NCBI GenBank assembly: GCA_965652295.1
Contig: CBFGTS010000017.1
Coordinates: forward strand, 1-64,000
Direction: 5' to 3'
Length of the DNA stretch: 64,000 nucleotides
DNA from: an uncultured Haloferula sp.
GTDB lineage: Bacteria > Verrucomicrobiota > Verrucomicrobiia > Verrucomicrobiales > Akkermansiaceae
Shown: positions 1-64,000 of the stretch, piece by piece
Numbering within the stretch: position 1 is the stretch's first letter
Layout of the letters: every line of letters starts with the position of its first letter
The notes under the pieces: generated by a model
Seen by the model: the letters and a program-made list of their open reading frames with translations, nothing else
Database searches by the model: none
What the model was told of the DNA's origin: nothing
Translations under genes and position numbers: made by a program

Positions 1-53
1 CGTGGAACTCGCTTGCGCCATGATCCTGCTCAACGCACTTTTGAGATAGCTTC
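1..53 (+). mobile_element. Right end of a probable IS5-family insertion sequence (transposase C-terminus plus terminal inverted repeat), truncated by window edge
   Basis: Frame from nt 2 reads VELACAMILLNALLR* (stop 47-49), resembling IS5-family transposase C-termini; the stop lies inside TTTTGAGATAGCTTC (39-53) followed by TAA, typical of IS427/IS1031-group ends. Only 53 nt visible. Confidence 0.5.
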
Positions 54-108
54 TAAACTCGCGCCCGCGGCCGAGATGTCCGTGGCTGGAGTGAACGGAG
101 GGAGGGCT

Positions 109-1164
109 TTAGCCCATGGCCTGCGCCATGCGCACGACCTGCCTCCTCAGCTCGGCTCCCCCTTGGAGCCCCTCGATGAACCGCTCCGGGATTCCGGACA
201 GTCCCACCTGCGCGCCCACCAGGGCGCCCGTCATGCAGGCGCGGCTCATGTTCTGGCCACCGCCGTTGATCGCGTGCAGCACCGCGCTTTCGAAGTCATC
301 GGAGAACCGCGCGGCCAGGTAATACGCGGCCGGCAGGACGAACTGGATCGCGCAGGACATTCCATAGACCCACGAAACCTTCCACGCGGGTTCGATGGCG
401 ATGGCAGGATCGTCCGTCGCCCGGGCGATCCATGACGGCTGCAACAAGGCGTCCGGCGAGGGGAATGCCGGCAGCCCGTCGGGCCCGCCGGTCTCCATCA
501 CCGAGCTCGACATGACGAAGGGCACGCCTCCCTCCTTCACTCGCTTCATGAGCCGCGGGGAAAGGTTCTCATCGAAAGAGCCACCGTCGACCAGATCGGC
601 CAGCACCAGGGCGAAGGCCACGCTTTGCTGGAGCACCAGCGGGTCGTTCTGGGCGACGCGGCTGCAATCGTACGCCATCCGCGACACCGCCGCCGGATCC
701 GCGGCGTGCCGTGCGGCGATCACGCAGCAGCGCTCCGCCGCCTCGGAAGTATCGGCATTTCCCGCCGATTCCGACCATGGCTTCCCGTGTTTCACCCTCG
801 CCTCCCACACCTGGCGGAACGAATGATTGGTGAAACCCCCAGGTCCGTTTCCGGCCTCGCCGTCGAGTTGCGGGAGCAGTTCCTCGTCGAGCCGCTTGCG
901 GAAGTCTTCTCCCTCATAGCCGCCGCGCTCGATCACCGACTCCAGCAGCATCCGGATGATCCGCCCCGTTTGCGACAGCTCACCGGCCAACATCCCGGCG
1001 TGGTAGTGGTCCGGCTTCGGGGTCGTGTAGTCATCGATCCAATCGCCATGCGCCTGCCGCAGTTCGTCGAGGTCGTAGTACCAATGCGGGCCCAGCCCGA
1101 GCGCATCGCCGATCAAGGCCCCCATCACGCAACCCGCCGCCCGGTCTTTCCGATCTGTTTTCAT
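109..1164 (-). CDS. ADP-ribosylglycohydrolase / crystallin J1-like family protein
   Basis: N-terminal GALIGDALG motif and C-terminal AINGGGQNMSRACMTGALVGAQVG.SGIP match the ARH/DraG fold; canonical TDD and DxDT metal ligands are absent. Confidence 0.85.
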   Translation of the reverse strand: MKTDRKDRAAGCVMGALIGDALGLGPHWYYDLDELRQAHGDWIDDYTTPKPDHYHAGMLAGELSQTGRIIRMLLESVIERGGYEGEDFRKRLDEELLPQLDGEAGNGPGGFTNHSFRQVWEARVKHGKPWSESAGNADTSEAAERCCVIAARHAADPAAVSRMAYDCSRVAQNDPLVLQQSVAFALVLADLVDGGSFDENLSPRLMKRVKEGGVPFVMSSSVMETGGPDGLPAFPSPDALLQPSWIARATDDPAIAIEPAWKVSWVYGMSCAIQFVLPAAYYLAARFSDDFESAVLHAINGGGQNMSRACMTGALVGAQVGLSGIPERFIEGLQGGAELRRQVVRMAQAMG

Positions 1165-1289
1165 GAGGGAAAGGACAGCGCCCTGGCGGCCGCGTCAAAC
1201 TTCGGGCGAAGTCGCACCAAGATCATCTGCGGGCGGGATGCGCGCGGCTTGCGTGGGTGGAGGGAGGTTTGCTAGACGGGAGCGCCGCC

Positions 1290-2252
1290 ATGAACCGTAT
1301 CGACCGCCTCACCGGAATGATCCTGCTCCTTCAGGCGCAGCGGGTGATCACCGCCGAGCGGATCGCGGAGCATTTCGAGGTGAGCGTGCGGACGGTCTAT
1401 CGCGATCTGGGTGCCCTGGCTGAGGCGGGGGTTCCGATCGTCGCGGAGGCGGGCGTCGGTTACAGCCTGATGCGCGGCTACCACATGCCGCCGGTGATGT
1501 TCACCGAGGATGAGGCGGCGGCGCTTTTCATGAGCGGCGAGGTGGCCGGGCAGATCGCCGATGCCTCGCTCCGCCAGTCGCTGCGGGCGGCGATGTTGAA
1601 GATCCGCTCGGTGCTGCCGGAGGAGCGCAAGGAATACCTGAGTCGCCTGGATCACGCCATCGGCGTATGGTTCCGCCGCCCGGAGGGCGATGAGAAGCGG
1701 GATTCGCTGATGCCGATCCAGGACGCCATCGTGCGCCGTCGTTGTCTCGCCATCCGCTACAACACGGCCAACCTCGGGGCGATCACCCGCCGGGTGGTGG
1801 AGCCGCTCGGCTTGGTTTTCTACGCGCGCCAGTGGCATCTCATCGGCTGGTGCCGCTTGAGGCGGGATTTTCGGGATTTCCGCCTCGATCGGATGGCGTC
1901 CTGGCAGGTGCTCGACGAGTGTTTCAGCGGACACGAAGGTTTTTCGGTGAAGGATTTCGTCAGGGAATGTCCGAATGGTTCCGAGCTGGTGCCGGTCACC
2001 ATCCGGGTGGCGGTGGAGGGGGCGGAGCGTTTCCGGGCGGAGATGCCCTGCATGCCCTTGTCCGAGGAGGTGGAGCCGGGCGGGTGGGTGGAGATGGAGT
2101 TGCTGGCGTTTTCGCTGGATTGGTTGGTCGACTGGTTACTGGGCTTCGGAGTCAAGGTGGAGGCGGTGGCCCCGGATGAGCTGAGGGTGAAGATCCGCGC
2201 GGCGGCCCTTGCCGTGGCGGAGCGCCACGGGGAGGTTTTCGCGGCCGTCTGA
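1290..2252 (+). CDS. YafY-family HTH-WYL-WCX transcriptional regulator
   Basis: MNRIDRL..., HTH FEVSVRTVYRDL, GVGY, WYL core WHLIGWCRLRRDFRDFRLDRM; start moved to ATG 1290. Confidence 0.93.
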   Translation: MNRIDRLTGMILLLQAQRVITAERIAEHFEVSVRTVYRDLGALAEAGVPIVAEAGVGYSLMRGYHMPPVMFTEDEAAALFMSGEVAGQIADASLRQSLRAAMLKIRSVLPEERKEYLSRLDHAIGVWFRRPEGDEKRDSLMPIQDAIVRRRCLAIRYNTANLGAITRRVVEPLGLVFYARQWHLIGWCRLRRDFRDFRLDRMASWQVLDECFSGHEGFSVKDFVRECPNGSELVPVTIRVAVEGAERFRAEMPCMPLSEEVEPGGWVEMELLAFSLDWLVDWLLGFGVKVEAVAPDELRVKIRAAALAVAERHGEVFAAV

Positions 2253-2259
2253 AAGGCTC

Positions 2260-2277
2260 CTGACATAGGGTTGTCAG
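2260..2277. promoter_or_regulatory. Palindromic operator CTGACA-N6-TGTCAG, probable binding site of the adjacent WYL regulator
   Basis: Perfect 6-bp inverted repeat between WYL gene stop and VOC gene, followed ~11 nt later by an extended -10-like TG-T-TGGAAT. Confidence 0.65.
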
Positions 2278-2339
2278 TGCGGCGTGTTGGAATCCGCCCG
2301 TCGCCCGGAAATGGAGGCGACAGCGACTGAACAACGATC

Positions 2340-2711
2340 ATGAAAACGAACGCACTCAACTGGTTTGAAATCGCCACCAAGGATCTCACGAAAGCCGTCG
2401 ATTTCTACGGCACCATTCTGAACGTCAAGCTGGAGCCCGCCTCGATGGAGGGGTGCCGGATGGCGATGTTTCCCGCCGATCACGAGAAGGGCGTGGGCGG
2501 AGCCCTGACCGAGATGGATGGCTGCGATGCCGGCCCGGGCGGCACGCTCGTCTATCTGAATGTCGAGGGGGATCTCGATGGTGTGCTTTCCCGGATTCCC
2601 GAGGCCGGAGGCACGGTGATCAAGGAGCGCACGGACATTTCGCCGCACGGCTTCATCGGGATTTTCCGGGATCCCGAAGGCAACATCGTGGGGCTCCACA
2701 GCATGGTGTGA
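2340..2711 (+). CDS. VOC (glyoxalase/bleomycin-resistance) family protein
   Basis: NWFEIATKDLTKAVDFY ... GTLVYLNV ... FRDPEGNIVGL. Confidence 0.92.
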   Translation: MKTNALNWFEIATKDLTKAVDFYGTILNVKLEPASMEGCRMAMFPADHEKGVGGALTEMDGCDAGPGGTLVYLNVEGDLDGVLSRIPEAGGTVIKERTDISPHGFIGIFRDPEGNIVGLHSMV

Positions 2712-2720
2712 TGGATGGAC

Positions 2721-2750
2721 GGAGCCGCCCCGGAAGATCCGGGCGGCTCC
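2721..2750 (+). terminator. GC-rich hairpin after VOC gene (terminator-like, no U tract)
   Basis: GGAGCCGCCCCGG-AAGAT-CCGGGCGGCTCC. Confidence 0.4.
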
Positions 2751-2839
2751 GGACTCGTCCGTTGCGGACTGGCGAGGGTGGGCGCGAACTTCCTCCTCGC
2801 GGCCACGCTCATTCCCGTCAGCATGGGAAGAAAGACACG

Positions 2840-3250
2840 ATGGTGCCCCTCCATGCTACCGCCCTGCTTGCCGCCTTCTTGATGACCGGGTGTATTCTGC
2901 CGGTGCCGCATCGTCGGATGCATGTCGAGGGCCTTGATGCCAAGGTGGTGGACGAAAAAAGCGAGGCGCCCATCCATGGGGCCAAGGTTTCGAGTTCCGA
3001 TGGAACACGGGTTCTGGCCATCACCGACCGTCAAGGGGGCTTCAAGATACCGCCTGCATACGGGTGGCATGGTGCCTATCTCATCGGCCCGATTTCCTAT
3101 TCGTTGGCGCCCTATTTCGATATGCCGAGCGCACCTCCCCCGTTTCGGGTCGAGGCCTCGGGATACTCGATGAGAACCGTGCCGCCGTATGAAGAACTCG
3201 GGCTCTCAGGTTCCGATGGTCGGGCGACCATTCGATTGAGTCCGGAGTAG
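2840..3250 (+). CDS. Hypothetical lipoprotein, possibly carboxypeptidase-regulatory-like beta-sandwich
   Basis: Signal peptide with lipobox LMTG-C; KVVD..SEAPIHGAKV...TDRQGGF pattern; start moved to ATG 2840. Confidence 0.6.
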   Translation: MVPLHATALLAAFLMTGCILPVPHRRMHVEGLDAKVVDEKSEAPIHGAKVSSSDGTRVLAITDRQGGFKIPPAYGWHGAYLIGPISYSLAPYFDMPSAPPPFRVEASGYSMRTVPPYEELGLSGSDGRATIRLSPE

Positions 3251-3402
3251 CAGCCCGGGAGGGGCTTCCGGCCTTCATGGCTGTCGAAGCCGCAGTTCGC
3301 CGAGCGTCCCGCCATCGGGATGTGGTCCGGATTGTCAGAATTGAAGATTGAAAATCAAAGAGTTGTGATGCTGACACGGATCCCTTCACTTTTTGTCATG
3401 AA

Positions 3403-3418
3403 TGGCGCTCATGATGCT
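3403..3418 (+). promoter_or_regulatory. Sigma54 (-24/-12) promoter upstream of amtB
   Basis: TGGCGCTCATGATGCT = GG-N10-GC with TGGC and TGCT, directly upstream of an ammonium transporter. Confidence 0.6.
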
Positions 3419-3432
3419 TCATGCTCCGCCTC

Positions 3433-4773
3433 ATGTCTGATTCATGCATGCCCTCCCTTGATCGCGGTCGCTCCGGCGGCCGGGCCGTCCTGACCGGGCC
3501 TTTTGGTGCCCTCGCTCTGCTCCTTGTTTCCTCGCTGCCGGCGGCGGCGCAGGAGGCGGAACCGGTTCTCGATACCGGGGACACGGCGTGGATGCTGGTT
3601 TCCACGGTGCTCGTCCTGCTGATGACCCTGCCGGGGTTGGCGCTGTTCTATGGCGGCTTGGTGAGGTCGAAGAACGTGCTCTCCATCCTGGTGCAGTGCT
3701 TCGTGCTGGCGGGCGTGATGAGCCTGCTGTGGATCGTCTTCGGCGCGAGCTTTGCGACCGGCAGCAGCGACAACCTTTTCATCGGGGACGCCTCGAAGAT
3801 CATGCTGGGGCACATGACGGCGGACACGCTGAACGGGACCATCCCGGAAAGCGTGTGGATCACCTTCCAGATGACTTTCATCATCATCACGCCGGCGCTG
3901 ATCGTCGGGGCGTTCGCGGAGCGGATGAAGTTCCCGGCGATCCTGATTTTCACCACGATCTGGACGATCCTCTCCTACCTGCCGGTGTGGCACATGGCGT
4001 GGGGCGGGGGGCTTTTCCACCACTGGAACGTGCTCGATTTTGCAGGCGGCACGGTGGTCCATATCAACGCCGGCGTGGCGGGCCTGGTGGCCTGCATGAT
4101 GATCGGCCCGCGCCGCGGCTACCCCGGCCCCGGCCTGGCACCGCACAACGTTCCTTTCACCGTCATGGGGGCGGGCCTGCTGTGGGTCGGCTGGTTCGGT
4201 TTCAACGCGGGCTCGGCCCTGGGAGCGAACGGTTCGGCCGGGATGGCCATGCTGGTCACCCATGTGGCGAGCGCCACGGGCGTGCTGGTGTGGATGGCGC
4301 TGGAGTGGCTCATTCAGAAAAAGCCGACCGCCGTCGGCGTGGCGACCGGTGCGGTCGCGGGCCTGGTGGCCATCACTCCGGCCGCGGGCTCGACGACGGT
4401 GGGCGGTGCGCTGGCGATCGGTGGGATTTCGGCGTTCATCTGTTATTTCACCGCGACGAAGGTGAAACACATGTTCCGGATCGATGACTCGCTGGACGTG
4501 TTCGCGGTCCACGGCATCGGCGGGATCATCGGCGCGGTGCTGACCGGCGTGTTCCTGCGCGAGGGTGTGTTGGCGGAGGGCATGACCGTGGCCAGCCAGA
4601 CTTGGGCGCAAACGAAGAGCGTGCTGGTGACCATCGGTTGGAGCGCGGTGGCGGCGGTCATCGGCCTGACCGTTGCGCGTTTCACCGTCGGCCTGCGCGT
4701 CAGCGACGAGGAAGAAATGGGCGGCCTCGACCGCACGGTCCACGGCGAGGAAGCATACAACACGGAGAGCTGA
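3433..4773 (+). CDS. amtB: Ammonium transporter (Amt family)
   Basis: DTAWMLVS..LVLLMTLPGLALFYGG, FQMTF, DFAGGTVVHI, PHN, GWFGFNAGS, DDSLDVFAVHG; start 3433 or 3448 (ATG 3421 lies upstream of the predicted sigma54 TSS). Confidence 0.96.
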   Translation: MSDSCMPSLDRGRSGGRAVLTGPFGALALLLVSSLPAAAQEAEPVLDTGDTAWMLVSTVLVLLMTLPGLALFYGGLVRSKNVLSILVQCFVLAGVMSLLWIVFGASFATGSSDNLFIGDASKIMLGHMTADTLNGTIPESVWITFQMTFIIITPALIVGAFAERMKFPAILIFTTIWTILSYLPVWHMAWGGGLFHHWNVLDFAGGTVVHINAGVAGLVACMMIGPRRGYPGPGLAPHNVPFTVMGAGLLWVGWFGFNAGSALGANGSAGMAMLVTHVASATGVLVWMALEWLIQKKPTAVGVATGAVAGLVAITPAAGSTTVGGALAIGGISAFICYFTATKVKHMFRIDDSLDVFAVHGIGGIIGAVLTGVFLREGVLAEGMTVASQTWAQTKSVLVTIGWSAVAAVIGLTVARFTVGLRVSDEEEMGGLDRTVHGEEAYNTES

Positions 4774-4801
4774 ACGGGTTTCCGAGATTCCCCCCACAAC
4801 G

Positions 4802-4839
4802 ACAAGGCCGCGCCGGGAAACCGGTGCGGCCTTTGTTTT
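4802..4839 (+). terminator. Intrinsic terminator between convergent amtB and porin genes
   Basis: AAGGCCGCGCCGG-GAAA-CCGGTGCGGCCTT followed by TGTTTT. Confidence 0.8.
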
Positions 4840-4866
4840 CCTCCGCCTCAGGGTGGGGCGGAGTCT

Positions 4867-6117
4867 TCAGAAGTAGGTCCGGAAGGCGATGGTGTAGGTC
4901 CAGGCGGAAACCTCGCCCTTGCGGGTGTCGATGTTGGTGCGGGAGAGGCCGCCCATGATCTTCGCGTTGTTGTCGCAGATGTAGTAGTTCAGCCCGGCGT
5001 AGAGGGTTTCGCTGCGGTCGCCGCGGCCGTTGCTCACGTCCACCAGCGGGTCGTCGTGACGGGCGCGGATGTAGCGGCTGTCGAGGCGGATGCCTTCCTC
5101 CTCCTCGGCGCGCTGGTATTGATAGGCGCAGACGAACTGCAGCCTGTCCTCAAGTATCCAGTACCAGGGCATCACCACGCCGCCCCAGAAATCACCCTGA
5201 CGGCGTTGGCGGACGTTGCCTTCGTCGGCACCGCCGTTGTCGCCATAGGCCCCGTTGACCAGGATGCCCCAGCGCTCGTCTTCATAGACGCCGGAGAGCG
5301 AGCTGACCCAGGCATATCCCAGCGCCATATCGAAGCCGTGCTGGTTGTTCACCACCTGGTCGAAGACGAAGCGCCATTCGTCGGCAGGCTCCCACTCCAG
5401 GCTGCCGTAGTAAAAGCGGCCGTCGTTCCAGCCGCCCAGCATGTCGGCATCGTCCTCGCCGCTGAACATGCCGAGTGTCAGGTCCCAATCGCCTTTGCCC
5501 AGCACGATCATGCCACCGGTCGGCCGGCTTTCATCGCCTCCGATCCGGTCGGAAATCGCGGAACGCTCGATGGTCAGGATCTCGCGCGACGACTGGTGGG
5601 ACTCCGCCCCGACCTTCAGCTTCATCTTGCCGTAAACGAGCTCCAGTTTGTCGAGCCACTTCAAGTCGAAGGCCGAATCGAGGTCGAGGCCGAGCGTGAA
5701 GGTGTCGAAGGTGTCGTAACCCCAGTCGAGGTCGTAGGGATAGCTGTCGCGGAAGCGCCGGTCGTCGACGAGGTTGACGTTGATCTCCGCCTCGAAGATG
5801 CGGAGGAACTCCCATTCGGTCTCCAGCCGTGCTCTACGGTATTCGTCGTAGGTGTCGTGGAAATGACGTCCGTTCACGTCCTTGCCGCCGACATGGGACG
5901 CCTGGTAGTGGAATCGCCCGCCGATCTGGACCTTGTTCAGAAACCAGCTTTCGTCGTTTTCGTAGAGCAGCCCGGGATCGTCCTTGATCCACTCGCAGAA
6001 ATCCCAGCCTTTGGCGGGCTTATCCGGTTTGTCGGGCTTCGGAACGGAGGCGTCCTTTTCCCCGGCATGCAGTACGGCGCAGGAAAGGGTGGCGAGGAGG
6101 AGCGGGGCGGACTTCAT
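4867..6117 (-). CDS. Outer-membrane porin, phosphate-selective OprO/OprP-like
   Basis: Signal peptide, IGGRFHYQ, EYRRARL, SSREILTIERS, YAGLNYY, C-terminal aromatic ...RTYF. Confidence 0.75.
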   Translation of the reverse strand: MKSAPLLLATLSCAVLHAGEKDASVPKPDKPDKPAKGWDFCEWIKDDPGLLYENDESWFLNKVQIGGRFHYQASHVGGKDVNGRHFHDTYDEYRRARLETEWEFLRIFEAEINVNLVDDRRFRDSYPYDLDWGYDTFDTFTLGLDLDSAFDLKWLDKLELVYGKMKLKVGAESHQSSREILTIERSAISDRIGGDESRPTGGMIVLGKGDWDLTLGMFSGEDDADMLGGWNDGRFYYGSLEWEPADEWRFVFDQVVNNQHGFDMALGYAWVSSLSGVYEDERWGILVNGAYGDNGGADEGNVRQRRQGDFWGGVVMPWYWILEDRLQFVCAYQYQRAEEEEGIRLDSRYIRARHDDPLVDVSNGRGDRSETLYAGLNYYICDNNAKIMGGLSRTNIDTRKGEVSAWTYTIAFRTYF

Positions 6118-6812
6118 GCGTCGAACTCCTGTTCGGTTGGGGAAAGCACGACGCGGTTGTTGCCGGACGCGAGCTGGAGCGATTCGAGGAACTCGGCGGT
6201 GCTGACGTTTTCCTTGAGCTGGAGGCCGTACCGCAGCTCCGTCATCATGCCGGCCTGGGCGGACGAGACGCGGATGAGTTGCGAGCGGGTGGTGAATTTC
6301 CCGAAGATCGGTTCGAGGAGTTTTTCAAAGTCCATGTCGTTGGTCAGCCGCATGGTCAGCAGGTGCGAGGCGCGCCGCGGAGCGAAGGCATTGGTCGCGG
6401 AAAGCGCATAGATGGCGATGCCGACCACCAGGATGATCACCAGCGCCATCGAGTAGTGCCGCGCGCCGACCACCATGCCGATGGCCATGGCGAAGAACAC
6501 GAACGCCAGATCCCGCGACTGCCCCAGCGTCCGCCGGAAGCGGATCACCGAGAAGGCCGCGAACATGCCGAAGGCGATCGCCCCGTTCCCACTGACCACC
6601 ATGATCAGGATGGTGGTGACCATGCCGATGATGATCAGCGTTTGGACATAGTCCTGGGAATAGCGGGTGCCTTTGTAGGTGCGGCGATAGATCGCGGCGA
6701 TGATGAGATTCAGAAAAAGGCTGTAGCCCATGGCTAGGGCCACTTCCCCGGGGCCGGGGACGCCGACGTTAGTGGGGGAGACGAGATCGGTGAACAGGTT
6801 GGCGAGGTTCAT
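6114..6812 (-). CDS. DUF4956 domain membrane protein
   Basis: IAFGMFAAFSVIRFRRTL...DLAFVFFAMAIGM signature; downstream of VTC gene. Confidence 0.85.
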   Translation of the reverse strand: MNLANLFTDLVSPTNVGVPGPGEVALAMGYSLFLNLIIAAIYRRTYKGTRYSQDYVQTLIIIGMVTTILIMVVSGNGAIAFGMFAAFSVIRFRRTLGQSRDLAFVFFAMAIGMVVGARHYSMALVIILVVGIAIYALSATNAFAPRRASHLLTMRLTNDMDFEKLLEPIFGKFTTRSQLIRVSSAQAGMMTELRYGLQLKENVSTAEFLESLQLASGNNRVVLSPTEQEFDA

Positions 6813-7542
6813 GGGGTGGGGTTTTGGCAGTGCGTTGAAATTCGTATCGCTCCAGGGCGATGGCGTACTTGCTGAAGCCGCGCGGGCTCAGGGAGAAGCG
6901 GCCCAGCAGGCTCCGGAACCAGTAGGGGACCGGACCGATGGTCTTCACCTCCATGATCGCGCAGCCTTTCTCCAGCAGCGGCAGGTCGGGCTCCGGTGCA
7001 GCGGTATCCAGCGGCTGGGTCGAAAACCCGCAACGGACGTCCGTGTCGAAGGTGACGCGGATGGTTCCATCCGCCCCGCTGTCGTAAGCGTAGCGATGGT
7101 ATTGGATGCGGACCACCGGCCCCTTGGGCGGGCTGCTGAGCAGCTCCTCCAGCTCGGTGCGGACGCGCATCTCGTCCTCGCTCACCTCCGTTGGCAGCTC
7201 GCCCCGGATGAAGGCTTCCAGTTCCTCATCGCAGGCCGGCAGCCGGCGTTTCACGGTCAGGCCGTCCTGCTTGTGCTTGATCTCGATGAAGCGCGTCAGC
7301 TCGCGGCCGCTGCCGGGCGTGCCATAGACCCGCGTGCGGATCCGGCGGCGGTTGGGCAGGCCGAAAATTTTCTCCCAGTAGCTGTCCCGCGCCTCGGAAT
7401 CGAAATACTCGGAAAGGATGCGATAACCGTCCGTGGTGCCGCGGTCCGCTTCCAGATGTTCGCCCACCGCCGCCCGCACCGCCGCCACGTTCTCCGCAGG
7501 GAGGAGAAACTTGAATTCGCGGCGGTCTTGGTGGGCGTCCAT
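6769..7542 (-). CDS. VTC-domain (polyphosphate polymerase-like, CYTH/TTM superfamily) protein
   Basis: RREFKF, SEYFD, RRRIRTRVY, FIEIKHK, YHRYAY, RVTFD, MEVK, FSKY motifs. Confidence 0.88.
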   Translation of the reverse strand: MDAHQDRREFKFLLPAENVAAVRAAVGEHLEADRGTTDGYRILSEYFDSEARDSYWEKIFGLPNRRRIRTRVYGTPGSGRELTRFIEIKHKQDGLTVKRRLPACDEELEAFIRGELPTEVSEDEMRVRTELEELLSSPPKGPVVRIQYHRYAYDSGADGTIRVTFDTDVRCGFSTQPLDTAAPEPDLPLLEKGCAIMEVKTIGPVPYWFRSLLGRFSLSPRGFSKYAIALERYEFQRTAKTPPHEPRQPVHRSRLPH

Positions 7543-7549
7543 TGAAAGG

Positions 7550-7567
7550 GTGACAAAATCGTAACAA
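7550..7567 (-). promoter_or_regulatory. Pho-box-like 11-bp direct repeat upstream of VTC operon
   Basis: Minus strand TTGTTAC-GATT-TTGTCAC, resembling CTGTCAT-N4-CTGTCAC PhoB/OmpR-type sites. Confidence 0.45.
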
Positions 7568-7847
7568 ACTCAGAGCACGAGGAAAAAATTGCGTATAGGG
7601 GCGTAGGATCTTCCTTTTCCGGTGCCGACTCCCCCATTAGGGGGGGCGCCAAGGAGCGTCGATCATGTCGAAATGGAAATTTCCTAACCGACACGCATAC
7701 ACGACAGATCCCGCCATCTTTCACGGACAACCCCTGATGTCGCAAGACGTTCCGTGATATGACACAATTGCGCGACAGACTGAGGACGGCCGACAGAGAA
7801 ACAAGGCACCCGCAAAATTCGTTTGCGGGTTCACCGATGGCGCGCTA

Positions 7848-7867
7848 CATACCAACCGGTTTGTATG
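7848..7867. promoter_or_regulatory. TetR-type palindromic operator overlapping the TetR start codon
   Basis: CATACCAACCGGTTTGTATG, near-perfect 20-bp palindrome ending in the ATG at 7865. Confidence 0.75.
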
Positions 7868-8494
7868 AAAAAGGAGCCGAAACGTCGTCGTAGCCCGGAG
7901 GAGACCCGTGAGGATCTCGTCCAAGCCACCGTGCGGCTGATCCTTCGGCAGGGCTTTGCGGCCACCCGGGTGGATGAGATTTGCGGTGAGGCAGGGGTGA
8001 CGAAGGGGGCGTTCTTCCACCATTTCAAGAGCAAGGAGGAGATCGGCGAGGCCGCCATCGAGTGGTGGGGACGCATGGGATGCGAGGTGTATGCGCCGGC
8101 CTGGGATGATGTGGAGGGTGATCCGCTGGAGCGGCTGCATCGGATGCTCGACATCATGAGCGGCTTCACCGAGCGCGAGGAGGCCTGCGTGTGCGTGGTG
8201 GGGATGATGTCCCAGGAGGCCGCCCAATCGAATCCCATCTTCCGCGCCGCAGCCGACCGCGAGCTGGTGCACTGGACGACGCGGGTGGCCGGGTTGCTCG
8301 ATCAAGCGAAGCAGGTCCATCCGCCGGCCGTCGATTTCGATTCCGTCACCCTTGCGTGGTTTCTCAACAGCCTTTGGCAGGGCTCCATGCTGGTGGCCAA
8401 AACCCATGGCGATGCCGCCCTGATCCGCTCCAACCTGCAGCTCGCCCGTCAGCATGTGGACACCCTCTTTTCCCCCACCTCATCCCCAACCTGA
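7865..8494 (+). CDS. TetR/AcrR family transcriptional regulator
   Basis: QGFAATRVDEICGEAGVTKGAFFHHFKSKEE HTH; start moved to ATG 7865. Confidence 0.95.
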   Translation: MKKEPKRRRSPEETREDLVQATVRLILRQGFAATRVDEICGEAGVTKGAFFHHFKSKEEIGEAAIEWWGRMGCEVYAPAWDDVEGDPLERLHRMLDIMSGFTEREEACVCVVGMMSQEAAQSNPIFRAAADRELVHWTTRVAGLLDQAKQVHPPAVDFDSVTLAWFLNSLWQGSMLVAKTHGDAALIRSNLQLARQHVDTLFSPTSSPT

Positions 8495-8503
8495 TAGAGA
8501 ACC

Positions 8504-9058
8504 ATGAACATGAAATGGATGGCGTTTGGCGCCGCAATGCTGTTCGGCCCGTTCGTCGCGGCCGAGGAAACCCCGGCGATGCCGGAAATGCCCCAGCCCA
8601 CCTCCCAGCACGAGTGGCTGCGGAAATTCACCGGGAGCTGGTCGGTCGAGAGCAAGGTCTGGATGGAGCCGGACAAGGACCCGATGGTCTGCACCGGATC
8701 CGAAGAAGCGGAGATGCTCGGCGGTTTCTGGGTCGTCGGACGCGGCAGCGGCGGCACCGCCGAGATGCCGATGGAATGGCTCATCTCCTTTGGCTACGAT
8801 CCGCAGAAGGAGGCGTACGTCGGGCGCTGGATCGATTCGATGACCTCCCAGGCCTGGGACTACACCGGGTCCCTCGATGACAGCGGAAAGGTGCTCAAGC
8901 TTTCCACCCAAGGCTTCTGTCCGCTGGAGGGCAAGATCTGCGAATTCCGCACCACCGTGGAGTTCAAGACCGACGACCTCCGCGTGATCACCGACGAGAA
9001 GAAAACCGATGACGGCTGGGTCACCGCGGTCGTCAGCACCTACACCCGCAAACCCTGA
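8504..9058 (+). CDS. DUF1579 family exported protein
   Basis: Signal peptide; HEWLRKFTGSW, GYDPQKEAYVGRWIDSM. Confidence 0.85.
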   Translation: MNMKWMAFGAAMLFGPFVAAEETPAMPEMPQPTSQHEWLRKFTGSWSVESKVWMEPDKDPMVCTGSEEAEMLGGFWVVGRGSGGTAEMPMEWLISFGYDPQKEAYVGRWIDSMTSQAWDYTGSLDDSGKVLKLSTQGFCPLEGKICEFRTTVEFKTDDLRVITDEKKTDDGWVTAVVSTYTRKP

Positions 9059-9070
9059 CCTGCCAACGCC

Positions 9071-9493
9071 ATGAAACCCTACATCCAACCCTACCTGCAT
9101 CTCTCCGGCCGCTGCGACGAAGCGCTGGAATTCTACAAAGCCGTCCTGAACGCCGAGATCGGCATGGTGATGCGTTTCAAGCAAAGCCCCGATCAGCCAC
9201 CGATGCCGCTGCCGGAAGGCTGGGGCGAGAAGGTCATGCACTCCGAGTTCACGGTGGGGGAAAGCAAGGTGATGGCCTCGGATGGCTGCGGCGAGGGCGA
9301 GACGATCCAAGGGATCACTCTTTCCCTCACGCTGCCCGACGAAGCCGCCGCCCGCCTGACCTTCGCCTCACTGGCCGAGGGTGGTGAGGTGCTGATGCCC
9401 ATCGGGGAAACCTTCTGGTCGCCCTGCTTCGGCATGGTGCGCGACAGGTTCGGTGTCGGCTGGATGGTGACGGTTCCCGAATCCAAAGTCTGA
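9071..9493 (+). CDS. PhnB/YjdN-like VOC family protein
   Basis: QPYLHLSGRCDEALEFY, VMHSEF, TFWSPCFGMVRDRFGVGWMV. Confidence 0.9.
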   Translation: MKPYIQPYLHLSGRCDEALEFYKAVLNAEIGMVMRFKQSPDQPPMPLPEGWGEKVMHSEFTVGESKVMASDGCGEGETIQGITLSLTLPDEAAARLTFASLAEGGEVLMPIGETFWSPCFGMVRDRFGVGWMVTVPESKV

Positions 9494-9500
9494 AGGCACC

Positions 9501-9956
9501 ATGAGCCACGAACTCTCCATCACCCGCGAGGTGGACGTGCCGCGGGAAAAGCTCTTCCGCTGCTGGACGGATGCCGCACTGCTCGACGAATGGTTCTGCC
9601 CGAAGCCCTACCGCACCCGGCACACCGTGCTGGAGCCACGCACCGGCGGACGCTTCGAAACGGAAATTTACGGACCGGACGGCGACTCGTTCCCCAATCT
9701 CGGCGTCTTCCTTGAAGTCATCGAGAACGAGCGGATTGTCACCACCGATGCCTACCGCACCGGGTGGGTGCCGAACCCCGAGCCATTCATGACCGCCATC
9801 GTGACCTTCGAAGACCTCGGCGACGGACGCACCCGCTACACCGCCACCGCCCGCCACTGGACGGAAGAGGCGATGAAAAAACATGCAGCCATGGGTTTCG
9901 AACCCGGGTGGAACGCCGCCCTGGATCAACTCATCGAACTCGCCCGATCCCTCTGA
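9501..9956 (+). CDS. SRPBCC (AHSA1/START-like) family protein
   Basis: LSITREVDVPREKLFRCWTD...EWFCPKP, GVFLEVIENERIVTTD, MGFEPGW. Confidence 0.9.
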   Translation: MSHELSITREVDVPREKLFRCWTDAALLDEWFCPKPYRTRHTVLEPRTGGRFETEIYGPDGDSFPNLGVFLEVIENERIVTTDAYRTGWVPNPEPFMTAIVTFEDLGDGRTRYTATARHWTEEAMKKHAAMGFEPGWNAALDQLIELARSL

Positions 9957-9960
9957 GACC

Positions 9961-10398
9961 ATGATCACCGACGACGAATGCTCATTGCTTCAAACCCGCC
10001 TCATTCCGGCGCGGCCGGAGGAAATCCTCGCCGCCGTTCGTGATCCCGAACGGCTCGCTCGGTGGTGGGGACCGGCGGGGTTCCGCAACACCATCCACGC
10101 CTTCGATTTCCGCCCCGGCGGAGAATGGCAGATCACGATGCACGGTCCCGACGGCACCGACTACCCGAACCAATGGAAGTTCGAGGAAATCGACGCTCAT
10201 CGAGTGGTCATGCGTCATCTCGGCCCGGTCCACGCGTTCACCCTGACTCTTTCATTTGAGGGGGAGGGCGCCCACACCAAGGTAGGCTGGAAAATGGTGT
10301 TCGACACTCCCGAGGAGTGCGCCCGGGTCCGGGCCTATGCTCCCCGATGTAATGAGGAAAATCTCGACCGTTTGGAAACCGAACTCCAAAGCCCGTGA
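9961..10398 (+). CDS. SRPBCC domain protein
   Basis: LARWWGPAGFRNT..FDFRPGGEW..MHGPDGTDYPN, NEENLDRL; start moved to ATG 9961. Confidence 0.88.
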   Translation: MITDDECSLLQTRLIPARPEEILAAVRDPERLARWWGPAGFRNTIHAFDFRPGGEWQITMHGPDGTDYPNQWKFEEIDAHRVVMRHLGPVHAFTLTLSFEGEGAHTKVGWKMVFDTPEECARVRAYAPRCNEENLDRLETELQSP

Positions 10399-10877
10399 TC
10401 GCGAAAATCCGACCTTGCCTGTGGTTTGATGGCGATGCCGAAGAAGCCGCAAATTACTACGTTTCCCTGATTCCGGACTCCCGGATCGACAAGATCGGCC
10501 GCTCACCCGCGGACAATCCATCGACCGCCGAGGGCGAGGTGCTGACCGTCGAATTCACCCTCGCCGGCCAGCCATTCATCGGCCTGAACGGCGGACCGCA
10601 ATTCCAGTTCAACGAAGCCGTTTCGTTCCAGATCGACTGTGAAGACCAGGCCGAGGTCGATCGCCTGTGGTCCGCGCTGACCGCCAGCGGCGGTGAGGAA
10701 ATCCAGTGCGGCTGGCTGAAGGATCGCTGGGGTCTGCACTGGCAGATCATCCCCCGGCGCCTCACCGAACTGATGGCGGATGACGATCCGGACGTCGGCC
10801 GCCGCGCGATGGAATCGATGATGACGATGGTGAAGATCGACATCGCCACCTTGGAGGAAGCCGCAAAACCCCGATAA
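10395..10877 (+). CDS. VOC family protein (3-demethylubiquinone-9 3-methyltransferase/PhnB-like)
   Basis: KIRPCLWFDGDAEEAANYY, LNGGPQFQFNEAVSF, CGWLKDRWGLHWQI; GTGA overlap with previous gene. Confidence 0.9.
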   Translation: MIAKIRPCLWFDGDAEEAANYYVSLIPDSRIDKIGRSPADNPSTAEGEVLTVEFTLAGQPFIGLNGGPQFQFNEAVSFQIDCEDQAEVDRLWSALTASGGEEIQCGWLKDRWGLHWQIIPRRLTELMADDDPDVGRRAMESMMTMVKIDIATLEEAAKPR

Positions 10878-10884
10878 ACCACTG

Positions 10885-11253
10885 ATGAAAGACGAGAAAT
10901 ATACCGATGGATTTCTCCTGCCCGTCCACAAGGACCGCCTGGAGGACTACCGCAAGGCCGCCGAAACCTGCTCCTCGATCTGGAAGGAATTCGGAGCGCT
11001 GGAGTATGTGGAAACGGTCATCGACCACGATGCCGTGCCCGACATGCGACCCTTCGCCGAGGCGGCGGGCGCAACGGAGGACGAAGTCGTGGTCTTTGCC
11101 TACGTGGTCTACCCTTCGAAAGAGGTCCGCGATGCCGTGAATGAAAAGATCATGAGCGATCCCCGCATGAAAGAGGTGTGTGAGGCGGGTGGCCAGGCCT
11201 TCGACTGCAAGAGAATGGCCTACGGTGGCTTTCGTACCTTGGTCCGTGCCTGA
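10885..11253 (+). CDS. DUF1428 (YbaA-like) protein
   Basis: YTDGFLLPV...YRK.A...WKEFGALEY, FDCKRMAYGGF. Confidence 0.88.
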   Translation: MKDEKYTDGFLLPVHKDRLEDYRKAAETCSSIWKEFGALEYVETVIDHDAVPDMRPFAEAAGATEDEVVVFAYVVYPSKEVRDAVNEKIMSDPRMKEVCEAGGQAFDCKRMAYGGFRTLVRA

Positions 11254-11425
11254 GACACCACCCTGGACGACCCGGCTCCCGCCTGCTTGCCTGCGAAACG
11301 GGCGGGTGGAAGCCGGCAGCCACCGCCGCGGCTTGGCTCATGAAGGCGTTCCGGTGAACGCCCGGCGGTAAATCCCCGTCAACGACCTTGTGCCGCCGCC
11401 CGCTTGGAGAAAGAATGTCCAGCGG

Positions 11426-12040
11426 ATGAAATGGCACCCGAATTTCACCGTGGCGGCGGTGGTACTGCCGGTCCTGGCGTGGTCGGCTTGGCGGCCGTAC
11501 GACGCGGTGACCTGGTGGCTGGAAACCGGCCCGGTGTTCATCGGGTTCGCGGCGCTGGCCGTGGCGCAGGTGAGGGGCTGGCGCTTGTCCGGCTTCGTGC
11601 TCGGCTGGATCGCGCTGCACATGATCGTGCTGATCATTGGCGGCCACTACACCTATGCGCGGGTGCCGCTGGGCGAGTGGGCGAGGGAGGCTTTCGGCTC
11701 CGAAAGAAACCACTACGACCGCCTCGGCCACCTGCTCCAAGGACTCACCCCGGCTCTGATCACACGCGAGCTGTTCGTCCGCCACCGGGTGATCGCCCGC
11801 CGCGGCTGGCGGTGTTTTCTGATCGTCTGCGTCTGCATGGCCATCAGCGCGGTGTACGAGCTGCTGGAGTGGTCGGCGGCCCTCGTTTCTGCAGAGGCGT
11901 CCGAGTCGTTTCTCGGGACCCAAGGAGACAACTGGGACACCCAGTCGGACATGTTCTGTGCGCTGGTCGGCGCTCTGGCGGCACTCGTTTTCCTCCACCG
12001 GCTGCACGACCGGTCGATCCGGCGGCTGGAGACTCCATGA
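11426..12040 (+). CDS. DUF2238 (YjdF-like) membrane protein
   Basis: TWWLE, IGGHYTYARVPLG, RNHYDRLGH, YELLEW, FLGTQGDNWDTQSDM; start moved to ATG 11426. Confidence 0.88.
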   Translation: MKWHPNFTVAAVVLPVLAWSAWRPYDAVTWWLETGPVFIGFAALAVAQVRGWRLSGFVLGWIALHMIVLIIGGHYTYARVPLGEWAREAFGSERNHYDRLGHLLQGLTPALITRELFVRHRVIARRGWRCFLIVCVCMAISAVYELLEWSAALVSAEASESFLGTQGDNWDTQSDMFCALVGALAALVFLHRLHDRSIRRLETP

Positions 12041-12073
12041 AAAAAGGCCGCCCCGGCGAACCGGAGCGGCCTT
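12040..12073 (-). terminator. Intrinsic terminator of sodA
   Basis: Minus strand AAGGCCGCTCCGG-TTCG-CCGGGGCGGCCTTTTTT. Confidence 0.8.
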
Positions 12074-12093
12074 GAGAGGTGAAGCGGCGGTGA

Positions 12094-12714
<621 letters not shown>

Positions 12715-12822
12715 GGTGGAATATTTGGTTAGGTTTGCTTCGAGCGGCGTGGACGGTTAGTCCGGTGTGCCGCACGACCAGCGCCACGATGGCCCGGTCC
12801 GCCCGCTCCGCAAGGAACAATC

Positions 12823-14250
12823 ATGATGGCCGCCCTTCCCGAAGAACTCGCCCCCTATCTGCCATGGATTCTGTGTGCCGTCGCAGGCCTGTTGCTGGGC
12901 TGGCTCGTCACCTTTCTCGCGCTGCGCCCGCGCCGTTCGCGGCTTGAGGAGCAGGTGAAAGGCGAGCATCGCCGGGCCGCCGAGCTGGAGGCCGCGATCG
13001 CCCGCCTGGAAGCGGAGACACGCGAGCTGGAAAAGGAAAGCCGCACCCTGCGCACCCAGCTCACCGAGGCCACCACCCGGATGGAAGCCGAGGCCCGCGC
13101 GGCCGCCGAAAAGCAGGCGCTCCTGGAGAAGGCGGAGGCCCGTCTTTCCGATACCTTCAAGGCGCTCTCGGCCGATGCTCTCAAGTCCACCACCGAGCAA
13201 TTCCTCCACCTCGCCAAGCAGTCGCTCGGAGCCCAACAGGAGGAAGCCAAGGGGGAGCTGGAGAAGCGCCGTACCGCCATCGAGCACCTCGTCAAGCCGG
13301 TCGCCGAGTCCCTGACCAAATTCGAAGGCCGCATCGGCGAGATCGAGAAAGCCCGCGAGGGTGCCTACGCCGAACTCAAGACCCAGGTGAAATCGATGGC
13401 CGAGGCCCAGCTCGGCCTCCAGCGCGAGACCGCCCAGCTCGTCAAGGCGCTGCGCCAACCGACCGGCCGCGGCCAGTGGGGGGAAATGCAGCTCCGCCGC
13501 GTCGTCGAAATGGCCGGCATGCAGGAGCACTGCGATTTCCAGACCCAGAACTCGACCACCACCGACGAAGGCAAACGGCTGCGACCCGACCTCGTCGTCC
13601 ATCTGCCCGGAGGGAAAGCGATCGTCGTCGATGCCAAGACGCCGATGGACGCCTACCTGGATGCGGTGGAGGCCCAGGACGACCGCGTGCGCGACGAAGC
13701 GCTGGCCCGCCATGCCCGGCAGGTCCGCACGCACATCACGCAGCTTTCTTCGAAAAACTACACTTCGCAGTTCGACCACGTGCCGGAGTTCACGGTGCTG
13801 TTCCTGCCCAGCGAGTCATTCTTTTCCGCCGCCCTCGCGACCGATCCGGGATTGATCGAGCGCGGCGTCGAGCACGGCGTCATCCTCGCCACGCCCACCA
13901 CGCTCATTGCGCTGCTGCGGGCCGTCGCCTACGGCTGGCGGCAGGAAGCCTTGGCGGAGAACGCCAAGGAGATCTCGAAGCTCGGACAGGTGTTGCACGA
14001 GCGCCTCGGCAAGCTGGCGGAGCATTTCGGCAAGCTTGGAAAGTCGCTCGACAGCGCCGTCGGTCACTTCAATGCCGCGGTCGGCTCCTATGAAACCCGC
14101 GTGCTCACCACCGCCCGCAAGTTCGAGGAGCTTCAGGCCACGCCGGAGGGCCAGACCCTGCCGGACCTGACCCCTGTCGAAAAGGCCGCTCGCCTTCCGG
14201 CGAACACATCCGCCGCCGCCAATGATCTCCGTGCGGCGCTGGAAGGGTGA
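12823..14250 (+). CDS. rmuC: DNA recombination protein RmuC
   Basis: N-terminal TM plus coiled coil; RGQWGEMQL, RPDLVVHLPG, VDAK, FLPSE, ATPTTLIALL. Confidence 0.95.
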   Translation: MMAALPEELAPYLPWILCAVAGLLLGWLVTFLALRPRRSRLEEQVKGEHRRAAELEAAIARLEAETRELEKESRTLRTQLTEATTRMEAEARAAAEKQALLEKAEARLSDTFKALSADALKSTTEQFLHLAKQSLGAQQEEAKGELEKRRTAIEHLVKPVAESLTKFEGRIGEIEKAREGAYAELKTQVKSMAEAQLGLQRETAQLVKALRQPTGRGQWGEMQLRRVVEMAGMQEHCDFQTQNSTTTDEGKRLRPDLVVHLPGGKAIVVDAKTPMDAYLDAVEAQDDRVRDEALARHARQVRTHITQLSSKNYTSQFDHVPEFTVLFLPSESFFSAALATDPGLIERGVEHGVILATPTTLIALLRAVAYGWRQEALAENAKEISKLGQVLHERLGKLAEHFGKLGKSLDSAVGHFNAAVGSYETRVLTTARKFEELQATPEGQTLPDLTPVEKAARLPANTSAAANDLRAALEG

Positions 14251-14251
14251 G

Positions 14252-14288
14252 CCAAAGGAGCGGCGGGCATTGACCGCCACTTCTTTCG
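14252..14288 (+). repeat. REP-like palindromic repeat, family A copy 1
   Basis: CCAAAGGAGCGGCGGGCATTGACCGCCACTTCTTTCG; near reverse complement of 26709-26745. Confidence 0.65.
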
Positions 14289-14359
14289 GCCCCGATTCGA
14301 ACCACGGCACGACTTTATAGCATCCCCGTGGCGGCCGGATCGTGCTAGGCTCCGCCATC

Positions 14360-15520
14360 ATGAAAGGATTCCGGCTCCTCCTCGCCTCGCTGCTCGTCAT
14401 GCTTTCCCCGGTCATGGCGCGGGAGGAAACCTCCGACACCCGCGCTCCCGGTGTCGCGCTGGCCGAGGGCGTCACGGAAATCACCGGTGTCGCCATTTCC
14501 CCGCTGCTCGGCGTCTCGGTCATCGGCAGCTGGACCTATCTTCACACGCCGGCGGAGGAACGCATCGACCTGCCGTGGTACGCCCAGCCCTGGGCCTGGA
14601 GTACGGGCTTCGCCGTACTTTTGCTCTGCTTCCTCAAGGATTCCCTCGGGGCGGCCGCACCCGGGATTCTGAAGAAACCCTTCGACCTCGCCGAGTTGTT
14701 CGAAAACAAGGCCAGCGCCCTCGTCGCCAGCGCGGCCTTCGTGCCGCTCGTGGCCCGGGAAATGGCGCGCGCCACCGGTCCGGTCGAGGCCCCCGCCGCG
14801 ATGCTCGGTCTGCCGGTCATGGCCGCCCTCGACCTAGCGTGGATCACCGTGCCGCTTTCCATCATCGCCTTCGGCTTGGTCTGGGTGTGCAGCCACGCGG
14901 TGAACGTGCTCATCATTCTCTCGCCCTTCTCCAGCGTCGACACGCTGTTGAAGCTCGGCCGGACGGCCACGCTCGCCTTCGTCGCGATCGCCTACGCCAT
15001 TGCCCCATGGCTCGGCGCGGTGGTGTGCGGGCTGATCCTGCTGGCGGCGATATGGTTCGCCCCGGCGGCGCTGCGGCTGACGATCTTCGGCACCCGTCTC
15101 GCCGGGGATGTGGTGCTCGGGGCGCGCGGGCGGGCCCGGGCCGATTTCAGCCGGCCGCATGTGTTCCTGATGCGGAAAATGGAGGGCCTGCCGAGCCGGA
15201 TCGGCGGCCGCTTGGCGAAAACGGAGGCCGGCAACATCGAGTTCCGCTATCGCCGCGGCTGCATCGGTCCCGAGAGGTCGGTGCCGCTTCCTGCCGGCCG
15301 TCTCGAACTCGCCAAGGGCCTGCTGATGCCCGTGCTCATGACGATCGAGGGAGAAACCGAGCACCGCACCTTGTTGTTCCTTCCCCGCTATCGAGGCAGC
15401 GAGGTCGCCCTTGCCGAAACCCTCGGCTTTCATGCCATCCGCGAGCACGCGTGGACCCGCGGCTGGTCGGCGGTGAAGGCATGGTGGCGAGAAATAACCG
15501 ACAAGCGGATCACCGGCTGA
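14360..15520 (+). CDS. Hypothetical multi-pass membrane protein
   Basis: Signal peptide then several hydrophobic helices; GC3-biased coding frame; no family recognised. Confidence 0.75.
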   Translation: MKGFRLLLASLLVMLSPVMAREETSDTRAPGVALAEGVTEITGVAISPLLGVSVIGSWTYLHTPAEERIDLPWYAQPWAWSTGFAVLLLCFLKDSLGAAAPGILKKPFDLAELFENKASALVASAAFVPLVAREMARATGPVEAPAAMLGLPVMAALDLAWITVPLSIIAFGLVWVCSHAVNVLIILSPFSSVDTLLKLGRTATLAFVAIAYAIAPWLGAVVCGLILLAAIWFAPAALRLTIFGTRLAGDVVLGARGRARADFSRPHVFLMRKMEGLPSRIGGRLAKTEAGNIEFRYRRGCIGPERSVPLPAGRLELAKGLLMPVLMTIEGETEHRTLLFLPRYRGSEVALAETLGFHAIREHAWTRGWSAVKAWWREITDKRITG

Positions 15521-15571
15521 TCCACCTGCCAGGGGCACGCGATCATGCCACTGACAGGCGGGAGCGGCTGC

Positions 15572-17236
15572 TCACCGCCTCCCACCCGGACCGCGGTCGT
15601 GGTCGAGAACGAAGCGCTTGCCGCGCAGGTTCATGCGCCCGGCCATCTCAATGAGCTGGTCGGCATACTCGGCGGCGACATCGATGCTGCTGTGCTTTTC
15701 GAACAGCTTCACATGGCCGATCGCTCCCTGGGGCAGGCCGGCCTCATTGTAGAACATGCCGATCAGGTCGCCGACGCGGACGCCGGCCCGTTTTCCGAGC
15801 GAGCAGAACAGCGGCACCATGTCCGAGTCACCTGCCGCGGGTCCGGCGGAGCGCTCGCGGCGCTGGCGCGGTTCCCTCGGCTCGCGCTTCCCACGGCGCT
15901 CGCCGGGAACCTCGCGGTCCTCCTGGATTTCGCTGAACTCGCGTCCGCCTTCCTCACGCAGCATCGCGAACAGCGCGCTCGCCACGTCGGTCGGCGTGAA
16001 ACCCTGTTCCAGCAGGCGGTCGAACTGCCCTTCGAAAGACGGAAACTTGCCCTCGCCGAGCCGGTCCTTGAGTTGCTCGAAAAGGCGGTCGGCCAAGCGG
16101 CCCTCCACCACCTCCTGCGAGGGGACCCGCTCACGACGGATCGGGTGGCGCGTGTAGCGCTCGATCATTTCGAGCCGATGCAGCTCGCGGCCGAAGACAA
16201 ACGAAACCGCCCGGCCGCTGCGTCCGGCCCGGCCGGTGCGGCCGATGCGGTGGACGTAGTCCTCCGGGTCCTGTGGCAGGTCGTAGTTGATGACGATGTC
16301 GATTTCGTCGATGTCCAGACCGCGCGCGGCGACATCGGTGGCGACCAGCACCTCGACGATGCCATCGCGGAAACGTTTCAACACCCGCTCGCGCATCTGC
16401 TGGGTGATGTCCCCGTGCAGGCGGTCGACCGCGTAGCCGCGCGCCATCAGCGACTCGGTGCACTCGTCCACCGAGCGTTTGGTGTTGCAGAAAATGATCG
16501 AAAGGCGGGCCGGCTCGATATCGAGCAACCGGGAAACGACCTCCACCTTCGAGCGCTCGCGAACCTCGTAGGCGCACTGGTCGATGGTCGAGACGGTCTT
16601 CGACTTCTGCTCGACCTGCACTGTTTCCGGCTCGTTGCCGAAGCGGTCGATCAGCGTCCGCACCTGGCGGTTCATCGTCGCGGAAAAGAACAGCGTCTGC
16701 CGTTCCTCCGGCATGTCCGCGAGCAAGGTTTCCATGTCCTCGCGGAAGCCCATGTCGAGCATCCGGTCGGCCTCATCGAGCACCACGGTGCGGATTCCCT
16801 GGGTTTCCAGCGAACCCCGGCGGAGGTGGTCCAACACCCGCCCGGGCGTGCCGACGACGACATGCGCTCCCTGGCGCAGCGCGCGGAACTGACGATCGAT
16901 CGGAGCGCCGCCATAGACCGGCACCGCACGCAGACCCTTCATTTCCGAGCCGAGGCGGTGAACCTCCTCGCAGACCTGATGGGCCAGCTCACGGGTCGGA
17001 CAGAGCACGATCGCCTGCGGGCGCAGCTCGGCGAGATCGATGCGCGCGAGCACCGGCAGCGTGAAAGCGGCGGTCTTGCCGGAGCCGGTCTGGGACAGGC
17101 CGACCAGATCGCGGCCCTCGAGCGCGGGAGGGATCGAGAGTGCTTGGATCGGCGAAGGGCGTTCGTAGCCCAAGGCTTCGACGGCGGCGAGAAGCGGAGC
17201 GGGGAGACCCAGCTCGGAGAACGGAGGCGTATCCAT
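15572..17236 (-). CDS. DEAD-box RNA helicase with C-terminal DbpA RNA-binding domain (DeaD/CsdA-like)
   Basis: Q motif, [34 protein letters not shown]; start moved to ATG 17236. Confidence 0.95.
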
Positions 17237-17340
17237 AGGCGGAAATCCGCCGGCCGGGAAAACAAGGCCCGCGGCGGAGGCGGACCCTGAAGCTTGGGCC
17301 ACCCGTGGTGCAAGCAGCGAATTTGAAAATGATCGTCGGA

Positions 17341-17799
17341 TTACCAGCCCGCGATGTCCTCCACCGGCACCTCGTGACGGCGGGATTCCTCCAACGAGCA
17401 GGTGGTGTAAAGCGAGCCTTCGGCGGGAAACACCTCCTCCTGTGCCAACTCGTAGGTGCCGCCTCCCGGACAGGTGCGCGCGCCCTTGAGCATCGAATAC
17501 AGGTCATCGGCGATGTAACCCTTGTCGAGCAGGTGGTCGGCGATCGACTGCGTGCCTCCCTGTGCGGCAGGCAGTCCTCCGGAGGAATAGCCGTACATGT
17601 TTTGATAAGACCGCACGGATTTTTGAACGGTGGTGATGTTGAGGATGCACGCGGCACGGTCGGTGCCTTGGATCCACGCTCTGGCACCGATCATCGTCAC
17701 GGAGATCATGGAGAGGATAACAACGAGGACGACGGTCAATTCGAGGAGGGTCATTCCTCGGGAATATTTCCGCCGCCGCTGGGTGAATGCGGCAGTCAT
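17341..17799 (-). CDS. Prepilin-type N-terminal cleavage/methylation domain protein (pilin/pseudopilin)
   Basis: Basic leader RRRKYSRG^[12 protein letters not shown] with E5 and hydrophobic helix; start moved to ATG 17799. Confidence 0.85.
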
Positions 17800-17968
17800 G
17801 TTGAGGGGGGAGGGTTTGCGGATCGAAACAAGCCGGCGGGGGGAGCCGGAACGAAGATGGCAGCCCGAAAGTATCATATCGGTGACTGGGAATCATCACG
17901 TGATGACGGGCACGGGTTCACGCACGTTTCCCGCCGCTCCTTTCCTTGCCACACGCCCGGCGCTGGCC

Positions 17969-19015
17969 ATGCTTCCGCGCGTGTCGCCCGACAGCCGCCA
18001 GGACTTCGCCTTCGCCTTCTTGAGCATTCTGTTCGAGGGCGCACCCTTCATCCTGCTCGGCACGCTGATCAGCGGGTTCATCGATATTTACCTGCCGGCC
18101 AACACCATGGACCGCCTGCTGCCGCGACGGAAGCTGCCCGCCATCCTCGTCGCCGGCCTGCTCGGCGGGATCCTCCCGGTCTGCGAGTGCGCGGTGGTGC
18201 CGGTGATCCGCCGGCTGGTGAAAAAAGGCCTGCCCGTTTCCTGCGCGCTGACTTACATGCTCGCCGCCCCGATCGTGAACCCGATCACCGCCCTCTCCAC
18301 CTGGAAGGCATTCAAGGGCCCGCAGGTTTCGCTCGGCGAGTTCGGCCTCCATTCCGCCAGCACGGTCATGACCGTTTCCCGCCTCGGGCTCGGGTTTCTG
18401 GTCGCCGTCGCGGTCGGCCTGCTCGTCGCCCGCCTGCCGTTGCGCGCCATCCTGCGCCCGCGGCTGATCAGTTCCTTGGAGAAAGACGGGCCGGAGGACA
18501 ATCATCACCACGACCATGATCATGGCTGCTGTGGCCACGATCATCATCACCCTGGCCACGACCATGCGCCGGATGCCGGTGGCCGCCTGGTCGCCGCGCT
18601 CCGTTCGGCGATGCGCGATTTCGTGGACGTCGGCGTCTATTTCACCATCGGAGTGGCCATCACCGCGCTCTTCAACACCGGCATTGCTCCGGGTGCGGAG
18701 TGGCTGGATTCCATTGCGGAAAACGCGGTCGCCGCTCCCGCCGCGCTGATGGGGCTGGCCTTCGTGCTCAGCCTTTGCAGCACCTCGGACGCCTTCATCG
18801 CCGCCACACTCCACAAGTTCTCCTGGGGGGCGAAGCTCGCCTTCCTGACCTTCGGGCCGATGATGGACGTGAAGCTGATCTTCCTCTACCAGACCGTGCT
18901 GAAACGGCGCTTCATCCTCGGCATGGCCATCGGGATTTTCCTCGCGGTCTGGCTGGCCGCGATCGCCTGGCAGGCCGGCATCACCGCCCTCAACCCGCCC
19001 CTGGAGCTGCCATGA
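17969..19015 (+). CDS. Putative metal permease (DUF318/YcgR-like) with His-rich loop
   Basis: EGAPFILLG, PVCECAVVP, AAPIVNP, SLCSTSDAFIA, GPMMDVK; HHHDHDHGCCGHDHHH loop. Confidence 0.88.
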   Translation: MLPRVSPDSRQDFAFAFLSILFEGAPFILLGTLISGFIDIYLPANTMDRLLPRRKLPAILVAGLLGGILPVCECAVVPVIRRLVKKGLPVSCALTYMLAAPIVNPITALSTWKAFKGPQVSLGEFGLHSASTVMTVSRLGLGFLVAVAVGLLVARLPLRAILRPRLISSLEKDGPEDNHHHDHDHGCCGHDHHHPGHDHAPDAGGRLVAALRSAMRDFVDVGVYFTIGVAITALFNTGIAPGAEWLDSIAENAVAAPAALMGLAFVLSLCSTSDAFIAATLHKFSWGAKLAFLTFGPMMDVKLIFLYQTVLKRRFILGMAIGIFLAVWLAAIAWQAGITALNPPLELP

Positions 19016-19827
19016 ACCGGGTCGTCAGCCGCTGCCTGCAATCCCTCGCCCTCGTCACCTGGGGCGGTGCGCTGGTCTATTTCCACGCCAGCGGACGGAT
19101 GGTGAAATACCTCGCGCCCGACTTTCGGCTGATCGCCTTGGCAGGCGGGCTCGGGCTTGTCGTCGTCGGCCTGTTCTGCCTCCTCACCGCGCGCCAGCAG
19201 GCGGACTGCGGGCACGACCACGGCCCGGAGGACGCGCACGATCACGAGTCGCTCGACATCCACCCGCTGGGCGGCTTTGCGATCATGCTCGCCCCGCTGT
19301 TGCTGGCGATTGCCTGGACCACCGATGGCTATTCGGTCGCCGCGCTCACCCGCAAAGGCCTCGAAGACACCGCCGCGGAATCCGGGCTTTTTCTCTCCTC
19401 CATCCTGCCACCGCTAACGAAGGAACTGATCGAGGAACAGCACCCGTCGGATAAGAACGGCTACCGGCAGTTCCCCCTCATGGAGCTGTTCTTTTCCAGC
19501 GCGGATCCGGAAATGCGCGACCTAGTCGGCGGCATGCAGGTCGTCACCGAGGGCAGGCTGGTGGACGATCCCGACCCGCACGCGCCGCCGAACCAGCGCC
19601 GGCTTTACCGGCTTTTCATCACCTGCTGCGCGGCGGACAGCCGGCCGATCCCGATCATCGCCCGCTTCGAGGAACCGCTGCCGGAGATCGACGAAAACGA
19701 ATGGGTCCGCCTCTCCGGCACGATCACCTTTCCCGACGAGGGCGAAGGTCCGGTCTCGGTGCTGGAGGTGGATTTCCCGGAAATCGTCCCGGCTCCTCCC
19801 GAGGAATCCTTCATGCGCGGCTATTAG
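19012..19827 (+). CDS. DUF1980 / YcgQ-like membrane protein
   Basis: ATGA overlap with permease; RLFITCCAAD and WVRLSG motifs; CGHDHGPEDAHDH loop. Confidence 0.85.
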   Translation: MNRVVSRCLQSLALVTWGGALVYFHASGRMVKYLAPDFRLIALAGGLGLVVVGLFCLLTARQQADCGHDHGPEDAHDHESLDIHPLGGFAIMLAPLLLAIAWTTDGYSVAALTRKGLEDTAAESGLFLSSILPPLTKELIEEQHPSDKNGYRQFPLMELFFSSADPEMRDLVGGMQVVTEGRLVDDPDPHAPPNQRRLYRLFITCCAADSRPIPIIARFEEPLPEIDENEWVRLSGTITFPDEGEGPVSVLEVDFPEIVPAPPEESFMRGY

Positions 19828-19895
19828 GCGGCCTGCCAGGTGACGGAATCGTGCGGCTTGTGAAATATCCGGGCTGGCGGACGTATCCCCGGAAC

Positions 19896-22178
19896 GTGCG
19901 AACCGTTTCCGGACATCTCCTGGCTCTCCTTTTCACCGGCTCCCTGCTTGGTGAGGAGCCCGCTGCGCGCTGGGAAAACGAAGCGCTTCCGCTGTTCGAG
20001 AACTACTGCTTCGACTGCCACGGCGATGGCGTGAAGAAGGGCGAGCTGGACCTCGACCGTTATCCGGACATCGCTGCGATGCAGGCGGATCGCGACGTGT
20101 GGAAACGCATCCGCCAGAACCTGGAGCAGCACCTGATGCCGCCGCCGGACGAATACCAGCCGGCCGTGGACGAGCGGCAGGCGCTGATCGATTGGATCGA
20201 CGCCGCCGTTTTCCCCGTGGATCCGGATCGCCCGGACCCCGGCCGCGTGACGCTGCGGCGGCTGAACCGCATCGAGTATCAGAACACCCTCCGCGACCTG
20301 CTGGGCGTGGACGTCAAGGTCACCGACCTCCTGCCGCCGGACGATTCGGGGTACGGCTTCGACAACATCGGCGATGTGCTGACGCTCTCGCCCGCGCATC
20401 TCGACAAATACCTGGAAGCCGCGCACCTCGCCCTGGCCGCCGCGACGCATCCCGGGGAAATGCCGTTTCCCACCCGTGAAATCCGCGGTCTGAAGCTCAA
20501 GGGCGATGGCAGGGCCGACTCCTCCGGCCATTATTTATCCACCAATGGCAGCGTCCGCGCAGGCTTCGATGATTCTTCCTCAGGCCCGCACCGTTTGATC
20601 GTGCGCGCCGCCGGATCGGTCGGGCCGAAAGGGCCGCCGGACGTCACCATCCACCTCGGAGAGACCCAGCTCGGCCAAGCCACCGTGCATGCAGCGGCGG
20701 AAGATCCGCTGAAGCTCGAGTTCGACGTGATGCTGGAAGGCAGTGGCTCGAAGGAAGTGCGCGTTGTCTTTACCAACGACTCCTACAACCCGGAGGGAGA
20801 GCGCGGAAAAAAGGACGCCAACCTGCTGGTCGAATCGGTCGCCCTGATCGGCCCGACGGATGGTCCGCGGCTGCCGAAGCCGGCCTCGCACCAGCGGATC
20901 TTCGACGAGGTGCGGAAGGATGAAAACGACGACGCTCGGGCTCTGCGCATCTACTCGGACTTCGCTCGCCGGGCCTTCCGCCGTCCGCTTGAGGAGGGTG
21001 AGGCCGCGCGCTACGTGGAGCTCTTCCAGCTCGCCCGCAGCCAGGGCCAGGATTTCGAAAACGCGGTGATCCTCGGGCTCGAGGCGATCCTCGTTTCGCC
21101 CTCGTTCCTGTTCCGTGAGGAGCCGCAGCCGGAACCGGACCGCCCGGGATCCATCCACCTCGTCAACGAACACGTGCTGGCCACCCGCCTGTCGTATTTC
21201 CTCTGGTCCACGATGCCGGACGAGCGGCTCTCGCGGCTGGCGGACGAGGGGAAACTGCGCGACCAGCTCGCAGCGGAGATCGACCGCCTGATCGATTCCC
21301 CGCGCAGTCGGGCGCTGATCTCGAACTTCGGCGGCCAATGGCTCCAGCTCCGTGACCTCGCGGCGGCCCGTCCTTCGCCGCGTTCCTACCGCGGCTTCGA
21401 TCTCGCGCTGCGCGGCGACATGCGCCGGGAGACCGAGCTGCTCCTCGCCCATCTGATCCGCGAAAACCGCCCCATCACCGAGCTGCTCGATGCCGACTAC
21501 ACCTTCGTCAATGCCCGCCTCGCCCGCCACTACGGTATCGAGGGCGTCGAGGGTAAGAAGTTCCGCAAGGTCCCGCTCGACGACACCCCGCGCCGCGGTT
21601 TGCTCGGCCATGGCTCCTTCCATCTGCTCACCTCGTTGCCGATCCGCACCTCGCCGGTGATGCGGGGCAAGTACGTCCTCGAAAACCTCCTCGATACCGC
21701 CCCGCCGCCACCGCCGCCGAACGTTCCGCAGCTTGAATCGCCGCGGCGCGGGAAAAAGCAGCACCTCACCCTGCGCGAGCAGATGGTGAAACACCGCGCG
21801 GACCCGGCGTGCTCCGCCTGCCACGCGCTGATGGATCCCATCGGCTTCGGCCTGGAGAACTTCGACGCCGACGGCTCGTGGCGCGTGCAGGATCAGGGAA
21901 AGCCGCTCGACGTTTCCGGCGAACTCGCTGGCGGCCGGAAATTCAACGGAGCCGACGAATTGCGCCAGATCCTGGTTTCCGACCACCGGCGTGATCTCAT
22001 GCACTCGGTCGCCTCCAAGCTGCTCACCTACGCCCTCGGCCGCGGCACCGATTGGTACGACAAGCCCGCCCTCGATCGCATCCTTTCCGAAACCGATGAG
22101 GCCGGCGGCGGTTTCCGTTCCATGATCCACGCCGTCGTCCGCTCCGTCCCGTTCCAATACCGCCGCGGGGACGGCTGA
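19896..22178 (+). CDS. DUF1592/DUF1588/DUF1587 planctomycete-type cytochrome c domain protein
   Basis: Heme motifs CFDCH and CSACH; RRLNRIEYQNT, GFDN, FARRAFRRP, LATRLSYFLWS, TSPVMRG; start (GTG 19896) uncertain. Confidence 0.9.
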   Translation: MRTVSGHLLALLFTGSLLGEEPAARWENEALPLFENYCFDCHGDGVKKGELDLDRYPDIAAMQADRDVWKRIRQNLEQHLMPPPDEYQPAVDERQALIDWIDAAVFPVDPDRPDPGRVTLRRLNRIEYQNTLRDLLGVDVKVTDLLPPDDSGYGFDNIGDVLTLSPAHLDKYLEAAHLALAAATHPGEMPFPTREIRGLKLKGDGRADSSGHYLSTNGSVRAGFDDSSSGPHRLIVRAAGSVGPKGPPDVTIHLGETQLGQATVHAAAEDPLKLEFDVMLEGSGSKEVRVVFTNDSYNPEGERGKKDANLLVESVALIGPTDGPRLPKPASHQRIFDEVRKDENDDARALRIYSDFARRAFRRPLEEGEAARYVELFQLARSQGQDFENAVILGLEAILVSPSFLFREEPQPEPDRPGSIHLVNEHVLATRLSYFLWSTMPDERLSRLADEGKLRDQLAAEIDRLIDSPRSRALISNFGGQWLQLRDLAAARPSPRSYRGFDLALRGDMRRETELLLAHLIRENRPITELLDADYTFVNARLARHYGIEGVEGKKFRKVPLDDTPRRGLLGHGSFHLLTSLPIRTSPVMRGKYVLENLLDTAPPPPPPNVPQLESPRRGKKQHLTLREQMVKHRADPACSACHALMDPIGFGLENFDADGSWRVQDQGKPLDVSGELAGGRKFNGADELRQILVSDHRRDLMHSVASKLLTYALGRGTDWYDKPALDRILSETDEAGGGFRSMIHAVVRSVPFQYRRGDG

Positions 22179-22287
22179 TCCATAATCTCATATATCAAAT
22201 GTACGATGTCATCTACTTCTGCTCACTTCTGGAATCCGAAGCCTGAGATCTGAGGTTCCCATCTGAAACTTCCACACTCTGTCCTTC

Positions 22288-23583
22288 ATGAATTCACGCC
22301 GCCATTTCCTCAAAGGCATCGCCGCGAGCCTGGCGTTGCCGTCGCTCGAATCCTTCGGCAGCCCGATCGCCACGGCCGCCGCGCATCCCCGTCGCCTGGC
22401 CTTCGTCTACGTGCCGAACGGCGTGAACCTCAGCCGCTGGCTGCCGCAGGGCGATACGCTCGAGTTCAGCAACTCGCTAGCGCCGCTCGCCGGGCTCGAA
22501 AAACACATCTCGCTGCTGCGCCACCTCGACCATGACAAGGCTTTCGCCAACGGCGACGGGGCCGGCGACCACGCCCGTGCCAACGCCACCTTCCTCACCG
22601 GCTGCCAGGCACGGAAAACGGCGGGGGCCGACATCCAGGTCGGCATTTCCGTGGACCAGATCGCCGCCCGTCAGATCGGTCACCAGACGCGGCTGCCCTC
22701 GCTCGAACTTTCCACCGATCCGGCGCGCCGGTCCGGCCACTGCGATTCCGGCTACTCCTGCGCCTATCAGTTCAATCTTTCCTGGTTGGATGAAGACACG
22801 CCGGCCCCCGCCGAGCGCGACCCGCGAATGGTCTTCGAGAAACTCTTCGGCTCCGGCAATGCCAGGGAAGACGCCAAGCGCCGCGTCCGCCGCAAGAGCA
22901 TCCTCGATTTCGTCCGTAGCGATGCCAGGCGCCTGCAAACCCGCCTCGGCTCGACCGATCGCGGCAAAGTCGACGAATACCTCACCGCCGTGCGCGATCT
23001 GGAGAAACGCATCGAACACGCCGAAACCCACCGCCCGGCGAAACCCGCCATCGAGCGCCCCGAGGGCATTCCGGCGAGCTACGCCGAACACATCCGGCTC
23101 CAGTTCGAGCTGATGGCGCTGGCGTTCCAGACCGATTCGACGCGGGTCTCCACCTTTCTCCTCGCCCACGATGGCTCCAACCGCGCGTTCCCCGAGCTCG
23201 GCATTCACAACGGCCACCACGCCATTTCCCACCACCGCAACGACACCGAACTGCTCGATCAGATCGCCACCATCGACCGCTTTTACGCCGAGCAGTTCGC
23301 CTGGTTCCTGAAACGCATGCAGGAAACCCGGGAAGGCGAGGGCACGCTGCTCGACCATTCGATGATCGTCTACGGCAGCGGCATCGGCGATGGCAACCGG
23401 CACAACCACAACGACCTGCCGCTGCTCCTCGCCGGTGGCGGGGGCGGCACCTTGAGCCCCGGCCGGATCATCCAAGCCAAGGAGGGCACCCCGATGACCA
23501 ACCTCCACCTCGCATTGCTCGACCGGATGGGCGTCCGCGCCGATCGCGTGGGCGATTCGACCGGCGTGCTGGCGGGAATCTGA
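22288..23583 (+). CDS. DUF1552 domain protein (Tat-exported)
   Basis: Tat motif SRRHFLK; YVPNG, SVDQIAA, LAFQTDSTRV, HNHNDLP; canonical partner of DUF1592. Confidence 0.92.
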   Translation: MNSRRHFLKGIAASLALPSLESFGSPIATAAAHPRRLAFVYVPNGVNLSRWLPQGDTLEFSNSLAPLAGLEKHISLLRHLDHDKAFANGDGAGDHARANATFLTGCQARKTAGADIQVGISVDQIAARQIGHQTRLPSLELSTDPARRSGHCDSGYSCAYQFNLSWLDEDTPAPAERDPRMVFEKLFGSGNAREDAKRRVRRKSILDFVRSDARRLQTRLGSTDRGKVDEYLTAVRDLEKRIEHAETHRPAKPAIERPEGIPASYAEHIRLQFELMALAFQTDSTRVSTFLLAHDGSNRAFPELGIHNGHHAISHHRNDTELLDQIATIDRFYAEQFAWFLKRMQETREGEGTLLDHSMIVYGSGIGDGNRHNHNDLPLLLAGGGGGTLSPGRIIQAKEGTPMTNLHLALLDRMGVRADRVGDSTGVLAGI

Positions 23584-23630
23584 GCCGTGGCGAAACATCC
23601 GGCCGGCCAGCTCCGTTTTCTCGGCAACCC

Positions 23631-24035
23631 ATGGCTGGAAAACACGTTTTCATCACCGAGTCCGAAGCGCTGAAGGAAGACTTCAAGGGCCGCACGAACT
23701 ACTGGATGTGCCGTCCCGAGATCGCCGATAGCAAGGACCTGCAAGTCTGCCGCGCCGTGCTTCCCGCGGGGGAGGGGCATCCGTTTCACACCCACCCGGA
23801 ACTGGAGGAAGTCATCTACGTGCTGGAGGGGGAGATCGAGCAGTGGGTGGAAAAGGAGCACCGCCGACTCGGTCCGGGACAAGCGGCCGTGATTCCCGCC
23901 GGAGTCGTGCATGCCACTTTCAATCCCTCGGGTGAGGATGCCGTCATCCTGGCCATCCTTTCGCCCGGCTCCAGCGAAGGCCCCTTCGCCGTCGATGTCA
24001 GCGGGGAAGAACCGTGGCGCTCGCTGCGTGGCTGA
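23631..24035 (+). CDS. Cupin domain protein
   Basis: HPFHTHPELEEVIYVLEG ... IPAGVVHATFN. Confidence 0.92.
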   Translation: MAGKHVFITESEALKEDFKGRTNYWMCRPEIADSKDLQVCRAVLPAGEGHPFHTHPELEEVIYVLEGEIEQWVEKEHRRLGPGQAAVIPAGVVHATFNPSGEDAVILAILSPGSSEGPFAVDVSGEEPWRSLRG

Positions 24036-24096
24036 AAGTCGAGTCCGTCCGCATCCCCCCCGGAATCATTCCCCTGATGGGGAGCGGTGGGGCGGG

Positions 24097-24289
24097 CGAG
24101 CCACGGCCGGCGAGAAGAAAAACCCATGAAACTCCTCACCGGCCGTGGTGCCTAGTCTGTAAGTTGTGGCGGTGACCACGACCGGAGAGGGAAAAAACCC
24201 ATAAATCCCTCTCCGATCGTGTGTTACCGAGGCAGTCCGAAGGTCAAACCCATAAAGACGCTTCATTCTGTCGCGGAACCATCCACAAC
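24097..24289 (-). ncRNA. Candidate sigma54-dependent small RNA with three hairpins sharing the loop UU(U/C)AUGGGUUU
   Basis: Three stem-loops (24101-24148, 24170-24229, ~24231-24272) with plus-strand loops AAACCCATGAAA/AAACCCATAAA; 5' GUUGUGG (24289-24283) pairs with 24169-24163; consensus sigma54 promoter immediately upstream; no credible ORF. Confidence 0.7.
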
Positions 24290-24297
24290 ACCAGATA

Positions 24298-24314
24298 AGC
24301 AAGGGCGGTGCCAA
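24298..24314 (-). promoter_or_regulatory. Consensus sigma54 (-24/-12) promoter
   Basis: Minus strand TTGGCAC-CGCCC-TTGCT; predicted TSS about 24287-24289. Confidence 0.85.
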
Positions 24315-24441
24315 GTTCGTCCGAACTGGACAGGACGCGGCATTTTCCGAGGAACCGCCTGCATTTCAATCGGTCCGGCCTGGACGCATGAAACCCGGCC
24401 GCGGGATTGACGCCCCGGAACCGCTCGGCAAGCTTCGGGGC

Positions 24442-24786
24442 ATGCCGCGATTTGTCGCCAACGCCGACTACGAGGACAAGGACTCCCGCCCGCTGGCCCT
24501 GACCGCCGGGGACGAAGTGACCGTGGGCCCCGAGGATCGTACCTGGCCCGGCTGGGTGTGGGCAACCGATGACCGGGAATGCCGCGGCTATGTGCCGGAG
24601 CAGATCCTCGAACCGCTCGGCGAGGGCCGTTTCGCCGCAATGGAGGATTTCGATCCCACCGTGCTCACCGTGAAGCGCGGAGACGAGCTGGAATCGCTCC
24701 GCCAGATCCACGGCTGGCACTGGTGCCGCAGCGACGGTGGCACCGAAGGTTGGGTGGCCGGCTACCTTCTGCGCCCGGCGGGCTGA
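24442..24786 (+). CDS. Tandem SH3-domain protein
   Basis: Two SH3-like repeats: L.LTAGDEV...WPGWVW...GYVPEQ and LTVKRGDEL...GWHWC...GWV; start 24442 (alt 24388). Confidence 0.8.
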   Translation: MPRFVANADYEDKDSRPLALTAGDEVTVGPEDRTWPGWVWATDDRECRGYVPEQILEPLGEGRFAAMEDFDPTVLTVKRGDELESLRQIHGWHWCRSDGGTEGWVAGYLLRPAG

Positions 24787-24840
24787 GCCGTCCGCGCATG
24801 GATCTTGAGGCCGGTCGGGCTTCATGCTAGGGAGGCCACC

Positions 24841-26706
24841 GTGCCTCCCGTCCTTATCCTCCGAGCCGGCCGGTGTGGCGTGGTCGTTGCCGCCATGGCC
24901 TTGATCGCGTGCAGTTCACCGCAGCGCAAGGCACTGGAGGAATTGCGGTCGCGCGGGGTCGAAGCCACAGGTCCGCGGTTGCTCGAAACCGTCCGCGAAG
25001 GGAACACCGGCGTGCTCCGCCTGCTCATCACCGCCGGCACCTTCACCGGCCAGCGGGACGAGCGCGGTTACACGCCGCTCCACATCGCCATCGAGCGCGG
25101 GGCGGTGGATGCAGCTTGGCTGCTCATCGAAGGTGGTGCCGACCTCGATGCGCTTGCACCAGACAAGGTTTCCCCGCTTTCCATGGCCGTCGTCCGCGGT
25201 GAAGCCGCCATCGCCGACAAGCTGCTCACCGCCGGTGCGAAGCCCGAGGGCCGCACTCCGGACGGGGAGGAATTGCTGCCGTGGGCCATCCGCCACGGCC
25301 GCTGGGTCGTCGTCCGCCGCCTGATGGAAAACGGGGCCGACCCCCACCTCGCGGACCAGCACGACAACCCGCTCCTGCACATCGCGATCGCCGCGGGCAA
25401 GCGTGCCCAGGTCCAGCAGCTCATCCAGCTCGGTGCCGACTGCGGCGCGGTCGACAGTGAGGGCGAGAGCGCCATCGTGCTGGCGATCCGCCGCGGCTGG
25501 AAAGACCTCGTCCCGGCGCTCGCCAAGGAGGGTGCCGATCCGAACCGGCCGGACCGCGAGAGCGTCGCGCCGCTCACCCGGGCCTACCGCGCCGGCGACA
25601 TGGAGCTTTTTGAAATGCTGCGTGCCTGCGGCGCGCGCCCCGGCCCCGGTGACGGCCCCAAGCGTCTCGCGGAGGCCTACGAGGCGCGGGATGACAAACT
25701 GGCCAGAATGCTGGTTCGCCTCGGAATCCGGCCTCCGCCCTCGCTCATCCGCCGCGCTGCGCTTGAGGACGAAGTGCGTTTCCTGCACCTCTTCCTCTCC
25801 TACGCGGAAGTTCCACCCGGCCTTTTGCGGGAATGCGCCGTGCCCGGTCGAGCCCATCTCGCCTCCCTGCTCCTCGCCCACGGCGCTAAGGTGAACGAGT
25901 CCGGCACCCCTTTCACCGCCACCGCTTTCACCACCGCCTTGGAAAGTGGTTGTGATGCCCTCGCCGTTCGCCTGCTTGATGCCGGCGCGCATCCCGACGC
26001 CCCGACCCGGTGCGGCGTCCCGCCCCTCCATCTCGCCCTTGCCCGTGGCCAGGCCGCCGCCGTCCGCCGCCTCATCAAGCACGGCGCGGATGTCAAATCG
26101 CCCCTGCCTTCCCCGGTCCCGCCGGCCTTCAGCCGGATCATCCGTGGCGACAACCTCCGCTGGCTGCTACGTCACGACAGCCGGATCGCGCCCCTGATGT
26201 TGGCCGTCGACAGCGGCTCCGTGGAAACCGCCAGCGCCCTGCTGAATGCCGGCGCGGAGAAATCCGTCTGGACCCGCCGCAGCCGCATCTGGCCGATCAA
26301 CCTCGCCGCCGGCCATGGTGACGTCCCGATGATGCGGCTGCTTCTCGGCAAGGAACCCTACCGCGAGCAGCGGCGCGTGCGGATCGACCTTTCCGAGCAG
26401 CGGCTGAAGGTGTTCAGCATGGACGGCTCCGAGATCTTCGAAACCCGGGTCTCGACGGGCCGCCGCGGCTACCCCACGCGCACCGGAACTTTCGCCATCA
26501 CCAACCGCTACCGGTATTGGCACTCGACGATCTATCATTCCCCGATGCCGTTTTTCCAGCGGCTGAGCTGCGGCGACTTCGGAATCCACCAAGGCTCTGT
26601 TCCCGGCTATCCCGCCTCGCACGGCTGCATCCGCGTCCCCGCCGGAAACGCAGGCCGCCTCTTCGGCATCACCGACCTCGGCGACCGGGTCGACATCGTT
26701 CCGTGA
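24841..26706 (+). CDS. Ankyrin-repeat lipoprotein with C-terminal L,D-transpeptidase (YkuD) domain
   Basis: Lipobox LIA-C; multiple TPLH/PL..A ankyrin repeats; IDLSEQRL, VSTG, GIHQG, SHGCIR; GGGAGG precedes GTG 24841. Confidence 0.88.
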   Translation: MPPVLILRAGRCGVVVAAMALIACSSPQRKALEELRSRGVEATGPRLLETVREGNTGVLRLLITAGTFTGQRDERGYTPLHIAIERGAVDAAWLLIEGGADLDALAPDKVSPLSMAVVRGEAAIADKLLTAGAKPEGRTPDGEELLPWAIRHGRWVVVRRLMENGADPHLADQHDNPLLHIAIAAGKRAQVQQLIQLGADCGAVDSEGESAIVLAIRRGWKDLVPALAKEGADPNRPDRESVAPLTRAYRAGDMELFEMLRACGARPGPGDGPKRLAEAYEARDDKLARMLVRLGIRPPPSLIRRAALEDEVRFLHLFLSYAEVPPGLLRECAVPGRAHLASLLLAHGAKVNESGTPFTATAFTTALESGCDALAVRLLDAGAHPDAPTRCGVPPLHLALARGQAAAVRRLIKHGADVKSPLPSPVPPAFSRIIRGDNLRWLLRHDSRIAPLMLAVDSGSVETASALLNAGAEKSVWTRRSRIWPINLAAGHGDVPMMRLLLGKEPYREQRRVRIDLSEQRLKVFSMDGSEIFETRVSTGRRGYPTRTGTFAITNRYRYWHSTIYHSPMPFFQRLSCGDFGIHQGSVPGYPASHGCIRVPAGNAGRLFGITDLGDRVDIVP

Positions 26707-26708
26707 AG

Positions 26709-26745
26709 CGAAAGGAGCGGCGGTCAATGCCCGCCGCTCTTTTGG
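26709..26745 (-). repeat. REP-like palindrome family A copy 2, probably a bidirectional terminator between convergent genes
   Basis: CGAAAGGAGCGGCGGTCAATGCCCGCCGCTCTTTTGG. Confidence 0.65.
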
Positions 26746-26747
26746 GG

Positions 26748-27674
26748 TCACTCCGCCTTGGCGGCGTACTTCGACAGTTCGGCCAGCTCTGGAGGAAGAG
26801 TGCGGCCGCCGCCGAGGGTCGCTTGGTACAGCTTGGACAGGGCTCCGGCCTCGCGCAGGCGGGCGGCTCCCGTCGAGCCGGGCGCTTCTTCCGGCGTGCC
26901 ATGGAGGCGTTTGGCCGCTTTCACGTTCTCGTCTTCCAGGTAGAGCCGCATGGCACGCTCCGCCGCGTTGGCGGCCACGACTTCGGAACCACCGGCGTCG
27001 GCCGTGATGGCCAGGTTGTAGCTGTCCAGCGCCTCAAACGGGCGCTTCTGCCCCTCCAAGGCCACTCCGAGGGCATAACCCACCTGAGCCCGCTGGTTGC
27101 CGGGCAGTTTCTTGTCCAGATGAGTGCGGGCGATGCCTTCAAGGCGGTCCCAGGACTTGGCGTTCAGCGCCTCCCACATCGGATACAGCTCAAGCTGCGT
27201 CTGCTGATAGCTGCGGGTCAGGCTTTCACGATCGTCCGGCTGGAACTCTTCGCGGGCCTTGGCCAGCTCGTCGAAGCGCTCCAGTTTCCGCAGGCACTCC
27301 ATGGCGTAAAAGGCGGCGAGCGAGGAGTGGTTGTCGGGCAGCTCGATGAGGTTCTTGTATTCCTCCCGCACCGCGCGGAACCCTTCAAGCGCCTGCTCGT
27401 AGCGCCGCCCTTGGAAATCCTCCAAGGCGGCCGTGTAGGCGGGGGGCTCCATCAGCCAGATCGACTGGGGCTTGGAAATTGCCAGCTTCTTGCTGTCGAC
27501 CCCTTTCTCCGTCTCGTAGTAGAGGATCTGGGCTTTGTTCGCATCGCCGATCCACACCCGCTCCACCTTATCCTGGTGGTAGATGAGAACGGCTTCCTGC
27601 TGGAAACGCTGCGCGTGAACGACGGTGGCGGACAAGGCCAGCGCGGCAAGCGAAAGGGAAAAGAGGGCTTTCAT
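26748..27674 (-). CDS. Exported TPR-like hypothetical protein
   Basis: Signal peptide (..VHA-Q), helical repeats; last gene of exbBD-TPR operon. Confidence 0.75.
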   Translation of the reverse strand: MKALFSLSLAALALSATVVHAQRFQQEAVLIYHQDKVERVWIGDANKAQILYYETEKGVDSKKLAISKPQSIWLMEPPAYTAALEDFQGRRYEQALEGFRAVREEYKNLIELPDNHSSLAAFYAMECLRKLERFDELAKAREEFQPDDRESLTRSYQQTQLELYPMWEALNAKSWDRLEGIARTHLDKKLPGNQRAQVGYALGVALEGQKRPFEALDSYNLAITADAGGSEVVAANAAERAMRLYLEDENVKAAKRLHGTPEEAPGSTGAARLREAGALSKLYQATLGGGRTLPPELAELSKYAAKAE

Positions 27675-27700
27675 GTTCGGAAACGGTTGCGGGCTGGGAA

Positions 27701-30685
27701 TCAGCGTTGGCGGGCTTCTGCCTCAAGTTGCTCTTTGGATTTCACGTCCGGGTTGGCGACGAACTGGTTGACCAGTGCCTCGACTTCCCGCCACGCGGCC
27801 TGTTCCGCCTTGCTCGCCTTGGTATCGGGCGTGTCGACGATCCGTCGGGTGAGATCGATGTAGGTGCGGCCGAGGTTGTAGGCGGCCTGGCGGTCGGAGA
27901 TGTCGCCGGACCGCTCGTTGCGATCCCAGGCGATCTCCATGGCGCGCTTGGTGGCCGGCGCGGAGAGGCGGATGGCCCCCTTGTAGCTGCCGGCGACGTT
28001 GTTGTAGGCGTTCAGGGCGTCCTCGCGCATGCCGAGCTTGTCGTAGGACTGCGCGAGCATCAACGCCACCTCGGGCTTCTTGGAGTTGAAGCCCTCGGGG
28101 CCGAGATACTGGCGGGCGTGATCCTTCGCCTTTTCATAGTCACCGAGTGCCATCTGGGTCTCGATGATTTCAAAGAGGGCGCGGTCCTTGTCGCCCCGGT
28201 CCTGGGAGTCGGCCAGCACGCGCTGGAAGTCCTTGATGGCCTCGCGCTGCTCGGCCTCGCTGCCGCTAGCGAGCACCGCCGCCCGACCAAAAAGGGCGGG
28301 GAACTTGTAGTCGCTGGAATCCCGCGAAAGAACCTCCGAGTAGTAAGGCAGCGCCTCCTTCGGGCTGTTGGTGTTGCGGATGAAGTCGCCGACGCGGACG
28401 AGGATGAAATTCGAGAGGTCCTTGACGTCGAACTCGTTCTTCAGGTCCTGGAACAGCACTTTGATGCTGGCGTTGGCGCGGAGCTTTTTCTGCTCGTCCT
28501 CGCCCGCCTTGGCCACCTGTTCCTCGAAGACACCGATGAGGGCGATGCGCAGCAGCGCACGGGCGGCCTTGTTGTCCAGGCCGATGCCGGGGAAATCGTA
28601 GTAGAGGCTCTTCAGTTCCTCGACCGTGTGGCTTTCCAGATAGGCTTCGGTGAACGAGCCGATGGCTTCCTCCATGCCGGCGGCACCGGGGGTGTTGGCG
28701 AGGTCGGTAATCACCGCCTGGAGGCGCTCCAGCGCTTCCTCGCCGCGGCCGACGCCCTGCATCGCGTGGATCTGGCCGACGGCGACCTGCGCCTTGTAGG
28801 GCGAGTCTGGGTATTTCTCCCAGAACTTGTCGGCATAGGCCACGGCATCCTTGAAGCGGTTCGGCGCGTCCTTCTGGGTCGGCTTTTCGCCGAGCAATCC
28901 GATCAGGTAGTTGAGCGCCTCACCGGCCACGATCGCGTTGCCGCGTTGTTCGGCGAGTTCGAGGGCCCTCTTGTAGGCCTCTTCGGCTTCGGCATCCTTG
29001 CCTTGGTTCTGGAGGACGTTGCCCTTCAGGTTGTAGGCCATGGCCATCACGTCGGAGGTGGCGAAGTCAGCCTCAAGCCGGCTCAGTTTCTCCAGCGCCG
29101 CGTCGAGCTCATCCAACGCGTAGTGGCAGTTCGCGCGGTCGTAGAGAGCGTAGGGAAGGTAGACGTTTTCTTCCGGATTCGAGTAATCGGCGAGGAACTT
29201 GTCCAGCAGCTCCGCGGAGGAGGCCCAGTATTGCAGGCGGCCTTTGTTGGAGGCTTGGAAATAACGGGCCGGGATCACGAAGGGACTCTCGGGGTAAAGC
29301 TCGACGTGCTTGTCCAGCTCCTCCTGCGCCTCGGCGTACTGGCCGGTGTAGTAATGACTGCCGCCGAGGACGAAGAGCGCGAGGTCGTGGGCTTCGGTCT
29401 TTTCCTCGGTATCGGGCAGCATTTCCGAGGCGATCTCGATGCACAGGTCATACTGGCCGTTGAAGAACAGCGTGGTGAGCATCAGGCGGTGGACCGCGGC
29501 CAGATTTTCGGAATCCGGGAACTGCTTGCGGAAGAGGTTGCCGTATTGCTCGGCCTCGGCGACGTGACCGGTGATGGAGGCAGTGCGGACGAGGTTGTAG
29601 AGGTTGTTCTCGCGCCGCTTGCTCTTCGGGTAGAGCTGTTCGAGCTGGAGGTAGCAGAGGTAGGCCCCCCGCACGTTGCCGGCCTTTTCATGGAGGAAGG
29701 CGGTCGCGGCGAGTTTCACGACTTCATTGGGATCGCCGCTGGAAAGGCTCTTTTTCAGGCGGTCGACCGTATCGACCAGCTCGGCCCGGCGGAAAATCCG
29801 GGATCCATCCTGCATGCCGGGGCGATCCCCGAGGCGGGCAAGACGCGACTCCGCGTCCTCCAGCATCACCTGGGTCGATGGCGTGAGTTGATAGAGCTCC
29901 AAAGCGACCCCCTGCATCTCCGCCTGGAAAGCTTCGGCCGCCAGCTTGAGAAAGACCGGCGCGTAAGGCGGCATCTCGTAGGGCTCGATGAGGATGTCGG
30001 CCCGGTTCTCCTTGAGGAAGGCCGACAACGCTTTGGCATCGCGCTTTTCGATCACCGCGCCGACCAGTGCCTGGAAGGCGGCCACGATGCCGGAGCCCGA
30101 GGTGCGGTAGGTCTCCTTGTTCTTCAGGGCGGTTTCGAAATGCTTGGTGCCTTCGGCGATCTTGCCGCTCTTGAGGTTGCAGATGGCGAGGTTGATGTAG
30201 AGCGATCCGGGGTCAAAGGAATCCCGCTGCTCCCGCTCCTTCATGAACTGTTCGTATTTCTTGAGGGCCGCCTCCCACTGTCCAGCCCCCTGCGCGGCCT
30301 CCGCCCAACGGAGCAGGGCGCGCTTCTGGAAGGCATTGCCGCTGCCCTGGGCCTGGTCGGACTTGTTCGGATACTTCTCGTAGCAAGTCTTGAAGGACTC
30401 GATGGCGTCGTCCCAGCGCTTGAGCCGCATTTCGCAAATGCCCTTGCGGTACCACGTCACGCCGAACTGCGGGCCGTAGAGCTGCATCGCCCGCGCATCG
30501 AACCGATCCACGCATTCGGTCAGCAGTTTCAGGGCCTCCTCCCACTTGCCGGCCTCCATCGCGTTGGTCGCCTCCGCGTTGAGGCCCTGCGGCGTCTCAA
30601 GCTGCGCGTGAGTGGGGGAGATGAGCGAAGTCGCCGTCAAAAGCGCGCCGAGGAGCGGCAGGATCGATCGCTTGATGGATTGCAT
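27701..30685 (-). CDS. Large exported tetratricopeptide-repeat protein
   Basis: Signal peptide; many TPR/YfiO-like repeats (..YPKS.., ..FPDS.., ..YPES..); start moved to ATG 30685. Confidence 0.88.
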   Translation of the reverse strand: MQSIKRSILPLLGALLTATSLISPTHAQLETPQGLNAEATNAMEAGKWEEALKLLTECVDRFDARAMQLYGPQFGVTWYRKGICEMRLKRWDDAIESFKTCYEKYPNKSDQAQGSGNAFQKRALLRWAEAAQGAGQWEAALKKYEQFMKEREQRDSFDPGSLYINLAICNLKSGKIAEGTKHFETALKNKETYRTSGSGIVAAFQALVGAVIEKRDAKALSAFLKENRADILIEPYEMPPYAPVFLKLAAEAFQAEMQGVALELYQLTPSTQVMLEDAESRLARLGDRPGMQDGSRIFRRAELVDTVDRLKKSLSSGDPNEVVKLAATAFLHEKAGNVRGAYLCYLQLEQLYPKSKRRENNLYNLVRTASITGHVAEAEQYGNLFRKQFPDSENLAAVHRLMLTTLFFNGQYDLCIEIASEMLPDTEEKTEAHDLALFVLGGSHYYTGQYAEAQEELDKHVELYPESPFVIPARYFQASNKGRLQYWASSAELLDKFLADYSNPEENVYLPYALYDRANCHYALDELDAALEKLSRLEADFATSDVMAMAYNLKGNVLQNQGKDAEAEEAYKRALELAEQRGNAIVAGEALNYLIGLLGEKPTQKDAPNRFKDAVAYADKFWEKYPDSPYKAQVAVGQIHAMQGVGRGEEALERLQAVITDLANTPGAAGMEEAIGSFTEAYLESHTVEELKSLYYDFPGIGLDNKAARALLRIALIGVFEEQVAKAGEDEQKKLRANASIKVLFQDLKNEFDVKDLSNFILVRVGDFIRNTNSPKEALPYYSEVLSRDSSDYKFPALFGRAAVLASGSEAEQREAIKDFQRVLADSQDRGDKDRALFEIIETQMALGDYEKAKDHARQYLGPEGFNSKKPEVALMLAQSYDKLGMREDALNAYNNVAGSYKGAIRLSAPATKRAMEIAWDRNERSGDISDRQAAYNLGRTYIDLTRRIVDTPDTKASKAEQAAWREVEALVNQFVANPDVKSKEQLEAEARQR

Positions 30686-30787
30686 GTCAGTCGGAATCAG
30701 ATTTTTGGAAACGGAAAGCGCCGACTCGCCGGTCCCGCAAGGGGCAACGGATCGGCGCACGGGAAATTGCGAGGGGTGCGGCCGGCT

Positions 30788-31252
30788 TCAGGGAGGATCG
30801 ACGAGGTCGGTGAAGGTCACTTTGGTGATGCCGACGCCGGCGAGGGCGTTGAGCACGTCGATGACCCGCTGCTGGCGGGCACCGCCGTCCACGTAGATTT
30901 GCACGAGCGGTTCCTGGCCGCTGGATTTGGCGAAATCCGAGTAGGCCTGGAGGTCCGCGAAAAGCAGCGGGACGGCGCGGTTGTCGTCCGCGTCCATCGG
31001 AAGCTGCGCGGCACCGGTGCCGACGAAAATCGCGCCCCCGGCATCGACCTTGATCAGCTTCGGCTCGATCTCCGGCGGCGTCTCACTGGGCGCGGCGGCC
31101 GGAAGGGTCATTGGCACATCCTGCTCACGGGGCTGGATGGTGGTGGTGACCAGGAAGTAGATGAGGAGCAGGAAGGTGGCGTCGATCAGCGATGAGATGT
31201 CCAGCTTCGGGGCATCTTCCTCGGCGCGTTCGGCTCTTTTATGTCGGGACAT
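30788..31252 (-). CDS. exbD: Biopolymer transporter ExbD/TolR family
   Basis: ISSLIDATFLLLIYFLV TM with conserved Asp; VIDVLNALAGVGITKVTF. Confidence 0.88.
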   Translation of the reverse strand: MSRHKRAERAEEDAPKLDISSLIDATFLLLIYFLVTTTIQPREQDVPMTLPAAAPSETPPEIEPKLIKVDAGGAIFVGTGAAQLPMDADDNRAVPLLFADLQAYSDFAKSSGQEPLVQIYVDGGARQQRVIDVLNALAGVGITKVTFTDLVDPP

Positions 31253-31271
31253 GGCGCGGGATTCGGCGGGA

Positions 31272-31727
31272 TTATTTGCTCGCCGCGAACGGGTAGGTGG
31301 AGAACAGCACCTGATCGACGCCGGCGCGGGCTGAGGCACGGATGACCTGACGGCAGTATTTGAAAACCGCCTCCCGGTCGCCCCGGAGGTGCAGCTTGGG
31401 CTGGTAGCCCATGAGGTCGATCTCCTCCTTCTGCTTCTTCACCATGTCCTCGATATCGGCCTCGTTGTTCAGCAGGACGCCGTTCTCGGAGTAAAACTGA
31501 CCGTCCTCGTAGATGTTGACGACGATCCGGCCGGTGCCGTCCGTCGCCTTCTTCGAATAGCTGGCCACGGGCGGCGTCACGTTGGCGTCCTGCTTGACGA
31601 TGATCATGGTCGCATTGACCAGGAAGAAGATCAGCAGCAGGAACACCATGTCGATCATGGGCGACATGTCGATGGCGAGCTCGTCGCCCTCGTCGACCCT
31701 TGCGGCCTTGAGTTTGTTGGAAGCCAT
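31272..31727 (-). CDS. exbD: Biopolymer transporter ExbD/TolR family
   Basis: MSPMIDMVFLLLIFFLV; LRGDREA. Confidence 0.88.
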   Translation of the reverse strand: MASNKLKAARVDEGDELAIDMSPMIDMVFLLLIFFLVNATMIIVKQDANVTPPVASYSKKATDGTGRIVVNIYEDGQFYSENGVLLNNEADIEDMVKKQKEEIDLMGYQPKLHLRGDREAVFKYCRQVIRASARAGVDQVLFSTYPFAASK

Positions 31728-31791
31728 GGTGGCGGGTTCTTTACCGGGTTTGCGAGATCCGCCCGCGGGGACGGATGCCGGTTTCAAAGGA

Positions 31792-32574
31792 TCAAACGGC
31801 GATGCCTTCCGGAATCTTGGCCAAATATGCGTCCTGATTCACGGTCTGGATCGAGGCGTTGATCATGTCCTCGGCGGCGTGGTGGCAATCCGCCACGAGG
31901 TTGTTGAGCTTGTTCTTGAAGAAGAAGTAGGCAAGCAGCGACGGGATCGCGGTGATCAGGCCCCACATGGTGGTGAGCAGGGCGACGGAGATCGAATCCG
32001 CGAGCTGGACCGGATCGGCCTGACCCGACTCGGCGAGGATGCCGAAGGCCTGGACCATACCGATGACGGTGCCGAGCAGGCCGAGCATCGGGGCGGCTTG
32101 GGCGACCAGGGAAATGTAGTTCACCCAGGTCATCGCCTTGCGGTTCTCGTTGACCGAGAAGTCGGCCATCGCGTCCTCGACCTGATCGCGACCGAGGTCT
32201 TCGGGGCGGGTGGCATCGACGTTCGGCAGCGAGTAGGCCATCATGCGGCCGAGGTAGGAGGGGTGGGAAGCGGCGAGCTCGATCGCCGACCGCACCCGGC
32301 AGTTGGCCATGTGGTCGAGGAGTTCGGCCTTGAGATCCTCGGGGCAGAACTTCGCCTTGGTGAGGTTGATGAAGTTGAAGACGCTGAGGGCGATCAGGGC
32401 CAGCACCGCGAGGCCGATGAAGAGCATCGTGGGACCGCCATCCAGCACGTATTTCTCCAGCGCATTCTTCGAAGCGGGGGCGTCCTGCGCGAAGAGTGAG
32501 GGCGCGGTGGCCAGGATGCTGGTGGCAACAAGGGCGGCGACGCGGCCCGGACGGCAGGCGGATGGAAAGGTCAT
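31792..32574 (-). CDS. exbB: MotA/TolQ/ExbB proton channel family protein
   Basis: APMLGLLGTVIGMVQAF, ISVALLTTMWGLITAIP. Confidence 0.92.
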   Translation of the reverse strand: MTFPSACRPGRVAALVATSILATAPSLFAQDAPASKNALEKYVLDGGPTMLFIGLAVLALIALSVFNFINLTKAKFCPEDLKAELLDHMANCRVRSAIELAASHPSYLGRMMAYSLPNVDATRPEDLGRDQVEDAMADFSVNENRKAMTWVNYISLVAQAAPMLGLLGTVIGMVQAFGILAESGQADPVQLADSISVALLTTMWGLITAIPSLLAYFFFKNKLNNLVADCHHAAEDMINASIQTVNQDAYLAKIPEGIAV

Positions 32575-32708
32575 GTTGGAGGTGGGATCTTGAAGGTTTT
32601 GCGCTTGAAGAACGTGAGGGCATTCTCGGAATCGGGCATGGGCCGGCAAGGCTAGATTTCAAAAAGACCGGCCGCAGCGTGTCTTATCCGGGCCCGAACG
32701 TGAAAATA

Positions 32709-33362
32709 CTAGCTCTTCCGGGTGAGCTTGGCCTGCCGTCGGCGGGGGAAGAGCTCCCGGCACAGCGGGCAAACGGTGCCATCGCAGCCGCGGGCGGTGC
32801 AGAACTCCCGGCCATAAAAAATGATCCGCAGGTGGAGCGCGTTCCAGTGCTCCCGCGGAAACAGTTTCTTGAGGTCGCGCTCCGTTTGCTCGACCGATTT
32901 CCCCGAGGTCAGCTCCCAGCGCTGGGCCAGGCGGTGGATGTGGGTGTCCACCGGAAACGCCGGCACGCCGAAAGCCTGCGCCATCACCACCGAGGCCGTC
33001 TTGTGGCCCACGCCCGGCAGCGCCTCCAGCGCCGCGAAATCGGCCGGCACCTCGCCGCCGTGCTCCTCGATGAGGATTTGAGACAGCTTCGAGATCGCCG
33101 CCGCTTTCCGCGGGGAAAGCCCGCACGGGCGGATGATCCCCTGGATCACCTCCACCGGCACCTCCGCCATCGCCTCGGGGGTGTCCGCGATCTCAAACAG
33201 CGCCGGCGTGATCTGGTTGACCCGGACGTCGGTGCACTGGGCGGAGAGCAGCACCGCGATCAGCAGCGTGTACGGATCCCGATGATCGAGTGGAATGGGG
33301 GTCTCCGGGTAAAGCGCGGCGAGGCGCTGGTCGATGGTGGCGGCGCGTTCGACGCGGGTCAT
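32709..33362 (-). CDS. nth: Endonuclease III
   Basis: LLIAVLLSAQCTD, HhH LPGVGHKTA, PVDTHIHR, C-terminal Cys cluster CTARGCDGTVCPLC. Confidence 0.95.
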   Translation of the reverse strand: MTRVERAATIDQRLAALYPETPIPLDHRDPYTLLIAVLLSAQCTDVRVNQITPALFEIADTPEAMAEVPVEVIQGIIRPCGLSPRKAAAISKLSQILIEEHGGEVPADFAALEALPGVGHKTASVVMAQAFGVPAFPVDTHIHRLAQRWELTSGKSVEQTERDLKKLFPREHWNALHLRIIFYGREFCTARGCDGTVCPLCRELFPRRRQAKLTRKS

Positions 33363-33460
33363 GGCGGGAGGCTAGGGGTGGGAGCCGTCACCGGCAAAGC
33401 CGCGAATCATCTGTCAGTGGCCTGACCGCGTGCCCCGATGAGTCGGCGGTCCCGGTCATG

Positions 33461-33659
33461 GACCCAAGGCTCCTACATTTGGGAGGGAGCCGGGCTCTGC
33501 TTGGAACAAAATGGTTTTCGGGACCAGGATGGATGGGATGAATAGGATGGAAATGCAGGGGACCCGCATCCGGCAGCCTCATAATATCTCATCCATCCTA
33601 TCCATCCTGGTCCACCAACAGCCAGTGGTCCTCGTTTTCCCAACGTAGGAGCCCTGGTC
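33461..33659. repeat. Nested inverted-repeat element (REP/MITE-like)
   Basis: Outer IR GGCTCCTACATTTGGGA (33468-33484)/TCCCAACGTAGGAGCC (33638-33653); inner IR GGACCAGGATGGATGGGATGAATAGGAT (33521-33548)/33586-33613. Confidence 0.65.
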
Positions 33660-33718
33660 AGGGACCCCAGATGCCCGGATTGACAACCGCCTCTTCACGG
33701 CCAGAACGGACGTGTCTC

Positions 33719-34171
33719 CTACGCCGCACGCTTGCGGCGACGCGGGCGGATTGGGCGCGGCTTGTCCGGGTGGTCGTCACCCGTGTCCGGGTTCCACCAG
33801 CCGGGCTCAAGTGGGGGCAGGCCATGCGCCGCCCGGGCGCGATCGCAGTCGGCGTTATGCACCCCGTTTTCCCAGGACGCGGTGAAATCCCGGCACGGCG
33901 ACGAGCGCGCCGGATGGATCGAACAGAAGACCGCCTCGCCCAACACCCCCTTCAAGGCCACGCAGCGCGCCGGCTTCGAGAGCGTTCCCAGCATCGCCAA
34001 CCGGTGCGGGGTCACCGGCGAGGTCATTTCCTCCGGCACGCCCTGCGGTTTGCCCGCGGTCGATTCCGCCCAGTGGAAGGAGACGCGGAAGAACGCGCAG
34101 CACGCCCCGCAGGCCAAGCACGGATTCGCCGCTTGGATGGGAACGATGGGCGACGTGGAAATCTCCGGCAT
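33719..34171 (-). CDS. YkgJ family cysteine-cluster (CxxCxxCC) protein
   Basis: CLACGACCAFFRVSFHWAE, RCVAL, CSIHPARSSPCRDF, CDRARAAHGL. Confidence 0.9.
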   Translation of the reverse strand: MPEISTSPIVPIQAANPCLACGACCAFFRVSFHWAESTAGKPQGVPEEMTSPVTPHRLAMLGTLSKPARCVALKGVLGEAVFCSIHPARSSPCRDFTASWENGVHNADCDRARAAHGLPPLEPGWWNPDTGDDHPDKPRPIRPRRRKRAA

Positions 34172-34411
34172 GCAACGAGTCGCGCGACTCCCTAGCCGGA
34201 CCGCGGCACAAAGCAAGCGTGGTGAGATCATCCAGCCCCGCAGGGCGATCAAGCCCGGGAAAGGGTTGGGCGAGCGCCCGGCAGGAGTGGCGAGTGATGA
34301 GGAAAAGGGAAAAAGTAGCGGAGCATGGAAAAACGATCACTGGTTTGAGCTGCAGGCAGTCAGACCCAGTAACCCTGCCTGGCTTTTATGGGGGGATTCT
34401 GGCTCATGACT

Positions 34412-34660
34412 CTACGCATCCCATTTAAAGCCGAGGATCGAGGCGCAGCGTCCATCGACGAGTTCGGCGATGGCATCGCTACCGGAGAGTTTGTCCCGAA
34501 GAGACCGGGTTTGCTTCCGTGCCTTGGTGGACATGGCCCTCATCCTCTGGATAGCCATGGCAGGCCCCAACTCCGCCTCACCGAATAATGAGATCCAGTG
34601 CTTGGCATCCACGCGGACCGCTTCCCTTTCGCCACCGATCTTCATCGTCCTTTTATCACT
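34412..34660 (-). pseudogene. Possible C-terminal remnant of a HipA-family toxin
   Basis: DKRTMKIGGEREAVRVDAKHWISLFGEAELGP resembles the HipA C-terminal (L/M)AMKIGG...HW..LA...GL segment; no kinase core or antitoxin visible. Confidence 0.4.
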
Positions 34661-34698
34661 TTGACCGCCGGACCCTGCGGCACCTATTCTCCCACGCC

Positions 34699-35151
34699 AT
34701 GCTGCTGGAATTCCTGAAGCGGGCTTGGCGGCCTTATTTTGCAAGTGTCGCATCGGTTTCGGTGATGTTGGGAATCGTGTTTATGGTGACGTTGGGCATC
34801 GTGGATGTGCTGGGTCTGCCCATGCTTGTAGTAGCAAATATGATGATTGCCGCGCCGGTCATGCTGTTTCTTGGAATGCCGGCCGCCTACTGGGCGTGGC
34901 ACAAGCAGCAGCGGAGGGCGGTATCCTTCAGTCACCTCGGGGCAGGGACATTGGGTTTCGGAGCGGGATTCCTGCTCCATTTTGCCTTTCTAATGTGCTT
35001 GGGCGGATTCCTTCTGCCGCTTGAGGTCGTGTGGTGGACGATTCTTTGCGGGGGGGCCTACGGAGCTGTATTCGCGTTTCTCTTCTCCTACCTCGGTGGT
35101 CTCCGGCTTGTAAAAGACGAACCGGGCCTGGAGAGCATTCGTCCTTCTTGA
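34699..35151 (+). CDS. Hypothetical 4-TM membrane protein, lower GC than neighbours
   Basis: Four hydrophobic segments; T-rich codons; start ATG 34699. Confidence 0.6.
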   Translation: MLLEFLKRAWRPYFASVASVSVMLGIVFMVTLGIVDVLGLPMLVVANMMIAAPVMLFLGMPAAYWAWHKQQRRAVSFSHLGAGTLGFGAGFLLHFAFLMCLGGFLLPLEVVWWTILCGGAYGAVFAFLFSYLGGLRLVKDEPGLESIRPS

Positions 35152-35267
35152 GCTTCTTTCCCGTCGTCCCACCGAACCCCGTCGGTTTCGGTCATTCGAC
35201 GGCAAACAGGAATTTCTCCGAAAACTTCCAATAGCGTCCCCCATGCCTCCCGCGCCACCTTCCGCGC

Positions 35268-36341
35268 ATGATATGGCCGTGGGTGATTTTTCTCGGGTTC
35301 GTGTTCGCGATGTTGGCTCTCGATCTGGGCGTCTTCCATCGGAAGTCCCACGTCATCGGCTTCAAGGAATCGCTCGGCTGGTCGGCCATCTGGATCACGC
35401 TGGGCCTCGCGTTCTCGATCCTCGTTTACCACGCCTACGAGAACCATTGGTTCGGCCTCGGCGGCCGGGTGGACGCGGTGGACGGCATGATCAACAACGG
35501 CAAGCTGGCCGCGACGAAGTACCTCACGGGGTACGTGGTGGAGAAATCGCTGAGCGTGGACAACATCTTCGTCATCGCGATGATCTTCGGCTCGCTCTCG
35601 GTCCCCGCACGCTATCAGCACCGGGTGCTGTTCTGGGGCATCATCGGCGCTCTGGTGCTCCGCGGCGGCATGATTGGCATCGGCGCGGCGCTGGTACAGA
35701 ATTTCCACTGGGTGCTCTATCTGTTCGGCGCCTTCCTGATCCTCACCGCGCTGAAGATGTTGTTCATGCGGGAAAAGGCGGAGCACCCGGAAAACAACCC
35801 GGTCGTCCGCTACCTGAAACGCCATTTCCCGATCACCCGGAACTACCACGGCGAGCACTTCATGGTCACCGCCGGCAGCATGCAATCGCGCGAGGCGACG
35901 GAACCGGGTGCCGCGGTCGAGACCGATCCGGTGGTGGAAGCCGCGCCCGCGGGCAAGCACCTGCTCACGCCGCTGGCGGTCGCCCTGATCCTCGTCGAGC
36001 TCACGGACGTGATCTTCGCCGTTGACTCCATCCCGGCCATTTTCGCCATCACGGCGGATCCGTTCCTGGTCTTCACCAGCAATGTCTTCGCCATCCTCGG
36101 GCTGCGCTCGCTCTACTTCGCGCTCGCCGGGATGATCATGAAGTTCCGCTACCTGAAGCCCGCGCTCTCGCTCGTGCTGCTGCTGGTGGGCGTGAAAATG
36201 CTGGCCAGCCACCCGCTCCGCGAATGGCTCGGGGATTCCTTCAATCTCATCGTGCTCGCGGTGATCCTCGCGATCCTCGCCACCGGCGTGCTCACCTCCC
36301 TGATGTTGGCGCGGAGAGACGAGAAACCGTCACCCCGGTAG
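35268..36341 (+). CDS. TerC/Alx family membrane protein
   Basis: GYVVEKSLSVDNIFV, QHRVLFWGIIGALVLRG, DVIFAVDSIPAIFAIT, TSNVFAILGLRSLYF. Confidence 0.93.
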   Translation: MIWPWVIFLGFVFAMLALDLGVFHRKSHVIGFKESLGWSAIWITLGLAFSILVYHAYENHWFGLGGRVDAVDGMINNGKLAATKYLTGYVVEKSLSVDNIFVIAMIFGSLSVPARYQHRVLFWGIIGALVLRGGMIGIGAALVQNFHWVLYLFGAFLILTALKMLFMREKAEHPENNPVVRYLKRHFPITRNYHGEHFMVTAGSMQSREATEPGAAVETDPVVEAAPAGKHLLTPLAVALILVELTDVIFAVDSIPAIFAITADPFLVFTSNVFAILGLRSLYFALAGMIMKFRYLKPALSLVLLLVGVKMLASHPLREWLGDSFNLIVLAVILAILATGVLTSLMLARRDEKPSPR

Positions 36342-36680
36342 CCAGGAGCGGTTGGCGGCGACGAAGCGGTAGGCGGCCTCGGCCACCGCGCGGAAACACC
36401 GCGAGCGCCGGTAGAGCGCGAGCAGCCGCCGCGCTCGACCTGCGCAGGCGAGGGCTTGCAGGACGGCGTGGGCGGCATGAAAGACGCGGCCATCGGGCAT
36501 GACGAGCTGCACCGCGCGAGTGCACTGCTCGGCGGTGAGTTGGGGAAAATCTCCGATCACTTCCTGATAGGGATGGTAAGCCACGGCCTCGCCGGTCACT
36601 TTTTTCCACCGGCGGATCCAGCGACCGCAGAATCCACAGTCGCCATCCCAGAGCATCGTCGGTCGGTCGGGGGTCGTCAT
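36330..36680 (-). CDS. DCC1-like thiol-disulfide oxidoreductase (DUF393)
   Basis: LWDGDCGFC motif; YRFVAANR C-terminus. Confidence 0.88.
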   Translation of the reverse strand: MTTPDRPTMLWDGDCGFCGRWIRRWKKVTGEAVAYHPYQEVIGDFPQLTAEQCTRAVQLVMPDGRVFHAAHAVLQALACAGRARRLLALYRRSRCFRAVAEAAYRFVAANRSWLPG

Positions 36681-38140
36681 CGTTTCGGGCGCAGCCGCGC
36701 GGGTGGAAGGTAGTCATCGAGGTAGCTCCGCGTCCACACCCGGCCGGTCTCGCGACGTTCGGCGCGGGTGGTGAAGCGGTAGAGGAAATAGCGCGCCCGG
36801 ATGAAGACCGGCGGCGCGTCGGGAAACGGGTTCGTCTTGAGCAGGCGCAGCACGGCGCGATCCCCCTCCAGCAGCTTGCCGATGAATGCGAGGAACCACG
36901 TTTCCTCCCGCATCACCGCGATCCCGCGCGGCGTCACCCTCACGGAAAACGGCAGGAACCACATCAGCCAGTCGAGCCGCAGATGGTAGGGCGCGATCAC
37001 CGGCGGGATGCGATCGAGCCGACCGGGCTTGGCCTTGAACTCGTACGGCAGCCACTCCGCCGCGGGATCGTCCGCCACTTCGGCGCGGGTACCTTCGATC
37101 ACGATCTCGTAACGTTTTTCCGTGACGGTTCCGAACGCGCCGTAGGCATTCACGAGGTGCCAGCGGTTCCAACAGTAATTCATGAGCTGGCGGCTTGAGC
37201 ACAGGTTGCGCGCGGGGGAAATGCTGAGGTAAACGGTCCACCCGGCCAGTAGGGCCAGAGCCATGTCCCACGCGAAAGGTCGCGGAGCCAGCGCGGCGGG
37301 TGGGTCCAGCGGCGTGATACCCGCCAGCCACGCGCCGGGCAGGGCGGTGGAGGCCAGCACCACGGTCAGCCAGTTCAGCCACCCGTAGTTCCCCGCGACG
37401 ATCAGCAGAAGCTGGTGCAGGATGATCAGCCCTGCCGCGATCCCCGCCGCCGGCTGCGGCAGGAACAGGCCGAACGGGGCTACGATCTGCACGGCGTGGC
37501 TGAACACCACGCCACCGCGCAGCGCCGACCGCGGAAGCTGGTGGAGCAGACGGCTCAGCGGGTTCGGCAGCGGCTGGGTTTCGTGATGAAAAAACAGCGC
37601 CGTGCGGTCACGCCAGGTGCCGCCAGCCCGCAGCTTGATCAGGCCTGCACCGACCTCCACGCGGAACAGCATCCAGCGCAGGATCAGCAGCGGCAGGATC
37701 GATGGTTCCATCCATTCCGGACCCAGGAACGCGGCGAAGAACCCGGCCTCCAGCAGCATCGATTCCCAGCCGAAGCTGTAGAAGGTCTGCCCGACATTCA
37801 CGATCGAGAGATAGAGGAACCACACCGCCAGCCACGCGATCATCGCCACACCCAGCGGGGCGGCCGAAAATGCGCCGAGCGCGAGCGCCAGGGAAATCGC
37901 GATCCCGATCCAGGCGACGAGCCGCAGCAGCCCATCGGAGTATCGCCCATGGAAAAGCGAGGGCGCTTCGCGGAAACGCCGGTGTTTCAAAAACTCCGGA
38001 GCCGGCAGCAGCCCGCGCTCGCCGAGGAGCGCCGGGAACTGGTTGAGCGCGGAGAGAAAGGCGAGGACATACAGGACCCCCAGCCCGCGCTCGAACCAGA
38101 AGCGGGCATGCCATGCATCGGGTGCCGACAGGAAATCCAT
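36677..38140 (-). CDS. Lipase maturation factor (LMF1) family membrane protein
   Basis: LLGERGLLP, FYSFGWESMLLEAGF, GLIKLR, HHETQPLPNPLS, GNYGWLN, NAYGAFG, PYHLRLDWLMWF; start moved to ATG 38140. Confidence 0.92.
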   Translation of the reverse strand: MDFLSAPDAWHARFWFERGLGVLYVLAFLSALNQFPALLGERGLLPAPEFLKHRRFREAPSLFHGRYSDGLLRLVAWIGIAISLALALGAFSAAPLGVAMIAWLAVWFLYLSIVNVGQTFYSFGWESMLLEAGFFAAFLGPEWMEPSILPLLILRWMLFRVEVGAGLIKLRAGGTWRDRTALFFHHETQPLPNPLSRLLHQLPRSALRGGVVFSHAVQIVAPFGLFLPQPAAGIAAGLIILHQLLLIVAGNYGWLNWLTVVLASTALPGAWLAGITPLDPPAALAPRPFAWDMALALLAGWTVYLSISPARNLCSSRQLMNYCWNRWHLVNAYGAFGTVTEKRYEIVIEGTRAEVADDPAAEWLPYEFKAKPGRLDRIPPVIAPYHLRLDWLMWFLPFSVRVTPRGIAVMREETWFLAFIGKLLEGDRAVLRLLKTNPFPDAPPVFIRARYFLYRFTTRAERRETGRVWTRSYLDDYLPPARLRPKR

Positions 38141-38204
38141 GAGCCCCCACGGTAACACCCCGCGGTGTCTTGCCAAATCGTGGACGACCCGCAGAGTGAG
38201 CCGG

Positions 38205-39731
38205 ATGAAAGCCGCAGCGTGGATCTGGATCGGGCTTCTGACCGTCACGCTGGTGCTGGCATTCACGGGTCCCGGTGCGGGCTGGATCGCCTGCTGGCCG
38301 GCGGTGGTGGCGCTGGGCGTGATCGTGACCACCCGGCACGCCGCGGCCGGGCTGGCAGCGGGGGTGGTGGCCGGGTCGTTGCTGCTCGCGGGCGGGCGAC
38401 CGGTCGAGGCGCTGCGGATCGGCCTCGGCGGGCATCTGTTTCCCTCGCTGGAGGGCTCCTGGCACATTGGCGCGCTGGTCTTCACCTTGTTGCTCGGAGC
38501 CTTCGCCGGGGTGCTCGAATCCTCCGGAGGTTTCGACGCCCTGCTGCGGCGGATGCTCCGCGGCGGCACGGCCGACCGACGTGTACTAGGCTCGACGTAT
38601 TTGCTCGGGCTGCTGTGTTTCTTCGATGGCCTCGCCAACAGCCTGCTGATGGGCCGCATCGCCCGCCCGGCCGCCGACCGTGCCGGAGTTTCGCGGGAAA
38701 AACTGGCGTGGGTCGTCGATTCCACCAGCTCTCCGGTCGCCTGCGTGGCCTTCATTTCCACCTGGATCGCCACCCAGCTCACCCTGATCGGCGACAGCCT
38801 TCCCGGCGCGGATCCCTATGCGCTCTACTTCCAGTCCATCCCCGGAAATCCCTACTGCGTGCTGACGCTGGTACTGGTCCCGGCGGCGATTTTCCTGCGC
38901 TGGGAACCCGGCCCGATGAGGCGTGCGCGGCCGGCCCCCGCAGAGATGGACCCCCCCGGCCCCGCGCACGCCACCGGCATCTGGCGCGCCCTTGTGCCGC
39001 TGGGAGTGCTGGCGGTTTCGATCGCGCTCGGCTTCCAGTTGTTCTCGGGAAATGAAGTGCGGCTGTTCTCGCTGGCCGCTTGGCGGGAGGCCGCCTCGGG
39101 CTTGGCCGGGCCGGTCGCGTTGGTCGCCGGTGCGGGGGCCGGCCTGCTCGCCGCGTTCGCCTGCCATCCGCGCGACGGACGCGCCGGGGCAGCGGCCGTG
39201 ACCGGCGCGGCGGGCCTGCTGCCCGCGCTCGTGATCCTGGTGCTGGCGTGGACTCTGGGAAGTGTGTTCGAGGCGATGGGCGCGGCCGAATCACTGCAAA
39301 CGCTGCTCGGAGAACGGGTCGCCTCCGCCTGGTTGCCGCTGGCGGTTTTCGGCACAGCGGCGTTGACGGCTTTCGCCACTGGCTCGTCGTGGGGAACCAT
39401 GGCGCTCGTCATGCCGCTCGCGCTGGGCCTGGCCGGGGCGGCCTCTGATCTCGATCCCGCGCTGCTGCCCGCGATCATTGGGGCGGTCTTCGGCGGCGCG
39501 GTGTTCGGTGATCACGCCAGCCCGTTTTCCGACACCACCATCGTCAGCGCGCTGGCCTCCGGCTGCGAACCGGTCGCCCATGTCATCACGCAACTGCCCT
39601 ACGCCCTCACCGCGGCGGGCGCGGCGGCGGCGGTCTATGCGGCGATCGCGCTCGGGCTGCCTTCGGGGATCGCCACCGCGGGTGCCAGCGTGCTGCTCGT
39701 CGGTGGGATTGCTCTGGGATCAAGGAAATAA
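38205..39731 (+). CDS. Na+/H+ antiporter NhaC family protein
   Basis: FFDGLAN, VSREKLAWVVDSTSSP, FATGSSWGTM, GAVFGDHASPFSDTTIVS; start moved to ATG 38205. Confidence 0.88.
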   Translation: MKAAAWIWIGLLTVTLVLAFTGPGAGWIACWPAVVALGVIVTTRHAAAGLAAGVVAGSLLLAGGRPVEALRIGLGGHLFPSLEGSWHIGALVFTLLLGAFAGVLESSGGFDALLRRMLRGGTADRRVLGSTYLLGLLCFFDGLANSLLMGRIARPAADRAGVSREKLAWVVDSTSSPVACVAFISTWIATQLTLIGDSLPGADPYALYFQSIPGNPYCVLTLVLVPAAIFLRWEPGPMRRARPAPAEMDPPGPAHATGIWRALVPLGVLAVSIALGFQLFSGNEVRLFSLAAWREAASGLAGPVALVAGAGAGLLAAFACHPRDGRAGAAAVTGAAGLLPALVILVLAWTLGSVFEAMGAAESLQTLLGERVASAWLPLAVFGTAALTAFATGSSWGTMALVMPLALGLAGAASDLDPALLPAIIGAVFGGAVFGDHASPFSDTTIVSALASGCEPVAHVITQLPYALTAAGAAAAVYAAIALGLPSGIATAGASVLLVGGIALGSRK

Positions 39732-40982
39732 CCCGCGCTGGGCTTTGACGTCGGAGACGGTTTTGACCGCCAGCGCCTGGGCGGCGGTGCGGACGGTCAG
39801 CTTGAAGCGATCCGCGAACTGGAGGACGCGTGCGAAGGCGGTCTCAAGCTGCGTTTCGAGGCGCGAGATCACCTCCCGCTCGGTCCATTGGTAGCGCTGG
39901 AGGTTCTGCACCCACTCGAAGTAGGAAACGGTGACGCCGCCGGCATTGCACAGCACATCGGGGATGATGAAGACGTCGCCGCGCTCCGCGAGGATCGCAT
40001 CCGCCTCGGGTGTGGTCGGGCCGTTGGCACCCTCGGCCAGCACCTTGCAGCGGAGCTTCAGGGCGTTGTCCCGGGTGATCACCTGACCGGCCGCGGCGGG
40101 GGCCAGGATGTCACATTCCTGCCAGAGCATTTCCTCCGCATCGATACGATCGCCGCCGTCGAAATCCTCGACTCCGCCGGTGGTGCGGACGTAATTCGCG
40201 AGCTTCGTCAGGTCGAGGCCCGCCTCATTCCAAACCGCTCCGGTGATATCGGCCACACCGCGCACCTTCACGCCGTATGAGGCCAGCGTGAGCGCGGTGT
40301 GCAGGCCGACGTTTCCGAAGCCCTGGACGATCGCGCTCGCCTGGCGGATCGGCACGCCGAGCTTGTCGAGCGCGCGGGAGGCGAGGAAGGCGACGCCGTG
40401 GCCGGTGGCGCGCGTGCGTCCGGCGGAGCCCTGAAGGTTCAGCGGCTTGCCGGTGACAATGCCCGGAACGAGGTGGCCGGCGTGGGTCGAATAGGTATCG
40501 AGCATCCACGCCATCGTCTGCTCGTTGGTGCCCATGTCGGGCGCCATCACGTCGATGTTCTCGCCGATGAAGGGGATCATCTCCATGGTGAAGCGGCGGG
40601 TGATCCGCTCCAGCTCGGCGATGGACAAAGTACGAGGGTCGCAGTTGATGCCGCCTTTGCCGCCGCCGAAGGGCAGGTTCATGAGCGCGCACTTCCAGTT
40701 CATCCACATGGCCAGCGCGGCAACCTCGCCGAGATCGACGTCCGGGCTGTAGCGCAGGCCACCTTTCACGGGGCCGCGGGTCAGGTGGTGCTGCACACGG
40801 TGGCCGAAGTAGACCCGCGTCGAGCCATCGTCGTGGCGCACCGGCACGGTCACGGTGATGAGCCGCTTCGGCCACTTGCAGCGCTCGCGGAGTTCGTCGT
40901 TGAGTTCGAGGAAATCGGCCACCTGGTCGAACTGGGTCGAGGCCATGGCGAACATGGAGTTTTTGAGGAGTTCGGTCCGCAT
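39720..40982 (-). CDS. gdhA: Glu/Leu/Phe/Val dehydrogenase (glutamate dehydrogenase)
   Basis: KGGLRY, LPFGGGKGG, APDMGT, GIVTGKP, QGFGNVG, EGANGP, NAGGVTVSYFEWVQN. Confidence 0.95.
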   Translation of the reverse strand: MRTELLKNSMFAMASTQFDQVADFLELNDELRERCKWPKRLITVTVPVRHDDGSTRVYFGHRVQHHLTRGPVKGGLRYSPDVDLGEVAALAMWMNWKCALMNLPFGGGKGGINCDPRTLSIAELERITRRFTMEMIPFIGENIDVMAPDMGTNEQTMAWMLDTYSTHAGHLVPGIVTGKPLNLQGSAGRTRATGHGVAFLASRALDKLGVPIRQASAIVQGFGNVGLHTALTLASYGVKVRGVADITGAVWNEAGLDLTKLANYVRTTGGVEDFDGGDRIDAEEMLWQECDILAPAAAGQVITRDNALKLRCKVLAEGANGPTTPEADAILAERGDVFIIPDVLCNAGGVTVSYFEWVQNLQRYQWTEREVISRLETQLETAFARVLQFADRFKLTVRTAAQALAVKTVSDVKAQRGLFP

Positions 40983-41102
40983 GGTGGAGGCATAGACGCG
41001 TCTGCGGAGGATCGCGAGGGATTTGAGGGTCTGTGTGCACAGCCCGGAATTTGCCCTGCTTCAATAAACCTCGGCCCGGAAACGGAGGTAGCTCTCCGAC
41101 CC

Positions 41103-43772
41103 ATGACGCTTCCACCGATTCCGCTGTTCCTCGCCTCCGCAGCCACCGCCTTCCTCCATGCGGCCGAGGTGGCACCGCCTTTGGAATCCTCGCCGGCGGA
41201 AGCGACGGCGGTGAATCCGGTCGATTGGCTTGACCCGATGATCGGTGCCGCGGGCCGTGGGTCGTGCCCGCCCGGGCCGGTGCTGCCTCATGCTTCCATT
41301 TATCCGAGCCCCGATACGCTGGAACCGGCCGCCTCGGGATACCGGCATGGCAGCCCGATCGTGGGCTTTTCCCAGCTTCACGCCTCGGGTGCGGGCAGCA
41401 GCACCGTTTCGTTCGGAAATTTCCTCGTGTCTCCTCGGATCGGAGCTGCCACGGAGGAGAAGGAACATGCCTCGGAAATGTCGGAGATGGAGGCCAGGCC
41501 GTGGGCTTTCCGTGGAGTGCTCGATCGCTGGAAAACCCGCTGCACCGTGGTGCCGGCCCGCCGGGCAGCGCTCTATCAATTCGAGTTTCCGGCAGATGGT
41601 GACGCGCGGATCTGTTTCGATGTCGCACGCAAGTTGGGGAAGAGCGATGGCATGCGTGAGGGGACGCTGGAGATCGATGCGAAGAGTGGCGAGATCAGCG
41701 GCGGCGGAACCTTCGATGGCAACTGGAACCCGGCTCCCTACGAGCTGTTCTTTTGCGCCAAGGTGGACCGTGTGCCCGTGTCGGTCGGAGCGTGGGAGGG
41801 TGAGCGGGTCACCGAGGGAAGCACGCGGGCGGCGATTCGCGCACGGGGGCGGATGGGCGCCTGGATGGCCTTCGACACCACGGATGAAAGGCCCGTGCGG
41901 CTGAAGATCGCGGTGTCATTCCGCTCGGTGGAAAAGGCCAGGGAGTATCTCGATGCGGATATCCCGGCGTGGGATCTGGCGGCGCTCGAGACCGATGCCC
42001 GGCAGGCTTGGGTTCAGGCTGTTTCGGCGGTGGAAGTCCCGGGCATCGACCCGGCGGAGGGACGCAAGCTCTATACGGCCCTGTTTCACAGCCTCATCCA
42101 ACCGCGGAACCGCACCGGCGACGCCGAGGAATTCCCCGATGACGCGGAGTTCTGGGATGACCAGTACACCTGCTGGGACACATGGCTGACTTTGTTTCCG
42201 TTGCTGACGATCATCCAACCAGAGACGTTGGCCTCGATCGTGAACTCCTTCGGCGAACGCCAGGAACACAATGGTCGGGCAGAAACCGCCTTCATCCAGG
42301 GAAAGGATTATCAGGTCGGTCAGGGCGGCGACGAAGTGGACGTCATCATCGCCGATGCCTTTGCGAAGAAGGTGCCGGGCATCGACTGGGAGGGGGTTTG
42401 GAAGCTCCTCGCAGCTCACGCCAAGCGTCGCATGCCCGACTATCTCAAGCTCGGATACGTCGCGAGCGACGGAGACCATGGCGACTACGACTGGCGGACC
42501 CGCTCGGGCTCTTCGACGCTGGCGTTCGCCTACCAGGACTGGGCTGTGGCGCAGGTCGCCCGCGGGCTGGGCGAGCGTGCGCTGGCGGACCGGCTGCTCA
42601 AGCGCTCCGGGTCGTGGCGCGAGGTTTGGGACGAGGAGGCCAGCGGCGATGGCTTCACCGGCTTCGTCCGAGCCCGGAAAAAAAACGGCAGGTTCAGTGA
42701 CACTCCCCTGACCGGAGGCGACGATTTCTATCAGGGAACCTCCTGGAACTACTCGTGGAACGTGCCCCACGAGCGCGATGCGATGATCGGGAAAATGGGA
42801 GGGCGTGCGCGTTTCCTGCAGCGCCTCGATTTCGCCTTCAGGCAGGAGAGCAACGCCTACGTGGACTACACCAATGAGGTGTGCTTCCACAGCACCTGGC
42901 TCTTCGCGCACGCGGGCAGGCCCTATCTCAGCTCGCACTGGGCCGATCGCCTTCGGCAGCACTACGGACCGGACTCGTTTCCCGGCGATGAGGATTCCGG
43001 CGCGATGTCGTCCCTCTATTTTTTCCTGACCGCCGGGTTTTTCCCCATCGCGGGTCAGGACCTTTACTATCTTCACGGTCCGCGGATCCCGCAGCTCGAT
43101 TTCCATCTGGCGAATGGCAGGACCTTCACGATCAAGACGGCCAAGGCCGGGGACGCGAATCCCTACATCCAGGCGGTCACCCTGAACGGCAGACCACTGG
43201 AGCAGCCGGTCATCCGGCATGGCGACCTGATGGAGGGCGGCGTGCTGGCCTTCGAAATGGGAGCCGTTCCGACCACTTGGGGGACGGCCGGCGACTTTAC
43301 CCCGGATCTGCGCAAGAGCCGCAGGATCGAATCGGGAGCGTGGAAAGAGTCCGCCGGCATGCAACGTGCACCGATCCCGCCGGTGACTTTGGAGAAGGAA
43401 GGAGACGCGATCACCCTGGCCGCCCGGTTCGAACCCCGCGAAGAGACAGGGAGGCTCGATTTCAGCTGGGGTATGAACGGATATCTCGCCCACTCCGGCA
43501 GTGAGCCGACCTTCACGAATCCCGCCGGAGAAACGGTCGCGCACTACTCCCTGCCTTCTGCTGCGGCCGCGCCCTGCCGGCTCGTCCTGACGCTGCGGAG
43601 AAACGCCCGTCAGGGCATCGATTTTCATGCGGCGGCCTACCGCGAGTCCGACTCTCAACTGGTCTGCGCGTTCACAGGCAGCGACCCGGCGCCGGCTTCC
43701 TACCGGATCGGTGAAGCGGTGTTTTCGAGCGACCACGAAGGCGAACTCCGCGCTGTCATGGCGACACCGTAG
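41103..43772 (+). CDS. Glycoside hydrolase family 92 (alpha-mannosidase-like), exported, with extra C-terminal domain
   Basis: Signal peptide; SPDT, GFSQLHASGAG, LYTALFH, WDTW, YQGTSWNYSWNVPH, NE, PGDEDSGAMSS; start moved to ATG 41103. Confidence 0.9.
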   Translation: MTLPPIPLFLASAATAFLHAAEVAPPLESSPAEATAVNPVDWLDPMIGAAGRGSCPPGPVLPHASIYPSPDTLEPAASGYRHGSPIVGFSQLHASGAGSSTVSFGNFLVSPRIGAATEEKEHASEMSEMEARPWAFRGVLDRWKTRCTVVPARRAALYQFEFPADGDARICFDVARKLGKSDGMREGTLEIDAKSGEISGGGTFDGNWNPAPYELFFCAKVDRVPVSVGAWEGERVTEGSTRAAIRARGRMGAWMAFDTTDERPVRLKIAVSFRSVEKAREYLDADIPAWDLAALETDARQAWVQAVSAVEVPGIDPAEGRKLYTALFHSLIQPRNRTGDAEEFPDDAEFWDDQYTCWDTWLTLFPLLTIIQPETLASIVNSFGERQEHNGRAETAFIQGKDYQVGQGGDEVDVIIADAFAKKVPGIDWEGVWKLLAAHAKRRMPDYLKLGYVASDGDHGDYDWRTRSGSSTLAFAYQDWAVAQVARGLGERALADRLLKRSGSWREVWDEEASGDGFTGFVRARKKNGRFSDTPLTGGDDFYQGTSWNYSWNVPHERDAMIGKMGGRARFLQRLDFAFRQESNAYVDYTNEVCFHSTWLFAHAGRPYLSSHWADRLRQHYGPDSFPGDEDSGAMSSLYFFLTAGFFPIAGQDLYYLHGPRIPQLDFHLANGRTFTIKTAKAGDANPYIQAVTLNGRPLEQPVIRHGDLMEGGVLAFEMGAVPTTWGTAGDFTPDLRKSRRIESGAWKESAGMQRAPIPPVTLEKEGDAITLAARFEPREETGRLDFSWGMNGYLAHSGSEPTFTNPAGETVAHYSLPSAAAAPCRLVLTLRRNARQGIDFHAAAYRESDSQLVCAFTGSDPAPASYRIGEAVFSSDHEGELRAVMATP

Positions 43773-43841
43773 GCCGCCGGCGGCAGAGGAGCACGCTCTG
43801 TGCTCGTCGCCGACCCGTCGGCCGCCTAGCGTGGCGGGGAA

Positions 43842-45896
43842 ATGGAGCGTCTGCGGGTTGATGGAAGGTTCCTCCGGCAAGGGTCGGAGCGGATTTTTCT
43901 GCGCTTGGTGACCTACGGCCCCTTCCCCGGCGGCTGGCCGGCGGAGATGGCGGAGGATTTCCTGTGGATCCGGGCGGCGGGCTTCGATGCGGTGCGGCTC
44001 TACTCGTGGCCCGGGGCCGATCTGCTCGATGCGGCGGGGGCGGCCGGGCTCCATGTTTTCGCCGCTCCGGAGTGGCCGCAGGCGGTGGACCTCCGCGATG
44101 GCGAAGCGCTCGGCATTGCCCGCGCGGCCTTGGCCGGCGGCCTGGCGGGGATCGGCAACCATCCGGCGCTGGCCGGCGTGTTCGTGGCGAACGAGATTCC
44201 CGCCGACCTGGTGCGCTGGATGGGCGCGGACTGGACGCGGCGGAGGATCGAGGCGCTGATCGATTTCGGCCGCGAGCGGGCACCGCACCTGATCTGGGCC
44301 TACGCCAACTATCCGACCACCGAATACCTTGAGCCGGGCAACGCCGACCTGACGGCGATGAATGTTTATCTGGAGGACCCGGTGGCTTTCCGCCGCTACC
44401 TGCGCCGGCTGCATCACATCGCGGGCGACCGTCCGCTGCTGCTTTCCGAGTTCGGCATGGATTCGCAGCGACACGGCGTGGAGAGGCAGGCGGCGATGTT
44501 GGAGGCGGCGGTGCGTGCGGCCCGCGAGGAAGGAACCGCGGGATTCACGGTCTATGCGTGGAGCGATCGGTGGTTCAACGCGGGCGAGGAGATCACCGAC
44601 TGGGCCTTCGGCCTGATCGATCGCGAAGGGCGGGAAAAACCGGCCCTGACAGCGGTGCGCGAGGCTTTCTTCGAAGAGCCGGCGACACCGGAGAGGGCGT
44701 CGTTTTCCGTGATCGTCTGCACCCGCAACGGACGGGAGAGGATCGGTCCCTGCCTGCGCTCGCTGGAAAAACTCCACGGCCCGCGACCGGAGCTGATCGT
44801 GGTCGATGATGGCTCTACGGACGGCACCGCGGAGATCGTCGAAAGCGAGTTCCCCGGCGTGAAACTCCTCCGCCAGGAACCGTCCGGCCTGAGTGCCGCG
44901 CGCAACGCGGGAGCGGAGGCGGCAGGTGGCGAGCTGCTGGCCTTCACCGATGACGACTGCGAGGCCGACGCGGATTGGCTGGCCGAGCTGGCGGCGGTCT
45001 TCGCCGACGGTTGGGACGCGGTGGGTGGGCCGAACCTGCCGCCGCCGCCCGTCGGGCCGGTCGAGGCGGCGATCGCCTCCGCGCCCGGTGCGGCCAGCCA
45101 CGTGATGCTCGATGACCGCGAGGCCGAGCACGTCCCGGGTTGCAATCTCGCGGTACGACGCACGGCGTATTTCGCCATCGGCGGCTTCGACCCGCGCTTC
45201 CGCACGGCGGGCGATGACGTGGACTTCTGCTGGCGGCTGCGCGATGCGGGGATGCGGATCGGTTTCGCCCCGAACGCCTTCGTCTGGCACCACCGGAGGC
45301 CTTGCGCGGTTGGCTACCTGAAGCAGCAGCTCGGATACGGCCGGGCGGAGGCGCTGCTGATGGCGAAGTTCCCGCGGCGTTTTTCTCCGGCAGGCGATGC
45401 GCGCTGGCAGGGTGTTATCTACACCGGTTCACCGGTCCGCGCGACCGGTTCGGCGGTCATTTACCATGGGCCGATGGGTCTCGCCGGCTATCAGGGGGTG
45501 ATCGCCCGCATGCAGCCGCTGCGGGATCTGGAGGCGGGCTACGATCGACCGTGGGCGCGTGTGCTCCTGAAGACCCTCACCTGGCTTGCCCCGCGGTTGC
45601 GTGCCAAGGCGCGGACCGGGAAATTCATCGGGCCGGTGGACGCCCGTCCGCCCGCGATTCCTCCGGCAGACAAGGAGTTTTTCCATTGGGACCAGAGGCC
45701 GCGGGAAGTGATTCTGCGCGCGTGGCTGGCCGACGGCTGGAAGGCGGCGGGCAGCGGGGATTTCTGGGATTTGGAAAAGCGCGGGACCCGGGTGCTGATC
45801 GCCTGCGAACGCCACGATCACGGTGTGACCCGGGTGTGCGTGAGGGTGTGGGGGAAGATCGACGCGATCGAGTTCCAAAGGAGCGGCGGGCAGTGA
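43842..45896 (+). CDS. Fusion of GH-A clan (GH2-like) TIM barrel and GT2 glycosyltransferase
   Basis: N-terminal VANEIP and LSEFG; C-terminal VIVCTRNG, VVDDGSTD, ARNAG, FTDDD, GGFD, GDDVDFCWR. Confidence 0.88.
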   Translation: MERLRVDGRFLRQGSERIFLRLVTYGPFPGGWPAEMAEDFLWIRAAGFDAVRLYSWPGADLLDAAGAAGLHVFAAPEWPQAVDLRDGEALGIARAALAGGLAGIGNHPALAGVFVANEIPADLVRWMGADWTRRRIEALIDFGRERAPHLIWAYANYPTTEYLEPGNADLTAMNVYLEDPVAFRRYLRRLHHIAGDRPLLLSEFGMDSQRHGVERQAAMLEAAVRAAREEGTAGFTVYAWSDRWFNAGEEITDWAFGLIDREGREKPALTAVREAFFEEPATPERASFSVIVCTRNGRERIGPCLRSLEKLHGPRPELIVVDDGSTDGTAEIVESEFPGVKLLRQEPSGLSAARNAGAEAAGGELLAFTDDDCEADADWLAELAAVFADGWDAVGGPNLPPPPVGPVEAAIASAPGAASHVMLDDREAEHVPGCNLAVRRTAYFAIGGFDPRFRTAGDDVDFCWRLRDAGMRIGFAPNAFVWHHRRPCAVGYLKQQLGYGRAEALLMAKFPRRFSPAGDARWQGVIYTGSPVRATGSAVIYHGPMGLAGYQGVIARMQPLRDLEAGYDRPWARVLLKTLTWLAPRLRAKARTGKFIGPVDARPPAIPPADKEFFHWDQRPREVILRAWLADGWKAAGSGDFWDLEKRGTRVLIACERHDHGVTRVCVRVWGKIDAIEFQRSGGQ

Positions 45897-45995
45897 TCGC
45901 CGGGCAGGGATAGGGCAGCCGGAGTGCTGTCGCAGTCGGGTTCGAGGTCCTTCAGGTGGTTTGTTCCCGCAGAGCCGTAGGGGGAGCTCATTCCT

Positions 45996-46637
45996 TCAAC
46001 CTCTGCCGCGCAGCAACGGATGGCCCTTCTTCGCCTCGGTGATGTGCGGGGGACGCAGGTAGGCGGGCTGGGGGGGCTCGGAGCGGAGGCGGACCTTCGT
46101 TTCCTCCGGCAGGGAAAGCCAGGTCTCGGCGAGGAGCGTGGCCTTCGGATGCAGTTGGACGACCTCCCGACCGAGGCCGAGACGGGTGACGTTTTCGAAA
46201 GAAAAGACCGTCCGGACATCGCCCAACAGCTCCGCCAAGGCGGCGGGATCGAGGAGTTCGGGCTCCGGGATGCCTTTTCCTACGCGGGCCCACCAGGCAC
46301 TGCCGCGGCGCGCGTCGCCGACCGCCACCCCCTCCCTCACCGGGGTCGCCAGCAGCGATGAAAGTCCGACCGCCGGGCAGGCATGAACCAGCGCCACGCC
46401 CTGGCCGGCGGCGATTCCGACCCGCGTGCCGCTGTAGCTGCCAGGGCCGGTCCCGATCACGACCTCATCGAGCCGCTCGTCTCCGAGGATCCGCAGCGCC
46501 TCCTCCAGTGGAGCGAAAAGCAGCGAGTTGTGATTCCGGTCGCTCTCGAAGCCGCCCTCGAAAACACATCCGCTGTCACGGAACAGCGCGAGAGAGGCGC
46601 GGTTCGTGCTGGATTCGATCGCAAGCAAGGTCGGCAC
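45996..46637 (-). CDS. tsaB: tRNA threonylcarbamoyladenosine biosynthesis protein TsaB
   Basis: LLAIESST, GTGPGSYSGTRVG, DARRG, P.YLR. Confidence 0.9.
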   Translation of the reverse strand: MPTLLAIESSTNRASLALFRDSGCVFEGGFESDRNHNSLLFAPLEEALRILGDERLDEVVIGTGPGSYSGTRVGIAAGQGVALVHACPAVGLSSLLATPVREGVAVGDARRGSAWWARVGKGIPEPELLDPAALAELLGDVRTVFSFENVTRLGLGREVVQLHPKATLLAETWLSLPEETKVRLRSEPPQPAYLRPPHITEAKKGHPLLRGRG

Positions 46638-46765
46638 CCCCGGGCGATACCTCCCGAACGCCCGTCTAGCAAGGATTGGGGATTCTCCCTTGCACGGATT
46701 CGGCCGACCCGCTTTGTTGCCTCAGGACCGCCATGAGGGGCGGTTTCCAAAAATTTCCACCAATC

Positions 46766-47896
46766 ATGACCGAATACTCGAAAGGCCTCGCAGGAGTCAT
46801 CGCCAACGAATCCTCGCTCTCGAATGTCCGCGGCGAAGAAGGAGAGCTGATTTACGTCGGTTATGGCATCGACAGCCTCGTCGAGCACTGCACCTACGAG
46901 GAAGTCGTCCACCTGCTTCATCACGGAAAATTGCCGAACCAGCAGGAATTGCACGCCTTTGAGAAAGCACTGCGGGCCGAACGCAGCCTGCCTGACGGCG
47001 TGATCGCGTTCCTCAAATCCGCACCGAAAGATGCGAATCCAATGGATGTGCTGCGCACCGGCGTCTCCATGCTGGGTCTCTATGACCACCGTGCCGAGAT
47101 TGGTGAACCGGACCACGCGAAGCTCGCCGCGTGCGCCATCTCGTTGGTTTCGAAGGTTTCATTGATCGTCGCCGCCTTCCACCGTTTCCGCCAAGGCTTG
47201 GAGCTGCCGAAAATCCGCAAGGACCTCTCCGAAGCCGGCCATTTCCTATGGCTCATCACCGGCGAAGAGCCGACCGCCCGCGCCACCAAGATCCTCGACG
47301 TGGCGCTGACGCTGCACGCCGACCACGGCATGAACGCCTCGACTTTCTCCGCCCGCGTCACCGTGGCCACGCTGTCCGACATCTACTCGGCCATCACTTC
47401 GGCCGTCGGGACGCTCAAGGGGCCGCTCCATGGCGGGGCCAACGAGGGCGTGATCCAGATGTTGCTGGAAATCGGCGATCTCGACAAGGTGGACGCCTAC
47501 GTCGAGGGCAAGCTCGAGCGGAAGGAAAAGATCATGGGCATCGGCCACCGCGTGTATCGGACGCTCGATCCACGCGCTCCCCACCTGCGCAAGCTGGCCA
47601 TCCAGCTGACCGAAGAACTCGGCGAGCCGAAGTGGATCCAGATGTCCGAGCGCATCGCGGAAATCATGCGCGAGCGGAAGAACCTCAACGCGAACGTCGA
47701 TTTCTATTCGGCCACCGTTTACTACTCGCTGGGCATCCCGACGGACCTGTTCACGCCGATCTTCGCGATCGCCCGCACCAGCGGCTGGACCGCCCAGGTG
47801 CTTGAGCAGCTGCGCGACAACCGCCTCTACCGCCCGCTCACGCTTTACACCGGGCCGGAGGAAGCCCAGTCGGTCCCGCCGATCGAGCAACGTTGA
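46766..47896 (+). CDS. gltA: Citrate synthase (short type)
   Basis: KGLAGV, HADHGMNASTF, GPLHGGANE, MGIGHRVY, NVDFYS, ARTSGW; methylcitrate synthase not excluded; start moved to ATG 46766. Confidence 0.9.
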   Translation: MTEYSKGLAGVIANESSLSNVRGEEGELIYVGYGIDSLVEHCTYEEVVHLLHHGKLPNQQELHAFEKALRAERSLPDGVIAFLKSAPKDANPMDVLRTGVSMLGLYDHRAEIGEPDHAKLAACAISLVSKVSLIVAAFHRFRQGLELPKIRKDLSEAGHFLWLITGEEPTARATKILDVALTLHADHGMNASTFSARVTVATLSDIYSAITSAVGTLKGPLHGGANEGVIQMLLEIGDLDKVDAYVEGKLERKEKIMGIGHRVYRTLDPRAPHLRKLAIQLTEELGEPKWIQMSERIAEIMRERKNLNANVDFYSATVYYSLGIPTDLFTPIFAIARTSGWTAQVLEQLRDNRLYRPLTLYTGPEEAQSVPPIEQR

Positions 47897-47903
47897 CCCG
47901 ACG

Positions 47904-48620
47904 GTGCGCGCCTTTGATCCGCTGGCGTTCCTGAAGCAGTTCGGTGACGAAGCGCGGCACCGAGGGCTCACCGCCCTGCGCCTCGCCGAAACCGCGGCCG
48001 GACCGGTGATGGCCTACACGCCCTCCTCCCCCGAGGGCGCGCGATATCTTTCCGCCGGGATCCATGGCGACGAACCCGCCGGCCCGCTTGCCGCACTTGA
48101 ATTGCTGCGTGGCGGACAGCTCGACGACGGCTGGATCATCTGCCCCGCGCTCAACCCCACCGGCCTCGCCGCCGCCACCCGGGAGAACGCCGAGGGTGTC
48201 GATTTGAACCGCGATTACCTCCGCCTCGAAACCGCCGAGATCCGTGCCCACGCTGCCTGGTTGGAATCGATGGTCACCCCGCAGGCCTTCGTTTCCCTGC
48301 ATGAGGACTGGGAATGCAGCGGGTTCTATTTTTACGAGATCAACCTTGGCGAAGACCGCCCGGAGCGGGCCCAAGCGATCCTCGATGCCGTCACTCCGTG
48401 CTTCCCGCCCGAGCCGGAAGCCAGCATCGACGACCACGACACCCGCGAGCCCGGCTGGATTTATCATGGTGCCGAGGCCGATCTGCCCCACGACTGGCCG
48501 GAAGCCATCTACCTCGCCAAACGCGGCTGCCCGATCTCCTTCACTTTCGAAACGCCGAGTTCGAAAGAACTCACGAAGCGCATCGCCGCCCACGTCGCCG
48601 CCTTTAAGGCGGCGATGTAG
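47904..48620 (+). CDS. M14 family Zn metallopeptidase / succinylglutamate desuccinylase-like
   Basis: SAGIHGDEPAG, NPTG, DLNRDY, SLHED, TFETPS; start uncertain. Confidence 0.85.
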   Translation: MRAFDPLAFLKQFGDEARHRGLTALRLAETAAGPVMAYTPSSPEGARYLSAGIHGDEPAGPLAALELLRGGQLDDGWIICPALNPTGLAAATRENAEGVDLNRDYLRLETAEIRAHAAWLESMVTPQAFVSLHEDWECSGFYFYEINLGEDRPERAQAILDAVTPCFPPEPEASIDDHDTREPGWIYHGAEADLPHDWPEAIYLAKRGCPISFTFETPSSKELTKRIAAHVAAFKAAM

Positions 48621-48695
48621 GAGGCGGGACGCCTCCGTCCCACAACCGGTGACGCCCGCTGCCACCCTCGCAGGACGAGGGCGTCCCGCCTCCTA
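48617..48695. repeat. GTAG-type REP doublet (inverted repeat)
   Basis: TAGGAGGCGGGACGCC (48618-48633)/GGCGTCCCGCCTCCTA (48680-48695); the GTAG includes the upstream stop codon. Confidence 0.65.
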
Positions 48696-48735
48696 TTTGA
48701 TCGAAGCGCCGCGACCGAGTCGTAGCATGGGTCAC

Positions 48736-50925
48736 ATGAAGTGGCTGCTGCCTTTTGCCCTCGTCGCCATCGCGACTGCGGAACCGGTCGATGAGTTCAT
48801 CTCCGCCGCCGCTTCGGAGCACGGTGCCTTCGGCGAAAAGGCGGCCCGTTTTCTGGTGGAGCACATGCCGGAGAAAGATCGCGACACTCTCAGCGCGGAT
48901 TTCCTGATCGAGAACCTCGATCTTGCACTGAAGGCTCGCGCGGTTTTCCCGTGGGCCCGGGATGTGCCGGAAGATCTCTTCCTTAACGACGTGCTTCCCT
49001 ACGCGGTGTTTGATGAAGCGCGCGACCCGTGGCGGGCGGATTTTTTCGAGAAGTGCGCCCCTCTCGTGAAGGACACCGCGACCGCCAGCGAGGCGGCGCA
49101 GCTCCTCAACAGGGAGTTCTTCGACCTGATCGGAACCCACTACGATACCCGCCGTAGCAAAACCAACCAGAGCCCGAAGGAATCGATGGAGCAGGGCAAG
49201 GCGACCTGCACCGGGCTCTCGATCCTGTTTGTCGATGCCTGTCGCGCGGTCGGCATCCCGGCACGAGCGGTCGGCACGCCGATGTGGTCCAATGGCCGCG
49301 GCAACCACACCTGGGTCGAGATCTGGGACGAGGGTTGGCGCTTCACCGGTGCGGACGAATACGACGAGGCCGGGCTGAACCGAGGGTGGTTCACCGCCGA
49401 TGCCGCGCAGGCCAAAGCCGACGACTCCGAACACGCGATCTATGCAACGAGCTGGCGGCGCGATGGCATCCATTTCCCCATGGTATGGTCGCCGGGCTCC
49501 AAGACCGTCGCCGCGGTCAACGTCACTCATCGCTATGCCAAGAATACCGACGTCCGCCCGCAGCTCGGCGTGCGCCTGTTCAGTGACGGCGAACGCATGG
49601 CGGGGAAAGGCTGGCTGACAAGCGCGAACGGCCGGCGGTTGGCGGAGTTCACGACCAAGGCCGGAACCACCGATCTGAACGACATGCCGCGGCTCGCCGT
49701 GACGCCCGGTCAAAGCTATCGCTTGTCCTTCGATGATCACGGCGAAACCCCGCCTTTCATCGCGGCAGCAGGCGAGAACACGCATGACGCCCGGCTCGCC
49801 GAGCTGACGCAGCCACCCGCGGCGGTCCTCGCGCTCGCCGCCGACCCCCTGGCCGACCCGTCGTTGTCCGCCGCGGATGCCGAACGCGTCATTTCCCTGC
49901 TCTCGGAGATCGAGCTGGAGAAAAGTCGCGCGGCGCGCGCCGCGGAGTTGGAGAAACGCGGGATCTCCCTCGATGGCACGACGTTGCGCTGGCTGGAAAA
50001 GGACTTCGGCGAGGCCGAGTCAGGCGGTCGCAGCCTGTGGATCTCCATGCACGGCGGCGGCGGCGCACCGACGGAGGTGAACGACCAGCAGTGGCGGAAC
50101 CAGATCGATCTCTACGAACCGGAGGAAGGCATTTACGTCGCCCCGCGGGCGCCGACGGATACCTGGAACCTGTGGCATCAGGACCACATCGATCCGCTCT
50201 TTTCGCGACTCATCGAGAGCATGATCGCGCTGCGCGGCGTGCATCCGAACAAGGTCTATTTGATGGGGTACTCCGCCGGCGGTGACGGCGTGTGGCAGCT
50301 CGCCCCGCGGATGGCGGACCGTTTCGCCGCGGCGGCGATGATGGCGGGCCACCCGAACGAGGCTTCGCTGCTGCCGCTGCGGAACCTGCCTTTTGCGATC
50401 TTCATGGGTGGCGAGGATGCGGCTTACGACCGGAACAAGATCGCCGCGGAACGGGTCGCCGAGCTCGGTCGTTTGCGAGCCTCCGATCCGCAGGGTTATG
50501 TTCACCTCGCCCGCATCTATGAAGGCCTCGGGCATTGGATGGACCGGCGAGATGCCGAGGCGCTGCCATGGATGGCCAAGTTCGAACGCGACCCGTGGCC
50601 GCGGAAGATCGTCTGGGTGCAGGACGACGTCACCCACCGCCGCTTCTACTGGCTGCAACTCCCTGGCAACTACGCGCCGCAGGCCGGTGAAAGGATCGAC
50701 GCCTCCGTGGACGGCCAGACCATTCATCTCTCCGAAAGCACGCCGCCGGGGACGGTGCTTCTCCTTCACGACGACCTGTTCGATCTCGACCGTCCGGTGC
50801 GGATCGAATGGCGCGGCCGGACCTTCGAGCGGAAACCCAAGCGTCACGCGGATGTCATCCGCCGGGCCCTCGCTTCGCGGCTCGACCCGCCTTCGTGCCC
50901 GACGGCGGAGGTCACCGTCGAGTAG
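48736..50925 (+). CDS. Exported transglutaminase-like domain plus alpha/beta-hydrolase (esterase) fusion protein
   Basis: Signal peptide; ATCTGLSI...CRAVGIPAR...NHTWVE; SMHGGG, GYSAGG, GLGHWM. Confidence 0.85.
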   Translation: MKWLLPFALVAIATAEPVDEFISAAASEHGAFGEKAARFLVEHMPEKDRDTLSADFLIENLDLALKARAVFPWARDVPEDLFLNDVLPYAVFDEARDPWRADFFEKCAPLVKDTATASEAAQLLNREFFDLIGTHYDTRRSKTNQSPKESMEQGKATCTGLSILFVDACRAVGIPARAVGTPMWSNGRGNHTWVEIWDEGWRFTGADEYDEAGLNRGWFTADAAQAKADDSEHAIYATSWRRDGIHFPMVWSPGSKTVAAVNVTHRYAKNTDVRPQLGVRLFSDGERMAGKGWLTSANGRRLAEFTTKAGTTDLNDMPRLAVTPGQSYRLSFDDHGETPPFIAAAGENTHDARLAELTQPPAAVLALAADPLADPSLSAADAERVISLLSEIELEKSRAARAAELEKRGISLDGTTLRWLEKDFGEAESGGRSLWISMHGGGGAPTEVNDQQWRNQIDLYEPEEGIYVAPRAPTDTWNLWHQDHIDPLFSRLIESMIALRGVHPNKVYLMGYSAGGDGVWQLAPRMADRFAAAAMMAGHPNEASLLPLRNLPFAIFMGGEDAAYDRNKIAAERVAELGRLRASDPQGYVHLARIYEGLGHWMDRRDAEALPWMAKFERDPWPRKIVWVQDDVTHRRFYWLQLPGNYAPQAGERIDASVDGQTIHLSESTPPGTVLLLHDDLFDLDRPVRIEWRGRTFERKPKRHADVIRRALASRLDPPSCPTAEVTVE

Positions 50926-50928
50926 CCC

Positions 50929-52878
50929 TCAGCAGAACTTCGCGTGGAGGATGTGGAGGCCGAGGAGGTGGTTGAGGAGGGCGTCCTTGCGGACGAGTGA
51001 AGTGGGGTCGCGGTCGGCGTCGTATTCCTTGAGGAAACCCTCCACCGCATCGGCGGAGAGGATGCCGCAGCGATTGACGGCGTCGCGGTTGAGGAAGGCG
51101 TCGATGAGTTCGCGAACCTTGGCCTTCTTCTTCTCGTCGGTGTGCGCGGGCGGGGCCATGAAGGCGAACTTCTCGCGCTTGTAGAGGATCTCGGGAAGGA
51201 CGCCGCAAACGGCCTCGCGGAGGACGTATTTCTCGATGTTGCCCTTGATGCGGTAATGCGGCGGCACCTTGAAGGCTGCCTCCGCGAGGTGGTGGTCGAG
51301 GAAGGCGGGGCGGCTTTCCATCGAGTTCGCCATGTCAACGCGGTCGCCGCCCCAGTTGAGGATCTGGCCTTCGAGCTGACACTTGGCCCAGGTGTACTGC
51401 GCGCGGTCGAGCGGGTGCCGGCCTTCCATCATCGAGTTGTCGATGCGTGAGGCGATTTCCTCGATGGGATCGTAGTCCTTCAGATGCTCGGCCACATCGG
51501 GATCGAGCAGCGGGCGGGCGAGGTCGAGGGTCTCCATCCAAGGCTGAAGCCAGGACGGCGTGAAGCCGCACATGGTGTCCCACGCGGGGTGGTGGCGGAC
51601 GTTTTCGGAGAGGATCGCGCCCTTGAAGAGCTTGTTGGTTTTCTCCAATGCCTCGGCGTATTCGGCGCGGATGTGCTCGGGCTCGTGGCTGATGCCGTGG
51701 AGGAACATGTCGCGCTTGAAGCCGGGGTAGCCGGCGAAAATCTCGTCGGAGCCCTCGCCGGTAACGACGCAGCGGTAACCGCATTCCCAGACGCGCTTGG
51801 ACATCAGATTCTTCGCCACGCCGAGGGTGTTGTAGAAGGTGCGCTCGGCGTGCCAGACGGTGTCGATGTAGTTCTCGCCGTAGAGATCGTCGGCGGCCAG
51901 GGTGATCATTTCCTGGTCGGCGTTCATCGACTCCGCCATCTCGCGGGCGATACTAGACTCGTCGTAGTCGTCGTTGTCGAAGGCGATGGTGAAGGCCTTG
52001 ACCGGCGATTGCATGGCGCCGGTGGCGAGGCCGAGGATGCAGCAGGAATCGATGCCGCCGCTGAGGTAGCAGCCGACCGGGACGTCGGCCTCAAGCCGGA
52101 GGACCACGGCGCGGGTGAGCTCCTCGCGGATCTTCTCGACGTGGTATTCCTCGTTCTCGGGCTGGTCGTGGCCGCCTTCTTCGGGGAAATCGAGGTCCCA
52201 GTATTTGATCTTCTCGATTGAAAGGCGGTCGCCGTTTTTCCGCACGCGGAGCAGGTGGCCGGGCGCGAGCGACTCGATGTTTTTGAACGCGCTCATGCCG
52301 GGCGCGATGGTCTGCATGAGCTGGTGCAGCGCGGCCTTTTCGTCGAGTTCGGCGGGGATCTCCGGGTGGGCGAGGAGGGCCTTGACCTCGGAACCCCAGT
52401 GGATGGTGTGGCCGTCCTGAACGTGGATGAAGAGCGGGCGGATACCCCAACGGTCGCGAACGAGGAGCAACTCGTCGTTCTCCTGATCATAGAGCGCGAA
52501 GGCGAACTCGCCGCGGAGGTGCTTGAGGAAATCGAGGCCGTGTTTGCGGTAGAGGCCGAGCGCGATCTCGGAGTCCGACTTGGTGCGGAACCGCTGGCCC
52601 TCGGCCATGAGGACGGAGCGGTGGAACTTGAAGTCGTAGAACTCGCCGTTGACGGTGGAAACGAAGCGGTCGTCGTACGAGCGGATCGGCTGGCAGCCGC
52701 CTTCGAGGTCGTTGATGGAGAGCCGAGTGTGCCCGAAGGCGATCCCACGTTCGGGCCGCAGCCAGGTGGTTTGCGCGTCGGGTCCACGGTGAAGGATGGC
52801 CTGGAGCTGATCGTGAAGGATCGGCTCACGGGCGTCGGTGAGAGGTCGGGCGGAAAAGCTGCCGGTAATGCCACACAT
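50929..52878 (-). CDS. asnB: Asparagine synthase (glutamine-hydrolysing)-family amidotransferase
   Basis: N-terminal MCGI (Ntn Cys), HRGPD, RLSINDL, NGEFY, RDRWGIRPL, LSGGIDS, TGEGSDE, DRVDMANSMESR.FLD. Confidence 0.93.
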   Translation of the reverse strand: MCGITGSFSARPLTDAREPILHDQLQAILHRGPDAQTTWLRPERGIAFGHTRLSINDLEGGCQPIRSYDDRFVSTVNGEFYDFKFHRSVLMAEGQRFRTKSDSEIALGLYRKHGLDFLKHLRGEFAFALYDQENDELLLVRDRWGIRPLFIHVQDGHTIHWGSEVKALLAHPEIPAELDEKAALHQLMQTIAPGMSAFKNIESLAPGHLLRVRKNGDRLSIEKIKYWDLDFPEEGGHDQPENEEYHVEKIREELTRAVVLRLEADVPVGCYLSGGIDSCCILGLATGAMQSPVKAFTIAFDNDDYDESSIAREMAESMNADQEMITLAADDLYGENYIDTVWHAERTFYNTLGVAKNLMSKRVWECGYRCVVTGEGSDEIFAGYPGFKRDMFLHGISHEPEHIRAEYAEALEKTNKLFKGAILSENVRHHPAWDTMCGFTPSWLQPWMETLDLARPLLDPDVAEHLKDYDPIEEIASRIDNSMMEGRHPLDRAQYTWAKCQLEGQILNWGGDRVDMANSMESRPAFLDHHLAEAAFKVPPHYRIKGNIEKYVLREAVCGVLPEILYKREKFAFMAPPAHTDEKKKAKVRELIDAFLNRDAVNRCGILSADAVEGFLKEYDADRDPTSLVRKDALLNHLLGLHILHAKFC

Positions 52879-52891
52879 GGTTTTGGAAGGA

Positions 52892-52926
52892 GAGATAGGT
52901 CGTATAAGTCCTATGGGACCTATTTC
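52892..52926. repeat. Hairpin built from degenerate 9-mer (ATAGGACCT-like) units between carbamoyltransferase and asnB genes
   Basis: GAGATAGGTC...GACCTATTTC; minus strand ATAGGTCCC ATAGGACTT ATACGACCT. Confidence 0.45.
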
Positions 52927-54011
52927 TAGGAGCCCGCGAATTCAGGAAGACGGTCAAGTCGGCCGAGCACCGCGAGCAGCAGCGCCTGGCGGACGAAGAC
53001 GGCCCCGTGAGCCTGGCTGAAGTAGAGGTTGTGCGGGGTTTTGTCCAAGGAGGTGTCCAGCTCATCAAGGCGGGCGAGCGGGTGGAGGATCACGGCTTCC
53101 TGCTTCAGCGGGCTGTCAGCGTCGAGCTTGTAGCGGGCGTCGAGCGCCTTGTAGGAGTCCCCGAGGAAGGCGATCGAGTTCATGTAAATCACATCGAGAC
53201 GCGGTAGGCTTTCGCGGATGTCGTTGGTGACCTCGTATTCGATGTTGGCGCGGTTGAGGCTCTCGGTGACGTCCTTGCCGAAGGGGTCGGCCATTTCCGA
53301 AATGACGGTGACCTTCTCGATGTGTTCGTGGAAAAGCAGCGCCATGAGCAGGAAGGATTTCACCGCGCGCATCGACCCGGGCGTGCCGAGGATGCCGAGC
53401 TGGAGTTTCTGGTCGCCGGTCTCGAAGGGTGCGGCGAGGCGGGGCTTCCATTTCAGCAGCGCATACCAGTCGGCCAGCGCCTGGGTCGGGTGCTCGCCGG
53501 AGCCGTTGCCGGCGTTGATGAGTGGGACGCGGAGGTTCTCGAGCATCTGCTTCGGCGCGTCGGTCTCGGTGTGACGCATGACGACGCAGTCGCAGTAGGC
53601 GTTGAACATTTCGCCGATGTCCTGGAGGGACTCGCCCTTCTTCGCGCCGGTCACGCCGCCATCGGGGATGGAAATGATCTTCCCGGCCAGGCGGTGGACG
53701 GCGCTCTCGAAGCTGGTGCGGGTGCGGGTGGAGGCTTCGAAGAAAGCGGTGGTGACGATTTTTCCATCGAGCGGATGGTAGGGCCAGATCTCGACCTGCT
53801 CGAGGAAGGCGGCGAGCTTGCACAGCTCGGCCACCTGCTGGAATGAGAACTGGCGGGCGTAGAGGACGTTCTGGCCGGAAAGTTCGGCCAGGACGTTGAG
53901 ATCGGGCGCGGCGGACGCAAAGAGGTTCCTCGGCTCGGGCCGGGTGGCGTCGGAGTCGCGCGGCGGCTTGAGATAGGGAGTCGCCGGGTTCGGCGTGAAT
54001 GCTTCGCTCAT
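52926..54011 (-). CDS. Aspartate/ornithine carbamoyltransferase-family protein (ATCase-like, altered acceptor site)
   Basis: FEASTRT, KKGES, MRH, NAGNGSGEHPTQ, HPL; YMNSIAF replaces YMTR.QKER; start moved to ATG 54011. Confidence 0.9.
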   Translation of the reverse strand: MSEAFTPNPATPYLKPPRDSDATRPEPRNLFASAAPDLNVLAELSGQNVLYARQFSFQQVAELCKLAAFLEQVEIWPYHPLDGKIVTTAFFEASTRTRTSFESAVHRLAGKIISIPDGGVTGAKKGESLQDIGEMFNAYCDCVVMRHTETDAPKQMLENLRVPLINAGNGSGEHPTQALADWYALLKWKPRLAAPFETGDQKLQLGILGTPGSMRAVKSFLLMALLFHEHIEKVTVISEMADPFGKDVTESLNRANIEYEVTNDIRESLPRLDVIYMNSIAFLGDSYKALDARYKLDADSPLKQEAVILHPLARLDELDTSLDKTPHNLYFSQAHGAVFVRQALLLAVLGRLDRLPEFAGS

Positions 54012-54034
54012 GGGTGAATCGAGGTTGGAGGGAG

Positions 54035-54154
54035 TTACCAAAGTTCGCCGCGCTTCCAGTCGCGGACCAGCAGCACGATCAAGGCAAGCGCGCCGAGACC
54101 GGTCCACACGAGGCCGAGGTAGACGAGGGCTTGGAGAAAGGTGGAGGAGAACAT
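54035..54154 (-). CDS. 39-aa single-TM small protein, probable SSS-transporter accessory subunit (not in ORF track)
   Basis: MFSSTFLQALVYLGLVWTGLGALALIVLLVRDWKRGELW*; starts 3 nt after the symporter stop; GC3-rich codons. Confidence 0.7.
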   Translation of the reverse strand: MFSSTFLQALVYLGLVWTGLGALALIVLLVRDWKRGELW

Positions 54155-54157
54155 GGC

Positions 54158-55579
54158 TTAGTGACCGATGGCATCGAGGGGCTTGGCTCCGATCCAGCGC
54201 GCGGCGAGGGTGAACACCATCGAGACCGCGCCGCCAACGAGTGCGCCGGTGTAGGTTTGGAGTTCAAAATACGCCCAAAGCCCGCTGGCACAACCGGCGA
54301 TGATTCCGGCGATGACGAGCGGGGCATTGAGTCGTTTCCAGAAGAGCCCGGCGATCACCGGCCAGATGAGGCTGGCGACGAGCGCGCCGGCGCTGAAGAG
54401 GACCTGATCGATGTTCCAGCCGCTGAGGGCGAGGCTCCAGGCGACCACGGAAACTACGATGATCGCCGTAGCGGCGACGGGGCGGAATTTCTGCGGATCG
54501 AGGTGCTGCTTGAAGACGCCCTCGTAGATGTCGCGGACCAGCAGGTCGGAGGTGGCGGCGAGGAGTGAATCGATCGAGGAAGCCATCGAGCAGAACAGCA
54601 CGACGAGGATGATGACGCCGGCGAACTGGCCCAGCCCGGCGAGGCCGAGGACGTGCTCGGCGACCTGCGGGCCGACTTTTCCGGGATCGGTTACGTTCAC
54701 GCCCAGCGGCCCCGCGCAGAGGGCGATGAAGCCGGCGGCGATCGGAATCGGGAACCACAGCACGCCGGAGAGGAAGAACGCCTTCGGCGCGACCTTTTCG
54801 CGCATGGCGAACGCGCGCGACCACCAGACGTTGTTGTGCATGACCTCGCCGAAGCCGAAGAGCATGTTGTTGAAAATGGCCAGCAGGGCGGCGGGCATCA
54901 TCACGTCGAGCAGCGCCGGCTGCTCCGCCATGAGGTGGCGGTGGACGGTGGGGACATCGACGTGATTGAGCACTTCGTAGCCGATGAAGACGATGCCGAT
55001 CAGGATGATCAGGCTCTGGATGAAATCGGTGCCGATGACCGCGTAGAGCCCGCCGAAGAGCGTGTAGAGCACGCAGACGACGAGGATCAACGTCATGCCG
55101 TGGACGTATTCGATGCCGCCGAGAGCCTCCAGCAGCTTGCCGCCGGCGATGGCCATGGTGACCAGCCAGGTGATGGAATACACCAGCGTAATGACGAGAA
55201 ATACGCCCCATCCCGTACGTCCGTAGCGCAGCCGGAAGAAATCGCCCGCGGTGACGCCCTCGGGGAGCAGCTTGCGGATGCGGAAGGCGAGCGGCGCGAA
55301 GAGCATCAACCCGAACGAGGCCGAGGCATAGGCGAGCATCCCCCAGACGCCTTTCTCGTAGGCGAGCAGCGGCGCGACCATGGTGGTGTTCGAGGTCACC
55401 CACGTAGCCATGGCGGTGGCGGTGCCGAGGGAAAGCCCGACGTTGCGTCCGGCGAGCATGAAACCCTCGCTGGTCTTCGCTTTCCTGCCCCACCACATGC
55501 CGAGCGCGACCCACAACACGCCCAGCCCGATGACGATGGCCCAGGCGGTGGAGTGGGAAATGGAAGCGGCGAGGATCAT
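54158..55579 (-). CDS. Sodium:solute symporter (SSS) family transporter
   Basis: About 13 TM helices; FMLAGRNVG, ATWVTSNT, YTLFGGLYAVIGTDFIQ, WWSRAFA, SSIDSLLAA; ATGA overlap with upstream gene. Confidence 0.92.
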   Translation of the reverse strand: MILAASISHSTAWAIVIGLGVLWVALGMWWGRKAKTSEGFMLAGRNVGLSLGTATAMATWVTSNTTMVAPLLAYEKGVWGMLAYASASFGLMLFAPLAFRIRKLLPEGVTAGDFFRLRYGRTGWGVFLVITLVYSITWLVTMAIAGGKLLEALGGIEYVHGMTLILVVCVLYTLFGGLYAVIGTDFIQSLIILIGIVFIGYEVLNHVDVPTVHRHLMAEQPALLDVMMPAALLAIFNNMLFGFGEVMHNNVWWSRAFAMREKVAPKAFFLSGVLWFPIPIAAGFIALCAGPLGVNVTDPGKVGPQVAEHVLGLAGLGQFAGVIILVVLFCSMASSIDSLLAATSDLLVRDIYEGVFKQHLDPQKFRPVAATAIIVVSVVAWSLALSGWNIDQVLFSAGALVASLIWPVIAGLFWKRLNAPLVIAGIIAGCASGLWAYFELQTYTGALVGGAVSMVFTLAARWIGAKPLDAIGH

Positions 55580-56130
55580 CGCGATTTGGCAAACCCGTGG
55601 AGGATGGCTCCGATGGTGAGGACGGCGACAAACGCACCGGTGCCGAGCAACAGGTGGAGCTGCCCGCGGTGCATGTATTCGACCTTGATCCGGAGCGGCT
55701 CCGACCACTCGGTGGCTCCTGTTTCGCGGACGCGGAAATGGTAGGTCCCTTCGGCGAGGCCGGTCAGCACGCTCTCGGTGTCAGGACCGCGGTAGCGCAG
55801 GTGCGCGTCGGAGAAATCGGCGTCGGTGCTTTGTTGCAGCTCGTATTCGGGTCCTTCGCCCCGCCAGACGAGGTCGATGGTGCCGTCGTCGCTGACTCCG
55901 GCTCTCGGGCCGAGATCGCTTTCCAGCAAAGGCGCGGCCATCGCGGAGCCGACCACTCCACCCACGACGAGGCCGGCGAAAACCGACCTGCAGAAATGGA
56001 TGTTGGGCGAAGGAAGAAAGATGGTTCCGTCGGGTTGGATGGCGGCTGTCCGGCAACGGCGGTTGCTGAAAAACGGCGCGGCTACCCTTGGGTCTAACCG
56101 CCGCGATGGCAAATTCTTTCTGGAATCCAT
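55576..56130 (-). CDS. Membrane-anchored protein with fibronectin-III-like domain
   Basis: IDLVW...YELQQS...YRGPD...LTGLAEGTYHFRVR...WSEPL plus C-terminal TM; true start uncertain and probably downstream of 56130. Confidence 0.65.
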   Translation of the reverse strand: MDSRKNLPSRRLDPRVAAPFFSNRRCRTAAIQPDGTIFLPSPNIHFCRSVFAGLVVGGVVGSAMAAPLLESDLGPRAGVSDDGTIDLVWRGEGPEYELQQSTDADFSDAHLRYRGPDTESVLTGLAEGTYHFRVRETGATEWSEPLRIKVEYMHRGQLHLLLGTGAFVAVLTIGAILHGFAKSR

Positions 56131-56156
56131 GCCGTCGCACGCGTTGGGTGGACCTC

Positions 56157-57413
56157 ATGGTCGAGACGATGCCCGAAATATCCATCGAAAGGCTCGGCGG
56201 CGATCTACGGGAACTCTCGGAGATCGGACGCGCGGAGGATGGCGGCGTGTACCGCATGGCTTTCACCGAGGCCGACATGCGCGGCAAGGCATGGCTGGAG
56301 CAGCGCATGCAGGACGCGGGCCTGGAAACCTCGCGCGATGGCGCGTGCAACGTGATCGGCCGGCTCGCCGGAAAAAACGCGGAGGCCCCCGCGCTGGTGA
56401 TCGGCTCCCACATCGACACGGTGCCGTGCGCCGGGATCCTCGATGGCACCCTGGGCGTGCTGACCGGGCTCGAATGCCTGCGCGCGGTGAAGGAAAGCGG
56501 CCGCGTGCCGGAGCGCGACATCGAGCTGATCGCCTTCTCCGATGAGGAAGGCCGCTTCGGCGGCATGCTCGGCTCGCAGGCATTCGCCGGGCAGGTCACG
56601 CCGGATGTCATCCACACCGCGGTCGATCCCGCGGGCGAAAAAATGGCCGATGCGATGGCCGCGCACGGCCTCGATCCCTGGCTCGCGTTGCAGGCGCGGC
56701 GCGATCCGCAGACGATCGCCGCCTACCTGGAGCTGCACATCGAGCAGGGCCCGGTGCTTTCCGGAAACGACGAGCAGATCGGCGTGGTCGAGGCGATCAC
56801 CGGGCTCTTCAAGTGGACCGTGACGCTTTCCGGCGAGCCGAACCACGCCGGCACCACGCCCATGCCGATGCGGCGCGACGCGTTCATGGGCGTGGCCGAT
56901 TTCGCCCACGAGATCCCGCGCCTGCTCGACGAGAACGGCTCCGAACGCTCGCGGGCGACGATCGGCCGCGTGGATCTCACGCCCGGCTCCGCCAACACGG
57001 TGCCGGGCGAGGCCCGGTTCACCCTCGACGTGCGCGATACGGACGAGACGGTGATGCACGAACTCGCCGACTCCGCACGCAAGGCGCTCAACGCGATCGC
57101 CCGACGCCGCGGGCTGCGTTTCAACTACGAGGTCGATAGCTGGATCAATCCGGTCGATTGCGATGCCGCGCTTTCCGACATGGTTGAAGCCGCGGCGAAA
57201 GACGCGGGCACCCGTTTCCGCCGCATGATCTCGGGTGCCGCCCACGATGCGCAGATCGTCGCCTCGCTCTGTCCCGTAGGCATGATTTTCGTCCCGTCGC
57301 TGGAGGGAAAATCCCACTCGCCCGCGGAATGGACCGCCTGGGACGACATCGAGGCCGGGGCCCGCGTCATGCTCGGCACGATCGAACGCTTCGCCTTCCC
57401 ATCCGCTTCCTGA
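56157..57413 (+). CDS. Zn-dependent N-carbamoyl-L-amino-acid amidohydrolase / allantoate amidohydrolase family (M20)
   Basis: GSHIDTV, GILDG.LGV, EEGRF, YLELHIEQGP, NHAGTTPM, SGAAHDA, SHSPAE; start 56157 or 56169. Confidence 0.93.
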   Translation: MVETMPEISIERLGGDLRELSEIGRAEDGGVYRMAFTEADMRGKAWLEQRMQDAGLETSRDGACNVIGRLAGKNAEAPALVIGSHIDTVPCAGILDGTLGVLTGLECLRAVKESGRVPERDIELIAFSDEEGRFGGMLGSQAFAGQVTPDVIHTAVDPAGEKMADAMAAHGLDPWLALQARRDPQTIAAYLELHIEQGPVLSGNDEQIGVVEAITGLFKWTVTLSGEPNHAGTTPMPMRRDAFMGVADFAHEIPRLLDENGSERSRATIGRVDLTPGSANTVPGEARFTLDVRDTDETVMHELADSARKALNAIARRRGLRFNYEVDSWINPVDCDAALSDMVEAAAKDAGTRFRRMISGAAHDAQIVASLCPVGMIFVPSLEGKSHSPAEWTAWDDIEAGARVMLGTIERFAFPSAS

Positions 57414-57417
57414 ACCC

Positions 57418-58161
57418 ATGTCCGTCACCTCCATCACCGACCCCCTCCGCCAGCAATATCGCGAAGCCTTTGTCACCAATCCGCGCCGCGCGGAGCACCT
57501 CGCCGATGGCAAGGTGGCGCTGTTGTGCATCGACGTGCAGTACCTCGACGCGGCCGATGGCTACGGGCTCTTCGCCGATCCCGACACGAGCGGCGTGCCG
57601 GAGGAGGGACGGAAGTACTACTTCGAGCGTTTGGAAACGCTGGTGCTGCCCGGCATGCGGCTGCTGCAGGATGCGTTCCGCGGCGAGAAGCTGGAGGTCA
57701 TCCACATTCGGATCTGCGCGCTGACCCACGACGGCCGGGACCGGAGCGCCGGGCACCGACGGCTCAACCTGCTGGCCGCTCCCGGCAGCAAGGAGGCGGA
57801 GTTTCTCGAGCAGGTCGCGCCGGAGGGCGATGAGATCGTGATCAACAAAACCGCCAGCGGCGTATTCTCCAGCACCAACATCCATTACGTGCTCGGCAAC
57901 CTCGGCATCCGCTCGCTCTATCTCTGCGGCGTCTACACCAACGAGTGCGTCGAGACCGCCGCACGCGACGCCTGCGACCTCGGGTATTTCGTGACGATCG
58001 TCGAGGATGCCTGCGCGACGGTGACCGAGCGCCTGCACGAGGCCTCGCTGGCGACGCTGCGCGACCGCTACGCGCGGATCAATTCCGTGCGCGATGTGCT
58101 GAGGGAACTCGACGTCCTGCGCGACAGCTCCACGGCCGCAATCCTCTCGCGGACCGAATAG
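57418..58161 (+). CDS. Isochorismatase-family cysteine hydrolase
   Basis: Asp-Lys-Cys triad: IDVQ, NKTASGVF, GVYTNECVETAARDA. Confidence 0.92.
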   Translation: MSVTSITDPLRQQYREAFVTNPRRAEHLADGKVALLCIDVQYLDAADGYGLFADPDTSGVPEEGRKYYFERLETLVLPGMRLLQDAFRGEKLEVIHIRICALTHDGRDRSAGHRRLNLLAAPGSKEAEFLEQVAPEGDEIVINKTASGVFSSTNIHYVLGNLGIRSLYLCGVYTNECVETAARDACDLGYFVTIVEDACATVTERLHEASLATLRDRYARINSVRDVLRELDVLRDSSTAAILSRTE

Positions 58162-58379
58162 GAGCCGGGCGCTCCTGCGGGCGACGAGGGTGTCCGGCTT
58201 TTTTGATCACAGAACAGCGGAGGGGAGGACGTCCGACTGGATCATCCGGAATTCAGTTTTTCTCTGTGACCTCCGTTTTCCTCGGTGCCTCCGTGTTGAA
58301 AAAAGGCGTTCCCGTTCCTGGAGCAAACCCACCGAGCCCCCGGACTGCCCAGGTTGCGGGGCGAGGGCGTTCTACTTCC

Positions 58380-58406
58380 AAAAAAATCCCGCCGGAAGGG
58401 CGGGAA
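58380..58406 (-). terminator. Intrinsic terminator downstream of tRNA-Glu
   Basis: Minus strand TCCCGCC-CTTCC-GGCGGGA-TTTTTTT. Confidence 0.75.
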
Positions 58407-58419
58407 CTCAAGGAGGAAG

Positions 58420-58494
58420 TGGCAACCCGTAGGGGAATCGAACCCCTATTGCCAGAATGAAAATCTGGAGTCCTAACCGTTAGACGAACGGGTC
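58420..58494 (-). tRNA. tRNA-Glu (anticodon TTC)
   Basis: GACCCGTTCGTCTAACGGTTAGGACTCCAGATTTTCATTCTGGCAATAGGGGTTCGATTCCCCTACGGGTTGCCA; cloverleaf, anticodon arm CCAGA-TT TTC AT-TCTGG, GTTCGA T-loop, encoded CCA. Confidence 0.97.
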
Positions 58495-58723
58495 TCACTT
58501 CGCGAAGCTTGCCGGAGCAGGCTTCCTTCGCCCACCGGGGTGGGCTGGGCCGGAAAGCTAGTCAGAGCCCTCCGACTGACAAGCACATTTTTGGGAAAAA
58601 AATTCCGCATCCATTCATGGGTTGGATGAAACGTTCCCTGAGTGGTGGATGAATGGCGGCTTGCCAGCGGGGACATCGTCCCTACCCTGCGCGCCCTGTC
58701 CGACAAGCACTTACGGATTGCCC

Positions 58724-60703
58724 ATGAATACAGACATCCTCTCCCAAGCCGCCGCCCAGGCGCGTGGCCTCGCCATTGATGCCGTCCACGCGTGTTCCTC
58801 CGGCCACCTCGGCCTGCCGCTCGGCTGCGCCGAGATCGGTGCCGTCCTCTGGGGTGCCGGCGGCCTGCGCTACAATCCGGAAGCTCCGAAGTGGCTGAAC
58901 CGCGACCGTTTCATCCTTTCCGCCGGCCACGGCTCGATGTTCCTCTACAGCTGGCTGCACATGACCGGGTACGACGTGCCGATGGAAAACGTGCGGAACT
59001 TCCGCCAGCTCGGCTCGCACACCCCCGGCCACCCGGAGTCGTTTGAAACCGCCGGCGTCGAGGCCACCACCGGCCCGCTCGGCCAGGGCGTGGGCAACGC
59101 CGTGGGCTTCGCCCTCTCCGGCAAGCGCGCCGCAGCCCGCTTCAACACCAAGGATCACACGATTTTCGACCACCACGTCATCGCCCTCCACGGCGACGGC
59201 TGCCTTCAGGAAGGCGTGGCCAAGGAGGCGATCGCTTTCGCCGGCCACAACAAGCTGGATAACCTGATCCTCATCTACGATTCGAACGACGTCACCCTCG
59301 ACGCCATGGCCGAGGTGACCCAGAGCGAGGACGCCGCCGGCTACTTCGTTTCCCAGGGTTGGGACGTCGTCACCATCGACGGCCACGATTTCACCGCCAT
59401 CCACAAGGCGCTGGAAAACGCGAAGAACGACGACAACGGCAAGCCGAAGGTGATCATCGCCAAAACCACCATCGGCAAGGGTATCCCGGAAGTCGAAGGC
59501 ACCTCCAAGGGCCACGGTGAGGGCGGCGCGAATTTCTCCGACGCCGCACGCAAGGGCCTCGGCCTGCCGGAAGAGCACTTCTATGTCTCCGACGAGGTGC
59601 GCGATTACCTCAAGCAGGTCGCCGACAACCACAAGCACGCCTTCCTTTCCTGGCAGAGCGACTACGAGGCCTGGGCGCAGGCGAATCCCGAGCTGGCCGT
59701 CGAGCTTCGCGCCGGCGTGCAGGGGGAGATCCCGAGCGACCTCGTCGAGCGCATCCCGGCCTTTGCCGAGGATTACAAGGACGCGACCCGCGGCGCGGGC
59801 GGCGTGGTGATCCAGTCGGTGGCCAAGGAAGTGCCCCACTTCATCACCGGCTCGGCCGATCTCTACGGCTCGACCAAGAACTACATCAAGGATGCCGGCG
59901 ACTTCGGTCCGGAGAACCCGACCGGCCGCAACATCTGGTTCGGCATCCGCGAGCACGCCATGGGAGCCATCTGCAATGGCATCGCCTACGACGGCATCTT
60001 CCGCGGTTCCGGCGCGACCTTCCTGGTCTTCGCCGACTACCTCCGCCCCTCCATCCGTCTGGCCGCGCTTTCCCGCCTGCCCGTCACCTACATCTTCACC
60101 CACGATTCCGTGGGCGTCGGTGAGGACGGCCCGACCCACCAGCCGGTGGAAACCGTGAGCGGCCTGCGCGTGATCCCGCAGCTCGACGTGATCCGCCCGG
60201 CCGACGCCGAGGAAACCGCCGGCGCCTTCGCTGCGGCGATGCTCCGCACCGATGGTCCCACGGCCCTCATCCTGACCCGCCAGGGCGTGCCGCCGATGAG
60301 CCAGCTGTCCGTTTCCGAGCGCCGCAACGGCGTGATCCGCGGCGGCTATGTCGTCCGTAAGGAGAAGGGCGAACTCACCACCATCCTCCTCGCCACCGGT
60401 TCCGAGGTGCAATACTGCCTCAAGGCCGCCGAGGAACTCGGCGACGGCGTGCGCGTCGTCTCGATGCCCTGCTTCGAGCGCTTCGACCGCCAGGACGCCG
60501 CCTACCGCGAGGCGGTCCTGCCGAAGTCCTGCACCCGGCGCGTCGCCATCGAGGCCGGCGTCACCGGCCTGTGGTGGAAATACGTCGGCACCGAAGGCAA
60601 GGTCGTCGGCATCGACCGCTTCGGCCTCAGCGCCCCCGGCAACACGGTCTTCAAAGAACTCGGCATCACCGTCGAGTCGGTCGTTGCCGCCGCCAAAGCC
60701 TGA
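58724..60703 (+). CDS. tkt: Transketolase
   Basis: [67 protein letters not shown]; start moved to ATG 58724. Confidence 0.97.
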
Positions 60704-60748
60704 TCGTGGCGGCGGATTTCATCCGCCAAGCCCACCGCTTCAATATTC

Positions 60749-60783
60749 ATGCCGCCCCGGGAAACCGGGGCGGCGTATTTTTT
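60749..60783 (+). terminator. Intrinsic terminator after tkt
   Basis: ATGCCGCCCCGG-GAAA-CCGGGGCGGCGT followed by ATTTTTT. Confidence 0.8.
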
Positions 60784-60805
60784 GATGCCCGCCGCTCCTT
60801 TCCGG

Positions 60806-61774
60806 CTACGGCGTGAAGAGCACCTTGCCATGACGGTCCGGTGCGTCGAGACAGGCGAGCGCCTGCTTGAATTCCCCGAGCCGGTGCGTCGAGTCGATCG
60901 GCACGTCCAGTTTCCCTTCCGCCATCCATTTCGCGAGCAGACCATATGTCCGGTGCACCTCAGGCAACCGCGCGTTCTCGAGCCACTTCGTCATCCAGAA
61001 CCCGTGCAGGCTGATGTCCTTGAAAATGAGGAGACCGTTCGGCACCTTGAGCGGCTTGCGACCCATTGCGCCGTAGGTCACGTGGCTGCCGCCGACCGCC
61101 AGCAGGTTCATCAGGCGCAGCGCGCTGTCGCCCCCCACGGCATTCAGCGCGAGCACCGGGCGGTCCTTGCCGAGCACCTCTTTGGCCGCATCCACCGCGT
61201 CGCCGTTGTCCAGGAAAACGTGATCCGCGCCGATCGCCTTCAGCTCGCCAACCAACTCCTCGCGACGTACGAGGTTCACCGTACGCCAGCCGAGCTGCTT
61301 GCAGAGCTGGATCACACATCGTCCCACCCCGGAATTCGCCGCGTTCTGGACCACCCAGCCGCCGGGAGGCACGGCCACGAAGCCATGAAGCATGCGGAAG
61401 GCCGTGGCGGGATTGACCTTGAGCATCGCCGCCTGGAGCGGATCGATGCCCACCGGCAGCTTGAAAAGCAGATCCCCATGCACGTCCGCCTGCTCCGCCC
61501 ACGACGAGGCACGTGTCAGGAAAATGACGTGGTCGCCGGGCACGTAAGCTGCATGCCGGCTTTCCAGCACCTCCGCGCAGCCTTCGATTCCCGGCGTCGC
61601 TGGCAGCTCCGGCATCACGCCGTAGGTGCCCTCGATGAAATTCAGATCCGCCGGGTTGACCGGCGCGGCGAGGACCTTCACGCGCACATGGTTTTCAGCC
61701 AGGGTGCCGGCTTCATCGTCCACGCATTCCAGAACCTCCACAGGGACACCACACGATCGGAAGGCAAGCTTCAT
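60806..61774 (-). CDS. 2-enoyl thioester reductase (MDR superfamily, Etr1/MECR-like)
   Basis: PVNPADLNFIEGTYG, VNPATA, QNAANSGVG, LNAVGG, VTYGAM, LIFKDI..GFW. Confidence 0.88.
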   Translation of the reverse strand: MKLAFRSCGVPVEVLECVDDEAGTLAENHVRVKVLAAPVNPADLNFIEGTYGVMPELPATPGIEGCAEVLESRHAAYVPGDHVIFLTRASSWAEQADVHGDLLFKLPVGIDPLQAAMLKVNPATAFRMLHGFVAVPPGGWVVQNAANSGVGRCVIQLCKQLGWRTVNLVRREELVGELKAIGADHVFLDNGDAVDAAKEVLGKDRPVLALNAVGGDSALRLMNLLAVGGSHVTYGAMGRKPLKVPNGLLIFKDISLHGFWMTKWLENARLPEVHRTYGLLAKWMAEGKLDVPIDSTHRLGEFKQALACLDAPDRHGKVLFTP

Positions 61775-61854
61775 GCCCGTAGGTCGGCCTTTTCCGCGAT
61801 GGGGTCAAGGGGGCGCCGCTCCATGCACGATCATGCGGAAGATTCCGCAAAATG

Positions 61855-63216
61855 CTAACCGCTCGCATGGATCCACGACCCGCGCACGAAGAACGCCTGC
61901 GGCAGTGTCGCCATGGTGCCAAACATCAAGGCGAGCAGACGCTCGTCGAAGGGATTCGAAGTCAACGTGAGGCTGAGGAAGCTGGCGGTGAAAACAAAAG
62001 GCAAGGAGGCCAGCCAGTAGTCCGGACCGGGCAGAGCGGAGTTCGCTCGAGCCACGGCGATCGACTGCCACATGGTCGCGACGAAGAGCAGGATCATGCT
62101 CAGCAGCGCTACAACGCCGCCGGAGAAAAGCGAGTAGGTCCAGATGGAGTGACCGGCGAACCAGACATCCTCTCCGATTTCCTCATCCGGCGGATACACG
62201 AGATGGATCTCAGGCAGATAGGCGGCGTCCCAGGAATAGCTCGCCCCAATCCCATGGCCGTAGAGGTAGTGCACTGGATCGGCGTCGAGGATCTTGAAAA
62301 TGCCGGACGCCTCGGCTTCGCGGGTGAGCCATGAGATATCGATGGCGATGTTCCGGTCCGCCGCGTGATGAAACAGCCGCTCGTTCCAGCGCTCGATCAG
62401 CTGCGGCTTCGACACCCATGTGACGGCCAGCGCAAGCACCGCGAATCCGCTGAGGGCAAACACCGGCATCAACCGTCGCGCCACCTCCGACCACCGATAA
62501 ACGCCCCATTTCACACCCAACGCGAAGGCGATTCCGGCGGTCAGCGCCGAGGCACCGATTGGCAGGATCATCGAACGCGTGATCGTGATCACGATGCCGA
62601 TGAACAAGGCTGCGGTGGCAGCGATCGTGGTCCAATGGAAACGCGAGCGGAGCAGCAGTGCGCACGCGATGAATGCCGCGAGCCAGGCCAGCGCCGCGCT
62701 CAGAACCTCGGTGCGGACGTTTTCCATGGTTACCCCCTTGAAGGCGAAGCCGTGGAAAATCCGCCACAGGACATTCACGCACGCCGCCACCAGGATGGGA
62801 GCGACGATCCGTGCCGGGCGGACGCCCAGGCAGCCGGCCAGGTGGACATTGATCATACCGGCGAAGCACAACATCAGGGGCAGGATGATGCGCAGCGACC
62901 GGCCGGGCTCGACGCCTTGGACGAAAGCATTCCCCAGCATGTAAACGAGGAATGCGCCCCAGAACGCCAGCATCCACGACCCGGGCCGCACGGTGATCAT
63001 GCGCCAGCCGAGCAGGACGATTCCCGCCGTGGAACCCATCGCCCCGGCCAGGAACACAAGCTGATCGAGCCCCGCTCCCGAGGCGCCGGCTCGCGCTTCG
63101 CCCGCCCGGTAGTCGAGCGAGAAGGAAAGCATGAAGATCCAGAACAGCACCTCCACCCACACACGAGGGCCCGTGCGCGGGAAGGACACGGGGTCCTCGC
63201 TGTCGTCTAAAATCAT
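61855..63216 (-). CDS. O-antigen ligase/polymerase-like multi-pass membrane protein
   Basis: About 11 TM helices; ITITRS, periplasmic loop with R...GHGIG...HS, typical of Wzy_C/WaaL-type proteins. Confidence 0.65.
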   Translation of the reverse strand: MILDDSEDPVSFPRTGPRVWVEVLFWIFMLSFSLDYRAGEARAGASGAGLDQLVFLAGAMGSTAGIVLLGWRMITVRPGSWMLAFWGAFLVYMLGNAFVQGVEPGRSLRIILPLMLCFAGMINVHLAGCLGVRPARIVAPILVAACVNVLWRIFHGFAFKGVTMENVRTEVLSAALAWLAAFIACALLLRSRFHWTTIAATAALFIGIVITITRSMILPIGASALTAGIAFALGVKWGVYRWSEVARRLMPVFALSGFAVLALAVTWVSKPQLIERWNERLFHHAADRNIAIDISWLTREAEASGIFKILDADPVHYLYGHGIGASYSWDAAYLPEIHLVYPPDEEIGEDVWFAGHSIWTYSLFSGGVVALLSMILLFVATMWQSIAVARANSALPGPDYWLASLPFVFTASFLSLTLTSNPFDERLLALMFGTMATLPQAFFVRGSWIHASG

Positions 63217-63548
63217 GGGTGCGGGTGCGGAAGGTGGACGGCCGGAGCCGCCGGGAAGGAGGGGAACAGCGGGCGCAGTCTAGGTTTCAGGCGGGGAAGC
63301 GTCAATGGAGGCGACGCCGTGCCCGACCTTGCACCCGCGCAGCCGGGACCATCCGGGCTTTTCCCACATCATGGAGCAGCGGAGAAAACGGAGGGGACAA
63401 CCGGCAGCCGCGGCCCGAGGGCGAATAACGCTCGCCGCAGACGCGTGTCCGGGTCAAATCGGCCGCAGCCCGATCTTTTCCAATCCACCTGATGACCACC
63501 CTCTGCCGAGAATCCTTCCCCTCCGACAGGATGACCTGTTGGCTTGAA

Positions 63549-64000
63549 ATGCGGGAGGCGCTGCAAGCGGAGCTGGGCGAAGCGATCACGCTCGACGCGC
63601 TGACCGGGCCGAAGGGACGTCTGGAAAGCGAAGCGTGCCGTGACGATGCGGGCGGCGAGGCCGGATGGTTGATCGCACAGCGGAAGAAAGGGCACCGGCA
63701 CTCGATCGATGACGTGCTCACCGCCTGGTATGCGCTGCGGAATTCGCCGCCTGTCACCAGACATCTCGACCTCGGCACCGGGATCGGCACCGTCGGGCTC
63801 CTCACGCTGTGGGGCATGGGTCGCGAGACGCGCCTGACTTGTGTCGAGGCGCAGGAAATCAGCTACCGTTTGCTGCAGGCGAATCTGGAGACCAATGGCC
63901 TGCGTTCCCGGGTGGACGCCTCGCATGGCGACCTGCGGGAGTTCGCGCCGGGCCGGCGGTTTCCGCTGGTGACCGGCAGCCCGCCCTACTTTCCGACGAC
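63549..64000 (+). CDS. SAM-dependent methyltransferase, TrmN6 (tRNA A37 N6)-like; truncated by window end
   Basis: Manual translation: ...IAQRKKGHRHSIDDVLTAWYA...HLDLGTGIG...VEAQ...HGDLR...VTGSPPYF; in-frame ATGs also at 63492 and 63531. Confidence 0.8.
   Translation, partial: MREALQAELGEAITLDALTGPKGRLESEACRDDAGGEAGWLIAQRKKGHRHSIDDVLTAWYALRNSPPVTRHLDLGTGIGTVGLLTLWGMGRETRLTCVEAQEISYRLLQANLETNGLRSRVDASHGDLREFAPGRRFPLVTGSPPYFPT

What the first reader, a model, noticed from the sequence alone, without database searches (positions are those of the whole stretch)
24097..24314. Unannotated sigma54-driven small RNA with three copies of one loop motif complementary to start-codon regions
Seen: a consensus sigma54 promoter on the minus strand (TTGGCAC-N5-TTGCT, 24314-24298) points into a gene-free gap. 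The predicted 5' end (GUUGUGG, from ~24289) pairs with CCACAAC at 24169-24163 and closes a junction holding two hairpins; a third long hairpin (24148-24101) follows. The stems differ in sequence, but all three loops read UU(U/C)AUGGGUUU. Known: repeated identical loops on different stems are the hallmark of protein-titrating RNAs (CsrB/RsmZ-type) and of multi-seed base-pairing RNAs, and some regulatory RNAs such as CrcZ are sigma54-dependent. Inference: the loop is the reverse complement of AAACCCAU(G/A)AA, and several genes here lack an SD and begin with ..CCCATG (cupin CAACCCATG 23631, cysteine hydrolase GAACCCATG 57418, carbamoyltransferase, tkt, GH92, DUF4956). The RNA could be an anti-start-codon regulator suited to SD-less translation, or a sponge for an RNA-binding protein. 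I do not recognise it as a described family.
Basis: partly seen in the sequence, partly recalled or inferred. Interest (0 to 1): 0.9.

Follow-up and report, generated by a model that had tools for sequence, protein, structure and literature searches.

The report
Sigma-54 small RNA with repeated loops
This is a previously undescribed small regulatory RNA gene of Haloferula-like Verrucomicrobia with a sigma-54 promoter; its two or three hairpin loops all show one short G/U-rich motif, the mirror image of the sequence most often found just before start codons in these bacteria.

Summary
On the minus strand there is an exact TGGCAC-N5-TTGCT promoter (24313-24298) and three hairpins whose loops read UU(U/C)AUGGGUUU. 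It is a real, conserved RNA gene. A covariance model found it in 15 of 15 sampled genomes of the genus. 34 of 42 base pairs show compensatory changes. 27 of 34 copies keep a sigma-54-type promoter at a fixed distance. It is single-copy in this genome and matches nothing in Rfam 15.

A one-hairpin model found the same loop on other small-RNA architectures in 5 of 20 genera of the family, and in none of 114 genomes from seven other families of the order.

Only UGGGUUU is invariant. The AUG is not conserved; most relatives read CUUGGGUUU. The complement, AAACCC, is the most enriched hexamer directly before ATG in this genome, which shows no Shine-Dalgarno signal. The genome has rpoN and three NtrC-type activators but no CsrA, Hfq or ProQ.

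Best reading (about 0.5): a sigma-54-induced, multi-seed base-pairing RNA that covers AAACCC-A(UG) start regions. Against it: there is no expression data, and the start-region word is just as common in a genus without the hairpin.

The scan has noted sigma-54 multi-loop RNAs in other phyla, but none with this sequence.

The parts
24298..24314 (-). Sigma-54-type promoter TTGGCAC-N5-TTGCT (-24 GG, -12 GC)
   Evidence: Exact consensus. A promoter of the form TGG[CT][AG][CT]-N5-NNGC[ATC] lies 22-34 nt before the model match in 27 of 34 distinct full-length homologues. rpoN and three REC-AAA-HTH activators are present in the genome.
24283..24289 (-). Predicted 5' end (start about 24287-24289, inferred from promoter spacing) and 5' arm of the closing helix; the conserved 5' block GUGGAUGGUUCCG follows
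   Evidence: In the model-fitted alignment, helix 1 is 84% paired and 3 of its 4 pairs change on both sides. RNAalifold on a MAFFT alignment did not predict this helix.
24227..24276 (-). Hairpin 1, loop CUUUAUGGGUUUGA (motif 24256-24246)
   Evidence: All 18 pairs of helix 3 show changes on both sides. The one-hairpin model R2 scores it at 38.9 bits.
24177..24222 (-). Hairpin 2, a 15-17 bp stem with loop AUUUAUGGGUUUUUU (motif 24205-24195)
   Evidence: Helix 4 is 95% paired, and 11 of its 17 pairs change on both sides. R2 scores it at 57.3 bits.
24163..24169 (-). 3' arm of the closing helix (CCACAAC)
24149..24162 (-). Single-stranded linker UUACAGACUAGGC
   Evidence: Nearly invariant in the two relatives aligned here that also have a third hairpin (A6). 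Function unknown.
24101..24148 (-). Hairpin 3, a 17 bp stem with two G-U pairs and loop GUUUCAUGGGUUUUUC (motif 24130-24120); found only in a subgroup
   Evidence: R2 scores it at 65.4 bits. Matching third hairpins occur in L024, L096 and L098.
24061..24084 (-). Probable 3' end: a short hairpin CUCCCC-AUCA-GGGG with a degenerate tail
   Evidence: It aligns with canonical hairpin-plus-U-tract terminators in L024 and L096 (A6). The terminator scan finds none in the window, so the 3' end is inferred and uncertain.
24442..24786 (+). Divergent neighbour: a small SH3-domain protein gene (context, not part of the RNA)
   Evidence: Pfam SH3_2. Its N-terminus M(A/P)(K/R)FVANADY lies divergent from the RNA promoter in 8 of 10 close relatives (A8). 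This points to ATG 24442 as the start rather than 24388.
23631..24035 (+). Convergent neighbour: cupin gene (context); its start reads CAACCCATG
   Evidence: This neighbour is not conserved in relatives.

Best explanation
The gap holds an independent gene for a small RNA of about 225 nt (about 24288 to about 24063, minus strand). It is transcribed from a sigma-54 promoter, so it is made only when one of the cell's NtrC-type enhancer-binding response regulators is active; the signal is unknown. The RNA folds into long, stable hairpins that each present the same single-stranded motif, UU(U/C)(A/U)UGGGUUU. The motif most likely acts as a repeated seed. It pairs with AAACCCA(UG)AA, the word that lies directly on many start codons in this Shine-Dalgarno-less lineage, especially on genes for exported proteins and polysaccharide use. 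That pairing would block 30S binding, or otherwise change translation or stability, for a whole class of mRNAs. Shown: the sequence elements, the conserved structure, the promoter conservation, the restricted distribution, and the complementarity with its enrichment at start regions. Inferred: transcription, sigma-54 dependence in vivo, the RNA ends, pairing in vivo and the direction of regulation.
For: Real RNA gene. Model R1 finds it in 15 of 15 genus genomes and 24 of 151 family genomes. It also finds it in 23 of 37 loci of a pattern scan over all species genomes; all 23 are Verrucomicrobiota, including named Haloferula and Luteolibacter records, and the 14 others have no match at the pattern site. 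91.5% of cells pair, against 40-52% when partners are slid. 34 of 42 pairs change on both sides, and 0 of 500 shuffles reach this. An independent MAFFT plus RNAalifold run gives 24 of 33 pairs with compensatory change.

Promoter. It is kept in 27 of 34 copies. rpoN and three activators are present.

Stand-alone unit. Neighbours differ between relatives, and relatives have intrinsic terminators.

The loop is the functional unit. Among 59 motif-selected hairpins with unrelated stems, the unselected flanking U's are at least 90% conserved. The hairpin occurs on at least four RNA architectures.

Complementarity. AAACCC is the most enriched hexamer at -6..-1: 15 of 2164 starts, 22.6-fold, with every other A3C3 permutation at 3 or fewer. 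AAACCCA lies in start regions on the sense strand 62 of 550 times; its complement does so 15 of 550 times. All 7 exact AAACCCAT(G/A)AA sites outside the RNA lie at start regions. Duplexes of -16 kcal/mol or better number 61 in start regions, 17 inside genes and 24 antisense, and 8-51 with ten shuffled loop sets. In relatives with CUU loops, 6 of 12 examined AAACCCAAGAA sites outside the RNA genes clearly lie 0-71 nt from a start, 3 are doubtful and 3 do not.

Start regions carrying AAACCC are enriched for signal-peptide-like N-termini: 57 of 133 against 20% elsewhere, by a crude rule.
Against: There is no expression evidence of any kind. The part of the loop that would face U and G of AUG is not conserved: most homologues have CUU, which leaves a 7-nt core plus a U-U mismatch. 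The start-region word is not tied to the RNA. AAACCCATGAA is as dense in genus g5 (2.66 per Mb), where no motif hairpin was found in 0 of 16 genomes, as in g1 (2.55 per Mb). It exceeds its reversed control across the family. So the word is a lineage-wide start context that the RNA could at most exploit. The predicted target set is large and generic, and the duplex enrichment is only about 2-3 fold over controls. Gene starts were called by my own heuristic: first ATG of ORFs chosen by GC3. AAACCCAAGAA outside the RNA genes (14 sites) is no more frequent than its reversed control (12 sites), and I did not examine where the control sites lie. No Hfq or ProQ was found to assist pairing. The base of hairpin 2 (CCACGG/CCGUGG) is conserved in sequence, not only in pairing, which hints at recognition by a protein or nuclease.
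Confidence: 0.5

Rival explanations
1. Protein sponge or protein-guided RNA. The repeated U/G-rich loops are binding sites for an RNA-binding protein, such as one of the four RRM-domain proteins of this genome or an unknown factor. The RNA titrates or delivers that protein, as CsrB/RsmZ do for CsrA.
For: Identical loops on unrelated stems, and a variable number of hairpins per RNA (1-3), fit a titration design. Four RRM_1 proteins are present. The sequence at the base of hairpin 2 is conserved beyond pairing. That RRM proteins often prefer U/G-rich single strands is recalled knowledge, not tested here.
Against: No CsrA, Hfq or ProQ was found, and the loops lack GGA. If a translational repressor bound this motif, the motif should recur in sense orientation in start regions. 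It is rarer there (15 of 550) than its complement (62 of 550). No candidate protein is linked to the RNA by gene neighbourhood.
Confidence: 0.25
2. A locally acting RNA tied to its conserved divergent neighbour, the SH3-domain gene. It might work through promoter interference, or by pairing with that gene's leader, which contains AAACCC after the upstream ATG at 24388.
For: The SH3 gene is divergent from the RNA promoter in 8 of 10 close relatives. The 128-nt intergenic region must hold both promoters. A G119 gene that begins MPRFVKN, like the SH3 gene's N-terminus, carries an exact AAACCCAAGAA in its first codons (L114).
Against: Most genus members carry the RNA at a different place, after a HAD hydrolase gene and before RlaP, without the SH3 gene. 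Paralogous copies lie elsewhere. The loop motif is shared by RNAs in other genera.
Confidence: 0.1
3. A Y-RNA-like or RNA-repair-linked RNA, suggested by the sigma-54 promoter and the RlaP (RNA repair pathway) gene downstream in many relatives.
For: The order HAD, then the RNA, then RlaP recurs in relatives. The comparison with sigma-54-controlled RNA-repair operons that contain Y RNAs in enterobacteria is recalled knowledge.
Against: This genome has the RNA but no RlaP and no TROVE/Ro protein. No Y RNA or other Rfam model matches at E up to 10. A terminator separates the RNA from RlaP in relatives.
Confidence: 0.03
4. Not a functional RNA: a chance arrangement, a repeat element, or a carrier of tiny reading frames that start at the loop AUGs.
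For: Each loop in the window has an AUG that opens a short frame (direct reading).
Against: It is single-copy. It shows strong covariation and genus-wide conservation. The AUGs are absent from most homologues, and indels between homologues do not respect a reading frame.
Confidence: 0.02

Closest known systems
NrsZ of Pseudomonas aeruginosa (PMC4253122; abstract and section 11 read)
   Same: It is RpoN-dependent through an NtrC-type activator. It has three repeated stem-loops with one conserved loop motif. The loop is the seed that forms a kissing complex with an mRNA leader, and a single module suffices for function.
   Different: There is no sequence or model similarity (no Rfam match). The loop motif is ACAGGCAG there and UGGGUUU here. 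NrsZ activates one known target upstream of a Shine-Dalgarno site, whereas this motif matches the start-codon context of many genes in a lineage without Shine-Dalgarno use. NrsZ lies next to ntrC (recalled, not from the passages read); this RNA does not lie next to an activator gene. Processing into modules was not testable here.
Sigma-54-driven multi-loop small RNAs with C-rich loops (Pxr of Myxococcus, recalled; candidates this scan noted in Planctomycetes, Acidobacteria and others) and anti-Shine-Dalgarno loop RNAs such as the alphaproteobacterial cuckoo/CcsR RNAs (recalled)
   Same: A sigma-54 promoter (cuckoo RNAs excepted), several hairpins showing one motif, and a presumed action at translation start regions.
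   Different: Those loops are C-rich and match G-rich ribosome-binding sites. These loops are G/U-rich and match an A/C-rich word that abuts the start codon. There is no homology.
CsrB/RsmZ/RsmY-type protein sponges
   Same: The same motif is repeated on many hairpin loops with unrelated stems, and the number of hairpins varies.
   Different: The defining GGA motif is absent, and no CsrA/RsmA gene was found. No Rfam match.
CrcZ (sigma-54-dependent Hfq/Crc sponge of Pseudomonas; recalled)
   Same: Sigma-54 control of a repeated-motif RNA.
   Different: CrcZ uses A-rich single-stranded motifs bound by Hfq. Here the motifs are G/U-rich loops, and no Hfq was found.

Membership tests
Sigma-54-dependent transcription unit | -24 GG and -12 GC elements with TGGCAC-N5-TTGCW spacing | tested here: met
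   Exact match at 24313-24298. 27 of 34 homologues keep it at a fixed distance.
Sigma-54-dependent transcription unit | rpoN and enhancer-binding activators encoded in the genome | tested here: met
   Sigma54_DBD at 187.5 bits. Three REC-AAA-HTH proteins.
Sigma-54-dependent transcription unit | Upstream activator-binding site (enhancer) | tested here: inconclusive
   No 8-mer stood out as shared with nine other sigma-54-like promoters of the genome. Only an A-tract about 30-45 nt upstream recurs among 10 relatives.
Sigma-54-dependent transcription unit | Transcription that depends on RpoN in vivo | not testable with these tools
   No RNA run is listed for this sequence.
Trans-acting base-pairing small RNA | Own promoter and terminator, independent of neighbouring genes | tested here: met
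   Promoter. Terminators in relatives. Neighbours vary. In the window itself the terminator is degenerate.
Trans-acting base-pairing small RNA | Conserved single-stranded seed | tested here: met
   UGGGUUU is unpaired in all modelled hairpins, and its unselected flanking U's are at least 90% conserved.
Trans-acting base-pairing small RNA | Complementary sites concentrated in mRNA start regions | tested here: met
   Caveats: gene starts were called heuristically, and the word is also common in a genus without the RNA.
Trans-acting base-pairing small RNA | Demonstrated RNA-RNA pairing and a regulatory effect | not testable with these tools
   Needs experiments.
NrsZ family | Sequence and structure match to the family, including loop motif ACAGGCAG | tested here: not met
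   No Rfam family matches at E up to 10. The loop motif differs. Whether Rfam 15 holds an NrsZ model was not checked.
CsrB/RsmZ-type sponge | GGA motifs in the loops | tested here: not met
   The loops read UGGGUUU, with no GGA.
CsrB/RsmZ-type sponge | A CsrA/RsmA partner protein | tested here: not met
   PF02599 was not found in a 98% complete genome.
Y RNA / RNA-repair RNA | A Ro (TROVE) partner and a match to the Y RNA model | tested here: not met
   No TROVE, no RlaP and no Rfam match.
REP/MITE-type repeat | Many copies per genome | tested here: not met
   One BLAST match in the genome. Model R1 finds this locus only.

The most novel reading that the evidence does not exclude
In a bacterial lineage that does not use Shine-Dalgarno sites, a sigma-54-induced RNA uses two or three identical loops to recognise the lineage's preferred start context, AAACCC-AUG. 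It thereby switches translation of dozens of exported and polysaccharide-degrading proteins together. That would be the counterpart of anti-Shine-Dalgarno small RNAs, but one that reads the start-codon context itself. The same loop module would have been reused on several unrelated small-RNA scaffolds under different promoters across five genera.
Probability: 0.3. Interest if true: 0.8.

Novelty: new member of a known kind. Interest (0 to 1): 0.6.

Why it matters
My three literature searches found no described small RNA of this group. How riboregulation works where mRNAs lack Shine-Dalgarno sites and the cell lacks Hfq, ProQ and CsrA is poorly understood. This family offers a concrete, testable case with a clear promoter type, a 7-nt invariant seed, a defined candidate target word and several cultured carriers among the named Haloferula and Luteolibacter strains. 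A by-product stands on its own: AAACCC-AUG-AA is a strongly over-represented start context across the family (225 hits against 2 for the reversed control in 16 genomes of the genus). Even if the RNA proves to bind a protein instead, it would lead to an unknown RNA-binding regulator.

Tried and rejected
- RNA-seq: no RNA holder is listed for the stretch.
- Rfam: nothing at gathering thresholds in the window (only a tRNA at 58423-58494) or in 8 relatives' loci. Nothing credible at E up to 10 on 23900-24500; the four hits score 12.6-17.5 bits, far below their thresholds.
- BLAST in the family reached only two homologues. Its two weak hits, in g5 and g12, proved to be chance with no motif hairpin.
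- Mimicry of the 16S rRNA tail: rejected. The own assembly has no 16S. Relatives' 16S ends in the canonical CCUCCUUUCU, and the only UGGGUU lies near position 1080 of the 16S.
- Co-evolution of the start-region word with the RNA: not found. g5, which lacks the hairpin, has the same density as g1.
- Activator identity: no enhancer shared with the PII, rpoN-like, clpX-like or other sigma-54-like promoters. The alignment of upstream regions shows only an A-tract and the SH3 gene.
- Terminator scan of the window: none found.
- Y RNA reading: rejected.
- Literature: three searches found no paper on small RNAs of Verrucomicrobia, Akkermansia, Haloferula or Luteolibacter with these features. The third search was poorly targeted (any 2 of 5 terms).
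- Earlier scan notes by sequence: no look-alike.
- R-scape, IntaRNA and CopraRNA were not available. Covariation counts and ViennaRNA duplexfold were used instead.

Full report
**What is in the sequence.** Read on the minus strand, the gap between a cupin gene (23631-24035, +) and a small SH3-domain gene (+) holds TTGGCAC-CGCCC-TTGCT at 24314-24298. This is the only exact TGGCAC-N5-TTGCW in the window. With one mismatch allowed, such sites are not rare: 3 found, 1.26 expected.

Downstream, the word TTYATGGGTTT occurs exactly three times within 137 nt (24256-24246, 24205-24195, 24130-24120). The whole window has 4 sites with up to one mismatch against 0.63 expected, and 0 of 100 shuffles reach 4. 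Each copy lies in the loop of a hairpin.

The 211-nt stretch folds at -99.6 kcal/mol against -72.2 +/- 4.6 for shuffles (z = -6.0). In that fold GUUGUGG (24289-24283) pairs with CCACAAC (24169-24163) around hairpins 1 and 2, and hairpin 3 lies at 24148-24101. The stems contain G-U pairs that only work on the minus strand.

**It is a conserved RNA gene, not a repeat and not a known family.**
- The stretch is single-copy in its own 4.37-Mb, 98% complete genome.
- Rfam 15 gives no match at gathering thresholds and nothing credible at E up to 10. Eight loci of relatives are also negative.
- BLAST found two homologues in the same genus at 75-77% identity.
- A covariance model built from these three sequences (R1) found the RNA in 15 of 15 sampled genus genomes. 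Several genomes had more than one match. Weaker matches occurred in two more genera (6 of 15 and 2 of 9), and none in the 17 other genera of the family.
- A pattern scan of one genome per prokaryotic species returned 37 loci. R1 confirmed 23, all Verrucomicrobiota. These include named Haloferula rosea, H. sargassicola, H. luteola, H. chungangensis and Luteolibacter records. The 14 loci from other phyla did not match at the pattern site; L086 gave only a 16-bit match elsewhere in the locus.

**Structure.**
- On 36 model-aligned sequences, 91.5% of cells form pairs, against 40-52% when partners are slid by 1-3 columns.
- 34 of 42 pairs show changes on both sides, against 20.9 +/- 2.1 in shuffles (0 of 500 shuffles reach 34).
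- That alignment is fitted to the model, so I repeated the test with MAFFT and RNAalifold on 23 of the 34 full-length sequences. It gave 33 pairs, 24 with compensatory change, for both hairpins.
- The outer closing helix is 84% paired in the fitted alignment, but the independent run did not predict it.
- The family core is a 5' block G(C/U)GGAUGGU(U)CCG, hairpin 1, hairpin 2 and a closing helix.
- A third hairpin occurs only in a subgroup: the window, L024, L096 and L098.

**Promoter and ends.**
- 27 of 34 distinct full-length copies carry TGG[CT][AG][CT]-N5-NNGC[ATC] 22-34 nt before the model match.
- Of the 7 without it at that place: four are a paralogue group with a different upstream sequence (L045, L047, L050, L075); one is degenerate (L028); one has the model start misplaced after an inserted hairpin (L035); and one has the element at another distance (L048).
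- The genome encodes RpoN and three REC-AAA-HTH activators.
- Sigma-54-like promoters also precede genes whose N-termini look like PII, RpoN and ClpX (my reading).
- The start near 24287-24289 is inferred from promoter spacing and the onset of conservation.
- Relatives end in canonical terminators. In the window the equivalent hairpin (24084-24071) has lost its U-tract, and the scan finds no terminator. The 3' end near 24063 is therefore uncertain.

**The loop is the unit that matters.**
- Only UGGGUUU is invariant. The two bases before it vary: UA/CA in the window, CU in most of the genus, UC in some hairpin 1 loops.
- I extracted 59 hairpins carrying UGGGUU in a loop (selected on that word and on folding). 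Their stems are unrelated, while the unselected flanking U's are at least 90% conserved.
- A one-hairpin model (R2) found such hairpins in g1 15 of 15, g20 15 of 15, g14 7 of 9, g13 1 of 1 and g8 1 of 2. It found none in 15 other genera of the family, and none in 114 genomes of seven other families of the order.
- In those other genera the hairpin sits on different RNAs. One type is a short sigma-54-promoted RNA: 5' GCCGUGUUGCUUAA, then one hairpin, then a U-tract (L037, L042, L044). Another is a short RNA without a sigma-54 promoter (L038, L040, L041, L043).
- The own genome has two further such hairpins in intergenic gaps.

**What the loop could bind.**
- The genome shows no Shine-Dalgarno signal. 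SD-like 4-mers occur before 354 of 2946 heuristically called starts, against 456 in a control window.
- Starts prefer C at -1 (0.54) and -2 (0.42) and A at +4 (0.44).
- AAACCC, the complement of the loop core, is the single most enriched hexamer at -6..-1: 15 of 2164 starts, 22.6-fold. No other A3C3 permutation exceeds 3. It is also frequent right after ATG (21 and 18 genes at +3 and +4).
- Among all 35 A4C3 words, AAAACCC and AAACCCA are the commonest in start regions, at 63 and 58, while most of the others occur 3-25 times.
- AAACCCA lies near starts on the sense strand 62 of 550 times; the loop-sense word does so 15 of 550 times.
- All 7 exact AAACCCAT(G/A)AA sites outside the RNA lie at start regions. 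Six are on an ATG that opens 341-1300 codons, and one is 9 nt before the ATG of a 2368-codon gene.
- These seven genes encode a GH43 hydrolase, an arabinofuranosidase with a carbohydrate-binding module, a sodium:solute symporter, a giant alginate-lyase/laminin-G protein, an AMP-binding enzyme and two unknowns.
- Duplex predictions at -16 kcal/mol or better: 61 start regions, 17 coding controls and 24 antisense controls. Ten shuffled loop sets gave 8-51.
- Genes with AAACCC near the start are enriched for signal-peptide-like N-termini: 57 of 133 against 20% elsewhere, by a crude rule.
- In five relatives with CUU loops, AAACCCAAGAA gave 34 matches. 20 are the loops of 10 RNA genes. I examined 12 of the 14 remaining sites: 6 clearly lie 0-71 nt from a start, 3 are doubtful and 3 do not.

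**Results that cut the other way.**
- AAACCCATGAA is massively over-represented in those same CUU-loop genomes (84 hits against 0 for the reversed control). 26 of 30 examined sites open ORFs of at least 80 codons.
- Across the family, its density does not follow the RNA. By my sums from the table, the densities per Mb are:

| Genus | Motif hairpin found? | AAACCCATGAA per Mb |
|---|---|---|
| g1 | yes | 2.55 |
| g20 | yes | 1.21 |
| g14 | yes | 1.41 |
| g5 | no | 2.66 |
| g12 | no | 1.24 |
| g15 | no | 1.12 |
| g11 | no | 0.86 |
| g10 | no | 0.74 |
| g3 | no | 0.67 |

- The word is therefore a lineage-wide start context that the RNA did not create.
- AAACCCAAGAA outside RNA genes (14 sites) is about as frequent as its reversed control (12 sites), and I did not check where the control sites lie.
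- Gene starts are heuristic throughout.
- No RNA-seq holder was listed.

**Proteins.** No CsrA, Hfq or ProQ was found. Four RRM-domain proteins exist. A sponge for such a protein remains the main rival. The depletion of the loop-sense motif in start regions argues against a CsrA-like logic but does not exclude other protein partners.

**Context.**
- In 8 of 10 close relatives the RNA is divergent from the same SH3-domain gene. The conserved N-terminus points to ATG 24442 as that gene's start in the window.
- Two CUU-loop relatives (L030, L034) were examined by ORFs and Pfam. There the RNA follows a NagD-like HAD hydrolase gene, whose last codons overlap the promoter, and precedes an RlaP gene. 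The HAD-like upstream sequence recurs in most CUU-loop copies.
- The own genome has neither RlaP nor a Ro/TROVE protein, which removes a Y-RNA-type reading.
- No enhancer motif could be assigned, so the inducing signal is unknown.

**Comparison and verdict.**
- The closest known system in design is NrsZ. It is RpoN/NtrC-dependent and has three stem-loops with one loop motif that forms a kissing complex with an mRNA leader (PMC4253122, abstract and section 11). There is no homology, and the motif and presumed target site differ.
- The scan has recorded sigma-54 multi-loop RNAs with C-rich loops in other phyla, but no look-alike of this sequence.
- I file this as a new member of a known kind: a sigma-54-controlled, repeated-loop small RNA.
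- The open and more interesting possibility is that its seed reads the start-codon context of a Shine-Dalgarno-less lineage.
- My confidence is about 0.95 that it is a real conserved RNA gene, about 0.85 that it is sigma-54-driven, and about 0.5 that it pairs with AAACCC-A(UG) start regions.

Noticed in passing
window 24388-24786 (+): The SH3-domain gene probably starts at ATG 24442 (MPRFVANADY...), not at the upstream ATG 24388. The conserved N-terminus in 8 of 10 relatives begins there, divergent from the RNA promoter.
   Followed up: partly
own genome and five genus relatives (G025, G057, G076, G119, G143): AAACCCATGAA is a strongly over-represented start context: 84 hits against 0 for the reversed word in the five relatives. 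26 of 30 examined sites open long ORFs, mostly with signal-peptide-like N-termini. The excess holds family-wide, including in genera without the RNA.
   Followed up: partly
G000:C11:129865-129925 (+) and G000:C5:171632-171685 (-): Two more long hairpins have UUUUUUGGGUUUUU and UUCUUGGGUUA loops. Each lies in a gap between co-directional genes. They may be further small RNAs or UTR elements that use the same loop module.
   Followed up: partly
L030, L034 and similar loci of relatives: In relatives with CUU loops the RNA lies between a NagD-like HAD hydrolase gene and an RlaP (RNA repair pathway nucleotidyltransferase) gene. The sigma-54 promoter overlaps the last codons of the HAD gene.
   Followed up: partly
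L045, L047, L050, L075: A paralogue group of the two-hairpin RNA lacks the sigma-54 promoter. Instead it shares CGATTTTCC(C)GGTG directly upstream, which suggests a second copy under different control.
   Followed up: no
own genome, contigs C19, C11, C7, C10, C4: Sigma-54-like promoters precede genes whose N-termini look like PII (GlnB/K), RpoN itself, ClpX, a YciE-like protein and a secreted protein. This is a small candidate sigma-54 regulon. The protein names are my reading of the N-termini, not a search result.
   Followed up: no
window 24149-24162 (-): The linker UUACAGACUAGGC between the closing helix and hairpin 3 is almost invariant in the two relatives aligned that also have a third hairpin. 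It could be a second functional site or a cleavage site.
   Followed up: no
window 24342-24369 (-): A sigma-70-like promoter match (TTGAAA-16-GAAAAT, 9 of 12) lies just upstream of the sigma-54 promoter on the same strand.
   Followed up: no
window 24805-26706 (+): A 633-aa protein combines many ankyrin repeats with a C-terminal YkuD L,D-transpeptidase domain, an unusual pairing.
   Followed up: no
whole own genome: No Shine-Dalgarno signal appears before heuristically called starts. No 16S rRNA gene is assembled. Hfq, ProQ and CsrA were not found, while four RRM-domain proteins are present.
   Followed up: partly
L037 (G033:C315): Two tandem copies of the short form (GCCGUGUUGCUU, then a hairpin) lie about 150 nt apart. 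A sigma-54 promoter was seen before the first copy only.
   Followed up: no

What the first reader, a model, noticed from the sequence alone, without database searches (positions are those of the whole stretch)
50929..58161. Candidate pathway for synthesis, uptake and recycling of an N-carbamoyl amino-acid amide (e.g. the osmolyte N-carbamoyl-L-glutamine 1-amide)
Seen: a tightly packed minus-strand operon (Fn3-like membrane protein, SSS symporter, 39-aa TM peptide, ATCase-like carbamoyltransferase, AsnB-type amidotransferase) faces a plus-strand pair (M20 N-carbamoyl-L-amino-acid hydrolase, isochorismatase-family amidase). No pyrC/pyrI/carAB genes are adjacent. Known: AsnB paralogs such as AsnO amidate the carboxyl group in NAGGN osmolyte synthesis. 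N-alpha-carbamoyl-L-glutamine 1-amide is a compatible solute described from Ectothiorhodospira marismortui, and I know of no genes assigned to it. M20 carbamoylases remove N-carbamoyl groups, and isochorismatase-family enzymes hydrolyse amide/ureido bonds. Inference: carbamoylation plus amidation is the chemistry needed for this solute or an analogue, and the divergent hydrolases would reverse both steps, giving a complete osmolyte or N-storage module.
Basis: partly seen in the sequence, partly recalled or inferred. Interest (0 to 1): 0.85.

Follow-up and report, generated by a model that had tools for sequence, protein, structure and literature searches.

The report
Candidate genes for orphan salt-protection solute
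Seven linked genes in a marine-type bacterium most likely make, take up and break down a small nitrogen-rich molecule that protects cells against salt, the best candidate being carbamoyl-glutamine amide, a solute known since 1991 for which I found no genes in print; no product has been measured.

Summary
All seven genes are real and intact. The five largest co-occur exactly: the same 21 of 201 family genomes carry each. The carbamoyltransferase keeps the carbamoyl-phosphate and alpha-carboxylate ligands but has lost both aspartate side-chain ligands in 475 of 475 clade members; canonical pyrB, argF, pyrC and carB lie elsewhere. It belongs to the marine 'pseudo-ATCase' group of Barba 2013 (function untested), which Doré 2023 read as alternative pyrimidine synthesis.

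Support for an osmolyte role: orthologues in Ectothiorhodospira mobilis (= marismortui, the known producer of N-carbamoyl-glutamine amide, CGA); relatives beside betaine or sucrose genes and ectoine-locus-type MarR regulators; likely Synechococcus orthologues rank 4th and 6th of 82 salt-induced genes; the transporter is DUR3-like with an enlarged urea pocket.

Against: NMR of Rhodopirellula baltica, which carries the cluster, reported no CGA; nitrogen genes rose in the same salt shock; the substrate is inferred; the E. mobilis neighbours were not checked.

Odds: CGA 0.55, another carbamoyl-amide osmolyte 0.15. This scan found the same cassette and idea before on other DNA (nine notes).

The parts
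50929..52878 (-). AsnB-type glutamine-dependent amidotransferase (649 aa); proposed alpha-carboxyl amidation step
   Evidence: Cys2, HRGPD, NGE, SGGxDS and GxDE conserved in 76-83 aligned loci. TIGR01536 377 bits (cut-off 267); NAGGN amidotransferase TIGR03104 254 (cut-off 570).
52926..54011 (-). Pseudo-ATCase (361 aa); proposed N-carbamoyltransferase for a neutral L-amino acid, probably Gln
   Evidence: motifs STRT, HPTQ, MRAV, NSIAF, HPLA. AF2 model pLDDT 89.8; ATCase fold, TMq about 0.76 to 1ML4/1EKX.
54035..54154 (-). 39-aa single-TM peptide; possibly a transporter accessory subunit (inferred from position only)
   Evidence: Found in 56 of 56 and 31 of 42 loci; C-terminal W invariant in 54 aligned copies.
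54158..55579 (-). DUR3-related sodium:solute symporter (473 aa); proposed importer of the ureido solute
   Evidence: Closest solved structures are DUR3 (E 1.6e-30), next the choline transporter (1.4e-11). Pocket mapping.
55576..56022 (-). Signal peptide + Fn3-like domain + C-terminal TM protein (148 aa), probable ATC start; role unknown
   Evidence: found in 53 of 56 and 14 of 42 loci.
56084..56123 (-). Conserved intergenic motif; possible -35/-10 promoter of the minus-strand operon (inferred, weak consensus)
   Evidence: Invariant block in 12 aligned intergenic regions; not found by the sigma-70 scan.
56157..57413 (+). M20 L-N-carbamoylase (418 aa); proposed removal of the carbamoyl group
   Evidence: Metal ligands and the His230/Asn280/Arg293 triad conserved in 56-59 of 58-59 loci; the role of the triad in carboxylate binding is recalled. 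ErtE (N-carbamoyl-Glu hydrolase) model scores 392, cut-off 520.
57418..58161 (+). Isochorismatase-family cysteine hydrolase (247 aa); proposed alpha-amidase
   Evidence: PF00857. D39 59/59, K144 62/62, C177 62/62. Below the RutB and BiuH cut-offs.

Best explanation
[quoted passage not shown] Step 1 (chemistry inferred from kept catalytic residues; acceptor inferred): the pseudo-ATCase moves carbamoyl from CarAB-made carbamoyl phosphate to the alpha-amino group of Gln. Step 2 (inferred): the amidotransferase uses ATP and Gln to amidate the alpha-carboxyl, giving an uncharged four-nitrogen solute; Glu as acceptor followed by double amidation would give the same product. The Na+-coupled DUR3-like symporter recaptures leaked or environmental solute (inferred). 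The divergent pair reverses the steps, amidase first and carbamoylase second, releasing Gln, 2 NH3 and CO2 (inferred). Shown: gene anatomy, residue changes, co-inheritance, presence of the transferase in the producer species. Not shown: any activity or product.
For: (1) Same 21 of 201 genomes for all five large genes. (2) In 475 clade sequences the carbamoyl-phosphate residues are kept in 475 and the R167 equivalent in 474, but R229 and Q231 in none, replaced by small neutral residues. (3) No carbamate kinase above cut-off in G000, so the transferase likely runs forward; carB is present. (4) Three E. mobilis proteins are in the clade; one is 47% identical to this protein; E. marismortui resolves to E. 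mobilis. Also in E. magna, Thiorhodospira sibirica and Ectothiorhodosinus mongolicus, species for which Imhoff 2020 found no betaine or ectoine synthesis genes, naming CGA among candidates for the latter two. (5) Of 42 metagenome loci, 29 extend over 1 kb past the cassette; 8 loci carry betaine-type methyltransferases, BCCT/ProVWX/OpuAC or sucrose synthase. (6) The linked MarR of L162 is 41-48% identical to its top 20 plasmid hits, and 4 of 4 opened sit at ectABC or ectA/proVWX. (7) Synechococcus WH8102 salt shock: SYNW2454 +0.78 and SYNW2453 +0.62 log2, 4th and 6th of 82 induced genes, beside GsmT/SdmT at +0.87. (8) G000 shows no EctC, OtsA, BCCT, Ngg, GSMT or ProX/OpuAC match.
Against: R. 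baltica carries the cluster, yet NMR across salinities reported sucrose, glutamate, trehalose and MGG, and the word carbamoyl does not occur in that paper. In the R. baltica salinity data RB13301 is not listed; only the neighbours RB13300 and RB13294 are up. In WH8102 the nitrogen genes SYNW2462 (+0.89), nitrite reductase (+0.59) and cyanate lyase (+0.42) rose too, and SYNW2452 and SYNW2455 are not listed. The SYNW2454 sequence was not compared here. The cyanobacterial cluster is enriched in N-depleted waters, awkward for a four-nitrogen osmolyte. CGA is reported from one organism only while the clade has over 2000 sequence clusters. L141 and L178 carry the M20 without the amidase beside it. 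E. mobilis neighbours unchecked. G000 lacks the MarR. No residue-level proof of Gln. Kin are not independent.
Confidence: 0.55

Rival explanations
1. Same logic and osmotic role, but another backbone (carbamoylated and amidated Asn, Ala, Gly, Ser, Met or similar), or different backbones in different sub-clades.
For: The pocket data only exclude aspartate. The Verrucomicrobial branch is only about 45% identical to the E. mobilis branch and differs at motifs (MRAV/NSIAF vs MRTV/NAIAW). All osmotic-context evidence fits equally.
Against: Clade-specific N278, M214, A313 and N328 are shared by both branches (473-475 of 475). The one known solute of this type comes from a carrier species.
Confidence: 0.15
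2. Nitrogen store or scavenging cycle: a ureido-amide is built when N is plentiful, or imported, and broken down when N is short, with no main osmotic role.
For: DUR3 ancestry of the transporter; enrichment in N- and P-depleted niches; co-induction with N-assimilation genes; no bulk CGA reported in R. baltica.
Against: Neighbours are betaine, sucrose and ectoine-type regulator genes; no urease, carbamate kinase or N-regulator family among the 101 flanking ORFs scanned. Named carriers are mostly marine, soda-lake or hypersaline genera (habitats recalled).
Confidence: 0.15
3. Urea or ureide uptake and catabolism, with the transferase acting phosphorolytically like the Rubrobacter ureidoglycine carbamoyltransferase.
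For: A sister pseudo-ATCase does this in Rubrobacter; the amidase resembles biuret and RutB hydrolases weakly; G000 has urease.
Against: No carbamate kinase above cut-off. DUR3 W95 and Y461, needed for urea transport, become T and L in all aligned loci (80 of 80, 84 of 84). An ATP-consuming amide ligase lies beside the transferase in 55 of 56 loci, the miss at a contig end.
Confidence: 0.07
4. Back-up pyrimidine and asparagine synthesis (database labels; Doré 2023 'alternative pyrimidine biosynthesis').
For: ATCase fold; the AsnB passes the TIGR01536 cut-off and is the only full-length AsnB in G000, which has no AsnA.
Against: R229/Q231 lost in 475 of 475; pyrB with RxQ, pyrC and gatB elsewhere; 139 of 201 relatives have no AsnB match; a carbamoylase would undo carbamoyl-aspartate.
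Confidence: 0.03

Closest known systems
Marine pseudo-ATCase group and synteny block (Barba et al. 2013, PMC4016543; 'Subgroup 3' in the text, while the motif row is labelled 'pseudo-ATCase 1' in Table 1)
   Same: STRT, HPTQ, HPLA and SIA motifs; Na+ symporter, Asn-related enzyme and HyuC-type hydrolase as neighbours; N. oceani and K. koreensis proteins fall in the same clade.
   Different: The paper calls the AsnB neighbour a 'putative asparaginase', gives no function, and in the parts I read mentions neither the amidase, the two membrane proteins, nor an osmolyte.
asnB-pyrB2-pydC cluster of Prochlorococcus/Synechococcus (Doré et al., bioRxiv 10.1101/2022.08.17.504260; PMC10119275)
   Same: The same three gene types; Synechococcus-like loci are in my clade (assignment inferred).
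   Different: Read there as alternative pyrimidine synthesis or N recycling, which the lost aspartate ligands argue against; no adjacent amidase in L141 or L178.
NAGGN system (asnO, ngg, peptidase, MarR)
   Same: Works like it: cap the amino group, amidate the carboxyl with an AsnB paralogue, keep a hydrolase nearby (NAGGN details recalled).
   Different: Carbamoyl cap from a transcarbamylase instead of acetyl; one amino acid, not a dipeptide; below the TIGR03104 cut-off; no Ngg in the genome.
Aspartate carbamoyltransferase PyrB (EC 2.1.3.2)
   Same: Fold, carbamoyl-phosphate site and alpha-carboxylate Arg.
   Different: RxQ replaced by SIA; HPLP by HPLA; no pyrC/pyrI link.
DUR3 urea:H+ symporter (PMC11840088)
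   Same: W93, T98, Y117, W338 and P342 equivalents kept.
   Different: W95>T, Q124>G, N305>G, Y461>L, Y315>W; proton sites D312 and E402 lost; SSS-type TD and TM8 serines present (their Na+ role recalled).

Membership tests
Marine pseudo-ATCase group (Barba 2013) | STRT and HPTQ kept; HPLA; AIA/AIS/SIA in place of RxQ | tested here: met
Marine pseudo-ATCase group (Barba 2013) | Flanked by Na+ symporter, Asn-related gene and N-carbamoyl-amino-acid hydrolase; true pyrB elsewhere | tested here: met
Marine pseudo-ATCase group (Barba 2013) | Same clade as the members named in the paper | tested here: met
   N. oceani ABA57291.1 and K. koreensis ACV27461.1 share motifs at 42-43% identity. R. baltica and WH8102 sequences were not fetched.
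Aspartate carbamoyltransferase | R229-x-Q231 beta-carboxylate ligands | tested here: not met
   S279-I-A281; 0 of 475 clade members have either residue
Aspartate carbamoyltransferase | NCBIfam equivalog cut-offs | tested here: not met
   TIGR00670 177 vs 237; NF002032 173 vs 263
Catabolic transcarbamylases (UGTCase type) | Linked carbamate kinase | tested here: not met
   No TIGR00746 match above cut-off in a 98% complete genome
NAGGN pathway | AsnO (TIGR03104) and Ngg (TIGR03103) above cut-off | tested here: not met
   254 vs 570; best 34 vs 569
Asparagine synthetase B | Family score | tested here: inconclusive
   Passes broad TIGR01536 (377 vs 267), fails NF006949 (246 vs 499); best PDB hit is a hydroxyamidotransferase
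Asparagine synthetase B | Makes Asn from Asp | not testable with these tools
   Needs an assay or complementation
L-N-carbamoylase (M20, TIGR01879) | Score, metal ligands, His/Asn/Arg triad | tested here: met
   388 vs 204; residues conserved
DUR3 urea transporter | W95/W338 dyad, Y461 and D312 | tested here: not met
   W95>T, Y461>L, D312>N/S; mapped by hand from the alignment with numbering, counted
CGA biosynthetic pathway | Present in the known producer species | tested here: inconclusive
   Transferase found in three E. mobilis records; partner genes and strain identity not checked
CGA biosynthetic pathway | Makes CGA | not testable with these tools
   No genes to compare with were found in searches

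The most novel reading that the evidence does not exclude
This is the CGA pathway with a new enzyme activity (glutamine N-carbamoyltransferase), and CGA, thought to be a curiosity of one purple sulfur bacterium, is a widespread nitrogen-rich marine osmolyte made, leaked and traded by Verrucomicrobia, Proteobacteria, Planctomycetes and open-ocean Synechococcus through a dedicated ureido-solute transporter derived from the DUR3 line, forming an overlooked pool of dissolved organic nitrogen.
Probability: 0.35. Interest if true: 0.9.

Novelty: new variant of a known kind. Interest (0 to 1): 0.7.

Why it matters
CGA has been known since 1991, and my searches found no genes assigned to it. The cassette gives a two-gene expression test. 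If right, it names the function of a mis-annotated transcarbamylase clade with over 2000 sequence clusters, corrects the 'alternative pyrimidine' reading of a niche-linked gene cluster in marine picocyanobacteria, and points to an unmeasured nitrogen-rich solute in the sea.

Tried and rejected
Literature: terms carbamoyl/glutamine amide/marismortui/compatible solute (7 papers), six enzyme terms, 'carbamoyl-L-glutamine', 'carbamoylglutamine'; none of the passages read assigns genes to CGA. Subscription journals are mostly not held. A WH8102 nitrogen-regulon paper was not held, so NtcA control is unchecked. Supplements of Barba 2013 (alignments, trees) could not be read; they would confirm membership directly. 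Viral contigs: none of the best 80 kept (of 300) exceeded 35% identity. Plasmids: 37 records, the 30 listed at 29-35% identity, ordinary pyrB where annotated. RNA runs: no RNA holder listed, no evidence either way. Complex prediction of symporter plus 39-aa peptide was not available, so binding is untested. Promoter and terminator scan was at chance level. One search's peptide search used a wrong frame and its labels at SSS 189/192 were misplaced; both were redone. One Fn3 alignment failed. Model coordinates were not in the script box, so no pocket geometry or docking. Rejected: housekeeping ATCase or AsnB, NAGGN membership, plain urea transporter. A cassette-linked MarR is not found in this genome.
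Full report
OBSERVATION. The seven genes are present and unbroken. The window is G000:C17:1-64000 of a 4.37 Mb, 98% complete genome. Its transferase is 93% identical to that of Haloferula sargassicola, so the host is a Haloferula-like verrucomicrobium (inferred). The five minus-strand genes are packed with an ATGA overlap and gaps of 3, 23 and 47 nt; the two hydrolases are 4 nt apart.

ONE INHERITED UNIT. In 56 named Verrucomicrobia loci selected by likeness to the transferase: SSS 56, peptide 56, AsnB 55, Fn3 53, M20 43, amidase 43. The hydrolase pair is divergent in some loci and downstream in the same direction in others. In 201 family genomes the same 21 match each of transferase, symporter, M20 and amidase, and the same 21 hold the AsnB orthologue (71-100% identity; next best 39%). 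In G438 the hydrolase pair sits on another contig but is still present. Thresholds were set to pick orthologues, and kin are not independent. Across the phylum 4 of 301 sampled genomes match. In 42 metagenome loci from a high-GC motif scan: AsnB 35, SSS 31, peptide 31, amidase 20, M20 17, Fn3 14, many on short contigs. Named carriers include Kordiimonas, Kangiella, Pseudidiomarina, Pseudoalteromonas, Thioalkalivibrio, Nitrosococcus and Ectothiorhodospira; 2371 of 7998 scored candidates reach E<=1e-60.

TRANSFERASE. The model has the ATCase fold. I took all 588 fetched sequences of 290-450 aa and split them at a gap in identity to the query (37%), independently of the motifs. In the 475 clade members STRT, K84, R105, H134 and Q137 equivalents are kept in 475 and R167 in 474, while R229 becomes A/S/T/V and Q231 is never Q; 95 and 91 of the 113 others keep R and Q (E. 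coli numbering and residue roles are established knowledge, recalled). So it should carbamoylate an L-amino acid with a free alpha-carboxyl and a side chain that is not aspartate's. No new basic residue appears in that loop, which favours a neutral side chain such as Gln (inference). True pyrB with RxQ, argF, carB and pyrC lie elsewhere, and there is no carbamate kinase above cut-off.

AMIDOTRANSFERASE. Glutaminase and ATP-pyrophosphatase motifs are intact. It is the only full-length AsnB in G000 and AsnA is not found, which keeps a side role in Asn supply open. GatB is present, 139 of 201 relatives have no AsnB match, and the gene tracks the transferase exactly.

HYDROLASES. The M20 keeps metal ligands and the triad that binds a free carboxylate in L-carbamoylases (role recalled), so it needs the amide removed first. 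The isochorismatase-family protein keeps D-K-C and fits that step (inference). L141 and L178 lack it next to the cluster.

TRANSPORTER. Its closest solved relatives are plant DUR3 urea symporters. Mapping the urea-site residues of PMC11840088 (passages read) by hand onto that alignment: W93, T98, Y117, W338 and P342 are kept; W95>T (80 of 80), Q124>G (80 of 80), N305>G/S, Y461>L (84 of 84), Y315>W; proton sites D312 and E402 are lost. T184-D185 and S334 are invariant in 54 aligned copies. W95 and Y461 are needed for urea transport in that paper. This reads as a Na+-driven carrier of a larger ureido compound (inference).

OSMOTIC LINKS. E. marismortui makes CGA (PMC1224877, passages; PMC3857566, passages, which calls it a minor solute found in one organism) and is a synonym of E. 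mobilis. Three E. mobilis proteins are in the clade. I could not see their neighbours; that SFM47505.1 comes from the marismortui strain is recalled, not checked. Imhoff 2020 (PMC7824335, passages) lists E. magna, Ectothiorhodosinus mongolicus and Thiorhodospira sibirica as lacking betaine and ectoine synthesis genes and names CGA as a candidate for the latter two; all three carry the transferase. Eight metagenome loci (L150, L153, L156, L160, L162, L166, L176, L181) have betaine-type methyltransferases, osmolyte transporters or sucrose synthase next to the cassette, of 29 that extend over 1 kb past it; the GSMT/SDMT label is inferred from Pfam class and context. I scanned 101 of 232 called ORFs, the non-core ones within 5.2 kb. 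MarR genes flank 7 of 56 and 10 of 42 loci. The L162 MarR's plasmid relatives sit at ectoine or proVWX loci in 4 of 4 opened, of 37 matched; the EctR/CosR names are recalled. In WH8102 after 0.125 M NaCl (PMC2874817: passages, methods section 22, supplement S10 whole), 102 genes changed, 82 up; SYNW2454 and SYNW2453 rank 4th and 6th by fold change. SYNW2454 is a third transcarbamylase besides two others (PMC2242806, one passage), so it is probably the orthologue, but I did not compare its sequence.

AGAINST. R. baltica has the cluster, but PMC3694870 (abstract, passages, section 14) reports four other solutes. In PMC2754498 (supplement search only) RB13301 is not listed, and two neighbours of unverified identity are salt-up. 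Nitrate, nitrite and cyanate genes rose with salt in WH8102, so the induction may be nitrogen-driven. The picocyanobacterial cluster favours N-depleted waters, though also the Red Sea. G000 has no such MarR.

WHAT IS KNOWN. Barba 2013 (PMC4016543: abstract and parts 2-3 of 7 of the body; supplements unreadable) described this group and its synteny without a function. Doré et al. (preprint passages; two supplement rows of PMC10119275) proposed alternative pyrimidine synthesis. The CGA link was not found in print in searches. The scan's own notes propose it on nine other windows; they gave me the Barba lead and the E. mobilis claim, which I retested for the transferase only.

VERDICT. A real, conserved, functionally unassigned module. 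It is a member of the marine pseudo-ATCase group, works like NAGGN in logic but is not a NAGGN system, and is not an ATCase. CGA 0.55; other carbamoyl-amide osmolyte 0.15; nitrogen store 0.15; ureide catabolism 0.07; pyrimidine or Asn back-up 0.03; other 0.05. Interest 0.7.

Noticed in passing
window 56020-56022 (minus strand) and L001-L056: The first gene of the operon probably starts at ATC: the triplet is invariant in 12 aligned intergenic regions, and 19 of 48 loci have no ATG/GTG/TTG in the expected start window (one of them probably frameshifted), while 35 of 48 have an ATC/ATT there. It could limit or regulate translation. An earlier count gave 55992 in error.
   Followed up: partly
window 56084-56123 (minus strand): Strongly conserved intergenic block with a -35-like hexamer and a weak -10 at 17 nt; possible promoter or regulator site.
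   Followed up: partly
P0142-P0144, P0150, P0155, P0158, P0159, P0163, P0188, P0194, P0230, P0253, P0275, P0276: A group of ATCase-like proteins that branches with this clade but has decayed STRT/HPTQ motifs; possibly catalytically dead relatives. Gene context unknown.
   Followed up: no
P0123, P0125, P0127: Divergent branch, one from Actinophytocola, with other residues at the substrate loop (QNALV, QNVIA, LNSLT); may take another amino acid.
   Followed up: no
window 58420-58494 (minus strand): tRNA-Glu 260 nt beyond the amidase; flanking genes differ between relatives and GC is unremarkable, so it may mark an old insertion site.
   Followed up: no
window 48244-50925 (plus strand): Long ORF joining a transglutaminase-like core to an esterase/PHB-depolymerase-like domain, convergent with the AsnB gene, 4 nt apart; not among the recurrent neighbours in relatives.
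   Followed up: no
L026, L043, L044, L045, L051, L053: Split tblastn hits in cassette genes suggest frameshifts, possibly assembly errors.
   Followed up: no
PMC4016543 Table 1 versus text: The motif row labelled pseudo-ATCase 1 matches the marine group that the text calls Subgroup 3; the labels look swapped.
   Followed up: yes

Follow-up and report, generated by a model that had tools for sequence, protein, structure and literature searches.

"Pseudo-ATCases" were defined in 2013 by Barba, Dutoit, Legrain, and Labedan (PMC4016543), and one row of Table 1 in that paper is characterized by the motifs STRT, HPTQ, and HPLA together with AIA, AIS, or SIA. The marine subgroup described there includes, for example, Rhodopirellula baltica RB13301 and proteins of Nitrosococcus oceani, Synechococcus WH8102, and Kangiella koreensis, and in the available part of that paper the Rubrobacter enzyme is the sole one to have been assayed (PMC4016543). 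Subgroup numbering differs between the table and the text of that paper; we equate the HPLA row with the marine group because six Kangiella loci read AIA and HPLA and the assayed Rubrobacter enzyme reads H(T/S)LP. Our literature search found no assay or later characterization of the marine subgroup. In ATCases, R167 and K84 have roles in acceptor binding, and the RxQ motif is stated for all known members (PMC4581275). An asnB-pyrB2-pydC cluster has also been reported in picocyanobacteria, where it characterizes warm waters depleted in N and P and is also found in the Red Sea, and an alternative pyrimidine route has been suggested for it (Dore et al., bioRxiv 10.1101/2022.08.17.504260). Judging from its gene set and from look-alike metagenomic loci, this would be the same cluster as the one described below.

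The window that we analyzed, a stretch of 64,000 nucleotides from an uncultured Haloferula sp., encodes on its reverse strand (52926..54011) a pseudo-ATCase of 361 amino acids, a transcarbamylase of the HPLA/SIA type with an N-terminal extension of about 45 residues relative to ATCases. Both carbamoyltransferase Pfam domains are present. With STRT, HPTQ, HPLA, and SIA, the protein matches the 2013 table row exactly, and the gene context given there for the marine group and the authentic ATCase elsewhere in the genome are both found here. The 2013 paper already covers the family with its motifs, gene context, and misannotation, and the loop remodeling is in print. A previous sequence-only reading of this DNA had proposed a new-specificity transcarbamylase acting on an alpha-amino acid with a non-aspartate side chain; the proposed acceptor class stands, by inference from R167 and K84 equivalents that are invariant in all 90 sequences of a conservation set held under 80% identity, whereas the word "new" does not, the family having been published in 2013.

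The motifs that the same reading had listed for the carbamoyl phosphate site were each located in the translated frame, all on the reverse strand: the phosphate-binding motif STRT (aa 94-97, E. coli S52-T55; 53721..53732), KKGE in the 80s loop (aa 124-127, with K125 = K84; 53631..53642), MRH (aa 145-147, with R146 = R105; 53571..53579), and the carbamoyl-binding motif HPTQ (H134, Q137; aa 174-177; 53481..53492). The statement that KKGE is retained applies to this protein but narrows across the family, in which only the second Lys (K125) is conserved (90/90), Ala standing in place of the first in 82 of the 90 sequences. GSMRAVKS (aa 212-219; 53355..53378) contains the expected counterpart of the alpha-carboxylate ligand R167: in alignments to solved ATCases, R215 pairs with the R of GRTVHS/GRTVRS, and both R215 (90/90) and the preceding M214 are invariant in the family. 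The full set of invariant positions includes S94-T97, K125, R146, H174, Q177, G209, M214, R215, N278, H310, P311, A313, and R314.

On the acceptor side, the loop that reads YMTRxQxER in ATCases has become YMNSIAFLG (aa 276-284; 53160..53186), as had been noticed, and is a remodeled, shortened 240s loop. A HMMER alignment to the E. coli ATCase chain 1EZZ places N278, S279, and A281 at T228, R229, and Q231, a correspondence that we accept because the strand leading into the loop aligns gap-free; the Arg and Gln of positions 229 and 231 are thus Ser and Ala here. After A281 the loop is 2 residues shorter than in 1EZZ, starting at the E. coli KER, and the deletion amounts to 3 residues against Moritella, with similar-sized gaps against P. 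abyssi. A motif scan of the 361-aa protein found no SMG, HCLP, RxQxER, or HP[LG]P, in agreement with the earlier remark that the OTCase signatures SMG and HCLP are missing. HPLAR (aa 310-314; 53070..53084) retains the HPL that had been reported, but the Pro that should follow it, the cis-Pro P268 of ATCase, is replaced by Ala, and every one of the 357 full-length relatives has Ala or Ser there (HPLA 347, HPFA 5, HPMA 3, HPLS 2). The 1EZZ chain itself reads HPLAR at the aligned place; we take 1EZZ to be the P268A mutant of E. coli ATCase, with lowered activity, and no paper on this mutant turned up in our literature search. Given Ala at this position, catalysis may be slower or otherwise arranged.

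The best PDB sequence match is 1ML4 (E 8e-45), and an AlphaFold model built on a 124-sequence alignment (mean pLDDT 91.7) is nearest to ATCases, with Foldseek TM values of 0.77/0.89 to 5VMQ and, against the ATCase domain of CAD, a Z score of 36.4 and an rmsd of 1.9 over 298 residues. At the level of the sequence, the carbamoyl phosphate site is intact and the alpha-carboxylate ligands are kept, and the beta-carboxylate ligands are lost.

Many sources call relatives of this protein "aspartate carbamoyltransferase," and the sequence-only reading had warned that annotation as pyrB would probably be wrong. The profile scores bear this out: both curated ATCase cutoffs were missed (TIGR00670, 177.5 against 236.95 bits; NF002032, 173.1 against 263 bits), as were those for OTCase (NF001986, 88.9 against 306), PTCase (TIGR04384, 53 against 500), and YgeW, AOTCase, and SOTCase (NF003384, 30.2 against 288; TIGR03316, about 33 against 500 for two relatives). 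The H(T/S)LP motif of UGTCase and the HDLP motif of DPTCase and DBTCase are missing from the 361-aa protein as well. Three PF02729 matches are present in the genome, namely, ArgF, PyrB, and the 52926..54011 gene. ArgF has HCLP and its gene adjoins an acetylornithine-aminotransferase-like gene, PyrB has RVQ and HPGP, and both pass their own curated NCBIfam cutoffs. Because a separate true pyrB and argF are present, the 52926..54011 gene is a third transcarbamylase of this genome; three transcarbamylases each were likewise counted in five of five named family-carrying genomes. The protein fails ATCase membership, yet its carbamoyl phosphate half is ATCase-like in its motifs.

Relatives are numerous. 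A protein search with a set threshold gathered 1365 clusters at 90% identity around this protein, with Haloferula luteola (92%) as the nearest named relative, 2371 such clusters around a proteobacterial member, and 1501 clusters around a Chromatiales-type member; the three sets overlap, and 120 proteins were listed from each (360 in all). The C-terminal motif was reached by 357 of these, all of which carry STRT and none of which has RxQ in the loop. The loop triplet in the 357 is mostly AIA (163), SIA (137), TIA (25), or AIS (16) and is followed by W or F in 350 of them; in 80 named loci it is AIS (44), AIA (30), or SIA (6). In a quick IQ-TREE of 86 rows with SH-aLRT support only, in which the genome's own PyrB and ArgF form long branches and from which the characterized UGTCase, DPTCase, PTCase, and YgeW and the proteins named by Barba et al. 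are absent, the family is separated from 35 RxQ-bearing ATCases by a branch of 1.17 (SH-aLRT 100).

These data bear on whether the protein could be a second true aspartate transcarbamylase (a pyrB2 isoenzyme) or a scaffold without catalytic activity, either of which we consider very improbable. No solved sequences or folds are closer than those of ATCases, relatives are named ATCase by the sources, and Ala occupies the P268 position, all of which would suit such a protein. Against these readings stand the absence of RxQ from all 357 full-length relatives listed, the scores below the ATCase cutoffs, the true pyrB elsewhere in the genome, and the carbamoyl phosphate ligands, all of which are invariant, unlike those of a truly degenerate sister clade.

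That clade consists of motif-less paralogues, recovered as 12 representatives of separate 50% clusters (354-374 aa), which retain the family scaffold and lack STRT, the Lys of K84, and mostly also HPTQ. In the quick tree they form a clade (support 100) that arises within the family, next to its proteobacterial branch, and they look like conserved pseudoenzymes. They were considered as partner subunits of the operon and rejected in that role, as none of four loci (contigs of 5.9-13.9 kb) has AsnB, SSS, or M20 genes nearby.

The family is distributed patchily, occurring in 3 of 201 genomes of the class and in 12 of the 35 genus genomes. Two patterns, both from a single branch, already match 394 species genomes, and most of the named carriers belong to marine or saline genera, in a carrier scan that was seeded with marine gammaproteobacterial sequences. 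A plasmid search gave one match at 38% and no family member, and an atlas search with the enzyme returned carbamoyltransferase clusters only.

Within the window, the transcarbamylase gene lies in a cluster on the reverse strand. An AsnB-type glutamine-dependent amidotransferase of 649 aa (50929..52878) is encoded 47 bp downstream, and on the other side are a 39-aa single-TM protein with no Pfam match, located between symporter and transcarbamylase (54035..54154), a sodium:solute symporter of the SSF type (54158..55579), whose start was inferred from an ATGA overlap with the gene upstream, and an exported FN3/Ig-like protein with a C-terminal hydrophobic helix and an uncertain start (55576..56130), which has no Pfam or NCBIfam match and an atlas look-alike at 0.97. 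Two divergent genes follow on the forward strand: one for an M20 enzyme (56157..57413), which among solved proteins matches the N-carbamoyl-L-amino acid hydrolase 3N5F best (E 5e-83), and, 4 bp after it, one for an isochorismatase-family cysteine hydrolase, a candidate amidase (57418..58161). GC3 of the cluster genes is 0.76-0.88, similar to the 0.82 of a nearby citrate synthase gene. A scan for promoters and terminators stayed at chance level (1 versus 0.7; 7 versus 5.8).

The amidotransferase keeps Cys2, NGE, SGGIDS, and the C-terminal Lys motif. It passes the TIGR01536 asparagine synthase model (377 against a cutoff of 267 bits) and falls below the E. coli-type AsnB model (246 against 499), the AsnO model TIGR03104 (253.5 against 570.1), and the XrtA model. 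Among solved proteins it matches the hydroxyamidotransferase 7YLZ best (E 7e-44), with asparagine synthetases ranking behind. All 100 AsnB copies recovered contain EGQIL[TN]WGGDRVD, a segment that neither E. coli AsnB nor the 7YLZ enzyme shares and whose WGG part presumably replaces the aspartate-binding residues of asparagine synthetase.

Across 82 loci (the best 80 of the 394 species genomes found with gammaproteobacterial seeds, plus 2 Verrucomicrobiae), symporter, transcarbamylase, and AsnB genes are present in this one order on one strand without exception. The exported protein encoded upstream clusters in 77 of the 82; the M20 gene lies within 35 of the loci, and 2 contain the cysteine hydrolase; a small hydrophobic ORF precedes the enzyme in 71 of 80 by a loose filter, which admits a few other ORFs, and in 46 of 82 by a strict pattern. 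Examination of 29 of 80 metagenomic loci yielded 24 of the family, 4 with degenerate paralogues, and 1 true ATCase. Among the 24, AsnB adjoins the enzyme in 21, and the other 3 stop at the end of the contig; 4 of the 24 include the cysteine hydrolase. In seven loci the place after the M20 gene is taken not by the cysteine hydrolase but by a DUF1028 protein. Transcarbamylase, AsnB, and cysteine hydrolase genes occur, adjacent to one another, in the same 12 of 35 genus genomes, which as kin are not independent; because it is restricted together with the transcarbamylase to these genomes, this AsnB is no housekeeping enzyme. A lack of the carbamoylase in Idiomarinaceae, suggested by its absence from their loci, was rejected, as the gene lies elsewhere in both genomes tested; the M20 orthologue is present in five of five named genomes, unlinked in the two Idiomarinaceae, and a cysteine hydrolase orthologue in none of the five. 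A MarR gene lies within 8 kb in 48 of 106 loci, mostly Idiomarinaceae, and none is in the window; MarR and methyltransferase neighbors were rated as weak links, since the former come mostly from kin and the latter were found at 1 of 106 loci.

The constancy of the symporter is also what a scavenging system would show, in which a ureido compound enters through the symporter and the enzyme runs backwards, by phosphorolysis, to supply carbamoyl phosphate for pyrimidine or arginine, or in which the cluster serves as an alternative route for pyrimidine synthesis or nitrogen recycling. The reported enrichment in N-depleted waters and the published pyrimidine-route suggestion (bioRxiv 10.1101/2022.08.17.504260) fit such a role, as do a urease close by in four loci of picocyanobacterial type, the catabolic function of the related pseudo-ATCase UGTCase, and a carbamate kinase-like gene of the amino-acid-kinase family 1.4 kb downstream at one locus (L113). 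We nevertheless regard scavenging as unlikely. That locus is the only 1 of about 106 with a carbamate kinase-like gene nearby, and there is none in the window; this near absence argues against a catabolic transcarbamylase. The tightest partner of the enzyme is an ATP- and glutamine-consuming synthetase, and the M20 carbamoylase would already strip the carbamoyl group. The alternative pyrimidine route in particular is disfavored because it needs carbamoyl-aspartate while R229 and Q231 are missing.

We instead propose, as our leading explanation at slightly under an even chance, that the protein, as a member of the marine pseudo-ATCases, is an active anabolic L-amino-acid carbamoyltransferase and that amidation turns its product into an uncharged solute. 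Taken by itself, the part of this proposal stating that the cluster makes a carbamoylated, amidated amino acid is probable. Carbamoyl phosphate would be bound as in ATCase, and by analogy with that enzyme the alpha-carboxylate of the acceptor would be held by R215 and K125. With the beta-carboxylate ligands replaced by Asn, Ser, and Ala plus an aromatic residue, the side-chain pocket is expected to be larger and uncharged, and the acceptor would be an L-amino acid whose side chain is uncharged and exceeds that of aspartate in length, most simply L-glutamine, with N278 binding the side-chain amide and F282 packing on the chain. AsnB could then amidate a carboxyl of the carbamoylated product, as AsnO does in NAGGN synthesis; uptake or recapture of the compound may fall to the Na+ symporter together with the small TM protein and the FN3-like protein; and breakdown by the cysteine hydrolase as amidase and then the M20 carbamoylase would reverse both steps.

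Glutamine as the acceptor, with N-carbamoyl-L-glutamine 1-amide as the product, is an assignment that we make tentatively, and that a glutamine carbamoyltransferase starts the missing pathway to this amide is possible, at well below an even chance. The compound, which carries both modifications, is known from Ectothiorhodospira marismortui (PMC1224877), and the available part of PMC7824335 names no genes for it. The name Ectothiorhodospira does not appear among the best 80 of 394 genome loci, the 360 proteins listed, or 20 clusters. A published survey of R. baltica solutes reportedly did not list N-carbamoyl-glutamine amide.

A different chemistry under the same anabolic logic seems rather unlikely to us: the acceptor would be asparagine made by AsnB, glutamate, or another L-amino acid, or AsnB would amidate the side chain. 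Products such as N-carbamoyl-asparagine or N-carbamoyl-glutamine would then keep their alpha-carboxylate free and serve as a solute or a nitrogen store. In favor of this reading, AsnB passes TIGR01536, the genome has no other full-length PF00733 match, and the invariant N278 could bind any side-chain amide. M20 carbamoylases need a free alpha-carboxylate, and in the five named genomes it is the carbamoylase and not the amidase that is constant; as the amidase is not core, room is left for a product with a free alpha-carboxylate. On the other side, Ser and Ala in place of R229 and Q231 would make the pocket roomier than Asn requires, the loop has no invariant basic residue specific to the family that could take a Glu carboxylate (90 sequences), and AsnB, with its score under the E. 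coli-type cutoff and a hydroxyamidotransferase as its best solved relative, was not found in 23 of the 35 genus genomes.

Returning to an uncharged carbamoylated and amidated product, we note that it is possibly a salt-protection solute. Two loci whose numbers neighbor that of the family member RB13301, namely, RB13300 and RB13294, appear on the salinity-up sheet of an R. baltica microarray supplement with ratios of 1.42 and 1.25, which lends weak support to this role. RB13301 itself gave 0 matches on the differential-expression sheets in two supplement files of the salt, heat, and cold shock study (PMC2754498), the text of which names glutamate and trehalose. A four-nitrogen osmolyte is an odd fit for the N-depleted waters in which the picocyanobacterial cluster is typical, and it fits the Red Sea better. 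The urease found close to four of the loci likewise counts against an osmolyte role. As marine markers within the genus, NqrA (0/35) and ectoine synthase (weak cupin-level matches only, in 22 of 35 genomes, 4 of them at the cutoff) were uninformative. If true, the proposal would add a new transcarbamylase specificity and a candidate pathway for an orphan osmolyte, and knowledge of the specificity would correct the annotation of a large family widely named ATCase. An acceptor such as glutamate or glutamine would also open a route to N-carbamylglutamate-type compounds, which were named as an engineering goal in a 2015 review.

Compared with known systems, the locus shows no difference from the marine pseudo-ATCase subgroup in its defining features; this member belongs to a Verrucomicrobiota lineage that is not among the organisms named in the available part of PMC4016543, and its hydrolase genes are divergent from the operon. 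With the ATCase catalytic chain (PyrB, EC 2.1.3.2; the ATC II type of E. coli, Pyrococcus abyssi 1ML4, and CAD), it shares the fold, the carbamoyl phosphate ligands, R167, and K84, whereas R229, Q231, and, within the 240s loop, the KER segment are missing, P268 is Ala, and the G166 position is Met; the N-terminal extension, the lack of pyrimidine context, and scores below the curated cutoffs also set it apart. The UGTCase of Rubrobacter xylanophilus (Rxyl_2847) is likewise ATCase derived, is without RxQ, and keeps the R167 equivalent as R189 (PMC4581275), but its H(T/S)LP motif, its carbamate kinase and allantoinase neighbors, and its catabolic role are lacking here. The NAGGN system (AsnO, Ngg, an M42 peptidase, and the MarR protein PA3458) differs in that its cap is acetyl and not carbamoyl; here the cluster genes include no GNAT or ligase and do include a Na+ symporter, and AsnB is not an AsnO orthologue by the TIGR03104 cutoff. 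The two systems nevertheless share a plan, an N-capping enzyme with an AsnB-type amidotransferase and a hydrolase, and the symmetry of making and unmaking proposed here parallels that of AsnO, Ngg, and the peptidase in NAGGN (PMC8070244).

Within the pseudo-ATCase family (the ATCase-like transcarbamylases lacking the RxQ loop), a nested clade of full-length paralogues (P0142, P0143, P0144, P0150, P0155, P0158, P0159, P0162, P0186, P0192, P0230, and P0253) is missing the STRT, K84, and HPTQ catalytic motifs of the carbamoyl-phosphate site. Paralogues of this kind are stand-alone genes in all four loci in which they were seen (L089:401-1468, L090:4796-5881, L091:5577-6716, and L092:1-801), and they are probably conserved pseudo-enzymes. 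The divergent family members P0123, P0125, P0127, and P0131, one of which is named Actinophytocola sp., carry other loop residues (NALV, NVIA, NSLT, and NSLI) and may represent further specificities.

Two types of small or exported protein accompany the symporter gene. Between it and the pseudo-ATCase gene lies a conserved single-TM protein of about 40 aa (window 54035-54154, minus strand; also, e.g., L007:7885-8007), which ends C-terminally in D-x-K-x-x-x-W, had no match in a Pfam search, and is possibly a small symporter subunit. In 77 of 82 loci (the best 80 of 394, plus two from Verrucomicrobiae), the gene before the symporter encodes an FN3/Ig-like protein that is exported and has a hydrophobic helix at its C terminus (window 55576-56130, minus strand; also L029:5948-6436). 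For SSS transporters, such a partner is unusual.

In seven loci (L097, L104 to L107, L109:12410-13111, and L110), all without the cysteine hydrolase, a DUF1028 protein is encoded directly after the M20 gene, which suggests that it is a stand-in amidase. In the window, a long ORF joining transglutaminase-like and alpha/beta-hydrolase (PHB-depolymerase-like) domains (48244-50925, plus strand) is convergent with the AsnB gene. Among the 106 loci surveyed, only in L113 is AsnB followed a short distance downstream by an amino-acid-kinase-family (carbamate kinase-like) gene (12828-13757) and a Na+/H+ exchanger gene, and only one (L095:1-639) has a SAM methyltransferase fragment directly upstream of the symporter; this fragment presumably resembles the sarcosine/dimethylglycine methyltransferase of betaine synthesis.

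As to the published subgroup description, in PMC4016543 subgroup numbers 1 and 3 are apparently swapped between the motif table (Table 1) and the text. In all of the loci seen here, the pseudo-ATCase neighbor that the paper labels “asparaginase” is instead a synthetase of the AsnB type.
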